Position numbers and translations under genes: made by a program. Source: Haliotis rubra (Eukaryota). Taken from it: 64,000 nucleotides of DNA. The stretch covers positions 62,001 through 126,000 of the forward strand of contig NW_025766459.1 of assembly GCF_003918875.1 (NCBI RefSeq). Reading direction: 5' to 3'. This document shows positions 1 through 64,000 of this stretch, one piece after another. Under the pieces are notes generated by a model. The model saw only the letters and a list, made by a program, of their open reading frames with translations. It was not told where the DNA came from and searched no databases. Positions within the stretch are counted from its first letter, which is position 1, and each line of letters opens with the position of its first letter.

Positions 1-259
1 TACGAATATATCTTCGTTTGATGATTTTTATCTAAAAACGTTTATATACTACTAGTATAACAACGCCTTTTCATAAAAGATCTTCACGTTAGCCTTAAAA
101 CTTCAAAAACATATTAAATCAGGCATTTCAAATTTGTTTTGCAATTCAAAATTACTGTAATCAAATCAATTATACATTTAGACAATAACATATGATACAG
201 TAAATATTTATAATAGCAGTTAATTTCTAACGCAAATAGTTGGAAAGATAGTATTATAT

Positions 260-289
260 CACGTGAACCATTGATCGTTGCTGTGCAAC
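260..289. promoter_or_regulatory. Putative PIERCE1 promoter motifs: E-box CACGTG (260-265) and RFX X-box-like GTTGCTGTGCAAC (277-289)
   Basis: Motifs read directly about 90-115 bp upstream of the putative first coding exon. RFX X-boxes are typical of ciliary gene promoters. Confidence 0.5.
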
Positions 290-374
290 CAGTTGACAAC
301 GAAGTATTAATAGATCTCCAAGCTCGGGGCTTCAGTCTGTGAATATTATAACATTGTGACAGGAATTTCACAGA

Positions 375-3300
375 ATGGAAGCTAACGAGGAGGTAAGCGA
401 CCAGAGAAGCGATCATTTGGATTCACACTTAAAGAACTAGAAAACCATTTTTTTCTGATAGTCAGCAAGTAATGTTCTTTGATATGACATCCTTATTTAG
501 GCATCTTCAAACCAGATACAGATTATACCATCATAATAATATTGTCAGTGAAGTGTCTCCCGTTGCCATCTATTATTATTTTTGCAGATTCAGAAATTCC
601 TTGATTGAACTATTTGCATTTATGGAATTATTGGGACAGCCAACACACATACTGATTCTTCCTAAGTTTCTAATAGAGTGTTGACAGTGTACTATTTACC
701 AGGGAAACAAAACAAACAGTCCATTAAATCAGGTTTGTTGATTTGATGCTGAGTTGGCTATGGCTATGATACGGAAAGGTATTGATGAAAGAAGTAACCT
801 GAAATCTCAATGTTGTTATGTTTTGACAATTACCCTGATGAAAAGTTGAAACATGTACACGACATAAGAAACTGATCAGGAGTTATGAATACACAATGCC
901 ATTTAGAAAGTGGTCAAATGTAACATATGTTATATTTGGGATTACACTTTCTTAGTAAAGTACAGATTCTAGTAATTTTGAACCTCATCCAGGATTCGCA
1001 CCCAGACCCTCAGAGTCAGGCACCTAATCACCAGCACACAAAGTCAGACGCCTAACCCACTCAGCCTGTTTTAATTCAGTAGTTCCTTTGATTATTTATC
1101 AAACTATGTTATGTCCTTCACAGGGGCGTGTCATGCTTAGAAACAATGTTAAAAAAGACATATAGGTATATAGACCCAACCCTAATACCTACCCTACCTA
1201 CCCTACCCTAAAAGGAAAGGGATGTAACAACGGAATCACCCCCTCCTCAATCAAAGTTAGATTTCACCACATAAACTATTTTTAAGGCCCCGTCGAGGCC
1301 CACGGATCGAAAGCGAGATGATTTCCCTACAAAATGAGCTATAAATGGTCACAATCGGATCATTATTTCAAAAGTTATATGCCACGACTCGCCGAAAACA
1401 GCTACCTTCTGCAATTCCAAGCCAAAATCATGGTTCACCCAAGACAGCGAAAACTCACCTTTTAAATTTGTTTATTAATTCCAGCCACGTTGACAGCACC
1501 TATGTAGGGCTAGATTCGATCGACAGCGCCATTCCATGGGTCTAAAAGCTTATTGCAACATCTACAAATCATTTCCTCGACAGTAAGCAGGCATTTTCTC
1601 CAAACCCATCTGCAATCATACTCACTTGTCGGCCATAGATGGCCTTGACATTCAAGTGATCTGAGCAGATCCGCAGAAACTGAATTGGGCAATCCGATTG
1701 GTGGAAAATATAAAATACTGTAAGATTTTGACTGTTTGCTAATGGGCTCGAAATATGAACTTTGCAATAATCCTATATTTGGGATGATGTACGGAACAAT
1801 AAATTGTTAAGAATAGTTTTAGAGGTTGTAAAAATGCATTCGATATTGATTCATTTTTAGGAAATTATATTTATAAATATTTAACTTCTAAAATTATTCT
1901 TACAAATTTACTGTTCAGGTCACTTAAATGTCAAGGCCATCTATGACCGACAAATGAGTATGATTGCCAATGGTTTTGGAGAAAATGCCTGCTTACTGTC
2001 GAGGAAATGATTTGTAGATGTTGCAATAAGCTTTTAGACCCATGGAATGGCGCTGTCGATCGAATCTAGCCCTACATAGGTGCTGTCAACGTGGCTGGAA
2101 TTAATAAACGAATTTAAAAGGTGAGTTTTCGCTGTCTTGGGTGAACCATGATTTTGGCTTGGAATTGCAGAAGGTAGCTGTTTTCGGCGAGTCGTGGCAT
2201 ATAACTTTTGAAATAATGATCCGATTGTGACCATTTATAGCTCATTCTGTAGGGAAATCATCTCGCTTTTGATCCGTAGGCCTCGACAGGGCCTTAAAAA
2301 TAGTTTACGGGGTGAAATCTAACTTAGATTGGTTCCGTTGTTACATCCTTTTCCTTTTATATAGTACTAGGGTAGGGTCTATATACCTATATGTCTTTCT
2401 AACGCTGTTTCTAAGCGTGACACGCCCCTGTGATGTCCTCGACATTCAGAAAAATTACCTTTTAATGACACTTGATCTATTCCTTCAACTTGGATAAAAT
2501 ATACCAATACCTGCGTCCAAAAGGGCCAGTACAGGGGTGGAAGTAACACATTGCCCGACGTCCGAGTCCAGTGTTTTTTTTCTGTCGGGCAAGCAAATTT
2601 GTATATCACACTGTACCGGTGTCCAGTTGACTTTCCAATGTTAATTATGTTGTTTATTTAAAAAATCAGCAATAAAAAGGTCGGTATAGTGGGAAAATTA
2701 TCAGGGCAAGTGACTTTACATGTGCCACTGTACCGGAGTACACTATCAAGATTAAAGTTATTTCCACCCCTAACTCACTCTTTGTTAATTTCAATGTCCT
2801 AAATAAGGTAACACTGTAACAAGTGTAAGAGGTGATCATGACTAGAAAATGAATGTGATATCTTTCCAAAAGAGTCATAGAATTCTGGCATGGATCTGTA
2901 ATCTTTGTTTAGGGCTACACATTGTTTAAATTGTTGACAATCTGATCTCCTAGAAATGGAATAAAGCTACAGGTTTAATTAGCAACATACTGATAATTTC
3001 ACTATATATGGATTCATTCACAGAAATGCAAACAAACAACGGAATGTGCTATGCTACTGCTTGACGAGTTGATGATGTTAAATATTTTAAGTGTATCCAC
3101 ATTCCTTACTTGCCACAGCAGGTATAACAAACATGCTAATATAAAATACAACGGACTTATGAAATCATAGTGAGTGTATAATGATAATAAACATGTGTAA
3201 AGTTGATTTTGTGTATGTAACTCAGTATCTGGTGTATCCGCAGTGTTGAGTGGTACCTGCATGACACCTTGATGGCACGCTGTTGAATGACTTCCAATAG

Positions 3301-5170
3301 TGGCCCTTGGTATTTCCTGCAGATTCGAATCTATTGTGTTGTGCATTTAATGTAGTGAGATGATCTTGTCTTGGTGTGGGTTTTTTGGAGGGTCTCCAAT
3401 TCCCAGGTCTCACCGAACCCTGGTGGGTGACCCATTTGATGTACTCATGCCACATTTAAGAATTTACATTTTTTCATTTGCCAAACATCCAGGCAACTTG
3501 CGACACTATCTATCTCCCCCGCCCCTCACTCCCACACTGGAGTCAGGGTTTCACCTGGATTCTGTCTGATCACTGAGATACACATGATGAGGCACCCAAC
3601 ACACAGACTTCGGCTTGTTTGTTTATGTGCATGTTCAGCTTGTATGTGCATGTTCAGCCTGTTTGTGCTTGTTCAGCTTGTTTGTGCATGTTCAGCATGT
3701 TTTGTACATGCAGAATGAGAAATTTCATTGTGATTACATATTGCAATGTCAAACCACTGTAATGTGAATATATAGCTCAACCACAGGTACATTCAAATGA
3801 TAGTTCCCACATCTGCAACTACCAAACTGTGGATGAAATTGAACTGTAACTTTTCACATCAGACAGTGAAAGTGACTGGTATGAGAACCTGTATTAGTTT
3901 TCCTCAAGGTAGGACAGTGAGGAAACAAGAAGTACATGACGCATATAAGTTTCTTTGCAAACTGTATTCAATACACAACGTTACAGGCCAGGTTACAGAA
4001 ACAGATGGCGTTCATTAGTGGTGTGTGGAGTTGCCTCCCTTAGGTGGTTCAAATCCTGCTTTTCTGTGATAGTATTTTGCTATGCTCAGTCATTCCACCG
4101 AAGTGTAAACGTTGAAGACCTTCTTCACCTAAGATTCTCCTCTCACACGAACACAGCATGGTGTTAAGTAACGGAAATCGTGTTCACAGCAGTGATCAAC
4201 CAAAGTCAGCAGTATTTCGCGGTACCTGATTTGGCTGTAATATAGCAATATTCACGAAATGAGACATATGTAACAATTTGCATATAGTATTTATTGTGAT
4301 GCTTCCAGACACAGACGCCCCAGGCACCGGAGCTTGGACCAGGAGGGGTGCCCAAGGATGCCAAGACATCTGACTACTACCGGACAAAGGAGATGCCAGC
4401 CAGGTTCGACAACCCCAGTAAGTACATCATGAAGTGACACAAGACAGTCTGAGTCATTCAGCTCATGTGCTGACCCTTTTTTCAACAAAATGATCTTAAC
4501 TGCCGTGTGTCACTTCAGTCGCAGTCGAAGATTGTCTTGTGTAATGGACTCATGGGCTGTGTATTTCCATTGTAAACATTAGTAATCACTAAATAACTGA
4601 ATGTGAGTTTGTGAGGATCGTATGGACAGTATGGAGGAACTGATGGTGTTGATGTGTGTGTTGCAGACTGGTTCGAAGGCTACGTCGGGAAGCCCCAGCA
4701 CCCCATGTACATGACGACATCCTCCGAGTATGGCCGTCGGGCACCGAGCGTTCACACCATGCCAACATGTTTTCATGCCAAGTCCCAGCAATTCTCAGAG
4801 GTATGACAAAAAACATTGTCAGCTATGCTAATACAAGACTTTGGGGGGATACAACATTATTTACAAAATGTTGATTTTAGAGATTATAGAATTGTATTTA
4901 GTTGGCATGAATTAGCTAAAAGTAGACAAAACTGTCCGCACTTGAATTTGGTATATGTCAATTATACACAGTATATTTTGGATAGAATCTAAGAAGTAAC
5001 TCAAGTTGTTAATCCTCATATTTGAGAATCTTGCAATGATTTAGCCTTGAATGTAGGTTTGGTCTGTCCTATTGGATTCAGGATGTAATGTTGTGTTTCA
5101 GAAACTGGGCGTATGCGGCATGTACCGGAACCACTCGCTGAACACAGGTCTAGACCAGAGTCGTGTCTAG
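375..5170 (+). CDS. PIERCE1: Piercer of microtubule wall 1 (PIERCE1/C9orf116-like), ~109 aa, 4 exons: 375-392, 4309-4417, 4667-4800, 5102-5170
   Basis: Phase-consistent GT-AG exons give MEANEE|TQTPQAPELGPGGVPKDAKTSDYYRTKEMPARFDNP|NWFEGYVGKPQHPMYMTTSSEYGRRAPSVHTMPTCFHAKSQQFSE|KLGVCGMYRNHSLNTGLDQSRV*. The motifs TSDYYR..P.RF.NP.WF.GY, YG.RAP.VH.MP and GM.RN..LN match the PIERCE1 family. Exon 1 is the least certain. Confidence 0.88.
919..1066 (-). mobile_element. tRNA-like interspersed repeat (family D), truncated
   Basis: Near-identical to 58401-58553 and ends at the same TGTAACATATGTTATA boundary. The minus strand has A/B-box-like motifs. Confidence 0.7.
1119..2432. mobile_element. Foldback-type non-autonomous DNA transposon with ~520-550 bp inverted arms
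   Basis: Arms 1119-~1670 and ~1911-2432 are reverse complements (termini CACAGGGGCGTGTCA / TGACACGCCCCTGTG; mirror ORFs 1345-1545 and 2034-2234). Flanks ATGTCCTT / ATGTCCTC form an 8-bp TSD with one mismatch. Confidence 0.85.
2532..2772. mobile_element. Degenerate hAT-like MITE
   Basis: TIRs CAGGGGTGGAAGTAAC ... GTTATTTCCACCCCT(A) with subterminal TTGCCCGAC / GTCGGGCAAG motifs. No clear TSD. Confidence 0.5.
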
Positions 5171-5628
5171 CTGTCTAATATTGTACACATTCACAGATCT
5201 CACATTCCACACCTCTGACTCTTGCTAAAATTTTAGTCAGTGTTTTGTTACATTTTATTATGAAAAGTTTCTTACATCTGCATAAATGAAATGGAAATGA
5301 AGCAATATAATGAAAGTTGAGAGTTATTCAGTAGTCTGTTGTTGAAAGTGGTAATAAACTATATCATATGATGATGATATTAATATTTCAAGTATTTAAA
5401 GTTACTGGGAACATTTATATAAAACTACATCCAAGTCTTATTGTTGATATCATGTGTAGTGGGGTGTTATATACATCAGTCCTACCAGATATTGGAGGGT
5501 GAGTTTACTTTCGTCGCTTGCATGCTGTGTGTGGAAATCATTGTATATCATTTTATATATCATTAAATCTTCCATGCATTGCCTGAGTTGTGTTCCCTCT
5601 GTAAGTCTCCATGTGTTCATGTCGTGAA

Positions 5629-5793
5629 GGGCAGTGGGGTAGTCTAGTGGTTAAAGCGTTGGCTCGTCACGCCGAAGACCCAGGTTCGAATCCCCACATG
5701 GGTACAATGAGTGATGCCCATTTCTGGTGTTCCCCGCTGTGATATTGCTGGAATATTGCTAAAAGCAGCGTAAAACCAAACTCAGTCAGTCAG
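5629..5793 (+). mobile_element. tRNA-derived SINE family A
   Basis: A-box/B-box head (TAGTGGTTAAAGCG...GGTTCGAATCCC), tail GATATTGCTGGAATATTGCTAAAAG...(CAGT)n, 12-bp TSD TCATGTCGTGAA. Confidence 0.9.
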
Positions 5794-5962
5794 TCATGTC
5801 GTGAAAGTTGGAATCTGCTATATTGCTGTTGTTGTGATAACAATTTATTGTTTAAAGTATTTAATTGCCTTCTTTCTTGTGTTGAAAAACTTTGTCCTAC
5901 TGTATTGTGGTGTTTCAGTTGGTATTCAACCGAGAAAAAAAATCTCTTTGCCTGATGTCGCC

Positions 5963-6466
5963 CATCCTCGATATCTCCAGGGTATACGTTACGATCACTC
6001 TGCACTATATCCTGGATGCATCCACGCCTTGGCCCGATAATTATATTACCTCCCTTTGCTGGCTCCTCATTCTCACAGTAGCCAATCAGCTAAGCCGCCG
6101 TTACATCAGAGCTTGCCAGTGTCAACAGCTTGACAGCGGTCGCAGTCGCGAAGGTTTGTTCGCAGTACCACTCAGATTTGAGAAATAATACAAACAAATT
6201 GACAGATCTGAAACTTTACAAAACATGTAAAGAACTCCTTCCACATCTTCAGAGTGCCCTCTGCATCTATTGTGTTGCCAAGTTTAAACGGTTAGATAAT
6301 TTAAGAAGTGAAAGTGAGTTGTGACTGGTTCGCTCAACTTCCCAGCGTAGACACCTGATTGGATAAAAAGCCAGGCAAGGGAGGTAATAAAATCAACATA
6401 GCCGTGGATGCATCCAGGGTATAGTGCAGAGTGATCGTAACGTATACCCCGGAGATATCGAGGATG
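5963..6466. mobile_element. MITE with long TIRs and 9-bp TSD (Mutator-like)
   Basis: TIRs CATCCTCGATATCTCC...CACG (at least 60 bp) at both ends. Perfect direct repeat GATGTCGCC at 5954-5962 and 6467-6475. Confidence 0.85.
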
Positions 6467-6570
6467 GATGTCGCCAAAATGCATTTTCAATTTGGGCAAG
6501 CACAATATGTTGTCCGTGGATATCCATAGATGTTGATGCGGTTCAACATCTGATTGTTCTTACATCTAAG

Positions 6571-6739
6571 GGGGCGGTGGGTAGCCAAGTGGTTAAAGCG
6601 TTGGCTCGTCACGCCGAAGACCCGGGTTCGAATTCCACATGGGTACAATGTGTGAAGCCCATTTCTGGTGTTCCCCTGCCGTGATGTAGCTGGAATATTG
6701 CTAAAAGCGATGTAAAACCAAACTCAGTCAGTCAGTCAG
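6571..6739 (+). mobile_element. tRNA-derived SINE family A
   Basis: Same consensus as the 5629 copy; 13-bp TSD TCTTACATCTAAG. Confidence 0.9.
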
Positions 6740-7832
6740 TCTTACATCTAAGACTTTGGTGGTTCTTATCCTGGGTACATACCCAGATCATGCTTTTCAG
6801 GACAGGTATACAACTCATGTGGAGTTCCACAAGGATCTGTCCTTAGCTCTGTGTTGTTTACTTCACGCACAGGAGTGAGTGAGTGAATCTGGCTTTATGT
6901 CACATTTTGCTTTATTGTAGAAATATCAAAGCAAATGACACCAGAAAGAGGCTTCACACATTGCACGCACATATACACAGGGTGTATCAGTGATTATCAT
7001 GTGGATTATCATTGCTACAGTCTTCAATATCCAAATCCAAGGCACCATTCCACAAACTATCTTAGCGCTACTTTGATCATACGTCTAAGCGCTATGCTTC
7101 AGGGCCAGGAATCACTCTTGTTCTACATGTGTGATGTCTTCAGTGACAATACCTACCTCAAAACTTAATGACAATAAGACTGACATTTGATTGGCTGGTT
7201 TGTCTAAGTTATGTGAACTCTATCATTATTTTTTTGCTTGATATCAATGTTTGAAAATATACACTCATTTTTCTTACAATGAAAGTATAACCCGCATTGT
7301 GCTGAAATGTTATGAAGCCTCTGTTTGTCAAGCTAAATAGGCCAGAGTAACCGCCCTTTGATTATGTATAATAGGTGCCAGTTGATTTAGACTGGTCTCC
7401 TGTCTAATCCCAAAGCAAAAGATGTTAAGTCATCACTGTTGAGTGTGGAACTGACCACATAGCCAGCTGACGGCCAGGCAACAGCTGGACTAAAACAGTA
7501 GTCTGCGCATCGCGACACAAGAACCACACCTATATCTGCAGCACGTGAAATGGATCTTATAAGTTCTAACAAGGTCATTCGTTTATCAGTCGGTCACCAA
7601 TGACGTCATTTCCAAGGGACATAAGCCATGGTGTGTTTATTATGGACATAGAAGTAATAAAGTGCAAGACAAAAAAGGTTCATTTTCGTGTAAACCTGTC
7701 CATTAAAACCTTATTTCACCACAATCGCTTATGTGCGATATTCTCAATCTCATCGTATTGATAATCATTAAAACATCTTCTCATCCAGGATATTTCCGAT
7801 TATCAATCATTTTAGTATCAGCATTGAAGATG

Positions 7833-8103
7833 GGTGAGTGAGTGAGTTTAGTTTTACGCCGCACTCAGCAATATCCCAGCTATATGGCGGCGGTCTGTAA
7901 ATAATCGAGTCTGGACCAGACAATCCAGTGATCAACAGCATGAGTTTCAATCTGCGCAATTGGGAACCGATGACATGTGTCAACCAAGTCAGCGAAACTG
8001 ACCACCCAATCCCGTTAGTCGCCTCTTACGACAAGCATAGTCGCCTTTTATGGCCAGCGAATGGGTTGCTGAAGACCTATTCTACCCCGGATCTTCACAG
8101 GTC
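7833..8103 (-). mobile_element. SINE family B
   Basis: Homologous to 19148-19358, 24628-24855 and 32495-32816; (ACTC)n tail; TSD GCATTGAAGATG. Confidence 0.85.
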
Positions 8104-9274
8104 GCATTGAAGATGAGCCAGGTATGTTTCTTAGTTTGTTGTTGAACATCCTCTTTTCCAACATTACAGCTGGAAACAGTCAAACCCCGCTCTTACCCAA
8201 AATAACCCTTCTTGAAGGTTTATAGTCATATGACTTATCCCACCGGGTACCCATTTTCTGCTGGGTGAACAGAGACAATTTTGAAGCAACTCACTTGCCT
8301 TAGGTGAGGCTACATGTGTCACGTGGACTTCATTTCAGAAGCCCTAGCCAGGAGTCAGGCTGCCAAACACTGTCACCCATCCATGGACTCTCCGTGGTCA
8401 ACATTGTCTAACTTCAACTGATTTGAGACCTGGTGTCTATGGACAAGACCACACACCGCAACTCATCTTTTGAGCAGACAATATTGCACAGGGCCATTGG
8501 GACGTTCATTTGCCTCCTGTGTCATTTATCCATGAACAACTATGCAGTAACGTCTTCAAGCACGGTAACGTTAGACCCATATGCTGCCTTATCTCCGCAG
8601 ACAAGCCAGAACTCGCCCAGTACTAGGTGTCAGGTACCAGGAACTGGAGAGATCAAGACATGGCAACGGATTCCAACTTTCGTCATCGGTATGGCGACGT
8701 GGTAGTGTCTCATTGAGGCGCGCGATTGACGTACGCAGTGTTAAACCGGCGGTTTATGACTTTGCAGTGACTTACAAGCTCCTTGTCACACGTGCGTTTA
8801 GTTTTATAGTGGCCTCCTGACAGCATTTCTCGTCATAAAGAACAATTCTGTTTACATGATGCTAAAACGCAGCTCTCGTTAGACATTTGTGTTTAAACGT
8901 CAAACATGCTCGCGCTTTGTTTCAAGCGACTCACGATGTCCTGGTGTTCTTTCCTATAGAAGTCGTTTTATGTTCTGTTTATAACGACGCTTTAATTATT
9001 AGATGGGTTTGACCTTTCAACTACGATCATATTTTAAGCATATATTTCTTGTTTCTATTGCCTATAGCCTACTTTTCCTAGTCCAACGACATCGGGTACA
9101 TGTGTTGTGGGTAGGTAGGTTTTAAGAGCGTTATCATGAAAATGGTGAAATGGAACTGTATGTGCTTTGGCATGGAAACAGTTCAGGATATGTGCCCCTA
9201 ACCACACCCTGTGTGGACAGTACGGTCAACATCGTTCGTATGTCCATGCTACCGGGCGAAGCGTTATTCACAAA

Positions 9275-9945
9275 GTATTATAACATGTAGTGACAAACAT
9301 GTTATAACATGGAGTGACAGATGTGTTATACAATGGGGTGTCAAACATGTTATTACATGGAGTGACAGATGTGTTATACCTTAGAGTATCAAACATGTTA
9401 TAACATGGAGTGACAGGTGTGTTATACCATAGAGTATCAAACATGTTATAACATGGCGTGACAGATGTGTTATACCATGGGGTGTCAAACATGTTATTAC
9501 ATGGAGTGACAGATGTGTTATACCATGGGGTGTCAAACATGTTATTACATGGAGTGACAGATGTGTTATACCATAGAGTATCAAACATGTTATAACATGG
9601 CGTAACCTATGTGTTATAACATGGGATATCAAACATGTTATAACATGGCGTGACAGATGTGTTATACCATGGAGTATCAACCATGTTATAACATGGAGTG
9701 ACAGATGTGTTATACAATAGAGTATCAAACATGTTATTACATGGAGTGACAGGTGTGTTATACCATGGAGTATCGAACATGTTATTACATGGAGTGACAG
9801 GTGTGTTATACCATAGAGTATCAAACATGTTATTACATGGAGTGACAGGTGTGTTATACCATAGAGTATCAAACATGTTATAACATGGAGTGACATGACA
9901 TATGTGTTATACCATGGAGTATCAAACGTGTTATACCATGGTTGA
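9275..9945. repeat. 48-bp minisatellite, ~13 copies
   Basis: Unit AAACATGTTATAACATGGAGTGACAGATGTGTTATACCATGGGGTGTC. Confidence 0.95.
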
Positions 9946-11782
9946 CAAACATGTAATAAAGGGAAACACATTGATCCGAAATGTAAATATGTCTCGTTCA
10001 GCTTTGGATTCGGATATATCAGATTAGTTGCCATTTAAAGAAAGTTTGAGCAGATGTCACGTCTGACGTCACTCGTCACCATTCGCCCCTTTCCGTAACC
10101 ATCAAGGAGGTTCGTCCGGGAACAACACGTTTTAGTCACGAATGGCCGCGGAACATAAACTTGATCATTTCCAATGTTTGAAGTTACTTTTGTAACAGAA
10201 CTATTCCTCAATGATTTATCTGTCAAGATATTAATAGTCGACTTGGCACAACTGTGATTTTTTTCACATCAATTCCTGATACCAGAAAATGATCGATTGT
10301 AAATGTTGTATTTATGTGTACATTAACGGCGGAGTCACTGCCTACTAGCCTGTTCTGCATATAAACAGTTTCCAACAAATATACACACGGCATTTTGCCA
10401 AATGTGAATGCATCTTTAATATTAGTCTTTTAAGAAGCAGCAATTAAGTGTGCTCCAAATGTACCTATATCATGCTGTGCTCCAACATAAAACCATTCTT
10501 TGGATAAACTGCCATGAATCCTGTCTCTTGTAGATTCCATTTTCTAAATAATTCGTTAGTAGTTCGGCAATGGGGTTAAACGCACAAGTCTTTCGAGTCA
10601 ATTTCCCCTAGCCAGCAAGACACAGAGTAGTCTCCACCAAACTTTGTTGTGCCTTTTTAAACAAATTGTCACAAGTTTAGATGTCTGAAATTTCAACTAT
10701 GAATTTAATTCTAAATTGTCATTGTTTGGGTCAGTAAAGGTACTCTTGTCATCCTTGAAATCGTATACAACAGTTGTGTGGACGGCTAGAAATAATTTCA
10801 ACAGTGAACAGGTATGCTTAGTTGAACTTGAGTTAAATATGTTTGGCATGTGAAGGTTTTGGGAGGATACAGCAAAGGGTCATGTGCGGGTCAGGTGCTC
10901 CCTATTGCAATCAGAGGATGGCTGGTTAGGCACTGAAGTATGACCTTGACGATGAGGCGCGGGATGCTTCAGGATGGCCATCAGGTACAATAAAGCGAAT
11001 CCAGGCAATCTTACAGTGATTCGCCATGGAGATTAAGGCACCCATGTGTCGCGCGGGCATTGACCCCGGGACAGTTGCTAGACAGGTTGGCTGACCGATG
11101 ACGTCTCCAGGACATTGATGTGTTGATAATAGTTTATATTAACACGCATTGAGTCTTGCGGACCGCTGACCGGCTATAATAGGTCCTGCTTGTTTCCACC
11201 AGTGATGTTACCTGCATTTGTACGAGGAGATGTCCAATATGTCCCCAGTGGCTTGTATTCAGCAGAATGTACTTAGCCCAAAATGTCTGCTTTTTGCGAT
11301 ATTTGGACTCTTCGTAACCTTGGTGTGACCTTTTGACTTGGGTGATACTGAAAGCTGAAATTTCTTAGAAGAGCAGCATACAACATATTCCGGTTTGTTT
11401 TAAATTTATTTTGTTGTTGTTTTTGGTTTGTTTTGGTATTTTTGTTTGTTGTTGTTGGGAGGTTTTTTTTGCGATATTCTTATTTTGAACTTTTTGGGTT
11501 CCTTTATTTTCTCAACATGTATTTCCACATACCTTTAATATCTTCTCCTCAGAAATGGTTTGAGTTTGTTCTCGTGGTTTGAATCTGATATGGCAGTCGG
11601 GACACGTGTGTTAAACAACAATGGTGAGGTTACAGCTCGTCCATTTCTGCTAAAGATGTCGTGGAAATGTCTTCGCTTTAACCAAAACTCTTTTTCTTCC
11701 CTTTTACTGTTTCTCTGAGTCTTTTCACTGTAATTTCCAGATCGAGAAATCTGTCGTGTTTGTAGGGTTCTTCCTAAGACGC

Positions 11783-11950
11783 CAGTCAGTCAGTGAGTAT
11801 GGTTTTACACCGCCTTTAGCAATATTCCAGGAAGATCACGGCGGGGGACACCAGAAATGGAATCCACGCATTGTACCAATGTGGGAATCGAACCAAGGTC
11901 TTCGGCGTGACGAGCAAACACTTTAACCACAAGGCTACCCTACCGCCCAC
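11783..11950 (-). mobile_element. tRNA-derived SINE family A
   Basis: Reverse complement of the family A consensus. Confidence 0.85.
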
Positions 11951-12021
11951 CCCAAGAATACATGGCATTCTATATAAATCATTAAGGGTTTACTGTTCGG
12001 TTTCTATATACACCAAACACC

Positions 12022-12735
12022 TACAGTCGAACCACGGAAATGGCGTCTTCCCGGTTATGTCGAAATCCCATACCGGTTCCTCTGAATTCCTGTTATATTT
12101 ATTTCATCATTTATTTTCGAAACTGTCGAACTGATATGTCAGATTCCTGATTGTCTCGAACTCATTTTAGACTCGAAATTATCACATTAAGCATAAATTT
12201 CACCAGTTCAAAATAAACTATGACGTCCACTCGGTCACTCTCACCAAACTTTCAACCGATTTCACACACACCTTCAACTGGCCGACGTCATCGCCAGAGT
12301 ACTTGGCAACAACGTCAACTTCTATTCAAGCCTATAATTAATAAGGACCCCTTACGTTATCTGTGGTGAAAGTCAGTTTCTTTATACCAATCGTCAGCAG
12401 GTTACTCACGTGTCCTCACGTGACTACTGTTGACAGTACGAATAGAGATGACTAAAGCGGATTAAGAGCATGTTTGTGAATCTATTAGTCGAGATACAAC
12501 TTCGACAATGACGCGGATCCAGATGTGGATAGTGAGATCGATGGTATGCCTGAGTTGTCGACCTTTTCACTAACATGGTGTCATAAGTCCAGTGGTGGGT
12601 CCGGACCTGCCAATTATCTCCAATAAATGGTGCTTGGTTTTGGAAAATGTATTTTGTTGGGGTTTTTTTTCGAATACCGGATAACTCGAATTTTTTTTAC
12701 AGGTTCCCACGTGTTCGACTCAACGGGGTTTGACG
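12022..12735. mobile_element. Degenerate Tigger/pogo-like MITE
   Basis: Left TA|CAGTCGAACC..., right ...GGGGTTTGAC, with internal repeated TCGAA motifs. Ends are decayed. Confidence 0.4.
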
Positions 12736-14149
12736 GACGTAGTGGCTTTTAGATACCCTGACACCGGGCTCGTAGGGTGTATGACTGAATAACCAAAGTG
12801 TCAACTGCTATTGAGGGTGGATCTCTGTTACAAACATACATATACACTTGCCTTCCGATATATCTGGGTATTATACCTTGTGATGTTTAAAGAGATGTAC
12901 TTCTTAAGGATCATATTGATCGACCTACGTATTGTTCAGAATACGGGGACACCAATACTGTAAGGTAGTCATAAGCCCCATACCTCAACGTAGTCTTACG
13001 CCAGCCGTAAGACTAAAGATTCTTGACAATGGTATCCAAGGACCCTCCTATGTTTCGTACTACTGTCCGTTGCAGTATTTCTAGGCTAACTTCTAGTCTC
13101 TAAAGTGAACATATTTTACAGAAAAAAAGGTTCCTGGGATGTAAACATAAAATATAATGAAAAGCAGACCAAAGACTTTCTTCATTTTCAGAAACTGTGG
13201 TAATCTAGACTTGCAACATATTCTAGACTTGCATGGACTTGGATACATTTGTTTCAGGATCTGTATGGACTAGCGTTTTGTCTCTGAATATATACAATTT
13301 TGATTGTAACAAATAAACCAATTTAAATTAAAAAGGAGCCCCGGTGTGATGGGAGATTCAGAACGTGAAGAAATCGAGACTTGCTTCATTTAGGGTTTTA
13401 GAATTGCAGAGAGGGCAAGGCTGTAGGGAAACTAATGTGGTTCAGGGACTGTACGTGAGACCGAGTAGGGTCAGTATATAACAGTACTTTCTGTGTTCTA
13501 CATACTGTCTTCTATCATTACATGCATCCACTGTAAGTCTTTCTATCATTTATCAGTATCTAAGATGTCAGGTTATTGTGAACAAAATATTAATTAAAGG
13601 TCCAATTTCTTAACACCAACCATGCATTCCAAAAGAGCATTGTCTCCGGCGGCTGAATTGAAGAAATAGTCACGTAAGTGTCTGTCAAGTTGTCACATTA
13701 ACAGAATTGACATGTATCGGTGTTATACCAACTCTGCTTCAACACTTTGAATTTGGACCAGAAAACTCACGCCATGAACCCCAACTCGTAACCAGGTGGT
13801 CACGTGATATCATGCTGGCGGGCACCTGTGTGAAATGTACAACGTCTAGTTTGACAATTGTTCATCATCACTCATTGTAATAAATGCGGTAGTTGCACTT
13901 GAAGTCACATACCGACGGAGGAATGGAAAAACATAAAGATTTATTTAGAATGAACTGCAGGGCAGCAAAAGTAAATACCCGTGTTTAATGGCTACAAATG
14001 AAACCAACAAGACTTGGTTATTTGATGGTGATGGTGTATTTGATAAAGGTATAATATTGCAGCTGTATGGACCAGACAATCCAGTGATCAGCAGCATGGC
14101 CTGGATCTTTACGGGAGGTTCTGTTCATTGTAACGTCGTTCTAGTTAAT

Positions 14150-14272
14150 GAGTTCACCTGATGAAGGGAACTTGAATGGTCTCGAAGAGTCGTGAGGGAA
14201 ATTATAAAGAAGTTTAATCCAAAAAAATATCTTGGACATCAATGTACAACTTCTAAATGCCACTGAAAGACG
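14150..14272 (+). mobile_element. Penelope-like LTR fragment with degenerate minimal hammerhead motif
   Basis: TCAC-CTGATGA-AGGGAAC...GTCGTGA; the inverse homologue is at 21480-21600. Confidence 0.55.
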
Positions 14273-14397
14273 CCATTCTAGAATATTAGTAAAGTAAAGA
14301 CAATGTGTGCATAGTCAAGGTTGGCGTGATTTTGGGACCAGGGCCTGTACTGTCTACTGGCTAGAAGATCCTTCACGTCGCCTTGGGCTGACAAGGA

Positions 14398-14654
14398 GTG
14401 AGTGAGTTAATATTTACATATTTGTCACATCGGCAATATCTCAGCCATATCGTGACGAAAACAAGTTATACAATAAAAAGTGAAAACTTTTTAAAGATTA
14501 AAACCTGTCGACGATGGACAGTACAAATACTAGAAAATCACAGATATAATATAGAACTAGCGAGCAAAGCTAAAACATTCCAATTAAAGAAGACATTACA
14601 GTCTAAAACACGGGCTATAGATCGCCAACAACTGAACGTACATCACCATACTAG
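14398..14654 (-). mobile_element. 5'-truncated non-LTR retroelement 3' end (probable partner LINE of the SINEs)
   Basis: (ACTC)n tail, 13-bp TSD GGGCTGACAAGGA; homologous to 55380-55760 and 32530-32587. Confidence 0.75.
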
Positions 14655-14974
14655 GGGCTGACAAGGAAGTGGTAGAACTACTTAGGCGAGATACGTGACG
14701 CGTGTCGGATACACACACTACATTATCCGGAAATATGTATCATCCTTTGGCTCTTAGGCTATCCATGTTTTACTGTTTCTCTAATCTCCCGACCGCTCTA
14801 TGACCTAGAGGGTGTCCTCCCATTTGTGAGAACTCCCAGTTGTGAGACACATTAATTAATGGTTGAGTGCACACAGGTGGTGTTTCCACATCCCTACAAT
14901 GAAAGTGGATCAGCCCATTTGTTGAAGAGTACCCACAGGAGTCATAGTTCATTGATGAGTTGATTAATAAAATA

Positions 14975-15437
14975 CAGTGGAAACCGCCTAAGTAAAGACC
15001 GCTTAACTAAACAGACCTGATAAGTAAACACTTTTCTTTGGTCCCGGCAAATTTCTTTATTAATTATCACTATTAGAGTCTGGTTAACTAAACTCGGATA
15101 AGTAAACAATACCGCTTAACTAAACGTCTTCTCACGGTCCCTGGAAGTAAATTTCTTAACAAAAGAGACTGGATAACTAAATTAGCGATCACCACATAAT
15201 CCGACATGAGGGGCAGTCGTGTCAGTCTCCAGTCAAACAAACATCCTACTTACAGCTCGCTGGCGTCAAGCAGTTGACAGTACACTGACAACTGGAGGCC
15301 AGCCCTGATAAGTTGTTCATTGTTACATATGCATACATATACATGCATATGGTTGTCATTTGCAGGTTTTTTATAAGTTTGGATAAGTAAACAATTTTGG
15401 CGAGTCCCTTGAAATTTTACTTATCAGGTTTCCACTG
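14975..15437. mobile_element. Tc1/mariner-pogo type MITE
   Basis: TA|CAGTGGAAACC ... GGTTTCCACTG|TA with internal repeated TAAGTAAA/TAACTAAA motifs. Confidence 0.8.
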
Positions 15438-15869
15438 TAGATTATCAAAGATATTATTTACACAGAAGAAATAGTTCATTAAATATTTTATTTATTCAGA
15501 AGAATATGTAATTATGATAACACATTTTTATTGACTATTTCTAACGTTTGAAAGTCATTTTGGTTTAAACATATTTTATTTTTATTTATGAAAATGAATT
15601 GGGATTGGTGAACAAGCATTACTGCTTATATTAACACCGCTCCCATGCAACATATAATACAACATGAAATGGAGGATGTGACGTCATCGATATTGACTAT
15701 TGCATAAATATAATTTTAAGTACATATAAATATATACAGATTACATCAAATACAACTATTCTCTAAGTAGTCATAATTAGAGAGTTACAGTTGTGTGTGT
15801 CTAACAAGCTATTGCAAGTATATAAATCAATCATGAGAAGGTTGTTGAGTTAATTTAAGTATTTTTCTG

Positions 15870-16560
15870 AGAAAATTTGAAGCGTTGTGTCTTGATGATA
15901 TAATCGTGGACGGATTCAACCATTTTCTGGTTTAGACAAGGAGTAAATTCTTTGTTTCCGTTCAAAATGGTATCCAGGTTATAACGAGTAGTGTAACATA
16001 CATATTAGTTCTTATCAAGTGAGGAAATAGTGTAGGGCGTTTTCACTCTGATATCGACAAGAGCAGCATGGACTGTCTATTAAATGTCTGTTATACCTAT
16101 CGACGTTTATGTCGCTAGATCCGAGCCTGAGGCGACAGTGAACGGTGTGACAAAATCAAGAGCCATAATTAAGGTCAATATAAATCTTGTTTTCGGTTTT
16201 TGTAATTAGGTTTTTAAATTCTGTGAGACTTCATGACTCTTTGGAATTTGGTAGGGCATTCCATAAATTTATTGTGTCGGGTTAAAAGGATTTGGCATAA
16301 GAGGCAGTTCGACTGTAAATTCCTTGTATTTCAGAGTTATTTCTTAAACTATAGCTTGTAGTTTCGGAGAAGGAGTAAATCTGAGTAGGTAAATTAATTT
16401 ATCTTTCAAATGATCACGAAGTTACCAATACAAAGTGTTTAATTTTTAAATACATTTACCTGAGTATATGCTAATCAATTCATCTTATAAGGTTTCATTA
16501 AGTTACCTCCACTACATTCAGTTACATAGCAAATCAGTAATTAGCTAGGGTTAATCCATT
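15870..16560 (-). mobile_element. Degenerate CR1/L2-group LINE 3' fragment
   Basis: Minus-strand translation ...NQKMVESVHDYIIKTQRF resembles a CR1-group ORF2 C-terminus. Heavily decayed. Confidence 0.4.
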
Positions 16561-18319
16561 CTATCAGACAGGGGAGTATGGTGTGTTTTCTTTGTTAATT
16601 ACCTACTCCACTGTCTCATAACTAGGAGTCTCACAATTGGGAGTTCTCACAAATGGGAGTACTATAATTGCTCTTACTCTTACACAATTATAACACCAGG
16701 TCGCCTTGACCGTCTCCATCAATATATAATCAAAAATCGTTTCCGAAGCAAAACGACTCGACCCACATTATAAAGTAATTACCATATGATCTAACTGAAA
16801 AATAACAACAAGATAAGTTACATAAGCGAAAACTTTTCTTATTTTAACAAACATGTTGTTTTCCCCCCCTCCCACTGTCTCCCAGTCGAACCACAATCAT
16901 TAACACATATAGGGATGGCCTTTCGTCATTAGAGAAACGGAAATTAAAGCATGTGATGTGTTTTCCGTTTAATAGATTGCCGATTCAGATTTCATAATTA
17001 CCCAAGTGGCGCTCGTGATTCTCTTTAAAACCCGGTGATATGTCACATTTGTACTGATTTGTGTTTTATGTCATTTTAACCACTCTGGTAGGATTAGTAT
17101 CTGTCCCTTCATGAGATGTAGCACGCACATGTTGAAAATGTTCATTACTGAATGTCTACATGTCATAAAACAGAAAATCGAATACAGATCCAAATATTTT
17201 ATAATCACTGTTTCCTGTGTAGTGTTGACACATATCTTGATGAGAATTATCACCCATTGTGTGTAACTGTGAGTCAGTAGTAAGCTGCATGTTTTGCCAG
17301 GGTAATAAGCATTTGTTCCAGACCAAGAAATTAGTTTCATTAAAGTCAGATGCAATGCTTATGGCAATATAGTTTTACATCATTGTGTTTTCCTTTCAAC
17401 GTTCTAGCGTTTGAATTATTTGTTTTCATATCATTTAGTTAGTTAAACCCATCAATTTAAAATAATCGATTTAAAAAAAAGCGAGATTGGATTCAAATAA
17501 GTTTAAATTAAATGGACATAAGTTTATCAAATGAATAGGGCGCCATGTTAACAGACATGCTATGAACGATTACAATTATTTTATTTATGATATTCAACGT
17601 TATTTTATGTTATGCTTGAAAAGAAGTATATATTGATATAACTTGTCACTTGTTTTATTTACATACGTACGTATTTCTCAGAAAGACAGGCGAAGGGAAA
17701 CATCAGATACACAAATGTTGCTACACTTTTCACTAAACTGTCCACTACATATGAAATAGAATCACAGCCCACACGAATGTCTTTCCCAATATTATTCCAA
17801 CATTAACACTTCCAGACGTGAGAATGTCTGATACGTGATCAGTCTAAGTAACCAATCTGGGAGTTATTGATAATGAAATACCACGTTGGTCTGTGTTCAT
17901 TTCCCAACAGATAACAGATACAGCTCGTTTAGGTAGATGATGTTTGCATTTAGTTTTACTTGATAACTTATAACAAAATATTTGCGAGACTAATAAGGAA
18001 GTCATACCTGTTGAAGTCTATCTGACACCATTTAAACGAAACTTAAATTCAGTATGTATACAATTTATTTTATCTACTCGCGGGTTATGTACACTGAGGT
18101 TTGGCGCACGTATTGAAACAGCTAAGGAAAGAAAACTGGAAATTGAAAATATCAGAAGTTTTGTTTTGAGGCTGTGCTAAATACAATCGTTTTTTTCCTG
18201 TGATTTCCTTTTTTTTCTCTCCCGTTTTGACAAATTTGGGATTTTTGTTTTGATGGGTTTGTTTCGGTATATCTTGGACAAGGTTAAGGAATGTAGATCA
18301 TTACATCTAAAGGGTTTGA

Positions 18320-18677
18320 GGTGAGGTGAGGTGAAATTGGGTTTAACGTCGTGCTTGAGAATATTTCGCTCATGTGACGACGTGCATGCGTGTGTATGTG
18401 TATGTGCGGCTGCTTGTACTAGCCCGGACTTAAGCTGGTTTTATAGTGCTAGCCCACTGAGATACCATGCCGCAGTGAAGCATGAATGCCCCTCTCAGAC
18501 ACATTATACTGACTCCGAGCCGACCAGTCCTTGCTGTACCCATTAATGCCGAGCGCCAGGCAGGGACCAACAAGTACCATATTTTAACGTCTTTTGGTAT
18601 GACGCGGTCGGGGATCGAACCCACGACCTTCCGCTCTCCGGACGGACGATCTAACCACTACACCACGGGGGGCGGTC
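18320..18677 (-). mobile_element. tRNA-derived SINE family C, full length
   Basis: Head GTGGTGTAGTGGTTAG...GGTTCGATCCCC, central AGTATAATGTG...CAGTGGGCTAGCACTATAAAA block, 14-bp TSD TCTAAAGGGTTTGA. Confidence 0.88.
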
Positions 18678-19147
18678 TCTAAAGGGTTTGAAGTCAGTAG
18701 GAAGCCTACTGTTTAGTAGCAGCAGTGATTTTCAGTGAACCCGTTTTTCAAGTCAGATGATAGCCAGACACCAGGAATGGGTGCCCCATAGTATACCGAT
18801 GCACGATGGGAACGAAACTCGTGTGCACACCGGACGAGCTAACACTTGAACCAGTAGGCTACCCACCGCCAATGCACGTACAATTACATGAACCAAAAGG
18901 TCAGAATGAACACAATCAATGAAGGCCACTTGATGAGGAAACGTGCTACAAAATTATATGTGTGCACTTGTGCAAATACCACTTCACGAGCATCAAAGGA
19001 CGCCATTGTTTGCGTCATTCTAATCTTATTATAACGTAAGGTCGGAATGACGTCACACTAGAATCGACGTTATAGCTGAAGTGGTAGACGTCACTGGACA
19101 ATGTGGTTTGCGGTCGTGATCAATGCCTTTTCTCTTGTTTGTGTGTG

Positions 19148-19358
19148 TGTTTGTTGTTTACGCCGCAATATTCCAGCTGTATGGTGGCGGTCTGTAAATA
19201 ATCCAGTCTGGACTAGACAATCCAGTGACCAACAGCATGAGCGTCGATCTACACAAGTGGGATACGATGACACGTGTCAACCAAGTCAGCGAGCCTGACC
19301 ACCCGATCCCGTTACTACAAGTATGGGTTGCTGAAGACCAATTCCAACCTTCACGGGT
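19148..19358 (-). mobile_element. SINE family B
   Basis: Homology to 7833-8103. Confidence 0.8.
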
Positions 19359-20648
19359 GCCTTTTTTTCTAACAGTAAACTCAAAAGGATGAACTAGAAT
19401 TTACTGATAATGGTAATAAAGAATTATGTCGAGCAGATTTATAGAAACTCATGTAAATGTTAGAGTTCTGAAACTCGTTTTGTTAAATTAGTGCGACATA
19501 CATCTAAATATATCCTGACAATATATGTAGTAGAGTTGAAAAACCCCTCCGCCGGGAAGTAACCACCCACCCATGATGTCGCCAAGGAGGCTGTCGTACC
19601 ACTGGGAGATGAAGACGTTCATTGTTTTTCCCTGGCGTGTCATTGCGTACGCCGTCTGTTACATAACGCGAAAACTGTGTAGACAAAGACGTCTGTTGAC
19701 GTCGTTACATAAGACTCACTATCTGGGGGATACATACCATCTGGGGGACTCACTACCTGGGGGACAATAATGAAGACGTTTACAGGTTAGGCCCCGGAAA
19801 CCCTCCCGCCGGGGTGAGAGGTGGCTGTACAGAATGTCATTTTTCGTAACGTTGTGTTTATAACCTTCTATAGATACAGTCTGATTTATGGTCAACGGGG
19901 ATTATAAGGAAGAGGTCATCCAGGCGATTTGTGGTCCAGGCTGCAGTTGGTGCGATTACAATGTTGATTCACGTTATCGAACCCCGGTGTTTGGCATGGT
20001 TAACAACATCGTGATACCACGACTCCGTCGTTCACGGTCACAGAAGATAGTAGGCTGTCTCGGTGTTGTTGATCATGCCCCAGAGGTCGAATACATGCAC
20101 GTGCATACAACTGTTACCCAATAATTATAGCATAAAAGTTCTCTTCGTATGAAAGCTGTAGCTTATCGCTAATCATGGCTGCACTCTCTCACACCCGTCA
20201 TAAATGAAGGAAACAATCTCGTAATGATATTTCAGACATGGCTGAAATGTAGACAAACGAGATTTCCAAGGTCACATTTCGGGACTGTGGCTGACTGACG
20301 AGTGAGTGGGACAAACACATAGCATTCATTATTGGGGCATAGCGACAATCTTCTTTGTGGGAAATATAAAACAAACAGTTTTTAGACATAATAATATTTG
20401 TAACATAGCAAATAATTCCCTAAAGCAGTAGACATTTCACTTACATGTATATACATTCATCACTTTGATAGTTTGATGACTTCACATTAGAGGGAGGAAA
20501 CGAATGGTTTTCAACTGAGGGGTATATTCTTCCTCCGTCATCATGAAGGAATTGGCATATACTCCGAAACGTCGTGTCCCATATATCATTAAAAAAGGTT
20601 GACACCCATAATGTTCACCCTAATGTGTATCACTTCTAAATGCCATTC

Positions 20649-20814
20649 GGGGCGGTTGAATAATCTAGTGGTTAAAGCGTTGGCTCGTCACGCCGAAGAC
20701 CCGGGTTCGATTCCCCACATGGGTACAATGTGTGAAGCCCATTTCTGGTGTCCCCTGCCGTGATATTGCTGGAATATTGCTAAAAGCGGCGTAAAAACAA
20801 ACTCAGTCAGTCAG
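20649..20814 (+). mobile_element. tRNA-derived SINE family A inserted in a Penelope-like LTR relic
   Basis: 14-bp TSD TCTAAATGCCATTC; the host sequence is homologous to the 14150 and 21480 elements. Confidence 0.88.
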
Positions 20815-21554
20815 TCTAAATGCCATTCAAAGACTTTATGACATTGTCTGCACTGACATGCATGATACACGTCACGTCTAGCCCTGTTTCACCAGTGGTA
20901 CCAGCAAGTCAGACACGTGGTCTGAAAAGGTAATTACATAGTTGGTTACATAGATTATTAAGTGCGTAATCTTATCCAGTACTGTGTTCAACAACCTCGA
21001 CCCAATCCCTCCCACCTTGTCCAGATTAGGCAAATCTACTGCATTAGCTCTCTGAACCAGCTTCCTCACTCCGGCCTCATTAGAGAGACGGGTAGCCTAG
21101 TGGTTATAGTGTTCGCTTGTCACGCCGAATACCCGGGTTCTATGCCCCAACATGAGTGCAGTATGTGAAGACCATTCCTGGTTTCCCTCGCTGTGCTAAT
21201 CCGGGTATATTCCTGAAAGCCACACTCACTCTTTCGTACTTTGGCATCATAATACTCCCTTTCCAGACCGACCTGGGTCTACCGGGTGTTGTGGGAGAAG
21301 CACTCTCTGGTGTTGATGTTAGGGAGTGCAGGTTGTTGTGGTCGGCTCCCTACCTGTATGTTCGTCGTGGACAGATGGTAGCCATGCAACTTCTTCTAAG
21401 TTCTCAAAACTTCAACATGACGATATCACTATAACAGTATAATAAATATAGGGTTAATAAAAAACATGAAAAGGTTATGTCTTTCAGTGGCATTTAGAAG
21501 TTGTACATAGATGTCCAAGATATTTTTATGGATTAAACTTCTTTTTTATTTCCC

Positions 21555-21596
21555 TCACGACATTTCGGGACCATTCTAGGTCCCTTCATCAGGTGA
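21555..21596 (-). ncRNA. Minimal type I hammerhead ribozyme motif (Penelope-like element)
   Basis: Minus strand TCAC-CTGATGA-A-GGGACC-TAGAAT-GGTCCC-GAAA-T-GTC-GTGA: conserved core, 6-bp stem II, stem I TCAC/GTGA, GUC cleavage triplet. Confidence 0.65.
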
Positions 21597-21849
21597 ACTG
21601 ACAGTTGAGACTATGGCGTCGTCACTATCAAAAGGCTACTTGTTGTGTTATTAACAACGAGTTTTATTGTTTTAATACTAGTATTCATGTAATATATAGG
21701 CCTTATATTATAATAGGTAGTATTATCAAATATATAATTAGAAACGGTAGTAAACAACGCTGTTAATATCCAGATGAACGGTTTGTTTGTTACTATCCGT
21801 CTAGCCCTCACCGTGCCTGTCTACATTTCGGTTTTTCAATTATATTGGG

Positions 21850-22022
21850 GATTTGTCTTCTTTTTGGTACTGGGGGAAATTCATTTGTCTTTGTTTCGGT
21901 TGTAAGGGGAATTCATTTGTCTACGTTTCGGTTGTAGGGGAAATTCATTACGTTTCAGCGCTAGGGGAAATTCTTTTGGTACTTTCCGGTACCAGGGTAA
22001 ATTCCTTTTTGTACGTTTCGAG
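21850..22022. repeat. Degenerate ~30-bp tandem repeat
   Basis: GGGGAAATTCATTTGTCTACGTTTCGGTTGTA-like units, about 5-6 copies. Confidence 0.6.
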
Positions 22023-22589
22023 CCGACACCTACAACTCACGTGTCTTGTTGATAGTTTGACGTGTGGGATGTGTGGACATCACATGGATGTCATACAGCA
22101 TCAGCAACTGACCTAGTCACGATATCGCCTGGTTTAAATAGCTCATATCACTTTGGGTGCGTCATCAGAGACAACGATATATATAACTATTGATAATCTG
22201 ACCTGTAAACAAGGAAAGTTCACGTACTTGAAATTCAATCAATTTGTAATATCGATTAAACAATAATATTTATCTACAAGTACTTTCTATCTGTAGGGAG
22301 TATTTCATGGCGATCTCTAACCATTATTTGTCATGTGAAACTTTATGTGTAACTCAACAAAATACCCGCGACGTTTCTAACAAGGGTCTTGGAAGATTTA
22401 TTAATGCCCAATGCCAGGATACATTATTTCCGGGATATAAATAGACACACATTTGTTATAATTCCCGTGTGATTGTGAAAAGATAGATATTAGAAATAGG
22501 AGTAGTATGAAGCTACGAAGCTGTAAGGGAAAATCGCGTAAATATATTATACGAATGCTTCTCGTGATCACTCGTTACCGTTGATTGTC

Positions 22590-22711
22590 AATCACGTGAC
22601 AGGTCACGAGGAAAACAAACAAGATGGCGACACACGTGATGGCGTTTTGAGGTCGCAGACCGTGTCATGCGGGATAAGGACACTTCCTGTGGACGAAGAT
22701 AATCTGTCAAG
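22590..22711 (+). promoter_or_regulatory. Promoter of the Slob/PXK-like gene (E-boxes, YY1, ETS motifs)
   Basis: TCACGTGAC, AAGATGGCG, CACGTG and ACTTCCTG within 125 bp upstream of ATG 22712 in a CpG-richer segment. Confidence 0.6.
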
Positions 22712-25700
22712 ATGGTAGACATTCTGCCGTGGCTCGATGAACATTTGTATGTAAGTAATATCGCATCGGTCGCGACAAGCACCAGAATATTACGTAATGA
22801 CTAACAGCTCGCAATTTGCGATCAGCGATCCATTAAATTGGGTTATGTAATGATCAATGACTTTCACGTAAATTCGAAATGCTGTTCCGTTACCACCTGG
22901 ACACTTTTCAGCGCCGCGCACGGCGAAGTGGTTGAGATAGCTTGCGAATCACGCGTTGATTTGGTCACTGTCGTTCAAAACAGAATTTGACATTTATTTT
23001 TTTTATCGTCGGATCCTAGGTTTTCGGATGGCAGTGCTCACTTGGGCTGTAACAAGGGGTCTTGCGTCCCACAGATAACTCTTGAATGATGGTTTGTGTT
23101 TGGGATAAAGCTTTCTTTTATAAATGGTGACATGTTTTACAATTGTTCAAGCGTTAAATCGAGACCTGGAGACAGCAACGGATGTTCAAGTGTCCGAAGA
23201 CCCATAACACTAGCCGAGAGCCGCGATGCGGTCCTGTACAGTTAAAACATGCAGGGTCATGTAATGACTGTATCGCGGCTCTCGGCTACCATAGCACGGC
23301 AAGACATAATCTGTTATTCCTCATAACGGGATATTCAGACAGTGTTCACGAATGGTGTTTCCAAGTAACAGGATATTGGGCCCTGTAATGGTTAAAGCGT
23401 TGGCTCGTCACCCGAAGACCCGGGTTCGAATCCCCACATGGGTACAATGTGTGAAGCCCATTTCTGGTGTCCCCCGCCGTGATGTTGCTGGAATATTGCT
23501 AAAAGCGGCGTAAAACCAAACTCAGTCAGTATAACAACTTCAGTCAAAGTCATTGTGAAATATACAGTCAGACAATGGGACTGGCGGGTTGTAGACTTCT
23601 ATCGGACCGTGGCGAATCTGCCGGATTTGTCAGAGGGTCAGACGCTATTCGTGAACGGTATTTAGTATCATCTAAAATGTAGTGTGTGAAGAACACACTG
23701 TTGATCATGCGGATTAAAAGGTCCAAGAAATATGCTGTGCTGAACATGTTGATATAAGACTATTAAGAAAAGTCAGTGAGTGAGCCTGAATGAGTGAGTG
23801 AGTGGGCCTCTGCCTCACCTATCAGTCTCTCTACAACCAAGGACCTTCCTACCTTCAAGACCTAATGACACATTACTCCCCAGAAAGAACTCTATGCTCA
23901 TCACAACAGCTGTTACTCGCTGTCCCACTAAAATCCTTTGGCTCAAGAACCTTTCATATGCAGGAGCTTGTCTGTGGAACTTGGAACTCTCTCTCAATGG
24001 AGTTAAAATCATCTCCTAAGTACATTCAAAACACGACTCAAGACTCACCCATTTATCCACTACAAGTGACTTTTAATCATCTGTACCTGCCATCTGTATA
24101 TAGTTTTAACTTGAGTTCAGGAAGCGCTTTGACTTTGAGCATATCCCTGTGACTTGGAAAGGCTCTATATAAATAATAATAATAATGCACTTGTATAGCA
24201 CCTAATTTCCAATCGGTGGCTGCTCAGTGGTGCTTTACAAGGTTAAAAAAAAGAATAAAATAAACAGAGTTATTGGTTGAAGAGATGGGTTTTCAAGTCA
24301 CGGCAGAATGACTGGACAGAATCCACAGATTCATATATGTTAGTAGGCTGTTCCACAAAGTCAGAGCCACAACAGAAAACTTTGTCCTCGTAATGGGTAC
24401 ACAGAGCTGGAGTTGACCAGATGAGTGGAGTCTGTGAGCAGGGAGATAGGGAGTGGCCTATTATTATTATTAATGATATTCATTATCTCAGTCTGTAATG
24501 TTCCCGAATCATCACTGCAGTCTGTAAAACATCAAGCCTTGATCAGGCTAACAAGTGACTGAAAGCAAAGATCATTCACCATCAGGTCACAACACTACAC
24601 AAACCCCAATGCTCATAGAACCTGACGACACATGAAGATCCGGTTTGAACTGGTCTTCAGTAACCCATGCTTGTCGTAGGAGGCGACTAACAGAATCAGG
24701 TGGTCAGGCTCGCTGTCATGGCATCCCAATTGCATAGATCAATGCTCATGCTGTTGATCACATGATTGTCTTGTCCAGACTCGATTACTCACAGACCACC
24801 TCCATATAGCTGGAATATCGCTGAGTGCAGCGTAACAACCAAGCCACCAACCAACCATAGAACCTGACCCCACTCTTCTTATGACAAGCAATCAAGGGCA
24901 ATGAATCCCCATCAACCTACTTCCTCAGACTCCTCACAGGCTGTAGTAAACTTCACAACAGTAAACACCTTCAAGAATTATAGAGTAATGTGTCTCAGAA
25001 AATATGTAGTAGTTTTGATAGGAAGAACTGTTTTAATTGAAAAAGACATCAGTAAGATGGGAGATTCAGAACCTGGACCTGAGAAAAATGTAGACTTGCT
25101 TCATTAATATTTTTGCGTTACTGATCTGGCTGGTTGGATGAAAAAAAAATATGTTTGAGGGACCGTGAGACTGTGATTTACTTAGCCATCATTGTACCTG
25201 AACCTCTTAATCATTAATCTTTATCAATATCAGCTGTATGGCTGTCATCAAGCAATAAGTAATAATATCAGTAGACTCTCCCAACTTAGGAATGTAGTTA
25301 TCTCAGATGTATCTTGGTGACATGTGATTTCTTGTAGCCTTCCTTGAATGATGAGTCATTGTGCGACAGTGCACAGATGTCCATAAAATGTGTCCAGTCA
25401 CTGATAACTGGGTGACAATCTTTTTACCTGAGTATCACCATCAGCATCTGTCCTCCTGGCTACACTGTGACACTGTCCTCCTGGCTACACTGTGACACTG
25501 TCCTCCTGGCTACACTGTGACACTGTCCTCCTGGCTACACTGTGACACTGTTGTCCCGGCTACACTGTGACACTGTCGTCCTGGCTACACTGTGACACTG
25601 TCCTCCTGGCTACACTGTGACACTGTCCTCCTGGCTACACTGTGACACTATCTGCTGTTGTGCGGAGCTTTGTCTCATGTACCAGCAGTAGTAAATACCA

Positions 25701-28700
25701 ATCCTAACTCCACCTGTCACTGTTTAAAGACACTAGTTTCTGAATATGCAGCATTAAACAGACATCTGTAGTTCTTTCTCGTAGAATCTCTTACTACAGT
25801 GTTTTCTTTGACCTCCAGCCATTTTGTACACATATGAAATAAACTCTCAAACTGACAGATCTTACAACTAATTGATGTAAGTTGTTTCATTCCATTTTGG
25901 AATTCTACTGGTATTTAGTAAGATCTTGAAGTACTTTCAAGTCTAATACATTGTAAGAAAAAGACAACAAATATTTGTGCATGTTTCAATGTTTCCCCAG
26001 GCATAATGTTGTGAGAAAACTCTGGCATTGGTAAACATACTCATCTCATCAATATATACTTTCTTGAAAGACGTTAAAGAACATCAGAATGTTCATATTC
26101 CAAGATATCAACTGTCTTAAAGAAAAGTAACCTGAAAGAATTGAGATCCTTTTTTCCAGTGGCATGCACAACAGTTACGGAGTCAAAGTTCATCTTCTGC
26201 TTTTCGTTGAAACTCAAGTGTAATACATGTCTAATTTCAGTGACTTTGCTCGAGTGATTTTTTATTTTAACCTTGCATCTGAGCTATTTCAGGTGCCAGA
26301 CTGCAATATGTTATTTAGAAATACTTTTGTTTGTGAGAATTGACGTGTGCAATGTGAGTGAAGAGACTGAAAACTGAAAAGCCCACTTGAATCCCGCTAT
26401 GTGCATATATCCATGAGAATAAATTAATGTTTAGGGACATGCTGTGATTGCAAGCAATTTTATTGGTTCCATCATTTATCTTTGTATAATTTCCTGTTCT
26501 GGTGAAAATGAACTCTTAGTTGTTTTTTGACATATCAATTATTGAGCCTCCACACATGGTGGTTGGTGATCCTTTTTTATTATATTATATTACAAGATTA
26601 ATAAACAGAAAAATTAATAAACAGGGTTGCAGTGAGTAGTTATAATTGTTGAGGGTATTTTATGGGAGATGGTGTTACAGTGAACAATGATGATGTTATT
26701 GGTTAACATTCAGTGGTATCCATGGAAACTGCATTGCTCATACAACACAGAAATATGTTATGTGAATATCATGAAAATGGTGGTTTCATGTTTCATAAAG
26801 GTGAATATGATTTTACAATGTCCAATTGTAGAAAGTCAAGCAGATTATGTTGATCCCTGTGTAATGCATCACAGTTTTGTTTCCAGACCTGAAATTGTAG
26901 AAAGTCAAGCAGATTATGTTGATCCCTGTGTAATGCATCACCGTTTTGATTCCAGACCTGAAATAAGACAATTTTGTGTGAGATTTGTAAGCCTGATGAA
27001 CTAAGAATGATATAAACACTTATTTATGGGTCACATTTCCCATTCACAAGTCAGTTGCTCTGTTGATTGTGGATGTACAGTGAAGTGCATTTTTATAGTA
27101 ATGTTCGTCAATCCAGTAAAAACGATTGAGTACATCTTGTGATGTGTTGCAGGTGCCCATCCTTGGTGGACTGGCGTTGGTGGCTATCATTGCCCTTATT
27201 GTCTGGTGTTGTGTCCGTAAGTGCAGGTGAGTTCCTAGCATCCCTGGGTAGATCTACCCCATTCATGTGACTGCCACTACCCTGGGTAGATCTACCCTAT
27301 TCATGTGACTGCCACTACCCTGGGTAAATCGACCCCATTCATGTGACTGCCACTACATTGGGTAGATCTACCCTATTCATGTCACTGCCACTACCCTGGG
27401 TAGATCTATCCCATTCATGTCACTGCCACTACCCTGGGTAGATCTACCCTATTCATGTCACTGCCACTACATTGGGTAGATCTACCCCATTCATGTGACT
27501 GCCACTACCCTGGGTAAATCGACCCCATTCATGTCACTGCCACTACCCTGGGTAGATCTACCCTATTCATGTCACTGCCACTACCCTGGGTAGATCTATC
27601 CCATTCATGTCCCAGCCACCACCCTGGTTATATCAATGCTCATGCTGTTGATCACTGGATTGTCTGGTTCAGATTGTATTATTTACAGGTCACCATGACA
27701 TAGCTGGATATTGCTGTTGAATCAAACAAATAAACACTATCCCATGCTGAATGACCACCACCAATTGTTAACTTGCATGTCTTATTATCTCTTTTTGTAC
27801 GGGTTATGTTACCATGGATACTGATTTCTTGTTCTAGGAACAGGTACAAGTTCCCGTACCGACGTATCGGAGAGTATGATGTTGCTCTCTCGGAGCAAAT
27901 GGAGAGAGAAAAACAGCAGAAAATAACAGCAGTGAGAGGTAAGGTCCAGTGCTTTCATTTGTCCCGGTTAAACCAGGTAGTTTCAGGATACCAATGTTAC
28001 TCCATATCATTGATGATAGATGCTGGTGGCGGGGACACGATGTTGTTGACGATGGATGTTGTCAGGTGACACGATGTTGTTGATGATGAATGTTGTTGTC
28101 AGGTTGCAGGAGGATTTTAAACGTGAATGTTTCTGTTTTCAGATTCTGCGTTCATGAGCTGCCAGTTCTACCTGCGATCTCACCCCCAGTATGACAATGT
28201 GCAACAACTGAAGGACCTTGGTATGAGCAGTCATTACCTCCTCAGAATAAACCAGTGATGAGGCCTAGTTGTAACCTCAAGTCATAAAGCTGGTTGTAAT
28301 CATGGTCTTAAAGCTGGTTGTAATCTCAGTCATGAAGCTGGTTGTAATCTCAGTCATGAAGCTGGTTGTAATCTCAGTCATAAAGCTGGTTGTAATCTCG
28401 GTCATAAAGCTGGTTGTAAACTCAGTCCTAAAGCTGGTTGTAATCTCAGTCCTAAAGCTGGTTGTAATCTTGGTCCTAAAGCTGGTTGTATTCTCAGTCC
28501 TAAAGCTGGTTGTAATCTCAGTCCTAAAGCTGGTTGTAATCTCGGTCATAAAGCTGGTTGTATTCTCAGTCATAAAGCTGGTTGTAATCTCAGTCATGAA
28601 GCTGGTTGTAATCTCAGTGTTAAACCTAGTTGTAATCACGGTCTTAAAGCTGGTTGTAATCACGGTCTTAAAGCTGGTTGTAATCTCAGTCATGAAGCTG

Positions 28701-30112
28701 GTTGTAATCTCAGTCATAAAGCTGGTTGTAATCTCAGTCCTTAATCTGGTTGTAATCTCCATCATAAAGCTGGTCGTAATCTCGGTCATAAAGCACCGCC
28801 TCCGTGGTGTAGTGGTTAGAGTGTCCGCCCGGAGAGCGGAAGGTCGCGGGTTCGATCCCCGGTCGCGTCATACCAAAAGACGTTAAAATATGGTACTTGT
28901 TGGTCTCTGTCTCAGTCAGATACCCAATCCACTGAAATCTATTGGATACATAAGCAAATAAACAATGTTACTGTCCAAACCTCAACAACACTGATGGAAA
29001 TTAGCCTTGTCCTGTGTAGTTATCATGGCTTTGGTGGAGACATATAGAATGTAAGTATGTATAACATCATTGCCCACATCAAGTGTGTTACTGGATGGCA
29101 ATAGCCAGAGGGTCTATGGGTATTCTAAGTAACTGTATAAAGAGTTGATACATCAACTTGCAGGCAGCAGGATCGACAAGCACTGGTTCCGTGTCCGTGA
29201 CAATCGCCTGAAGGTGGACCGAATTCTCACCACCATCCCCAGCAACATGAAGATGGTGCTCCCCTTCACGCCGGCCACCAGCAAGGTCCTCAAGGATCTC
29301 TTCAGCCTCCTCCAGGTAAACCCTCAAAACTGAGGGGGGCAGTGGGGTAGTCTAGTGGTTATAGCGTTTGCTCGTCACGCTGAATACCGGGGTTTGGTCC
29401 CACATGGGTACTATGCGAGAAGCCCATTTCTGGTGTTCCCCACCATGATATTGCTGGAATATTGCCCAAAGTGGTGTAAAACCATACTCGCTCACTCACT
29501 CAAAACTGAGGGTCGTCACTGCTGTCACAGCTATCTAATTGTGTGTTGTCTAACTCTGTATGTCTCAGAAATAGAGCTGTCTAACTTTGGTAGTATAACA
29601 GAGACAGCTGTTTTAAGTCTACAGTCTGACAGCATGAAGCCAAGTTCACACAGTCTGGTTGTATTGAGACAGAGATACCTTAGACAGGTGTGAGTCGTTG
29701 TGTCCATATGTCTTACACATGATTCACGGAAGTTTATGGGGCAGTTTGCTCCCAAAATGTGAATATTTCTGCTCCTGCTCATATTATTATTGTCATTATG
29801 CTTCTTCTCTGTCCTGAGTTGTCTCCCTTTGTTAAATGGAAGGTGCCAGAAATAAACAGTTTCGTTAGATACAATTTTGAGCAGTTCATATCACCATGGT
29901 AACATGATGATGTGTTGTTTCTGCAGCACCCGTACGTGTTCCCCGTCTCTCAGTTCAACTTCTCGGTGGAGCAGATGTGCATCATTACGGTCCAGCCAAT
30001 CAGCATGCGGGGATCTCTGAAGGATGTCATATACCAGGTATACCATGCTTCACACAGAGTACAGGCAGACGAGTTCTCCCCTGTGACTTCTGGTTGTCTC
30101 CAACAGTCAGTG

Positions 30113-30147
<35 letters not shown>

Positions 30148-33100
30148 GTACAGCTCTTCTGACACTCTGGGTAATGCAGAAGGCTGCAGTGTTGGGGAGC
30201 CTTCATATTCTCCGGAAAGTTCTTGGTGGGTTCGACTAGGCAGCGTTTCCTGGGAGAAGTCCCATTCGCTGTCTGGGCTGCGTGTAGAGGGGGCAAGGGC
30301 CCTGAGCTGATGATGAGCCTTACCAGCCTGACTGTGCCAGGATCACCCGAACCCTCTCTGCTGCATATTATCTTCAATCTGTAAAACATAATAATAATAA
30401 TAACTATCATATATTAAATGTAACAGTCTGAAGTTTTATAGAACACAACACAGAAATGGAAAGTCTGTAGAAGTATGACTGTAGGTAGGTCTTGTTTTAT
30501 TCCACAAAACAGGGAGAATGGAAGGTCTGCAGAAATGCATCAGTAGGTGTCCATCTGTTTTCAAACTTCCTAACCTATTTTACATTTCAGAGAAAGTTTA
30601 CGGAGAGCTGGTATGAGAAATACAGCCAGAGAAATCGCGGCCTGAGTCTTCAGCAGATACAGCTGTTTGGCCGACAGATCCTTGAGGTAGATCCACCCCA
30701 CCAATAATCTATATTCTGCATCCATAGTAACCAGTACAAAATAACTGTGATAAGACTTCCCCGTTTACAACAATGCGTCGTCCAACTTATTTGAGAGGCA
30801 TTTGGCACAGGTCTGTAAGTGTTTCAACTCTGATTGTGTAGTTAACGGGCTTCTCCACTCGCCTGACACCCTAATCAAATCAGCTGTAAAACCACTTCTC
30901 ATGTTTGTATATATGCCTCACAATCCCTACTCTGTACATCGCATGCTTGATAACAGTGTTGTCATTGTTGTGAAGAAGCTGTTCATCCATATATCTTCTC
31001 CTTCCATAACCCATCGTCTGTATCCCAGTTGCATCGATTGATGCTCATGATGTCGATCTGTGGAGAGTTTTGTCCAAATTCGATTATTTACTGACTGCTG
31101 TCATTTATCTGGGATATTAATTAAGCGCCACATCAATCAAAACGCAAGCAAACATCACAACAAAATCACATGATGTGAACATGCAATGTTTGTAAACAGC
31201 CATTGCCAGGAACATGATGCAAACAATGCTGTTTCAGTCAACAGACAGCTAACAATAGAAACAGACACAGGCGTCTAACCCTGTCTTGTCTTGTCTAAGT
31301 ATAAACTGAGATAAAGTGATGTTGCCATGTTGGTCTAAGATAAGGATATGTTTCCATGTTGGTCTAAGATAAGGATATGTTTCCATGTTGGTCTAAGATA
31401 AGGATATGTTGCCATGTTGGTCTAAGATAAGGATATGTTGCCATGTTGGCCTGAGATAAGGATATGTTGCCATGTTGGTCTAAGATAAGGATATGTTGCC
31501 ATGTTGGTCTAAGATAAGGATATGTTGCCATGTTGGTCTAAGATAAGGATATGTTGCCATGTTGGTCTAAGATAAGGATATGTTGCCATGTTGGTCTAAG
31601 ATAAGGATATGTTGCAATGTTGGTCTAAGATAAGGATATGTTGCCATGTTGGCCTGAGATAAAATGATGTTGCAGGGACTGATGTATTTAGAAGACAAGG
31701 GATTTCCCCAGCACAGCAACATCCATTCAGGCAACATCATGTTCGAGGATGGCGTGTGCAAGTAAGTTGCCATGGTTACCTGCTGGAACCTTTCCCCTTC
31801 CCGCTTTATCTATACAATGTCCATTGGTAATGTTGGCTTAGAATTGGTCCTCAGCAGGTATACAGCTCATGAGATTGGTCAGTCTGGTTGCGTGGTTGAT
31901 TGTGGACTCCAACAGCATGGGGCATTGCTCACAATGTCAATCACCAGATTGTCTGGTCCAAAGTTAATTATTTACAGGCTGTGGTCATGTTGTCGAATAC
32001 TTCTGAAAACACCTATGCAAGAAAATATGATTATGTCTGATTTTGTTCTTAAAACACATACAGTCTCTTGCAGGAATTAATAAATACCAATTGTTTTGTT
32101 TAATGAGGGGCGGTGGGCTAGTTACACAATGCATGTTTGTCTTGGGTACAATTTGTAAAGCTTATGTGATGCATTGATATTGCTGGAATATTGCTTAAAG
32201 CGGTGTAAAGCACATACTCATTCATGTTTAGTACTCAACGAGGTACTGTTAAGCTGAATGTGAGCATGGGACGCACAGAGAGAGATTGGTGGAACAGGTT
32301 ATGGTATGTTTGTTTCTGTTACAGGGTATGGTGTTCTTGTTTGTTTCAGAGTAACAGGATATGAAAACATCTTTTTGGGCAACACATCCAGAGTCTATTC
32401 CCTAATAAGGAAGAAACTGAAAGGAGAGAACAAAGATGCAATTGACGTACTGTCCTTCGGTATGTGTCATTGATTAATATGTCCTTCAAATAAAACCCGT
32501 GAAGATCCGGGTTAGAATTGGTCTTCAGTGAGTGAGTGAGTTAATATTTAACGTCACATCGGCAATATTTCAGCCATATCGTGACGATGGTCTTCAGTTA
32601 CCATGCTTGTTGTACAATGCGACTAACGGGATCGGGGTGGTCAGGCTCGCTGACTTGGTTGACACATGTCATTGTATCCCAGTTGCGTAGATTGATGCTC
32701 ATGCTGTTGATCACTGGATTGTCTGGTCCAGACTCGATTATCTACAGACCGCGACGATATAGCTGGAATATTGCTGAAGAGGGCATAAAGCTAAACTCAT
32801 TCATTCACTCACTCACGCACATCACTTTGTACAACAGCACCCTGGACTGTAGTATATAGTCATGTCAGCATCCTGTTTCTTGTCAGGTCATCTGCTGTTC
32901 GAGATGTGTTTCGGTTTTGAGCTGGATGCCCCCCATCCGGGAGCCCCAGAACTTGACAGGCCATCAGTCTCCAATCATAGTTGAGGTAAACGCACTGCAC
33001 GTGATGTAATTACATCAACATAACTGATGCATGGTGAAGTATACCTTGTCTAACCATGACTTGACTTTAAAATCTAGCTGTTGTTGCAGGTGATGAACTT

Positions 33101-35673
33101 TATATTTGAACCAGAGTCTGGAAAGTACCCCACTTTGCGAGAGGTAAGATTTTTGTTAATTTGATGAATGTGTTTCCATATCCTGAGGACTTGCAGAGCT
33201 GTTGACAGAGAAACATTATTTTTGAGGACATAACAACTTTAGCTCAGTGCTGTGCTCGTATGTATCCTAACCTGTGAAGATTTGAGTTACAGTTGGTCTT
33301 CAGCAACCGCGTAAAAGTGAATTAACAGGATGAAGTAATCATTGTATCCAAATTATGTAGATCGATGCTCATGAAGTCAGTCACTGGATTATATGGTCCA
33401 GACTTGATTATTTACAAATAGCTAGAATATTACTGAGTGCAGTGTTTCACAACAAACATACAAAAACACATGCCTACCCTCCTGCCTTGCCCTGACCCGC
33501 ATCCTGTGACCTGCCAAACAATCTCTAGTCTTGACATAGGAGTGTTAATATATTCCACAGGTGTCCCAGCACATGTTCTTTGGCAGCATCCGTCTCCAGG
33601 AGATGATGGCGTATAACCCAGCACCAGTGAGTTGTCTCCCCTGTCAATAATGCCTATCTGTTAAACTATAGTGTAAACCAGGAACAACAGACTGGCTACA
33701 TTAAGAAAAACTGTTTATTAACACTTTTTCCCTATCCATTTACATGTAGATTGTTGTAGCTAATAGTGTGTTATTTCTCTGTCAGATACATCTGAGTAGC
33801 TCCATGAAGAGTCTACTGAAGACAGTCAGGAAGGGCAAGTCAAAGTAGGTTACTCGCATCACAGTGGACGGTGGGTGACTCATACCACAGTAGACAGTAG
33901 GTGACTTACATCACAGCAGACAGTAGGTGACTCAAATCACAGTAGACAGTAGGTGTCCTACACCACAGCAGACAGTATGTGACTCACATCACAGCAGACA
34001 GTAGGTGACTCACATCACAGTAGACAGTAAGTGACACATCACAGCAGGCAGTAGGTGACTCACATCACAGTATACAGTAGGTGACACATCACCTTAGACA
34101 GTATTTGACTCACACCACAGTAGACAATAGGTGACTCACATCACAGTGGTTGACTTACATCAACGTAGACATTAGGGGACTTTTGTTACAAAAAGTGACG
34201 TACATGACAGAAGATGACATACAACACAGTAAATGACTCACACCATAGTAGGTGATTCACTTCACAGTGGGTGACTTACTTCATACTCATACTCCATACT
34301 ATATACAGGTTACACACATTAAATACAGGCTAGACAAACTATATACAGGCTACACTCGCATTATGTACAGGCTATCTACAGGTTACACATAGGGTACAGA
34401 GTCAACACACAGGTTGCACTACACACTGTCTTTTTTCTCTTGCAGATCAAAGTCAAAATCGGGCACTGATAAGAAGTGAGTAATATCATCCATCTCTCCT
34501 TTTGTTGCTGAATCCAAGCATAGATGTCATGCAGAATCTGTCTATGTCTTGTTGCTGAATCCAAGCATAGATGCAGTGCAGAATCTGTCTAAGTCTTGTT
34601 GCTGAATCCAAGCATAGATGCCATGCAGAATCTGTCTAAGTCTTGTTGCTGAATCCAAGCATAGATGCCATGCAGAATCTGTCTAAGTGTTGTTGCTGAA
34701 TCCAAGCATAGATGTCATGCAGAATCTGTCTAAGTCTTGTTGCTGAATCCAAGCATAGATGCCATGCAGAATCTGTCTAAGTCTTGTTGCTGAATCCAAG
34801 CATAGATGTCATGCAGAATCTGTCTAAGTCTTGTTGCTGAATCCAAGCATAGATGCCATGCAGAATCTGTCTAAGTCTTGTTGCTGAATCCAAGCATAGA
34901 TGTCATGCAGAATCTGTCTAAGTCTTGTTGCTGAATCCAAGCATAGATGCCATGCAGAATCTGTCTTAGTCTTGTTGCTGAATCCAAGCATAGATGTCAT
35001 GCAGAATCTGTCTAAGTCTTGTTGCTGAATCCAAGCATAGATGCAGTGCAGAATCTGTCTAAGTCTTGTTGCTGAATCCAAGCATAGATGCCATGCAGAA
35101 TCTGTCTATGTCTTGTTGCTGAATCCAAGCATAGATGCAGTGCAGAATCTGTCTTAGTCTTGTTGCTGAATCCAAGCATAGATGCCATGCAGAATCTGTC
35201 TATGTCTTGTTGCTGAATCCAAGCATAGATGCCATGCAGAATCTGTCTAAGTCTTGTTGCTGGTTTTAATGCTCAGTGTCACTCACTTACTCACTCACTT
35301 AAGATTCTGCTAGTGCCAGTGTGACTGCTGTATGAAGGGCTGTATTGACATCACACACTTGCCACACAGTCCTAAATATGGTTAAGTCTGTTGAAGGAAT
35401 CTGCCTTTCTTGAACTCAGTGTATCTTGTTTCCACAGGAAATCCGAGTCCAAGAGAGGGTCAAGATCTGCTTCAGTGTCCTCAGTGACCAATACAACTCC
35501 ACCTCCTCCTCCTCCTCCCTCCTGGCCCCCCACCACCCCCAGCAGCTTCACCTCCACCCCAGCCCTCCACCTCCACCTCAGACCCAGGGAGAGGGGCTCT
35601 CCTGGGATCCATCAAGAAGAGCCATAGTCTCAAGAAGACCATCACTAATGACCGGAGTGCTCCTCGGGTCTGA
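22712..35673 (+). CDS. Slowpoke-binding protein (Slob)/PXK-family pseudokinase with N-terminal TM helix and C-terminal Pro-rich + WH2 tail, ~462 aa after repairing two 1-nt insertions
   Basis: 15 GT-AG exons, phase-consistent once the two indels are repaired: 22712-22750, 27153-27226, 27838-27938, 28143-28220, 29164-29315, 29927-30037, 30591-30686, 31676-31761, 32350-32459, 32887-32985, 33090-33143, 33561-33626, 33786-33844, 34446-34475, 35438-35673. Motifs LG.R..KHWF.V, QHPYVFP, GSLKDVIY, FGRQILEGL.YL, NIHSGNIM, IDVLSFGHLLFEM and GRGALLGSI...LKKT.TNDRSAP match PXK/Slob. Extra G at 32939-41 and extra C at 35517-19. Confidence 0.87.
23385..23530 (+). mobile_element. tRNA-derived SINE family A (slightly 5'-truncated)
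   Basis: Family A consensus. Confidence 0.85.
23803..24185 (+). mobile_element. L2 LINE 3' fragment
   Basis: LTYQSLYNQGPSYLQDL..Y.P.RTL.SS...L.VP..FG.R.F..LWN is the typical L2 ORF2 C-terminus; ends ...CTATATAAATAATAAT. Confidence 0.8.
24176..24460 (-). mobile_element. Second L2 LINE 3' fragment, tail-to-tail with the first
   Basis: Minus strand ...TTGTGGAAC...CTTGAAAACCCATCTC...GTAAAGCACC...GCTATACAAGTGCATTATT, an L2-like terminus. Confidence 0.55.
24628..24855 (+). mobile_element. SINE family B
   Basis: Family B consensus; TSD CATAGAACCTGAC. Confidence 0.85.
25448..25648. repeat. 25-bp minisatellite, ~8 copies
   Basis: Unit CTGTCCTCCTGGCTACACTGTGACA. Confidence 0.95.
26824..26962. repeat. 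69-bp direct tandem duplication
   Basis: AATTGTAGAAAGTCAAGCAG...CCAGACCTGA occurs twice. Confidence 0.9.
27242..27628. repeat. 38-bp minisatellite, ~10 copies, containing the palindrome GGGTAGATCTACCC
   Basis: Unit CCCTGGGTAGATCTACCCCATTCATGTGACTGCCACTA. Confidence 0.95.
28280..28793. repeat. 24-bp minisatellite, ~21 copies
   Basis: Unit AAGCTGGTTGTAATCTCAGTCAT(A/G); source of the spurious ORFs 28277-28789 and 28302-28886. Confidence 0.95.
28795..28910 (+). mobile_element. SINE family C head (3'-truncated)
   Basis: Matches the reverse complement of 18560-18677. Confidence 0.8.
29335..29498 (+). mobile_element. tRNA-derived SINE family A
   Basis: Family A consensus; TSD CTCAAAACTGAGGG. Confidence 0.85.
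30147..30387 (+). mobile_element. 5'-truncated R4/Dong-clade non-LTR retrotransposon inserted in (TAA)n
   Basis: Encodes LWVMQKAAVLGSLHILRKVLGGFD* (RLE-clade C-terminal motif) plus a 3' UTR; (TAA)n on both sides (30113-30146 and 30388-30403). Confidence 0.7.
31318..31672. repeat. 29-bp minisatellite, ~12 copies, running into a splice acceptor
   Basis: Unit GTTGCCATGTTGGTCTAAGATAAGGATAT. Confidence 0.95.
32495..32816 (+). mobile_element. SINE family B with a nested 58-bp antisense LINE-tail insertion (32530-32587)
   Basis: Insert flanked by the 11-bp TSD TGGTCTTCAGT. Confidence 0.85.
33845..34150. repeat. ~26-bp degenerate minisatellite beginning at a splice donor
   Basis: Unit GTAGGTGACTCACATCACAGTAGACA, about 11 copies. 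Confidence 0.85.
34500..35262. repeat. 47-bp minisatellite, ~16 copies
   Basis: Unit GTCTTGTTGCTGAATCCAAGCATAGATGCCATGCAGAATCTGTCTAA. Confidence 0.97.
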
Positions 35674-37345
35674 ACTCCAGACTTGGACATCTGACTTGGA
35701 TTATAGACAACATAAAGTGTAATGATTGTGTATCCTGTATGGAGGAATCGGTAGTGAAATCATTGTCAACAAACTATCCAGATATCACACAGTCAGCAGT
35801 GTCCATTGGATGATACAGATACACATACTGCTTGATATAGTTACTGTACACAAAACATACACACTTTGTTGTTCAATACAGTGATTCTGGAGACCAAAGT
35901 ACCATCTGTTGATGGGTCTGTGTTAATCATCCGTGCATGTATCAGAACCTTGACACTTCTCCCATGTCACAGACATGTATCTCCACTCTGCCTGAAGCTC
36001 GACGTTGACACAGCCTGGCCTTCTAAGAAGATTACTGTCACAGATCATTTCCAAACTGTATATATGATTACCTGCCTTATGATGAAGATGTGCCCGCTGT
36101 GCTTTCAAATTCAATGTGATGTCTTTTGTGCAAACACTGATATGTGAGAGGCTGCTTGTTGCCAGTAGATTTCTAGCAGTTGTACAGCAATACAATACAC
36201 GTTAACCTCTGTTTCAGGCAGGCACAGTTGCAATATTAACATACATTTCCAATCTAAGAGCCAGAAAATTACATGTGCAATTTATCCATTGATCAAAGAA
36301 CACCTGGTCCATGGTACCACTTGGATTTGTGTTCCCCCAGACTTACAGCAGTGGTACCGCTTGAACAGCCAGCCAGTCAGGCAGATTACTCCTAGTCACA
36401 CTGCAAGCTTGGCTCTATGGAGGGGAGAGGTTATGTTTAATGCTGGGCATGTTGTATTGTTGTCAATTTGTTTTAACTATGGATCAATTCATATTTAAGA
36501 TCACTTGAGAATGATTGTTACTTTTTCTGTTAGTACCTACAAAGAATGTAGGCAACCATTTTGTTTGATATGCTGATTTCTGTACTGCTTGTTATTCCTG
36601 TGACTGTTTGTTAGAATGGCGCCATTTGGCCGAAACACAGATGACTTCTGATGAAGCGTTCACTGTTACCATGGTTACCATGTTGTTGGCATTGTTTTGA
36701 TTCAGCTGCTCCATGTAACAGGCTACTGGAAGCAATATTTACTTGAGGACATCAAATTGTCATTTCTCTAAGCACTTGATTTATGTGGTCAAGTCGTTGT
36801 CACCTTGGCCTTCATAGCCACACAGTTGGTTTGATAGTTTGGTGCATGTTTTTACAGCCTTTATTGGTTCTGGGTATGATGGTTGTTGAATCTCTCACAC
36901 TGCAATACAAAGAGATGCATCCAGGTGCAGAGAGCCCAGTGTATGGACATCTAAAATCGTTATTTGCTCATTATTTGTTGGTATTCCAGAATCTATCAAA
37001 TGAACATTTTTTGGTCAGTCTTGTCCTGATGGCTTCTGTGGTAGCCATGCCTTCAGTATAATACAGCTGTTATACAAACAATAAAGATGACGAGCATCTT
37101 GTACTCGTATGTGCATACCCAAGTGATCACACTATCTGTTTGCTATTATGAAAATAATAATATGTAATTTTGTAATAAAATGGTGCTATTCAAAGAATGA
37201 AGTGTCTGTTTCTGTTCAGTGATAATGTGCAGATGTCACTTTTCTGCCTTTCAGAAGCATAAAAGTCTGTTTCAGCCAATAGTCAAGAGTGACTGTATTC
37301 TTGTGTTGATATTTTAATGTTTTAAGAGATCGCATGAGCAATGTT

Positions 37346-39480
37346 TCGTGGAATGACCTGGGAGGGTAGTGTTTGGTGGAATGACCTGGGACTGGGAGGA
37401 CAGTGTTTGGTGGAATGACCTTTGAGGACAGTGTTTGGTGGAATGACCTGGGAGGACAGTGTCTGGTGGAATGACCTGGGAGGATAGTGTCTGGTGGAAT
37501 GACCTGGGAGGACAGTGTTTGGTGGAATGACCTGGGAGGACAGTGTTTGGTGGAATGACCTGGGACTGGGAGGACAGTGTTTGGTGGAATGACCTTTGAG
37601 GACAGTGTTTGGTGGAATGACCTGGGAGGACAGTGTTTGGTGGAATGACCTGGGACTGGGAGGACAGTGTCTGGTGGAATGACCTGGGAGGATAGTGTTT
37701 GGTGGAATGACCTTGGAGGACAGTGTCTGGTGGAATGACCTGAGGAGGATAGTGTTTGGTGGAATGACCTTGGAGGACAGTGTTTGGTGGAATGACCTTG
37801 GAGGATAGTGTTAGGTGGAATGACCTTGGAGGATGGTGTTTGATGGAATGACCTGGGAGGACAGTGTTTTGTCGAATGACCTTGGAGGATAGTGTTTGGT
37901 GGGAATGGGTAGTGCCCTGGGAGGAAATGGACCTGGGATAAGTGTTTCAAACCTTTGGAGGATAACTGTTTGGTGGAATGACCTGGGAGGACAGTGTTTG
38001 GGTGGAATGACCTGGGATGATAGTGTTTGGTGGAATGACCTTGGGAGGATGAGTGTTTGGTGGAAATGACCTAGGAGGATAGTGTTTGGGTGGAATGGAC
38101 CTGGGATCGATAGTGTCAAGGACCTGGGAGGATGAGTGTTTGGTGGAATGACCTGGGAGGATAGTGTTTGGTGGAATGACCTGGGATGACAGTGTTTGGA
38201 GAATGACCTGGGAGGATGAGAGTGTTTGGATGGAATGACCTGGGAGGATGGGTATTTGGTGGAATGACCTGGGAGGATAGTATGTTGGGAATGACCTGTG
38301 TTTGGGTGGAATGACCTGGGAGGATAGTGTTTGAGTGGAATGACCTGGGATGACAGTGTTTGGTGGAATGACCTGGGATGACAGTGTTTGGTGGAATTGA
38401 CCTGGGAGGATAGTGTTTGGTGGAATGACCTGGGAGGATAGTGTTTGGTGGGAATGGACCTGGGAGGACAGTGTTTGGTGGAAATGACCTGGGAGGAACC
38501 TAGGATAGTGTTTGGTGGGAATGACCTGGGACAAGCAAGTGACAGTGTAGGAGGATAAGTGGGTGGAATGACCTGGAGGGATGACAGTGTTTGGTGGAAT
38601 GACCTGGGAGGACAGTGTTTGGTGGAATGACCTGGGAGGATAGTGTTTGGTGGAAATGACCTGGGAGGATAGTGTGTTTGGAGAGGAATGACCTGGGAAT
38701 AGATCCTGTGGAGGATGGTATGTGGGGACTAGGAGGACAGTGTTTGGTGGAAATGACCTAGGAGGAGGATGTGTCTGGTGGAAATGACCTGGAGTGTCAG
38801 TGTTTGGTGGAAATGACCTAGGATGACAGTGTTTGGTGGGAATAGCCTAGGAGGATAGTGTTTTAGGTGGAATGACCTAGGACTGGAGCCGACAGTGTTT
38901 GCGTACTGGAATGACCTGGGATGACCATGTGTTTTTGGTGGAAATGACCTGTCTGTTGTGGAGACCTGGGACCACATTTTCAATTTGTGGAACCTACCTG
39001 ATATGACAGTTGTCAGAGCCCTAGGAGGATATGAGTGTTTGGCGGAATGACCTTGTCAGTGACCACCTGGTGACCAGCCCTGTTTGAGTGGAAATAGCCT
39101 GGGAACGAACCACCTATTTTAGTGTTTGAACCAGTCTGTTGTCAAGACAGAACCACTCAAGTATGTTGTCAGTGTTTGGTGGAACCTGTCTGTTGTCAGA
39201 ACGAACCTGGGAGGACAGTGTTTGTTGTCAAATGAACCAGCCTAGGAGGTCTGTCTGTCAGATGAGGAGGACAGTGTTTGGAGGACCTGACCTTGTCAAC
39301 CCCTGTCTGTTGTCAGACGAACCACCTGTTGGAGGATAGAGTGTCTAGGTGGAAAGACCTGGAGGATAGTGTTTGGTGGAATGACTTGGAGGATAGTGTT
39401 TGGAGGAATGACCTGGGAGGACAGTGTTTGGTGTGAAATGACCTGGGAGGGGACATTGTTTGTGGAAATGACCTGGGAGG
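37346..39480. repeat. 28-bp G-rich minisatellite, increasingly degenerate to the right
   Basis: Unit GTGGAATGACCTGGGAGGACAGTGTTTG. Confidence 0.95.
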
Positions 39481-39589
39481 ATGGTGATGATGTGTGTTTG
39501 ACAGGGTTACATCCCATCCCCAGATGTCTAGGGTCAAACGAAACTGTATTGTCACTGACTTATTTTTCGAACCTACCTATTTTCAGTGC

Positions 39590-41510
39590 TGTCTGTTGTC
39601 AGAATCCACCTCGTGTCAAAATATGTCTGTTGTCCAGGATATACCTAGTGTCAACCCCCAATCTGTTGTCAAACGAACCTCCTGATGCGACTAAAATATT
39701 GTCAACCCTGTCTGTTGTCAGACGAACCACCCTTTATTGTCAACCCTGTCTATTGTCAGATGAACCACCTATTGTCAGATGAACCAGTCTATTGTCAGAC
39801 GAACCACCTAGTGTCAACTCTGTCTGTTGTCAGACGAACCACCTAGTGTCAACCCTGTCTGTTGTCAGACGAACCACCTAGTGTCAACCCTGTCTGTTGT
39901 CAGATGAACCACCTAGTGTCAACCCTGTCTGTTGTCAGACGAACCACCTATTGTCAACCCTGTCTGTTGTCAGACGAACCACCTATTGTCAACCCTGTCT
40001 GTTGTCAGACGAACCACCTAGTGTTGTCAGACCCACCTAGTGTCAACCCTGTCTGTTGTCAGACGAACCACCTAGTGTCAACCCTATTGTCAACCCTGTC
40101 TGTTGTCAGATGAATCATTGTTGTCAACCCTGTCCACCTGTCAGATGAACCACCTGTTGTCAACCCTGTCTGTTGTCAGACGAACCACCTATTGTCAACC
40201 CTGTCTGTTGTCAGACGAACCACCTAGTGTCAACCCTGTCTGTTGTCAAACGAACCACCTAGTGTCAAACCTGTCTGTTGTCAGACGAACCACCTAGTGT
40301 CAACCCTGTATGTTGTCAGACGAACCACCTAGTGTCAACCCTGTCTGTTGTCAGACGAACCACCTATTGTCAACCCTGTTTGTTGTCAAATGAACCACCT
40401 ATTCTCAACCCTGTCTGTTGTCAGACGAACCACCTATTGTCAACCCTGTCTGTTGGCAGACGAACCACCTAATATCAACCCTGTCTGTTGTCAGACGAAC
40501 CACCTAGTGTCAACCCTGTCTGTTGTCAGACGAACCACCTGTTGTCAACCAGTCTGTTGTCAAATGAACCACCTGTTGTCGACCAGTCTGTTGTCAAATG
40601 AACCACCTGTTGTCGACCCTGTCTGTTGTCAGACGAACCACCTATTGTCAACCCTGTCTGTTGTCAGACGAACCACCTAGTGTCAACCCTGTCTGTTGTC
40701 AGACGACCTACCTGTTGTCAACCCTGTCTGTTGTCAAACGAACCACCTAGTGTCAACCCTGTCTGTTGTCAGACGAACCACCTAGTGTCAACCCTGTCTG
40801 TTGTCAAACGAACCACCTAGTGTCAACTCTGTCTGTTGTCAGACGAACCACCTATTGTCAACCCTGTCTGTTGTCAGACCTAGTGAACCACCTCAGTCAC
40901 AAGTGTCAACCTGTCTGTTGTCAGACGAACCACCCTGTCTGTGTCAGACCTGTCTGTTGTATGTTGTCCAGACGAACCACCTAGTGTCAACCCTGTCTGT
41001 TGTCAGACGAACCACCTAGTGTCAACCCTGTCTGTTGTCAGACGAACCACCTAGTGTCAACCCTGTCTGTTGTCAGACGAACCACCTAGTGTCAACCCTG
41101 TCTGTTGTCAGACGAACCACCTAGTGTCAACCCTGTCTGTTGTCAGACGAACCACCTAGTGTCAACCCTGTCTGTTGTCAGACGAACCACCTAGTGTCAA
41201 CCCTGTCTGTTGTCAGACGAACCACCTAGTGTCAACCCTGTCTGTTGTCAGACCACCTCGTGTCAACCTGTCTGTTGTCAGACCCTGTGTCAAACCTTGT
41301 CAGACGAACCACCTAGTGTCAACCCTGTCTGTTGTCAGACGAACCACCTGTCAGTGTCAGACCCTGTGTGTTGTCAGACGAACCACCTAGTGTCAACCCT
41401 GTCTGTTGTCAAACGAACCACCTAGTGTCAACCCTGTCTGTTGTCAAATGAACCACCTGTTGTCAACCAGTCTGTTGTCGAATGAACCACCTAGTGTCAA
41501 CCAGTCTGTT
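39590..41510. repeat. 35-bp minisatellite, ~50 copies
   Basis: Unit GTCAACCCTGTCTGTTGTCAGACGAACCACCTAGT. Confidence 0.95.
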
Positions 41511-42490
41511 TAATTACTGAGCAGAGTGAGTGAGAGATCAGAAGGTTGACGGTTTATTTCTCATTGTCTATAATGAAATACTATTTTATTTTTTCAATCT
41601 TTGTTTTTATCATTACTTACTTGTCTAGTATATTTTAGAACTATGTGTCACATCCAGGCATTCTCATGAATGGAAAATCCATAGTCATGATTCTTCATCC
41701 AGGGTTTACTTCCTGTGAGCAGATTAGTTTGGGTCAATGACTTCTACCAACATAATGGTTTTATATGAATTTTTATATCATGAAGCATGTATGGTGTCTT
41801 GTACTTAGTTTGGAGCCATCGGTTCTTTGCAATGTTTGGGGTAGCTTAGTGTTTAATGTGTCATTCCGAAGACTCGGGGTTCGATTCCCTGCATATGTAC
41901 AATAAGGGGAGCCCAATACCAGTGTCTCCAAGTGTGATATTGCTGGGATAATGCAACGAAAAGCTTTATTCGGTTACTTACGTGATATACACGTTAAGTA
42001 AAGTGGAGATTGCAATGGTTGAAGCCGTGGTTTCATAGATTGGTGCTCATAATATCAGTCACCTGTTTGTCTAATTTGATTCTATAATTTTCGGCCCAGA
42101 TTGATGTAACAGGATTGTGGATGAATGTGGCGGAAAACAACATGAGAGTGTACGTAGCCGTAATGCCTTAGTGTACTCTTTACCTTGACAGGTGCACGTG
42201 GTCGTACAGAGGAGTTGAGCCAGTTCGACTTCTACTAGAGACAACCGTATTTAAAATGGCAGCTCATGGATCAAGGAATATCGCTTATTGGTGGCATTGG
42301 CGTCTGTGATGACGCTTCTTGTAACGTCGGTGTTGACGTCAATGCTGACGTCAGTGTTTTGTGTTTTGATGTCTATATGCGGCTGTTTTGTCTGTGTTGT
42401 CTTTCTTGACGTCCGTTTTACAGATCCGTTTTGGAATCTGGATTGACCTATATTGTCTGTCTTGTAGTCTGCACGCTGGTCTGTGGTTAT

Positions 42491-42640
42491 GGGGGCGGTG
42501 GGGTAGCCTTGTAGTTAAGGCGTTCGCTTTTCACGCTGAAGAACGGGTTCAATTCCCCAAATGGGTACTATGTGTGAAGTCCATTTCTGGTGTCCCCCGC
42601 GGTGATATTGCTGGAATATTGCTACTCACTCACTCACTCA
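42491..42640 (+). mobile_element. tRNA-derived SINE family A
   Basis: TSD CTGTGGTTATG. Confidence 0.85.
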
Positions 42641-42674
42641 CTGTGGTTATGCCTCTGTTGAAATGTGTTATCTA

Positions 42675-44160
42675 TACTAGGCACATAAAAAACTGTGCAT
42701 ACAAAAATTTAATATGTAAATTTATCAAACCTGTGTAGACACATAAGGATTTAAACTCAGAGATTAGTGACATGTATACAACATGCATGCATGTGCCACG
42801 TTCCGTGACGTCAGTGGGTTCGTCCTTGAGACGTGCAAAACGTTGTTGCACGTGCATTCCGGGAAAGAGAAACAAAGCAAATGAATGCCACACAATACTG
42901 TCACTTTGGAAAGCTCAACCCCTGCCCTTGCGATCGTTCAAAAAATTAAACGGCTATTGAAACGCATGTCTGCACAACGTCATGAGGCCATTGGGATGGT
43001 CCGTGGGGAATGTCTCAACGACAAGTGGCTGCACATTTCCACTGCCACCGGAACACCATTTCTGCACTGATGAGACGTTACCAGAACACAAATGACGTCA
43101 TCGATCGGCCACGTTTTGGACGTCCACGTGTAACAACGCCAAGACAGGACAGATGGATAAGGGTGACCAATCTTCGCCACAGGTTTCAGACTGCAGTGAT
43201 GACTGCCCGAACCATCCCAGGACTTCGCCGTATCCACCACAACACAGTTCGACAACGTTTACGTCATCACGGGATCAGACCACGACGTCCCGCCATACGG
43301 CCTATCCTGACACAACGTCATCGACAAGCTCGCCGAATGTGGTGCCGAAATTATGTCCGCAGACCTTTATTTTCGTGGAGAAATGTTGTTTTTACATATG
43401 AGTCCAGGTTTAATATTTCCCATAGTGATGGACGTAAACGTGCCTATAGACGCGTGGGAGAACGTTATGCACAGGCCTGTGTCTTGGAGAGGAATCGCTT
43501 TGGTGGTGGTTCCGTGATGATTGGGGGTGGAATAACAGCACGCCAAAGAACTCCTTTGGTGATTGTTCAGGGCAACTTAACTGGTGTGGGCTACAGGGAT
43601 CAGATTCTTCGACCTGTGGCAATTCCTTTTCTGCAACTTCATGGCCCTGGGTTAACATTTCAACATTCCGCCCTCATACGGCAAGGGTTGCTATGGATTT
43701 CTTGCAACACCACAACGTTGACTTACTGCCTTGGCCTGCAAATTCACCGGATCTCTCCCCGATAGAGCATGTTTCGGACGAGATGGATCGACGTCTACGC
43801 CGTCTTCCTCATCCGCCAGATAACGTCCTTGACCTTGCAACAGAACTTGAGAGAATCTGGCGTGACATCCCACAAGCCTTCCCTGCACGTTTGATAGGCT
43901 CTATGCGTCGTCGATGCACTGCTGTTCTCAATGCCGATGGTGGACATACCCATTATTGAGCTTGTGACATGGTCGTTTGACCCCTGTCCCGCTTGTGGAC
44001 TCGTGACGTCATTGTGATTGACTTTTCAATTGAAATTCTCCCGACTTGTTATGGTCTCATGATCCCTCCATTCAAGTTTATATGTACCTTTGACATTGTT
44101 ATCGTACTTATCAACTGGGATAATATTTTGACAATGCACAGTTTCTTTATGTGGCTAGTA
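42675..44160 (+). mobile_element. Full-length but defective Tc1-family (DD34E-type) DNA transposon
   Basis: TIRs TACTAGGCACATAAAAAACTGTGCA / TGCACAGTTTCTTTATGTGGCTAGTA, TA TSD, internal transposase. Confidence 0.92.
42966..43959 (+). pseudogene. Tc1 transposase pseudogene
   Basis: HTH-GRPR N-terminus, first catalytic D mutated (FTYESRF), deletion/frameshift removing the QDN motif near 43665, WPANSPDLSPIEH intact, further frameshift near 43005. Confidence 0.9.
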
Positions 44161-44708
44161 TATATTGGGGTCTGTATTGACCTGTCTCGTCTGTGTAGCC
44201 CTCTGTGTTGAATCTGTTTATCTCTGATGCCGTCTGTGTTGACGTCTGTGGTAACCTTGGTGTTGACCTCTGTGTGCAGGAGGAGGATTTAACCAGTACC
44301 ACGTAGACATTAATATGACCTACACTTCACTAATTATACACTTGCACCAGTCGGAACAGCTTACCTGTCTTTCATAGGAACGCATTTGTTATCACCTGAT
44401 ATAAGAACTGAGTTTATTTCATCGATCGAGTAAGTGCGGGGAGCTCCGTCGCTGACTGAAGCGATAGGTTTAGTCTCTGTTAAACTTCTATGGATTTCTA
44501 GTCTTGACGTACTAAATGGATGAGGTTCACGTGCCAGAAACATTCGTTTACGAAACCTAAGAATTGTCTACAATTTACTGCGTTTCATTATCCAGCCTGA
44601 GCACTCGGGAAACACCAGATTTGGTCATTTGTCATTGAGCGGAGGCCATCGACGGCTGTTGTGTACTGGCCTGCTGCTGGTGAAGTGCGGCACCGTGGAT
44701 TGGGAAGG

Positions 44709-47524
44709 ATGTATATCGGTGTAATACTGTTTACTGTTATGACCGTCAGTCAAGTGCTGCCCTGCGACACCGCATACAGACTCTGTAATGTCACGGATGA
44801 GGCTCATCTATCAAACTGCTCCGAGAAGAACGGGGTTGGAACATCTCTGTCTCCAGCCGACCGGAAAGTTGACCCAACACTTCCAGGACGCTCACACGAG
44901 AAAGGGACAGTGAAAACACCTTTCCCCTCAGGAGGGAATGGTACAGATGGGGCACATCGTCTTTCAGGAGGGAATGGTACAGATGGGGCACATCGTCTCT
45001 CAGGAGGGAATGATACAGATGGGGCACATCGTCGCTCAAGAGGGAATGGTACAGATGGGGCACATCGTCTCTCAGGAGGGAATGGTACAGATGGGACACA
45101 TCGTCTCTCAGGAGTGAATGGTACAGATGGGGCACATCGTCTCTCAGGAGGGAATGGTACAGATGGGACACATCGTCTCTCAGGAGGGAATGGTACAGAT
45201 GGGACACATCGTCTCTCAGGAGTGAATGGTACAGATGGGGCACATCGTCTCTCTGGAGGGAATGGTACAGATGGGACACATCGTCTCTCAGGAGGGAATG
45301 GTACAGATGGGACACATCGTCTCTCAGGAGGGAATGGTACAGATGGGACACATCGTCTCTCAGGACGGAATGGTACAGATGGGGCACATCGTCTCTCAGG
45401 AGGGAATGGTACAGATGGGACACATCGTCTCTCAGGAGGGAATGGTACAGATGGGGCACATCGTCTCTCAGGAGGGAATGATACAGATGGGACACATCGT
45501 CTCTCAGGAGGAATGGTACAGATGGGGCACATCGTCGCTCAAGAGGGAATGGTACAGATGGGACACATCGTCTCTCAGGAGGGAATGGTACAGATGGGGC
45601 ACATCGTCTCTCAGGACGGAATGGTACAGATGGGGCACATCGTCTCTCAGGACGGAATGGTACAGATGGGGCACATCGTCTCTCAGGAGGGAATGGTACA
45701 GATGGGACACATCGTCTCTCAGGAGGGAATGGTACAGATGGGACACATCGTCTCTCAGGACGGAATTGTACAGATGGGGCACATCGTCTCTCAGGAGGGA
45801 ATGGTACAGATGGGACACATCGTCGCTCAAGAGGGAATGGTACAGATGGGGCACATCGTCTCTCAGGAGGGAATTGTACAGATGGGGCACATCGTCTCTC
45901 AGGAGTGAATGGTACAGATGGGACACATCGTCTCTCAGGAGGGAATGGTACAGATGGGACACATCGTCTCTCAGGAGTGAATGGTACAGATGGGGCACAT
46001 CGTCTCTCAGGAGGGAATGGTACAGATGGGACACATCGTCTCTCAGGAGGGAATGGTACAGATGGGGCACATCGTCTCTCAGGAGGGAATGGTACAGATG
46101 GGACACATCGTCTCTCAGGAGGGAATGGTACAGATGGGGCACATCGTCTCTCAGGAGTGAATGGTACAGATGGGGCACATCGTCGCTCAAGAGGGAATGG
46201 TACAGATGGGGCACATCGTCTCTCAGGAGGGAATGGTACAGATGGGACACATCGTCTCTCTGGAGGGAATGGTACAGATGGGACACATCGTCCCTCTGGA
46301 GGGAATGGTACAGATGGGGCACATCGTCTCTCTGGAGGGAATGGTACAGATGGGGCACATCGTCTCTCAAGAGGGAATTGTACAGATGGGGCACATCGTC
46401 TCTCAGGAGGGAATTGTACAGATGGGGCACATCGTCTCTCAGGAGGGAATGGTACGGACGAGACACCGCTTCTCTCAGACACGACATATAACCGGGTTAG
46501 TGGTGTCCTCATGAAACTAAACATCCCCTTCATCGTGATGGGGACGGTCCTGAACACTATCAACATCTGCGTCTTCTGCCGAAAGTCGATGCGTTCCAGC
46601 ACCAACGCCTACCTGTTGGCTAGCAGCATCTCTCAGCTCCTGTACAGTCTCGTCATGGTCCCATACACCGTCAGGTTGGTCACGTACGGAAACACCACCA
46701 ACCTCTTCTCCATCATGTTCGGCATCTACGTTGCCAACTACGTCGCGGTGGTTCTCAGGCGATTCACCTTCATCATTGCCTGCGTTGTTTCCATGGAAAG
46801 GTTTTTGGTGACCACGACGCCGTTGAAGGCCAAGCAATACCGCTTGGTTCACTCACCTGGACAGTTCATCATGGGTGTTTCTCTTTTCTCCGTGCTCGTC
46901 CATATACACAGCCTCGTCCGCAACACCGTCATCACCAACCACAAAGATGGGATCACAACCTACAGTGTCTGCGAGACTGGTTTTTACAAGAATCACGTGT
47001 CCGTGGTCACGGCGTGGTCGACGACAGCCAGGGTGCTGGCTGTTTATCTGGCCATTACGACGGCGCTCATCTTCAATATCGTCGTTGTCATCTCCCTTCG
47101 TCGTCAGAGGCAGTTCAGAGAAAATATCACCAACGCCAGAGTGGTAGACAAGATGAAAGCGCGGGAGAAGCAGACGACAGTCACGATCCTTGTCACAAAC
47201 TGCCTGTACTTAGTGCTCTGCGTGCCCATGGTCACCAACTCCATGGCCTTTGACCTCAGCCCCGTCTACGGTTACTTTTCTCACTACTACAAGAACGTGT
47301 ACATGGTGATACAAGACTTAGGCTCCACCTGTGTCCTGCTGGGTTTGTCCGTGGACTTTTTCTCCCACATGATGCTCAGTGAGATGTACAGAGCTACATT
47401 CTTGTGTATGTTCAAGCCAAAGTGTGTTGCAATACCCTTGACACACTCGGAATACCAGCTCGAAGACTCGAAGTCCGATAACTTTAAGAGCGTTTCAAAT
47501 GTCACCTTGACCTCTCATCTGTGA
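44709..47524 (+). CDS. Intronless rhodopsin-family GPCR (FMRFamide/sex-peptide-receptor-like group) with signal peptide and ~42x 12-aa repeat ectodomain; ~938 aa after repairing one 1-nt deletion at 45510-11
   Basis: Signal-like MYIGVILFTVMTVSQVLPC. Seven hydrophobic segments in ~46500-47400 with GTVLNTINICVF..KSMRSSTNAYL (TM1/2), SMERF (DRY equivalent) and REKQTTVTIL...LC.P (TM6). ORFs 44661-45908 and 45905-47524 join if one G is restored in a repeat unit. Confidence 0.85.
44928..46460 (+). repeat. 36-bp coding minisatellite, ~42.5 copies
   Basis: Unit TCAGGAGGGAATGGTACAGATGGG(G/A)CACATCGTCTC = SGGNGTDG(A/T)HRL. Confidence 0.98.
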
Positions 47525-48001
47525 GTGTGACGGATTTTGAAACTAACTACATGTTTAAAAATGTGGTTTCTGTGATATAAAATGTCATTCTGATAAAATT
47601 CATTTGATGGAGTTGTAAAGGCTGGAACGCCGTAAGTACGAACTGGCTGGAGGATAAATAGCGCGATGAATATACCAAGGGACTGTAGTGCCCGGAACAG
47701 AATGATCCCAGCTACACTTGGGTTTGCCTCAAGGGTTTTAGCAAAGAGGTGAACGTGCAAGACCCGCACCACGTCGGATTCTCCTCCCTCGTTATACGGC
47801 GTTGTAGAGATGGATAAGGTGTCAACTACGCTCAAACTGTACGTTCTCCTTACATTCACGTTGTGTAGCAGTGTCAAAGCAGTATGATCGCGATGTATTC
47901 CGGCAACAGAAATAAATTGGTACGTGCGTTTGCATGCATGACGTCATTGACTATGAAACATTGGATCACACTATTACATCACTTAGCCAAGAACAGTACA
48001 T

Positions 48002-49230
48002 GTACAACTGCAGTACGCCGTTAGCTTTGGGTTGTTCAGCTGCAATATGTCATTCAGCTTTAGACTGTACAACTGCAGTACGCCGTTAGCTTTGGGTTGT
48101 TCAGCTGCAATATGTCATTCAGCTTTAGACTGTACAACTGCAGTACGCCGTTAGCTTTGGGTTGTTCAGCTGCAATATGTCATTTAGCTGTAGTATATCA
48201 TCTAGTCATGGACTGTACAGCTGTAGTATATCATCTAGTCATGGATTGTACAGCTGTAGTATATCATCTAGTCATGGATTGTACAGCTGTAGTATATCCT
48301 CTAGTCATGGATTGTACAGCTGTAGTATATCCTCTAGTCATGGATTGTACAACTGTAGTATATCCTCTAGTCATGGAGTGTACAGCTGTTGTATATCATC
48401 TAGTCATGGATTGTAAACCTGGAGGTTATCATCAAGTCATGGATTGTACAACTGTAGTATATCATCTAGTCATGGATTGTAAACCTTAGAGTATATCATC
48501 AAGTCATGGATTGTACAACTGTAGTATATCATCTAGTCATGGATTGTACAACTGTAGTATATCATCTAGTCATGGATTGTACAACTGTAGTATGTCATCT
48601 AGTCATGGATTGTACAAATGTAGTATATAATCTAGTCATGGATTGTACAACTGTAGTATGTCATCTAGTCATGGATTTTCAACTGTAGTATATCATCTAG
48701 TCATGGATTGTACAACTGTAGTATATCATCTAGCCATGGATTGTACAACTGTAGTATATCATCTAGTCATGGATTATACAACTGTTGTATATCATCTAGT
48801 CATGGATTGTACATATGTAGTATATCATCTAGTCATGGATTGTACAACTGTAGTATATCATCCCCCATGGATTGTACAACTGTAGTATATCATCTAGTCA
48901 TGGATTATACAACTGTTGTATATCATCTAGTCATGGATTGTACATATGTAGTATATCATCTAGTCATGGATTGTACAACTGTAGTATATCATCTAGCCAT
49001 GGGTTGTACAACTGTAGTATATCATCTAGTCACGGATTGTACAACTGTAGTATATCATCTAGCCATGGATTGTACAACTGTAGTATATCATCTAGTCATG
49101 GATTGTACAACTGTAGTATATCATCTAGTCATGGACTGTACAACTGTTGTATATCATTTAGTCATGGACTGTACAACTGTTGTATATCATCTAGTCATGG
49201 ATTGTAAACCTGCAATATATTATCTAGAAT
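48002..49230. repeat. 33-bp minisatellite (~31 copies) preceded by ~3 copies of a related 65-bp dimeric unit
   Basis: Unit GTACAACTGTAGTATATCATCTAGTCATGGATT; 65-mer at 48002-48190. Confidence 0.95.
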
Positions 49231-49594
49231 GGGTTTAGGTTGAAAGGTGTTTCGATGGTAAGGCGTGGAGATAACATGGGGTCTTGAGCATGAGGTATTC
49301 TTGAGGTGATACGTAGGTCAATGATGTAGGGGTGGGACTAAGGGGGCGGACCAGGCTAGGTTTTGGGAGGGGCAATTTGACGGGGGTAGGGACTGGGTGA
49401 GGTATGTAGTTGAGGGATCAGGCTTGGATTGGGTGAAAGACAGAAGGGGGTGTCCAGGGCGAGGGATGAGGTCAGGTGAAGGTATGTGGGGACAACGATA
49501 CGTACGTTATTTAGATATTTAGTGCGATGTTCTTTTGTAATGAATTTGGCCTTTATAAAAATGTGGTGAATGTTTATGTGTAGTGTAGTGTTTC

Positions 49595-50425
49595 ATTTAC
49601 ATGACACTTTGTAGAATGTGGACTCACCGGTCCACCAGCATGTCACATGACACCTTGTAGCACGTGGTCTCACCGCTCCACCAGCATGTCACATGGCACC
49701 TTGTAGCTAATGGACTCACCGCTCCACAAGCATGTCACATAACACCTTGTAGCACGTAATCTCACCACTCAACTAGCATGCCACATGACGCCTTGTAGCA
49801 CGTGGTCTCACCCCTCAACTAGCATGTCACATGACACCTTGTAGTACGCGATCTCACCCCTCAGCTAGCATGTCACATGACACCTTGTAGCAAGTAATGT
49901 CACCACTTAACCAGCATGTCACAGGACACCTTGTAGCAAGTGATATCACCACTCAACTAGCATGCCACATGACACCTTGTACCAAGTGATCTCACCACTC
50001 AACTAGCATGTCACAGGACACCTTGTAGCAAGTGATATCACCACTCAACTAGCATGCCACATGACACCTTGTACCAAGTGATCTCACCACTCAACTAGCA
50101 TGCACATGACACCTTGTAGCACGTGATGTGACCACTCAACTAGCATGTCACATGACACCTTGTAGCACGTGATCTGACACCTGAACTAGCATGCACATGA
50201 CACCTTGTAGCACGTGATGTGACCACTCAACTAGCATGTCACTTGACACCTTGTAGCAACTGATCTCACCACTCAACGAGAATGTCACCTGACACCTTGT
50301 AATAACTGATTTGACCACTCAGCCAACATGTCACATGACTCCTTGTAGCACGTGATGTGACCACTCATCTGGCATGTCACATGACACCTTGTAGCACGTG
50401 ATGTGACCACTCATCTGGCATGTCG
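49595..50425. repeat. 45-46-bp minisatellite, ~18 copies, E-box rich
   Basis: Unit TAGCATGTCACATGACACCTTGTAGCACGTGATCTCACCACTCAAC. Confidence 0.93.
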
Positions 50426-50717
50426 CGTCAGGTTGACATCATCCGACAATTATGAGGTATCTGATTTACCCTTTATGCCCACTGTCTAGGAACTGCCCTG
50501 GTCAGTGATCAACGCTGACTATGATCATGCGTCTACGTGTATGTATGGGTTGACCGTGGTTCACGTTTGTCCTGATTACTTGCTACCGAGCACTTCCGCA
50601 CCTATACACATGTTCTATTCATGTGAAAGAAGCCATGTTGAAGCACCTGCTGTCTCGTAGTATCAGACAACCTTCCGCTGAGTGGTCGCTCCTACTCCTG
50701 GTGAAGCTGCTGGGGCC

Positions 50718-51624
50718 ATGTACATCGCTGTCGTCTGTCTGTGTCTGTTGGCCGTCGGCGTCCAGGTATTTGTAAATTGGCTTCATTCAGAAAAGACGGC
50801 CCTGGGGGCGCCACTGTCTGTGGTTCCAGGTATACGATTCTTAACGTGAGAAGATCCCGTCATTTTTTATTCGAATCGTATGCTTTCAAAGATCATTGAT
50901 GGGCTTCATTGGAGACACTCACTCATCCACTCACCAGGGCACCTTCACGCTACATGTACATAAGTGTCTAACCACTGACGTGTACACGGGTCTAACTGCT
51001 GCTTTCTCTTTTCACGCATTCGCGTAATCACGCACACTCAACCCGTGACCACCCTACTCACGCACTCATTTGACCTTGTAGGTTTCTTTAAAATGAGAAA
51101 ATATATCAAATCGAGTCATCCTGTTCCTGGTTGACATTTTATGACATAAGGGAATGGAATGTTGGGTATCCCTCTCTAACACAGTCAACCATTCAACCTC
51201 ACAACCGGCCAACCACTCAACACCATACAACTCAGCCATTCAACCGCCCAACCATTCAACCATCCAACTATTCAATCATTCAACACCCATTCACCCATCC
51301 TTGCAGAGCGCCTCTGTGACTGACCTGTCCGGTCTGAAGCAGCTCAGCCAACCCAAGACATACACGTGCACCCCCACATGTGGCGCCGGTCAGTGCTGTG
51401 TCCACTTTTACACCCCCGTCCACGGACGCCGACAGCTCCAACCCATCGACCTACCCCTGAACAACCCCTATCCCGGCATCACGACCATGTGCAAGACGAT
51501 CCCGACCTCTGGAGAGAAGTGTCTGGTCCACAATCCCGGAGAGTGGTGCGACTGTGCGGCAGGCCTCTCTTGTCGACCTAACGGCAAGACTGGACTAGAC
51601 GCCTTCTTCGGCACGTGCATCTAA
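50718..51624 (+). CDS. Secreted 10-cysteine colipase/prokineticin/Dickkopf-like fold peptide, 121 aa; exons 50718-50765 and 51307-51624
   Basis: Signal exon MYIAVVCLCLLAVGVQ|gt and phase-0 acceptor ttgcag|AGC. Mature part has the pattern C-x3-C-x4-CC-xn-C-x9-C-x8-CxC-x5-C-x14-C, with GEKC and CDCAAGLSC. Confidence 0.82.
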
Positions 51625-52436
51625 TTACAGGTGCGCACATGTGTCTCACTTCTGACGTCTTCACTGCATATTAATAAGATCAACACTGTACCCTGTTCTT
51701 TGTGTTGTTCCAATATGGCGTCCGTTACAGTAAATAGTTATTCATAATGATAAGAGATATTATGTTGACATATTCCTTTATCTATATATTCTTGAATGTC
51801 AGAAAATGAATGTAGTCATCCCACTGGGACGTGTTAGGGTGATAAACGTGTCTGGCTGTTGGTTGTGATGGATGTGTTCACACAGTTTGGGGCTCCAGGG
51901 GGCAACTGGCATAGGCTACCTGCTTTTACTGTATACATCAGAAATAAGTATCGGCAACAGAAGGTGAACATGCACAGGGAATGCGTCCACACACTGTGAG
52001 GCATGATAGATGTGGGACAGCGGTACATATGCTCTATACCTGAGACTGATATGATCCATGAATCAGGCCAATATAATCCATGTCTCAGCCCAATGTGATC
52101 AACATCTTAGACCGATATGATCCATCTATCAGACCGATAAGACCATGGAGACATGGGTCATATTGAGTTGAGAGTTGAGTCGGCATTATTCCAGCCATAT
52201 AGAGACGAGATCAAGTCTGCATTCATAAACATTCTAAGTACAAAGTCCAAATGAGTTTTATTCCCAAAACATATGTAGTCCTTATATTATTATTTTAAAA
52301 ACATAAAATGTCCTAGCACCAAATTCAAAAACAAGCAATCCGTCATTCACATTACATAACTAAAAATTGGAACAAAGTATCTCGGCACTATATGGCTGGA
52401 ATAGTGCTGATGTGACGCAAAGCCCAACTCAACTCA

Positions 52437-55005
52437 ATATGACCCATGGTTCACACCGATATGATCCATGTCTCACACCGATATGATCCATGTCTCACAC
52501 CGATATGAACCATGCCTCACACCGATATGAACCATGTCTCACACCGATATGAACCATGTCTCACACCGATATGATCCATGCCTCACACCGATATGATCCA
52601 TGCCTCACACCGATATGATCCATGTCTCACACCGATATGAACCATGTCTCACACCGATATGATCCATGTCTCACACCGATATGATCCATGTCTCACACCG
52701 ATATGATCCATGTCTCACACCGATATGAACCATGTCTCACACCGATATGATCCATGTCTCACACCGATATGAACCATGTCTCACACCGATATGATCCATG
52801 TCTCACACCGATATGAACCATGTCTCACACCGATATGATCCATGTCTCACACCGATATGATCCATGTCTCACACTGATATGATCCATGTCTCACACCGAT
52901 ATGATCCATGCTTTACACCGATATGATCCATGCTTTACACCGATATGAACCATGTCTCACACCGATATGAACCATGTCTCACACCGATATGATCCATGTC
53001 TCACACCGATATGATCCATGTCTCACACCGATATGAACCATGTCTCACACCGATATGAACCATGTCTCACACCGATATGATCCATGTCTCACACCGATAT
53101 GAACCATGTCTCACACCGATATGAACCATGTCTCACACCGATATGATCCATGTCTCACACCGATATGAACCATGTCTCACACCGATATGATCCATGTCTC
53201 ACACCGATATGAACCATGTCTCACACCGATATGAACCATGTCTCACACCGATATGATCCATGTCTCACACCGATATGATCCATGTCTCACACTGATATGA
53301 ACCATGTCTCACACCGATATGATCCATGTCTCACACCGATATGATCCATGTCTCACACTGATATGATCCATGTCTCACACCGATATGATCCATGTCTCAC
53401 ACCGATATGAACCATGTCTCACACCGATATGAACCATGTCTCACACCGATATGATCCATGTCTCACACCGATATGATCCATGTCTCACACCGATATGAAC
53501 CATGTCCACACCGATATGATCCATGTCTCACACCGATATGAACCATGTCTCACACCGATATGAACCATGTCTCACACCGATATGATCCATGTCTCACACC
53601 GATATGAACCATGTCTCACACCGATATGAACCATGTCTCACACCGATATGAACCATGTCTCACACCGATATGATCCATGTCTCACACCGATATGATCCAT
53701 GTCTCACACCGATATGATCCATGTCTCACACCGATATGATCCATGTCTCACACCGATATGATCCATGTCTCACACCGATATGAACCATGTCTCACACCGA
53801 TATGATCCATGTCTCACACCGATATGAACCATGTCTCACACCGATATGATCCATGTCTCACACCGATATGATCCATGTCTCACACTGATATGATCCATGT
53901 CTCACACCGATATGATCCATGCTTTACACCGATATGATCCATGCTTTACACCGATATGAACCATGTCTCACACCGATATGAACCATGTCTCACACCGATA
54001 TGATCCATGCTTTACACCGATATGATCCATGTCTCACACCGATATGAACCATGTCTCACACCGATATGAACCATGTCTCACACCGATATGATCCATGTCT
54101 CACACCGATATGATCCATGTCTCACACCGATATGATCCATGCTTTACACCGATATGAACCATGTCTCACACCGATATGAACCATGTCTCACACCGATATG
54201 ATCCATGTCTCACACCGATATGATCCATGCTTTACACCGATATGATCCATGTCTCACACCGATATGATCCATGTCTCACACCGATATGATCCATGCTTTA
54301 CACCGATATGATCCATGTCTCACACCGATATGATCCATGTCTCACACCGATATGATCCATGCTTTACACCGATATGACCCATGTCTCACACCGATATGAA
54401 CCATGTCTCACACCGATATGATCCATTCTTTACACCGATATGATCCATGTCTCACACCGATATGATCCATGTCTCACATCGGTATGATCCATGTCTCACA
54501 CTGATATGAACCATGTCTCACACCAGTATGACCCATGTCTCACACTGATATGATCCATGTCTCACACTGATATGATCCATATCTCACACCGATATGAACC
54601 ATGTCTCACACTGATATGATCCATATCTCACACCAGTATGATCCATGTCTCACACTGATATGATCCATATCTCACACCGATATGAACCATGTCTCACACC
54701 GATATGATCCATGCTTTACACCGATATGATCCATGTCTCACATTGGTATGATCCATGTCTTAGACAATATGATCCATATCTCACACTGATATGATCCATG
54801 TCTCACACCAGTATGATCCATGCTTTACACCGATATGATCCATGTCTCTCATTGGTATGATCCATGTCTTAGACAATATGATCCATATCTCACACTGATA
54901 TGATCCATGTCTCACACCTGTATGATCCATGTCTCACACTGATATGATCCATGTCTCACACTGATATGATCCATGTCTCACACTGATATGATCCATGCCT
55001 CAGAC
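52437..55005. repeat. 22-bp satellite, >110 copies
   Basis: Unit CCGATATGA(T/A)CCATGTCTCACA; degenerate units also at 52045-52150. Confidence 0.98.
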
Positions 55006-55022
55006 ATATGATAATGATCGTG

Positions 55023-57628
55023 TCACAGGCTGATGTGAGACAAAGAGAAGCTGTCCTGGGCTGTGTCCACCTGGCGGTCATACAACACGCACTGACCCGA
55101 GCTGCTCACGCCGAACTTTACACACGTGTCTTCATCCATACACTGGCGAGCACAGTCAAGGTCATACCCTCCTTCTGGGGCGGACTTCCGGTCTTGTGTA
55201 AACACTGCATGTACAGATTCGGAAAAAGTGAATCAGTTATCACTTGAATGACTGAGTGATGTATCAAACGTCACTTTTAACAGTATATCCGTTATACCAC
55301 TCCTTAATATTGGAGGGAAACACAAAACGTAAACAACATGGGCTATATCTGGTATTATAGAGACCCCGGCAACTATTTGAGTGAGTGAGTGAGTCACATC
55401 GGCAGTATTTCAGCCATATCGTGACGAGAACAATTAATTATCATTAAAGATCAATTATAATTAGAAGTTATAAAACTGTTTACGATAAACGCTAAAACTA
55501 GAGTATCACAGATAGAGATATAAAACTAGCATGTAACTTAATACTTATACTATAATGCAGGACAATTCAATATAAAACAGGGCTATAGATCACCAGCAGC
55601 TGAAGGTAGATCACCATACTAGGGACCATGGGGACTTATAATTCTTTGGCCATCTGCATGGACCCTAGACGGATGTATTACATCCCCTCAGCTGCTGGTG
55701 CTTGTAGTATGTGTATACTAGAACAACATCACACATCCTACCTACAACCTGAAGGCGAGGGATGACTCCAACACATTATAAGTTGTTCACTGGTCTCGAG
55801 GGGGACATGGGCTGATGTACCCTCGATGTTTGTTTATGTTCTCTGAGCCCGAAGGGCGAGGGGAACATAAAGAAACATCGTGAGTACATCAATCCATGGG
55901 CCCCGAGGGACCAGTGAACAACGTATTTATCTTACCGAACACCTCAATAGTAATTTGAACTGTTTGAAGCACGGGAATCGGATAATAGTATCGAGTACCT
56001 GACGATAAGACGACAAGAAAAACAAATTTAGAGTTATCTCCCCTTCCATCGATTTGCATTCGCAAAACATCGGTAATTTCCGTACATCATACGTGATTCA
56101 TTGTTATTCGAGATTAAGAATTACTACTACGAAGTACCAAATGAGTTCGGCATTCCCAGCCGGGTACATAGAAAATGGTACTCGCTTGTAAGCGGGGTAC
56201 ATTGAAAATAGTAGGAGCGCGCTCAGCCAATCAGAAAACGACATTTATGTGTGGCAAGATAGGTATATTTAAACCTCGGAGGACATGTCGTTGCAATTAA
56301 AGTGAATTTGGTTTAACCTATTCAACTTTTATTACGACATGTCGACTGAAGATGAGATGAGAGCCCATTCAAACTACACCAGTGGTGCTGACAAACCACA
56401 TATCATGATCAGGCTTAATCCAGGATTCGAACCCGCAGTTGTAAAATCCTACCTGCAGACCTGCGTCCAGTGGTCGGCGCGGTCACTGCGTGGACGTGAA
56501 GGTCACATGACAGGACACTCCCGAACAGGTCTACACACTTGGACCTGAGCTTGACGTATCGGCCCTGTACATGCCTGACGCACTGGTGCGAGACTGTGAT
56601 GTTCGGGGGAACCTGGCCGCTCTGTTCCACACAGATCTTGCTTCCGTACATCTCGTTGTCGGTGGCAGACAACCTATTGCCAACCTCCACGGTAAAGTTG
56701 CCCAGCCAAGGATCTGAATAGAAGAAATTTCTGTCTCGATCTTGCTAGTACCACATATGATCTTTATCTGAAAATACCATCTATTAAATACTGCAGTAGG
56801 AGAGGTAACACGCAGGTCAAACATGATGCCAATTTGTTTGAATACACTAAAAGTACATAAAATACACATAGAATGACTATGTAAGTGAGTGTGATTTTAC
56901 GCTGTCTTTAACAATATTTCTACACTATCACGACCGGGCATACCAGAACTTAGTTTCACGCGTTTTACAAGCATGGGGAATCGAGCCCGGGTGACAGACG
57001 AAACGGTGTATAAGGCGTTACACGAGCGCATTCACCACTAGGCTACATCCCCCTCCCCTTACATATACCATATCGCCTGAATCCAACTCCGCCATATTCG
57101 TATAATCAGGTCGTTGGGTTGAATTGTGGTTATGGCGTTCTCTTGTCACGCCGGAAACCCGGGTTCGGTTTCCTGCCGAACACAGTTAGATACAATGTGT
57201 GAAGCCCGTCTCTGGTGTCCCCTATCGTGTTATTGCTGGAATATAGCTAAAAGCTTCGTAAAACCTCACTCACTCACTGGTATAAATCCACGGACACCTG
57301 CAACACGGCACTTACTCACTCACTCACTGGTATAAATCCACGGAAACCCGCAACACGGTACTCACTGCAGCAGCTACCGGCGTTCTTCACGCTGATGCTG
57401 ACGACCTTCATTTCCTCCCCAAGGTCGAAGATCCACCATGGCGGGGAAGGTTTATACCCGTAGACGCAGGGGCCGGAGAAGAAGGCCACAATGTCACTGG
57501 CGCTGGCCACGTCGAGTAGTGGGCTGGGGTCCTTCAGCAGCCGAGACATCACAGCAGGGACGGCCTTCAGGATGCCTTCTTCCACCGAGGAGATGAACGT
57601 GGTTCCTGGAACCCAATATTTTTTGGTA
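55023..57628 (-). CDS. F-type lectin (fucolectin/F5-8 type C-like) domain + C-terminal PAN/apple-like domain protein, 5'-incomplete; exons 57628-57366, 56713-56453, 55204-55023
   Basis: Phase-consistent splicing gives ...PWWIFDLGEEMKVVSISVKNAGSCC|NPWLGNFTVEVG...ICVEQ...C...VQGRYVKL...SCDLHV... then DCARQCMDEDTCVKFGVSSSGQCVLY. No start exon found. Confidence 0.75.
55380..55760 (-). mobile_element. Non-LTR retroelement 3' fragment (same family as 14398-14654)
   Basis: Shared blocks GTCACATCGGCA..CAGCCATATCGTGACGA and GGGCTATAGATC...CACCATACTAGGG. Confidence 0.7.
55778..56265. mobile_element. Hairpin-ended non-autonomous element (Crypton-like)
   Basis: ~140-bp imperfect palindrome 55782-55922 with a GCCCGAAGGGC loop; CAGCCAATCAGAA motif at the far end; no TIR or TSD. 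Confidence 0.5.
57110..57277 (+). mobile_element. Degenerate SINE family A
   Basis: Family A consensus with (ACTC)n tail. Confidence 0.7.
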
Positions 57629-57739
57629 CTGTCAGAAAGTACAGATCATAAATAGTTTTACTACTTGAAATCTTCAGAAGATGCTTTGCAAACCTTAATA
57701 CTCCACGATATAATTTATAAAGAGCAGAAGGGAGCGAGG

Positions 57740-58100
57740 TTCAGATGTTGGCGGTGGAAGGATAAACTTCTTGAACCAAAAAAAGATTTTGGAAGACGCG
57801 AATTGTCTACAAAACAAAGCCATAAATTCCTCTGATGTGCCAGTCCTTTCTTGTTCCTTTCGAATAGTTGCTTGGGCAAAGCACGATATCCAGAGTCTTG
57901 ACCGCCTGACCCGAAGCATCATGTCTGACAATAAAGTCCACTACCCTCGTTTCTTTTTTGAATCGTTTATAAATGTCAATCAATTCGGGAGGTTAGGTGT
58001 TTATTAACATGTAGAGGCTCTAGATGATAGACGTTTACTGTCGTCTGATGATCCTCTGTTTAGACATGTCAAGGCTCAAGATGAAAACAATTTTCTATTT
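57740..58100 (+). pseudogene. Reverse-transcriptase thumb fragment of an R4/Dong-like non-LTR element
   Basis: NKAINS..VPVL.CSF.IVAW....IQSLDR.TR.IM.....HYPR matches the RLE-clade post-RT region; stops and frameshifts follow. Confidence 0.65.
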
Positions 58101-58400
58101 TAAGAGAAGATTGTTGGACAAGATATCGACGTTGAAGTTGACGTTGTTGATGGCGATGTTCTGCTGGACGCTACAGGAGTAAACCAGGTGACTTCATGCG
58201 CAAAGTCAATCTAGAGTCGGTCATTTAAGCAGACACTGTTTGGTTATCTAAACTATAAACATTACTATAGTACTCTTTTAAAAGAAGCCTCAGTGATCAC
58301 AGAACGAAACCCATACTAATCTTGTCTCCCCAATAATCCCTGTTCAACAATCAGTCAATCTGTAAAATAATTTGGTTAATTAATCAGGCAATGTACACAA

Positions 58401-58686
58401 TGTAACATATGTTATATTTGGGATTACACTTTCTTAGTAAAGTACAGATTCTAGTACTTTTTGGGGTTGAGTCCCATGCGGGATTCGAACCCACACCCTC
58501 AGAGTCAGGCACCTAATCGCCAGCACACAAAGTCAGACGCCTAGACCGCTCAGGAAGCCGCGGTGGCTGAGCGGTCTAGAGGTCTGACTTTGTGTAAGCC
58601 GCGGTGGCTGAGTGGTCTAGGCGTCTGACTTTGTGTGCTGGCGATTAGATGCCTGACTCTGAGGGTGTGGGTTCGAATCCCGCATG
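58401..58686. mobile_element. Head-to-head inverted tRNA-like repeat (family D) with duplicated head
   Basis: Minus copy 58401-58553, partial plus head 58555-58595, plus copy 58596-58686 (GGTGGCTGAGTGGTCTAGG...GGTTCGAATCCC). Confidence 0.75.
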
Positions 58687-59017
58687 TACCGTTGTCAAGC
58701 AGGAATGATGTTTGTTGTTTGAATATTTTTACCCTTCGGACGCGTCATACATTGATTTTAGATCAGATCAAAGGGGAGCATCACGCGCAATACGTGGTCT
58801 CATCATAAAGCAAACTGTTCTTTCAGCTCGATGACTTGGAAAGGAAATTGATTTCGTTGTCGTTAGCAAAAACTGATGAAACGTGGGGGTGCCTTTCGAA
58901 TGACTTCTGAAAGGAGCATGGTTCTTAATTTAATGTACATCTAAGTCTCAACCTTCACTCGCTGGACGAATATGTCTCAGACATAATAATTAATCTCATC
59001 GTGGCCATCCTCATCCA

Positions 59018-59167
59018 TTGTAAACCAGTCACCGTGTTCTTTAATCTGATTGGTTGAAAAACATGATCGAATGGTATTCGAGTCCGGAAATGTTGTAAAC
59101 CAGTCACCGTGTTCTTTAATCTGATTGGTTGAAAAACATGATCGAATGGTATTCGAGTCCGGAAATT
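59018..59167. repeat. 75-bp direct tandem duplication
   Basis: TTGTAAACCAGTCACCGTG...GAGTCCGGAAAT occurs twice. Confidence 0.9.
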
Positions 59168-59239
59168 GCAAGACTATTCACTGCGTATTGACACGTACAA
59201 ATATCGCACACGACTTTGTATTGAACATAGAGATTTTTT

Positions 59240-59385
59240 CTGGCTTACATCTTCTTTTTAGATAGAACAAGTATACATGGATGACAAGTTCTTTTATTCT
59301 AGAGCACGACGTTTCGATACAGGTTCCTGTATCGTTTTCAAGTAAGAATGGTACAGGGGGAGAACAGGTGATATATATACAACAA
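59240..59385 (-). mobile_element. Penelope-like LTR fragment with variant hammerhead motif
   Basis: Minus strand AC-TTGAAAAC-GATACAGG-AA-CCTGTATC-GAAACGTC-GT followed by AATAAA; same layout as the 14150, 20540 and 21555 copies. Confidence 0.5.
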
Positions 59386-59716
59386 GACTAATTAACAAGG
59401 CAAGGCGGAATAACAATGTGATGATAACAAATAAAGGGGTAACAGAGGATTACAGGGATAAACATAGAGTCCAGTGGAAGCCTTCTTCTTTTGGGGTATT
59501 CGCACGAAGTCGAATTTTTAGTTGCGGCTATTCGCGGGAAGGCGAAAAGCGGTACTCTTTGATGATTGGTGTTGTTTTTACATTGTTTGCACAAGGGATT
59601 AGGGAAGGATTATCGCCTTACCCACCTGAACATGTTGGTGAACAGTTCTCATCCTGTCATGTTGGTGAACTGTTGTTGGTGAACTTTTTTAACAACAATA
59701 ATAATACAATAATAAC

Positions 59717-60729
59717 AATGCAATTGGTGCCGTTGGTGTTCCTGCTGGTACCCGACAAGAAGCAAGTCGCCTATGAGAGAGCTCTGCGACTCGTGAAAGA
59801 CGCTGCTGAAGCAAGGGGACTTCGTTTTCAACCAGATTGTGTCCAGGTAATTGAACAACTGAATTGCCATGATATATAACTTGGTCCCATAAATTATGTT
59901 ATCTGTCGCTATAAATTATTTTCTTTAATTATGTTGTTACAGATAGACTTCGAAGTGGCAGCTAAGAATGCCGTGGAGGTTGTTTTCCCGGGTATAGAGT
60001 GGAAAGGTTGTTTTTTCCACTTTACCCAGTGCATATGGAGGAAGACGCAACAAGTTGGGCTGCAGGTTGAGTACAGCAACAACCCCGACGTCAACCACTT
60101 CGTCAGACTCTGTGCTGTATTGCCTCTTGTGCCATTGGCTGATGTAAGTAGTTTTATCTCGATATATCTTCTAGTAATAGCATTATAATACACTGTATTA
60201 TTCACATTCTCATACGTATTGTAAATAATGACGTTTTATTACATTACAAGGTCGTTTTTCTTATACCATTGTTTTTTGTTTTAGGTTGAAGACGTATGGC
60301 TCCAAACCCTAGCTGATATGCCGCCAGATGACCCGATGTCATCAATTGGCCGACTACGTCACCACCACCTGGATCGAAGGTAGTCTCCCGATGACATCAT
60401 GGAACCATTACCTGACCCTCGGCCCAAGAACCAACAACAATTTGGAGGGTTGGCATGGGCGAGTTAAGAAACTTATCGGGAAAGCCCATCCTAATGTATT
60501 CGAGCTGATTCGCTTCTTGTTGGATGAACATAAGACAACAGAAGTGCACTTGGTTCAGTACATGGCAGGACAACGCCTCCCACCCAGAAAGAAACGGTAC
60601 CAGGACCTGCAAAGAAAGCTGGATGACCTGAACACCAGGCTGGTTCCCAAGACCTCGCCGTCTACGCTGTCAGAGCATCTTATGCTCTTAAACTTGCTTA
60701 AATATTGTGATTTGTACATTGTTAAATGA
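59717..60729 (+). pseudogene. Intron-containing MULE (Mutator) transposase fragment, 5'-truncated
   Basis: PLVFLL.PDK....Y, |IDFE.A..NA...VFP....GCFFHF.Q.IWR and RTNNNLEGWH..HPN motifs; GT-AG introns 59847-59942 and 60144-60284; 1-nt frameshift near 60333. Confidence 0.88.
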
Positions 60730-61727
60730 GTATATGGTTAGAATATTTGTCCATTTAGTATTTCCAATCTATAAAGTTAATCTAGTCATCTGTATATATG
60801 TGTAATAAGTAAGAATATTTTGTCCATTTTTTAATCAATGTAACGTAACATAATATTTACTCAGTGCCAGTATTGAAGGGCCATGTGTCTTTTGCATTGA
60901 TAGGAATCAATTCCATATTATGAATATATTAGTAATGAGAAGTCAATACTGTTAAAAACCCTGTTGACATTAGGCACGACAGAACACATTAGGCTACGCT
61001 CATGTCTCAATGATTGAGAAGTTGAAGATATACAGTGTTTTCAAAAACATGATCATTTTGATATTTTTTTGTTTCCGTGAATTTTTTGGTTTTTGCAAAA
61101 CGAATTTCCCTTGCGGGACAATAAAGTTTATCTTATCTAGAAAGGACGTGTGCCGCCATTTGCACTCATGAAGTCTTGCAAAACGTTCCAAGTTGTACAT
61201 TGTTTCAACGAGTGTGGTTTGGTTCTGACTGTCATGAGTGAATTTGATAACATTGGAATCACATAGTAGCTCGGAGTCGGAAGTGGGTCTTCATCATGTT
61301 TATCAGTGAAAAATGTTATCTTCATCAATGCATCAAAGAAACGACGAGGCAAATCGATCTCACAATGGACAGGCACTGACGGTTTCGTGTCAGGTATTTT
61401 TGCAAGACGACACATGACCCTTGTCGCATCTCTCTAGTAAAAGTACCAATGTTGTAGATTTTGAATATTCGAAGGGAATCCCGGGCTTTATCTCTAACGG
61501 TGATTTTCACACAATTGTTTACATAGGTATAACTGATTGTTGGCGCCATTTTGAATTCATCACTAGAAATCAAAACTTTTAATAAAAGGAATTAGAAAAT
61601 AAATAGATTTGTGTTATATTTATTTTACTTGTGACTCAATGTATAAATCCCTGTTTGTGTTGCAATCTCGAAAATAACAGGTAGGTGTAAAGGGGTAATT
61701 TTTGCACGAGTTACAGGTTTCTGTTCA

Positions 61728-61809
61728 ATACGAAACTCGTGACCTTCATATGATTTCTGACCTCGCTTTCGCTCGGTCAGATACCATTGGAAGGACACTC
61801 GTTTCGTAT
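61728..61809. repeat. Imperfect ~80-bp hairpin, probable end of a Crypton-like element
   Basis: ATACGAAAC...TCTGACCTCGCTTTCGCTCGGTCAGA...GTTTCGTAT. Confidence 0.6.
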
Positions 61810-62773
61810 AATTTGGTGATAACTGTACTGTGTTTGACGAATTGGGGGCGTATACCGGTGGTTATATAGCCGCAAAGTTAGTTATATCGGTTTGCTTTTA
61901 TTTCTATCGGTTCCAGGCATTATCGACCGATACTTAAAGTAAAAGCTAACATCAAATGGTGTTTAAGACTTTCAGATGACTTAAACTTCAGCAGTGTTTA
62001 ATTATTTTCCTTGTCCATTTTGAAATACGTAATTCCATTACTTTTCGTGGCCAGTTAATTCTTCCACAAAATACGTCCACATATCATCAAAAAAACATAC
62101 ACATTAATCATGTATTTAAAGTAGGGCTTCCAGTAATTCTTTTCGGCATTCATATCTTCCGTATGCCCCATTTTTTTATTCGTGAAATAAAAGAAAGTTT
62201 CAACGAAGCTGTGGGAATTAATGCCCTGATGTGATCGAGTCTCTTTGCACACAAAACAGTTCAGGTTTCTCCATAATATACATTCACTGAAATAATGTTT
62301 CAATGGGAAAGCGACCAGACGTATATCAAATCAATAAAAATGAAGATTACTAAATAGAGATAAGTGATCTATATTTGAAGATTTCACACGAAACACGTAA
62401 AACATTCCCGATGACCTAATATATAGATATACGCCAGAACACATTTGTAACGCGAATGTACAGAGACACTGTTCAAGAACACCTGTTTTATTCCTGGCAG
62501 TTATATCATTTACAAGTGAAAATAAGTACTGCATTTTGAACAAAACATCAATCAAGTGATACTGTTAATAATTAATGCAACCCTCTTCTTTCATCAGTAA
62601 TAGCAGTAATTACTTTCATAAAGTAACAACACACTTTAAATGCTATGAATGAACAATATTTCATATGCAGATAAAATACAAGTTTATAATTGGAATGCCG
62701 CGACATGTATGTCTTTTTACTGTACTGCAATCTGCCTGTCCATCATTCTAGATTTAGGTCAAAATTGCAGCTG

Positions 62774-64000
62774 ATGAACCGTCGTAAAGTAAGTAAAGAA
62801 AAGTATCTCCAATCAACTTTTGATCATGCAAGTTTCTCTTGTCAGACAAGGGTGTTATCGTTTTCAAAGGCATCAAGAATTCCTAAAAAAAATTCCTAAA
62901 AACAACATGTTTGATACATTGCACAATAAATACGATGGAACAAAATGTGGTCACAACACCGTTTTACCGGAAACAGAGGAAAACCGTCTGGCCGACTGGG
63001 TGCTGGACATGTCAAGAATCGGGTACCAGGGTAGAACTTTTGACTACTGTGAAAAGCATTCTGGACGTGGATAATCGTGTCAATCCGTTTAAAAACAATA
63101 AACCAGGAAATGATTGGTTTTATGGCTTCTTAAAGCGACATCCCAGCATTTCAGTCAGGACACCGCTTCAATTGGGGAAGGAGCGGGCTATCGTAACATT
63201 GTCGGCTGGCATCAAAATGTCCTTGATTATGTAAACAATCATGTACAGGACCCCACTGTCATGCTTGATCCGTCTCGAATATATAACGCAGATGAATCGG
63301 GGTTTCCTCTCTGCCCGAGGAGTGGGAAAGTATTATCTGTGAGGGGTACACCTATTGTCTATCAGTTTGGTTCAAGTGACAAGACCCAAATCACTGTCAT
63401 GGCTTGTATGAGTGCCAGTGGGCATTATATTCCCCCTATGTTGGTATTCCCTGGCAAGCGGTTTGCTTACAATGTCTTGGAGGGTTTTGAGGGAGCTGCG
63501 ATGGGACGATCGGACAATGGTTGGATGGACGGTGTACTCTTTGTTGACTGGTTGAGGGATGTGTTCAGTCCTTCAGTCAAGCATAAAGGAGTACAATTTC
63601 CTGTCCTGTTGTTTGTTGATGGACAGAAATGTGCAAAAAGAATGATGTAATTCTTTACTGTTTGTAAGAACATGCATCTCACTTGATGCAACCTTTGGAC
63701 CTTCGCCTATTCAGCTCGCTCAAAGAGAATTGGAAGCAAGCCGTTCGTCAGTATCAGATGGAACATGTTGGGGATTTCGTTACCAAGCAAACTTTTGCCC
63801 GAGTTTTTAAATCTGCATGAGTGAAATCAACAACTGTTGCCATTGCCATTCATGGCTTCAGAGATGCAGGTCTTTTCCTCCTGAATGAAGACGTAGTCCT
63901 GAATACACATAAGTTGATCCCCAGCACCATATTCTGTTCCGATAAACCGGAAAGTTCTCATCGTTCTCTGCCAGTAACAGATTCATTCCTCAAGCCTCTA
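62774..64000 (+). pseudogene. pogo/Tigger-superfamily (HTH_psq + CENP-B HTH + DDE_1) transposase pseudogene
   Basis: EENRLADW, PGNDWFYGFLKRHP, IYNADESGF, ITVMACMSASG...PP, GWMD, LLFVDG and H..QPLD motifs spread across several frames, with deletions and stops. Confidence 0.9.

What the first reader, a model, noticed from the sequence alone, without database searches (positions are those of the whole stretch)
44709..47524. Orphan GPCR whose extracellular N-terminus is a ~500-aa glycan bottlebrush encoded by a 36-bp VNTR
Seen: signal peptide, then about 42 copies of SGGNGTDG(A/T)HRL, then an intact 7TM domain, all in one exon. Every unit carries an N-x-T sequon, and the variants NDT and NCT keep it. 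Four units read HRRSRG, a minimal R-x-x-R proprotein-convertase site (near 45030, 45535, 45822, 46183). Established: peptide/chemoreceptor-like class-A GPCRs normally have short N-termini; long mucin-like stalks are typical of adhesion GPCRs, and protease-unmasked tethered ligands define PARs. Inference: the receptor may have a length-polymorphic, heavily glycosylated stalk acting as a spacer, lectin/microbe decoy or protease-sensitive switch that could shed near-identical glycopeptides.
Basis: partly seen in the sequence, partly recalled or inferred. Interest (0 to 1): 0.85.

Follow-up and report, generated by a model that had tools for sequence, protein, structure and literature searches.

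The report
Abalone receptor with repeat-built sugar stalk
An abalone gene for an unstudied cell-surface receptor carries, in front of its membrane part, a long stalk of 22 to 49 copies of a 12-residue sugar-attachment unit; the layout is kept in three abalone species, but nobody has shown the gene is expressed, and this copy has a one-base break that may be a sequencing error.

Summary
The window is Haliotis rubra (GCA_003918875.1). At 44927-46455 lie 42 copies plus one degenerate copy of a 36-bp unit reading SGGNGTDG(A/T)HRL. A hydrophobic leader (ATG 44709) precedes them and a rhodopsin-type 7TM domain follows (Pfam 7tm_1; AF2 pLDDT 89.5; stop 47524).

A 1-bp deletion (GGG to GG, 45509-45511) breaks the frame. 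I could not test it against reads. The assembly is Nanopore-based.

The strongest new evidence is comparative. H. cracherodii and H. rufescens have the same locus as one unbroken ORF (1141 and 822 aa) with 49 and 22 units. Only this frame is stop-free in all three species. A family-wide motif just before TM1 (PLLSDTTYN) and the predicted start of helix 1 lie upstream of the Met used by the RefSeq models (331 and 336 aa). Those models are therefore N-truncated.

Relatives form a gastropod-only orphan class A family. Members commonly carry a hydrophobic, signal-peptide-like leader and sequon-rich N-termini of 80-380 aa. One Littorina member has its own repeat.

Not supported: selection on individual residues or sequons within units, and a conserved furin site. 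Expression, glycosylation and within-species length polymorphism are untested.

Verdict: a real, unannotated variant of a known kind, of moderate interest. Earlier notes of this scan reported probable assembly frame breaks elsewhere in this genome.

The parts
44709..44762 (+). Start codon and hydrophobic leader MYIGVILFTVMTVSQVLP (signal-peptide-like)
   Evidence: ATG at 44709. Mean Kyte-Doolittle hydropathy is 2.0-2.3 over the first 12-residue windows. It aligns with MAGMYVCVILATIITVSEVLP of H. cracherodii and H. rufescens. No signal-peptide predictor was run.
44763..44927 (+). Non-repeat N-terminal segment with conserved RLCNVT...LSNCS (two Cys, two sequons)
   Evidence: 60% aa identity to H. 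cracherodii over 73 codons, dN/dS 0.40. It has 0 stops in this frame against 3 and 3 in the other two. No Pfam family matches.
44928..46438 (+). 42 units of 36 bp encoding SGGNGTDG(A/T)HRL, each with an N-x-T sequon
   Evidence: The NGT frame has 0 stops here and in both other species, while all other frames have stops in at least one species.
45509..45511 (+). 1-bp deletion in a G run (GGAGGGAAT reads GGAGGAAT) that breaks the reading frame
   Evidence: No laid contig covers 45424-45560, so it is untested. The assembly is wtdbg Nanopore plus Racon and Pilon, merged with DBG2OLC (PMC6774278).
46439..46474 (+). Degenerate last unit SGGNGTDETPLL, the likely single-copy template of the repeat
   Evidence: 29 of 36 nt are identical to the consensus unit. 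Its end runs into the conserved juxtamembrane motif.
46466..46492 (+). Juxtamembrane motif PLLSDTTYN (family pattern [LIV][LIV]S.[ED].Y), upstream of the Met codons at 46511 and 46538
   Evidence: Alignment of 40+ gastropod relatives. The AF2 helix 1 starts at residue 9 of the query, which is 46478.
46478..47524 (+). Class A 7TM domain, helix 8, C-tail and stop codon (47522-47524)
   Evidence: Pfam 7tm_1 E=4.4e-9. AF2 pLDDT 89.5. Foldseek top hits are ETB, opioid, apelin and ghrelin receptors with TM-scores 0.6-0.8. dN/dS 0.25 against H. cracherodii.
47911..47916 (+). AATAAA, a possible polyadenylation signal
   Evidence: Pattern match only.

Best explanation
This is the Haliotis rubra copy of an abalone gene for an orphan rhodopsin-type (class A) GPCR of a gastropod-specific family.

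In its intact form (938 codons if the one-base gap is bridged) the protein would be, in order:
- a cleavable or anchoring hydrophobic leader;
- a short Cys-containing segment;
- a roughly 520-residue Gly/Thr/Arg/Asp-rich, presumably disordered stalk of 43 twelve-residue units, each with one N-x-T sequon;
- the family's juxtamembrane motif;
- seven helices.

The stalk arose by tandem amplification of the 36 bp that encode the twelve residues just before that motif. The genome is very rich in minisatellites. Because the period is a multiple of three, gain and loss of units keep the 7TM in frame.

I infer that selection keeps the frame open and the stalk hydrophilic and glycosylatable in bulk, but not the individual residues. 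The stalk most likely works as a long N-glycosylated spacer or shield in front of the ligand pocket. That would be an exaggerated form of the sequon-rich N-termini common in this family.

The 1-bp deletion in H. rubra is more likely an uncorrected Nanopore homopolymer error than a real lesion.

Shown: architecture, conservation, family membership and the origin of the unit. Inferred: translation, glycosylation, the spacer role and the assembly-error reading.
For: 1. Orthologous loci have the same layout in one unbroken ORF. H. cracherodii is L001 7571-10996, 1141 aa, 49 units. H. rufescens is L003 8543-11011, 822 aa, 22 units. Flanking 12-, 27/28- and 33-bp arrays lie in the same order, which supports orthology.

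2. The NGT frame is the only one of six without stops in all three species. The 188-codon non-repeat N-terminus has 0 stops, against 8-11 in the other frames.

3. The motif PL[LI]SD[TS]TYN matches a family-wide pattern just before TM1. It lies upstream of the Met of XP_071082655.1 and XP_046357847.1, and that Met is Arg in H. rubra. The AF2 helix 1 starts at residue 9, before Met20 and Met29.

4. The 7TM is under purifying selection: dN/dS 0.25 at dS 0.68.

5. phmmer finds 380 representatives. All ten looked up are gastropod or unnamed. Many carry a hydrophobic leader and sequon-rich N-termini of 80-380 aa. A H. rufescens paralogue has leader, stalk and 7TM in one coding exon.

6. The last unit is 29/36 identical to the consensus and runs into the conserved motif.

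7. The assembly method is known (PMC6774278) and the deletion sits in a G run.
Against: - No RNA evidence. The only runs found are three runs of unknown kind from one 2018 sample.
- No transcript-derived protein matches the 7TM or the N-terminus in the 5.8-billion-protein set.
- RefSeq models in two species start downstream of the repeat.
- The frameshift could not be checked.
- Within-array variants show no excess of synonymous changes. By my own tally of the variant lists (no script or test was run for this), sequon-breaking variant types are about 6 of 87, against roughly 10 expected.
- Non-coding minisatellites next to the gene are also conserved in position and in unit sequence. Conservation of the array alone therefore proves nothing.
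- H. cracherodii and H. rufescens are close (dS 0.04), so there are effectively two independent lineages, and one of them carries the break.
- The leader's similarity to a paralogue's leader is not significant (E=0.14).
Confidence: 0.6

Rival explanations
1. The frameshift is real. The H. rubra copy, or the allele of the sequenced inbred animal, is a recently inactivated pseudogene or null allele. Translation from 44709 would end at 45908, giving a secreted repeat protein without a 7TM. The 7TM could then be made only from Met 46511 or 46538, with a truncated helix 1.
For: The deletion is in the deposited assembly. Lineage-expanded orphan GPCR families lose members often (general knowledge). 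No expression evidence was found.
Against: There is a single lesion in 2.8 kb, sitting in a G run of a Nanopore assembly that was polished once with short reads, which map poorly inside a 94%-identical array. The 7TM has no stop and shows dN/dS 0.25. Orthologues are intact. Other follow-ups of this scan reported small frame breaks in conserved genes of this assembly (leads only).
Confidence: 0.22
2. The array is transcribed but is not in the mature protein, or not always. It may be removed wholly or partly as an intron inside the exon, or the mRNA may start downstream. The receptor would then have a short or variable N-terminus.
For: Every unit holds a donor-like G|GTACAG and an acceptor-like TCTCAG|G. 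Joining one unit to a later one would remove 27+36n nt, which is in frame (read from the sequence; noted). Gnomon models start after the array.
Against: The donor is weak. The conserved motif and the start of helix 1 lie upstream of every downstream Met, so a downstream start truncates TM1. The long open frame and the leader would have no reason to persist in two lineages. The truncated models are as easily explained by repeat masking (inference).
Confidence: 0.13
3. One reading: the stalk is a protease-sensitive switch or decoy, cut at RxxR sites to shed glycopeptides or to unmask a tethered ligand.
For: There are five minimal RxxR sites in H. rubra, and 11 and 3 in the other two species. Class A receptors with regulated N-terminal cleavage exist; the beta1-adrenergic receptor is one such case, going by the title and abstract of PMC5554155 (I did not open the paper).
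Against: The four HRRSRG share one coupled variant (CGCTCAAGA), so they are copies of one event. In the other species RxxR sits at a different place in the unit (GRIHR), so no site is conserved. RxxR is a low-information pattern in a sequence with 10.6% Arg. No conserved peptide lies between the last site and TM1 other than the family motif.
Confidence: 0.05

Closest known systems
Gastropod orphan class A GPCRs (e.g. Lottia gigantea XP_009049921.1 and XP_009046734.1, Patella caerulea KAK6177461.1, H. rufescens XP_048252701.1 'F59B2.13-like', Littorina saxatilis XP_070182325.1)
   Same: The 7TM domain is homologous (E 1e-42 to 1e-8; 25-37% identity). They share the juxtamembrane [LIV][LIV]S.[ED].Y motif, a hydrophobic leader and a sequon-rich, low-complexity N-terminus, and the paralogue checked has a single coding exon. 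The Littorina member has an 18-aa x7 repeat at the same position.
   Different: None of the 150 listed relatives has a stalk this long or this regular. Here 22-49 near-identical 12-aa units make up more than half of the protein.
VNTR-encoded glycoprotein stalks of single-pass membrane proteins (GPIb-alpha 39-bp, PSGL-1 30-bp, MUC1 60-bp repeats; from my own knowledge)
   Same: An in-frame minisatellite encodes a glycosylated, extended, length-variable spacer between the membrane and the outside.
   Different: Those stalks are Pro/Ser/Thr-rich and O-glycosylated. This one is Gly-rich (29%) with almost no Pro and has one N-x-T per unit. It is attached to a 7TM receptor.
Adhesion GPCRs with mucin-like stalks (ADGRE, ADGRG4)
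   Same: A long glycosylated extracellular stalk in front of seven helices.
   Different: Those are class B2, with 7tm_2 and a GAIN/GPS autoproteolysis domain. Here the match is 7tm_1, and Pfam finds no domain in the N-terminus.
Human DRD4 exon 3 48-bp VNTR (from my own knowledge)
   Same: A class A GPCR with an in-frame minisatellite in its coding exon.
   Different: The DRD4 repeat lies in the third intracellular loop and has 2-11 copies. It is not an ectodomain stalk.
Protease-activated receptors
   Same: A class A, peptide-receptor-like fold, with Arg-containing sites in the N-terminus.
   Different: There is no conserved cleavage site and no tethered-ligand sequence.

Membership tests
Class A (rhodopsin-family) GPCR | Match to Pfam 7tm_1 above the gathering score | tested here: met
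   36.6 bits against a cut-off of 30.5, E=4.4e-9, residues 38-268
Class A (rhodopsin-family) GPCR | Seven-helix bundle with helix 8, similar to solved class A structures | tested here: met
   AF2 pLDDT 89.5, pTM 0.87, 7 helices plus H8 plus an ECL2 hairpin. The top 50 listed Foldseek PDB hits (of at least 500 counted) are all class A receptors, nearly all peptide-binding, with target-normalised TM-scores up to 0.81.
Class A (rhodopsin-family) GPCR | Canonical micro-motifs: E/DRY (TM3), CWxP (TM6), NPxxY (TM7) | tested here: inconclusive
   ERF is present with an invariant Arg116, and Pro258 of TM6 is invariant. TM7 reads DFxxH/Y in place of NPxxY in this protein and in the family consensus.
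Gastropod orphan class A family (unnamed) | Significant full-length 7TM similarity plus the juxtamembrane [LIV][LIV]S.[ED].Y motif | tested here: met
Adhesion GPCR (class B2) | GAIN/GPS domain and 7tm_2 | tested here: not met
   No Pfam family in window 44709-45508 or in L001 7571-8134; the 7TM matches 7tm_1 only
Protease-activated receptor-like | Conserved protease site followed by a conserved tethered ligand before TM1 | tested here: not met
   The positions of RxxR differ between species, and the four HRRSRG are copies of one variant
Mucin-type (PTS) tandem-repeat domain | Pro/Thr/Ser-rich repeats | tested here: not met
   Stalk composition is G 29%, T 12%, S 8.5%, P 0.4%
VNTR (length-polymorphic within a species) | Different copy numbers among individuals | not testable with these tools
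   Only between-species differences were seen: 42.5, 48.8 and 21.8 copies
N-glycoprotein | Occupied sequons | not testable with these tools
   45 N-x-S/T sequons in 590 residues; occupancy is unknown

The most novel reading that the evidence does not exclude
The stalk is a selected, length-tuned N-glycan brush on a chemosensory or microbe-sensing class A receptor. Independent repeat expansions at the same juxtamembrane position in different gastropods (Haliotis 12-aa units, Littorina 18-aa units) would then reflect recurrent selection for reach, shielding or lectin/pathogen interaction, rather than tolerated minisatellite drift.
Probability: 0.15. Interest if true: 0.75.

Novelty: new variant of a known kind. 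Interest (0 to 1): 0.5.

Why it matters
If it is translated, this is, to my knowledge, an unreported architecture. A class A GPCR would have more than half of its length made of an in-frame minisatellite carrying one N-glycan site every 12 residues, with a copy number that differs about two-fold (49 versus 22 units) between sister species.

It gives a natural length series (22, 42 and 49 units). That series could be used to ask what an N-terminal glycan stalk does to trafficking, ligand access and signalling of a class A receptor.

In practical terms, the RefSeq models of the orthologues are N-truncated. This is probably because repeat masking hides the stalk, so such architectures may be systematically missed in minisatellite-rich mollusc genomes.

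Against that, the receptor is an orphan with no expression evidence. The stalk's residues also look neutral. The plain reading, a tolerated expansion in a disordered region, is of moderate interest only.

Tried and rejected
1. RNA evidence. The look-up of sequencing runs returned only three runs of one 2018 sample, kind unknown.

The tool itself suggested asking for a part with fewer copies. The part 45340-45690 gave only four 33-66-nt unitigs, and none lay over 45424-45560. The frameshift therefore stays untested.

3. A search for long-form proteins (640-2000 aa) with this 7TM found none. A search with the 188-aa N-terminus found none. A paralogue's leader is not significantly similar (E=0.14).

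4. Tests for selection inside the array. Synonymous variant types are 2/10, 11/39 and 10/38, against 25-28% expected. Only 3-4 of 108 possible substitutions would create a stop in the coding frame. The stop-free frame inside the array therefore has little power on its own.

5. Conservation of the unit between species as evidence for coding. The two consensus units differ at 6 of 36 positions by my hand comparison. I rejected this argument, because the neighbouring non-coding arrays also lie at the same positions in the other species and align there at about 69-73% identity.

6. The minus-strand 604-aa ORF across the array. I rejected it, because those frames acquire stops in H. cracherodii and H. 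rufescens.

7. P0051's internal 48-aa repeat is a TM5-TM6 duplication, not an N-terminal stalk repeat.

8. Two literature searches found no description of this family or of a class A GPCR with a VNTR stalk. The library is incomplete.
Full report
**What is in the window**

The window matches contig QXJH01000241.1 of GCA_003918875.1. The assembly paper identifies that accession as Haliotis rubra, the blacklip abalone (PMC6774278).

TRF reports a 36-bp array at 44927-46455 with 42.5 copies, 94% matches and no indels. A consensus search finds 42 hits, all inside the array, where none is expected by chance.

Read in frame, the units are SGGNGTDG(A/T)HRL with a few variants (G to V, R, D or C; L to R or P). 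Every unit keeps N-x-T.

Upstream, an ATG at 44709 opens a hydrophobic leader (MYIGVILFTVMTVSQVLP). A 55-residue non-repeat segment with two Cys and two sequons follows.

Downstream, the same frame runs through a degenerate 43rd unit into a 7TM domain and stops at 47524.
- The 7TM passes Pfam 7tm_1.
- With a 50-sequence family alignment it folds at pLDDT 89.5 and pTM 0.87, as seven helices, helix 8 and an ECL2 hairpin.
- Foldseek places it among peptide-type class A receptors (ETB, opioid, apelin, ghrelin) at 11-18% identity.

At 45509-45511, GGAGGGAAT reads GGAGGAAT. The NGT frame moves from phase 0 to phase 2, and the ORF that starts at 44709 ends at 45908.

**Is the repeat coding?**

The window alone cannot say. 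The consensus unit is open in five of six frames. Sixteen minisatellite arrays cover 20% of these 64 kb. I therefore looked at other species.

The only close proteins in the 5.8-billion set are XP_071082655.1 (H. cracherodii, 331 aa) and XP_046357847.1 (H. rufescens, 336 aa). Both start at MVVG, just before TM1.

Their genomic loci tell more. Both have a 36-bp array at the same place, with 48.8 and 21.8 copies. In both, one unbroken ORF runs from MAGMYVCVIL through 188 non-repeat codons and 49 or 22 units into the 7TM, giving 1141 and 822 aa.

Two counts support a coding frame:
- The NGT frame is the only one of six that is stop-free in all three species.
- The non-repeat N-terminus has 0 stops, against 8-11 in the other frames.

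Flanking 12-, 27/28- and 33-bp arrays lie in the same order, which supports orthology.

**The annotated start is too far downstream**

An exhaustive phmmer search found 380 representatives. The ten I looked up come from Lottia, Patella, Nucella, Littorina and Haliotis, plus one unnamed Logan contig.

In an alignment of more than 40 of them, a motif [LIV][LIV]S.[ED].Y sits just before TM1. In the three abalone genes it is PL[LI]SD[TS]TYN. It lies upstream of the RefSeq Met, and that Met is Arg in H. rubra.

The AF2 model starts helix 1 at residue 9 (46478). That is before Met20 (46511) and Met29 (46538). A downstream start would therefore cut into helix 1. The RefSeq models are most simply N-truncated; I infer that repeat masking caused this.

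**Family context**

Many relatives carry a hydrophobic, signal-peptide-like leader and N-termini of 80-380 aa rich in S, T and N-x-S/T.
- A H. rufescens paralogue encodes leader, stalk and 7TM in one coding exon.
- A Littorina saxatilis member has its own 18-aa x7 repeat directly before the motif.
- A Lottia member has degenerate FANGT repeats.

The abalone stalk is therefore an extreme form of a family trait.

**Origin of the unit**

The last, degenerate unit (SGGNGTDETPLL) is 29/36 identical to the consensus and runs into the conserved motif.

In the California species the segment GNITITTP.P.E.NGTDG.PL.S occurs on both sides of the array.

The array thus grew by tandem duplication of the 36 bp that encode the residues just N-terminal of the juxtamembrane motif. 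Units are more alike within a species than between species.

**Selection**

| Comparison | Region | dN/dS | dS |
|---|---|---|---|
| H. rubra vs H. cracherodii | 7TM | 0.25 | 0.68 |
| H. rubra vs H. cracherodii | non-repeat N-terminus | 0.40 | 0.67 |
| H. cracherodii vs H. rufescens | N-terminus and 7TM | 0.41-0.53 | 0.04-0.05 |

Inside the array I find no sign of residue-level constraint.
- Synonymous variant types are 2/10, 11/39 and 10/38, against 25-28% expected.
- Sequon-breaking variant types are about 6 of 87, against roughly 10 expected. This is my own tally from the variant lists; no test was run, and the difference is small.
- Only 3-4 of 108 possible substitutions would create a stop in the coding frame, so the absence of stops inside the array is weak evidence on its own.
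- The neighbouring non-coding arrays also keep their position and align between species at about 69-73% identity. The conserved 36-bp unit is therefore no argument either.

The case for translation rests on three things: the long open non-repeat N-terminus, the position of the conserved motif and helix 1, and the family architecture.

**The frameshift**

The assembly was built from Nanopore reads with wtdbg, two rounds of Racon and one of Pilon, then merged with a DBG2OLC hybrid (PMC6774278).

A lost G in a G run, inside a 94%-identical array where short reads map ambiguously, is a typical residual error. This is inference.

On 45340-45690 only four short unitigs were laid, and none lay over 45424-45560.

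Other follow-ups of this scan reported small, probably artefactual frame breaks in conserved genes of this assembly. Those are leads only. I put the assembly-error reading at about 60-65% and a real null allele at about 20-25%.

**The protease-switch idea**

H. rubra has five minimal RxxR sites: four HRRSRG and one HRLSRG. The four HRRSRG share a coupled two-substitution junction (CGCTCAAGA), so they are copies of one event.

H. cracherodii and H. rufescens have RxxR elsewhere in the unit (GRIHR), 11 and 3 times. No site is conserved.

**What remains open**

I found no RNA evidence. These blanks are weak, but they leave expression, splicing within the array, glycan occupancy and within-species polymorphism untested.

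Every unit has a donor-like G|GTACAG and an acceptor-like TCTCAG|G. Unit-to-unit splicing would be in frame (27+36n nt). The donor is weak, but this cannot be excluded.

**Verdict**

This is a real gene architecture, unannotated in RefSeq: a gastropod orphan class A GPCR with an in-frame minisatellite stalk of N-x-T units, present in two abalone lineages.

I rate it a new variant of a known kind, and of moderate interest. Its function is unknown. The most economical reading is a tolerated, frame-preserving expansion of a disordered glycosylated N-terminus.

Noticed in passing
window 48188-49227; L001 13491-20995; L003 11739-21011: A 33-bp minisatellite about 660 bp downstream of the GPCR stop lies in the same position in three abalone species. 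Its copy number differs greatly: 31.5 in H. rubra, against 227 or more and 281 or more in the other two, where both arrays run off the fetched loci.
   Followed up: partly
window 37342-38882; L001 3901-6327; L003 6724-7482: A 27/28-bp minisatellite upstream (unit ...TGTTTGGTGGAA...) is also positionally conserved, with 53, 90 and 28 copies. Non-coding minisatellites here persist across a divergence of dS about 0.7.
   Followed up: partly
whole window: Sixteen tandem arrays with TRF score 200 or more and periods of 22-105 bp cover 20.3% of the 64 kb.
   Followed up: partly
L001 10992-12893 versus window 47484-47537: In H. cracherodii a 117-bp array of 16 copies begins at the receptor's stop codon. 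Its unit matches a single-copy stretch at the 3' end of the H. rubra gene.
   Followed up: no
L001 7636-7923 and L003 (same ORF): H. cracherodii and H. rufescens carry a 97-codon in-frame insertion in the N-terminal region. It repeats the leader's hydrophobic segment (VCVILATIITVSE / VCVILVTVLAASE).
   Followed up: no
window 43010-43765 and 63114-63650: Transposase fragments: HTH_Tnp_Tc3_2 (Tc1/mariner type) just upstream of the receptor gene, and a DDE_1 endonuclease fragment near the window's end.
   Followed up: partly
P0119 (Littorina saxatilis XP_070182325.1) residues about 160-280: A relative of the same GPCR family has an independent 18-aa x7 tandem repeat (QTTISPDSEQTDATVSQY) directly before the juxtamembrane motif.
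   Followed up: partly
window 44791-46605, minus strand: A 604-aa ORF on the opposite strand of the array (PFPPERRCAPSV...) was called as a 580-aa gene in the protein collection's gene calls. It is a by-product of the stop-poor repeat, and the corresponding frames have stops in the other species.
   Followed up: yes

Follow-up and report, generated by a model that had tools for sequence, protein, structure and literature searches.

A prokineticin-like precursor gene of the abalone Haliotis rubra with a conserved dibasic site in the Cys4-Cys5 loop and a predicted two-chain product

The LOC124278738 locus and its product

The window analysed here, a stretch of 64,000 nucleotides from contig NW_025766459.1 of Haliotis rubra (positions 62,001 to 126,000), carries on its forward strand a two-exon gene for a small cysteine-rich protein (Table 1). 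Reading the sequence from the ATG at 50718, which is preceded by an in-frame stop 12 codons further 5', one finds 16 codons up to a GT donor at 50766 and an AG acceptor that ends at 51306. The spliced product is 100% identical to NCBI entry XP_046570460.1 (H. rubra LOC124278738, 121 amino acids), which is annotated as uncharacterised and nothing more. The 541 intron bases, with their GT..AG ends, are missing from a contig of run X6 (coded organism A), and X3 contigs reach into parts of the same intron; no listed run is recorded as RNA, and the spliced X6 contig is the sole sign of transcription of this gene. Seven of the nine listed coding differences between LOC124278738 and coded organism A are synonymous, a count that stands against approximately 89 synonymous and 274 non-synonymous sites. 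The gene, found as one copy in the H. rubra genome (G000), is thus intact, undergoes splicing in coded organism A and shows purifying selection. No AATAAA or ATTAAA signal was found in the window between 51621 and 53000.

The surroundings of the gene are mixed, with minisatellites on both of its sides. A rhodopsin-type GPCR frame, whose first part is a long tandem repeat with many N-G-T motifs, lies 3.2 kb upstream of the peptide gene on the same strand and has no cover by contigs of runs X1, X2 or X6. Because this receptor family has at least 30 genome matches, we do not read the proximity of the two genes as a sign that they encode a ligand and its receptor. The list is completed by three transposase remnants and by a fucolectin/F5-F8 type C domain gene, present as exon-like frames with weak Pfam matches below cut-off.

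Table 1. Features of the LOC124278738 gene, its predicted chains and neighbouring elements (window positions)
Feature	Position	Strand	Description and basis
5' untranslated sequence	50665..50717	+	spliced X6 contig begins at 50665
Coding exon 1	50718..50765	+	residues 1-16, hydrophobic and signal-peptide-like by hydropathy; equal to residues 1-16 of XP_046570460.1
Intron	50766..51306	+	phase 0, GT-AG, 541 bases; exactly skipped by the X6 contig
Coding exon 2 with stop	51307..51624	+	residues 17-121, entire 10-Cys domain
Predicted A chain	51310..51423	+	residues 18-55, Cys1-Cys4, predicted C-terminal His-amide; from the site and the signal-peptide rule
Gly-Arg-Arg	51424..51432	+	amide-donor Gly and dibasic convertase-type site; from the sequence, in 4/4 Haliotis species
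Predicted B chain	51433..51621	+	residues 59-121, Cys5-Cys10, N-terminal Gln (predicted pyroglutamate)
GPCR open frame	45482..47521	+	7TM part from ~46499; Pfam 7tm_1, 36.8 bits
Upstream minisatellite	49620..50430		~46-base unit
Downstream minisatellite	52450..54050		22-base unit
Fucolectin/F5-F8 type C frames	56418..57645	-	exon-like
Transposase remnant	42986..43762	+	Tc1-like and DDE_1 (together with 62887..63647)
Transposase remnant	59346..60726	+	MULE-like by eye, no Pfam match
Transposase remnant	62887..63647	+

The precursor begins with a hydrophobic segment (7-residue Kyte-Doolittle mean up to 3.5), which from hydropathy we judge to be a signal peptide, probably removed after Ser17 or Ser19. 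It contains ten cysteines (residues 37, 41, 46, 47, 78, 88, 97, 99, 105 and 120) in the order C-C-CC-C-C-CxC-C-C. An initial sequence-only reading of this DNA had recognised the colipase/prokineticin/MIT spacing and the missing AVIT motif, and both observations extend to the relatives: all ten cysteines are invariant over 20 aligned rows, and AVITGA is missing from LOC124278738 and from every aligned homologue. The same reading had proposed a colipase/prokineticin-type fold, and this proposal agrees with the AlphaFold2 model built on the homologue alignment (mean pLDDT 80, pTM 0.60) and with the structures that the model resembles. The wide structural search placed Dkk1 CRD2 first (Z 5.7, rmsd 3.6, 59 aligned residues), followed by Bv8 (Z 5.3), a spider MIT-like peptide (5.0) and colipase (4.1), all of these Z-scores being middling and below 8. 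Foldseek ranked colipase first at E 0.04, within the same fold group and with no match below E 0.001.

The outcome of the HMM check recommended by that reading was divided. On the one hand, no Pfam family exceeded its cut-off with LOC124278738, Colipase and Prokineticin (PF06607) not even being listed; the best match, MIT_LIKE_ACTX (PF17556), gave 17.5-18.1 bits over 26 residues and did not reach the 27.5-bit cut-off, and PF06607 matched one of 16 homologues (E 0.019). On the other hand, a profile search did match Dkk2, Bv8, CART and MIT1, at E 0.006-0.24. Neighbours in the ESM Atlas, taken as leads only at scores of 0.90 or less, include molluscan clusters in which 18-20% of the members carry Colipase families. 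The predicted fold is that of the colipase/Dickkopf/prokineticin group, a two-subdomain beta-finger; the scores are middling, mutually consistent and in keeping with the cysteine pattern. A search of the PDB with the single sequence returned one match that was judged to be chance, and two other identities were rejected: Prohormone-3/ITG-like precursors have 12-16 cysteines in another layout, and the 121-residue product has one domain, not the CRD1 and CRD2 of a Dickkopf.

A basic site in the Cys4-Cys5 loop

The Gly-Arg-Arg that had been noticed between Cys4 and Cys5 occupies residues 56-58, exactly where the confidence of the model falls. Together with the following Gln it forms the sequence G56-R57-R58-Q59 (nucleotides 51424-51435), residues 9-12 of a 30-residue loop in which Arg57 and Arg58 are the only basic residues. 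Since predicted strands (model residues 12-18 and 41-47) bracket this loop and pLDDT drops below 50 starting at Gly56, the site is probably exposed. When the non-Cys residues of the domain were shuffled 200,000 times, the loop acquired [KR]R in 7.7% of cases, G[KR]R in 1.0% and G[KR]RQ in 0.04%; the single sequence is therefore modest evidence, and it is conservation that carries the case.

Relatives were retrieved from four Haliotis species, Patella, Lottia, Littorina, Batillaria, Babylonia, scallop, oysters and others, and six long multi-repeat proteins were excluded from the 18 homologue matches. The pair [KR]R is present in the Cys4-Cys5 loop of all 19 domains compared, where 5000 shuffles gave a mean of 3.3 and never more than 10, a comparison that yields no p-value because the rows are related. 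Lack of conservation among homologues had been named beforehand as the result that would speak against cleavage; instead, in all but one of the 24 molluscan domains a basic run first starts between loop positions 7 and 12, with loop lengths ranging from 20 to 37 residues and non-Cys identity to LOC124278738 going down to 13-30%. Arg closes each of the 29 basic runs in this set, and Pro never comes next; the control for the former count is weak, as 6/7 basic runs of other loops likewise end in Arg. Homologue P0012 has G-R-M-R at the site position and not a dibasic pair.

Judged from these sequences, the dibasic site is the constant element within the subfamily and the putative amide and pyroglutamate caps are the variable ones. 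The residue before the site is Gly in eight and Ser in nine of the 18 subfamily rows (the latter in limpets and caenogastropods), and the residue after it is Gln in six and Glu in two. Given that Ser replaces Gly in half of the rows, amidation cannot be essential family-wide. The amidation and pyroglutamate signals of the sequence-only reading thus stand for LOC124278738, but not as a property of the family.

Some loops contain more than one site. A second basic site near Cys5 occurs in 5/24 domains (both oysters, scallop, one Littorina and P0006), and in the scallop and oyster proteins P0011, P0020 and P0029 the two sites frame a piece of about 10 residues. In these bivalve loops the framed piece is C-peptide-like, in a B-C-A layout that resembles proinsulin. 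UniRef names the Lottia and scallop homologues 'Prokineticin domain-containing protein'. The database model of the Batillaria homologue P0010 has an M14 carboxypeptidase fragment fused to the domain, probably a gene-prediction merge. The tree, which left 10/21 inner branches open and placed paralogue L016 on a long branch, served only to delimit groups.

H. rubra itself has at least four further intact paralogue types, all with a basic site in this loop: the near-identical tandem copies L002/L003 (H-K-R-F), L014 (G-K-K-R-M), L016 on contig C1236 (K-K-R-Q) and L019 on C458 (G-R-R-R-Q), so that five types in this species, counting the GRR-Q of LOC124278738, carry the site. The aligned paralogues share 13-20% non-Cys identity with LOC124278738. 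L002 passes the PF06607 cut-off (24.8 vs 21.6 bits), searches for paralogues with PF17556 and PF02740 gave only noise, and one paralogue bears the automatic NCBI name 'toxin CSTX-20-like'. L002, L003 and L014 are clustered on C2097 of G000 (803167-818824), and their genes encode a mucin-like tail rich in Thr, Met and Pro. Two copies there, some 6 kb apart and 92-98% identical over about 3 kb, represent a recent duplication or an assembly duplicate. On C1236 lie L016/L017 and L018/L020, together with a broken L016 copy with a stop and a frame change. Candidates L004-L007, L015, L021 and L023 were dropped as they have no 10-Cys frame.

Beyond these relatives, the site was tallied visually across parts 56-57 of 400 of supplement file 3 of the De Oliveira 2019 catalogue (PMC6425005). 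In that portion, the Cys4-Cys5 loop contains [KR]R in 34 of 48 precursors from spiralians, to which molluscs contribute 25 (out of 29), one entry with K-R immediately before Cys5 being scored as absent. Rotifer, bryozoan, entoproct, phoronid and brachiopod entries there also have it; none of the 17 arthropod and 11 chordate entries does. Gly stands in front of 28 of the 34 sites, and five have the full G-[KR]-R-Q. The Phe-Ile/Leu-Phe that follows the KR site in the C2097 cluster recurs in limpet, chiton and bivalve entries of the catalogue portion. The part of that supplement that was searched contains neither of two subfamily motifs. Among the sequences listed in part 24 of 387 of the Thiel 2021 supplement (PMC8557429), the site is present in 4/4 brachiopod, 3/6 phoronid and 0/7 nemertean proteins. 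Platynereis has no site. On these lists, the loop motif is an old and widespread spiralian trait with losses or independent gains. The comparison of sequences identifies the basic loop site as a family trait of spiralian prokineticin-like proteins rather than an abalone-specific oddity; LOC124278738 is an ordinary member of the group that shows the full signature of Gly, dibasic pair and Gln cleanly. The catalogue portion also contains Lingula g23757, with many short amidated-peptide repeats and a C-terminal prokineticin-like domain free of the loop site, and Platynereis has a comparable layout.

Predicted maturation and competing explanations

We consider it probable, from the sequences and the model, that the product of LOC124278738, a spiralian prokineticin-like protein, is secreted and is split by a convertase into two chains held together by two disulfides. 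The chain would fold with five disulfides once the signal peptide had been removed. Cleavage behind Arg58 by a convertase of the PC1/3 or PC2 type would follow, then removal of both Arg residues by carboxypeptidase E and conversion of Gly56 by PAM into an amide on His55, and the freed Gln59 would cyclise to pyroglutamate. The order in which convertase, carboxypeptidase and PAM act is well established. PMC6832493 likewise reports amidation after carboxypeptidase trimming, and it gives the disulfide pairing of colipase and MIT1 (C1-C4, C2-C5, C3-C7, C6-C9, C8-C10). Given this pairing, a cut in the Cys4-Cys5 loop would leave an A chain of 38 and a B chain of 63 residues connected by C2-C5 and C3-C7, in line with the earlier expectation that the chains would stay joined. 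The predicted mass of the cut product is ~10,718 Da, 369 Da below the ~11,087 Da of the uncut protein (both oxidised and counted from residue 18). Counted from residue 20, the corresponding predicted masses are ~10,560 and ~10,929 Da; the amidated A chain would have ~4,040 Da (or ~3,882 Da with the later start) and the pyroglutamyl B chain ~6,688 Da, all monoisotopic. What is found here is what one would look for in a two-chain hormone, namely a conserved, predicted-exposed dibasic site between chain-linking cysteines. Because the site has no Arg at P4, furin is unlikely, PC1/3 or PC2 would fit better, and the precursor would need a cell with regulated-pathway convertases; PC2 expression is reported for neurosecretory cells of abalone ganglia (PMC7144994).

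As to function, a hormone or cytokine-like signal is favoured because the gene is single-copy and conserved. Speculatively, it might act via some receptor distinct from that of the vertebrate prokineticins, with an active surface that is formed or unmasked by the two capped ends which cleavage would create on the first finger. A role in the gut is also conceivable, since the text of PMC8398477 places the oyster prokineticin-like transcripts mainly in the digestive gland and not in ganglia. For an apple-snail relative, a haematopoietic role is doubted in a review (PMC9178244).

The cleaved form has three competitors. An uncut single secreted chain, whose basic loop cluster would serve as a patch that binds heparan sulphate, lipid or an acidic receptor, strikes us as unlikely, even if several observations would suit it. 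In Dkk, the Cys4-Cys5 loop binds LRP6. The same loop of MIT1 has an exposed Trp24 (text of PMC8859281), arthropod and chordate members work uncut and have the site in 0/28 entries of the catalogue portion, and the available text on a spiralian 'new signature' (PMC11521371) is silent on cleavage. Moreover, our look-ups of peptide motifs gave no sign of it: no paper contained any of six processed-peptide motifs (taken from LOC124278738, from its homologues in oyster and scallop and from a paralogue), five looked up in the oyster supplement were absent, and prokineticin is unmentioned in the scallop peptidomics paper. However, charge as such requires neither a fixed position nor Arg as the last residue, nor a Gly that precedes the site and a Gln, Ser, Ala or Phe that comes next, and yet the counted catalogue sites so often have the preceding Gly. 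The length of the loop and its low model confidence from Gly on would suit an accessible cut site, and a patch would have to manage with the two Arg of LOC124278738 as its only basic residues.

Cleavage of a different kind would be expected if the protein were a colipase-like lipase cofactor or effector of the gut, nicked extracellularly in the loop by a trypsin-like enzyme and left unamidated, much as procolipase is activated by trypsin. The top rank of colipase in Foldseek (though at E 0.04), the Colipase families in the molluscan ESM Atlas clusters and the digestive-gland expression of the oyster relatives (text of PMC8398477) lean in this direction. Nevertheless, the Gly before and the Gln after the site point to the secretory-granule enzymes PAM and glutaminyl cyclase, colipase trails Dkk and Bv8 in the wide search and the Colipase Pfam model is not matched, all of which makes this reading improbable. 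We regard as very improbable a defence, mucus or pheromone peptide of the MIT-like toxin type, made of two chains as in the heterodimeric knottins of spiders. Abalone are non-venomous grazers, relatives occur in limpets, snails, scallop and oysters, and the one genome copy with its mostly synonymous differences gives the pattern of a conserved signal rather than of a fast-evolving toxin. These points are set against the best, sub-threshold Pfam match being MIT_LIKE_ACTX, the automatic toxin name of one paralogue and the venom loop cleavage known for two-chain spider knottins (text of PMC6832493).

If convertase cleavage into two chains is extended from LOC124278738 to the family, our confidence decreases considerably. 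It is possible, but in our opinion somewhat doubtful, that the majority of prokineticin-like proteins of the Spiralia, those of rotifers, bryozoans, brachiopods and molluscs included, are hormones of two chains in the style of insulin, built on a colipase fold, and that the cut ends, one of them amidated, replace the lost AVIT. Equally tentatively, the new N-terminus would be pyroglutamate or, in one conserved subfamily, Phe-Ile-Phe, and some bivalve members might, as a suggestion of the same modest weight, additionally release a C-peptide. Under this family-wide reading, the family would be orphan because the single-chain form had been assumed to be the ligand.

Comparison with known systems

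Spiralian prokineticin-like precursors have already been catalogued (PMC6425005; PMC8398477, with Cragi-prokineticin 1-5; PMC8557429; PMC3890597), and the listed sequences share with LOC124278738 a signal peptide, the 10-Cys colipase-type spacing, the missing AVITGA and (G)KR/RR in the Cys4-Cys5 loop. LOC124278738 belongs to this group, and not to the AVIT family, the astakines or the Dickkopfs. Its own subfamily, a divergent one of gastropods and bivalves, differs from other spiralian precursors in a longer loop of 26-37 residues, in a short Cys6-Cys7 loop and in an E-x-C-x-C motif, and LOC124278738 stays short of the Pfam Prokineticin model.

Vertebrate prokineticins and other AVIT proteins (PK1, PK2, Bv8 with PDB 2kra, MIT1 with PDB 1imt) have the same Cys framework and predicted fold, but unlike LOC124278738 the vertebrate prokineticins carry AVITGA and have a short Cys4-Cys5 loop with no dibasic site. 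The cut known for the long PK2 isoform lies in another loop, after Cys6. AVITGA is essential for activation of prokineticin receptors (PMC8859281), and these receptors are reported to have been lost in protostomes (PMC8557429). The arthropod astakines are likewise AVIT-less secreted prokineticin domains; as listed, they have a short loop with a single-Arg motif of the R-Y-S type, in contrast to the 30-residue loop and GRRQ of LOC124278738. Dickkopf CRD2 (PDB 3s2k, 2jtk) and colipase (PDB 1lpb, 1eth) are the best structural or profile matches, but both are single chains, and LOC124278738 has neither the CRD1 and linker of the former nor a match to the Pfam model of the latter.

The text of the literature searched yielded no description of cleavage in the Cys4-Cys5 loop. 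Schiffer 2024 (PMC11521371) refers to a 'new signature' in Spiralia in Fig. 8a that its text, as far as available, does not spell out and that may be the loop motif; similarly, Fig. 2 and S1 of PMC8398477 may already mark the sites. The family is known, and its maturation route is likely undescribed. Thiel et al. call it exceptional (PMC8557429) that the prokineticin/astakine-like peptides of protostomes, which are ancient, have no known GPCR. If spiralian members were indeed cut, amidated and capped, a recombinant protein of one chain would not be the right ligand, and the two-chain form would be the one to use in receptor screens and functional tests.

Insulin folds, is cut in an internal loop and keeps its chains joined by disulfides. 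If our reading of LOC124278738 is true, the colipase fold would join the short list of scaffolds that mature in this manner. Along with insulin and relaxin, the spider knottins CsTx-13 and omega-agatoxin-1A offer the same logic of folding first, cutting a loop and retaining the chains by disulfides (text of PMC6832493); the folds, however, are unrelated, and the spider spacers are marked by PQM/iPQM motifs. Compared with insulin, the abalone precursor has a single site and no excised C-peptide, although the oyster and scallop members contain two sites.
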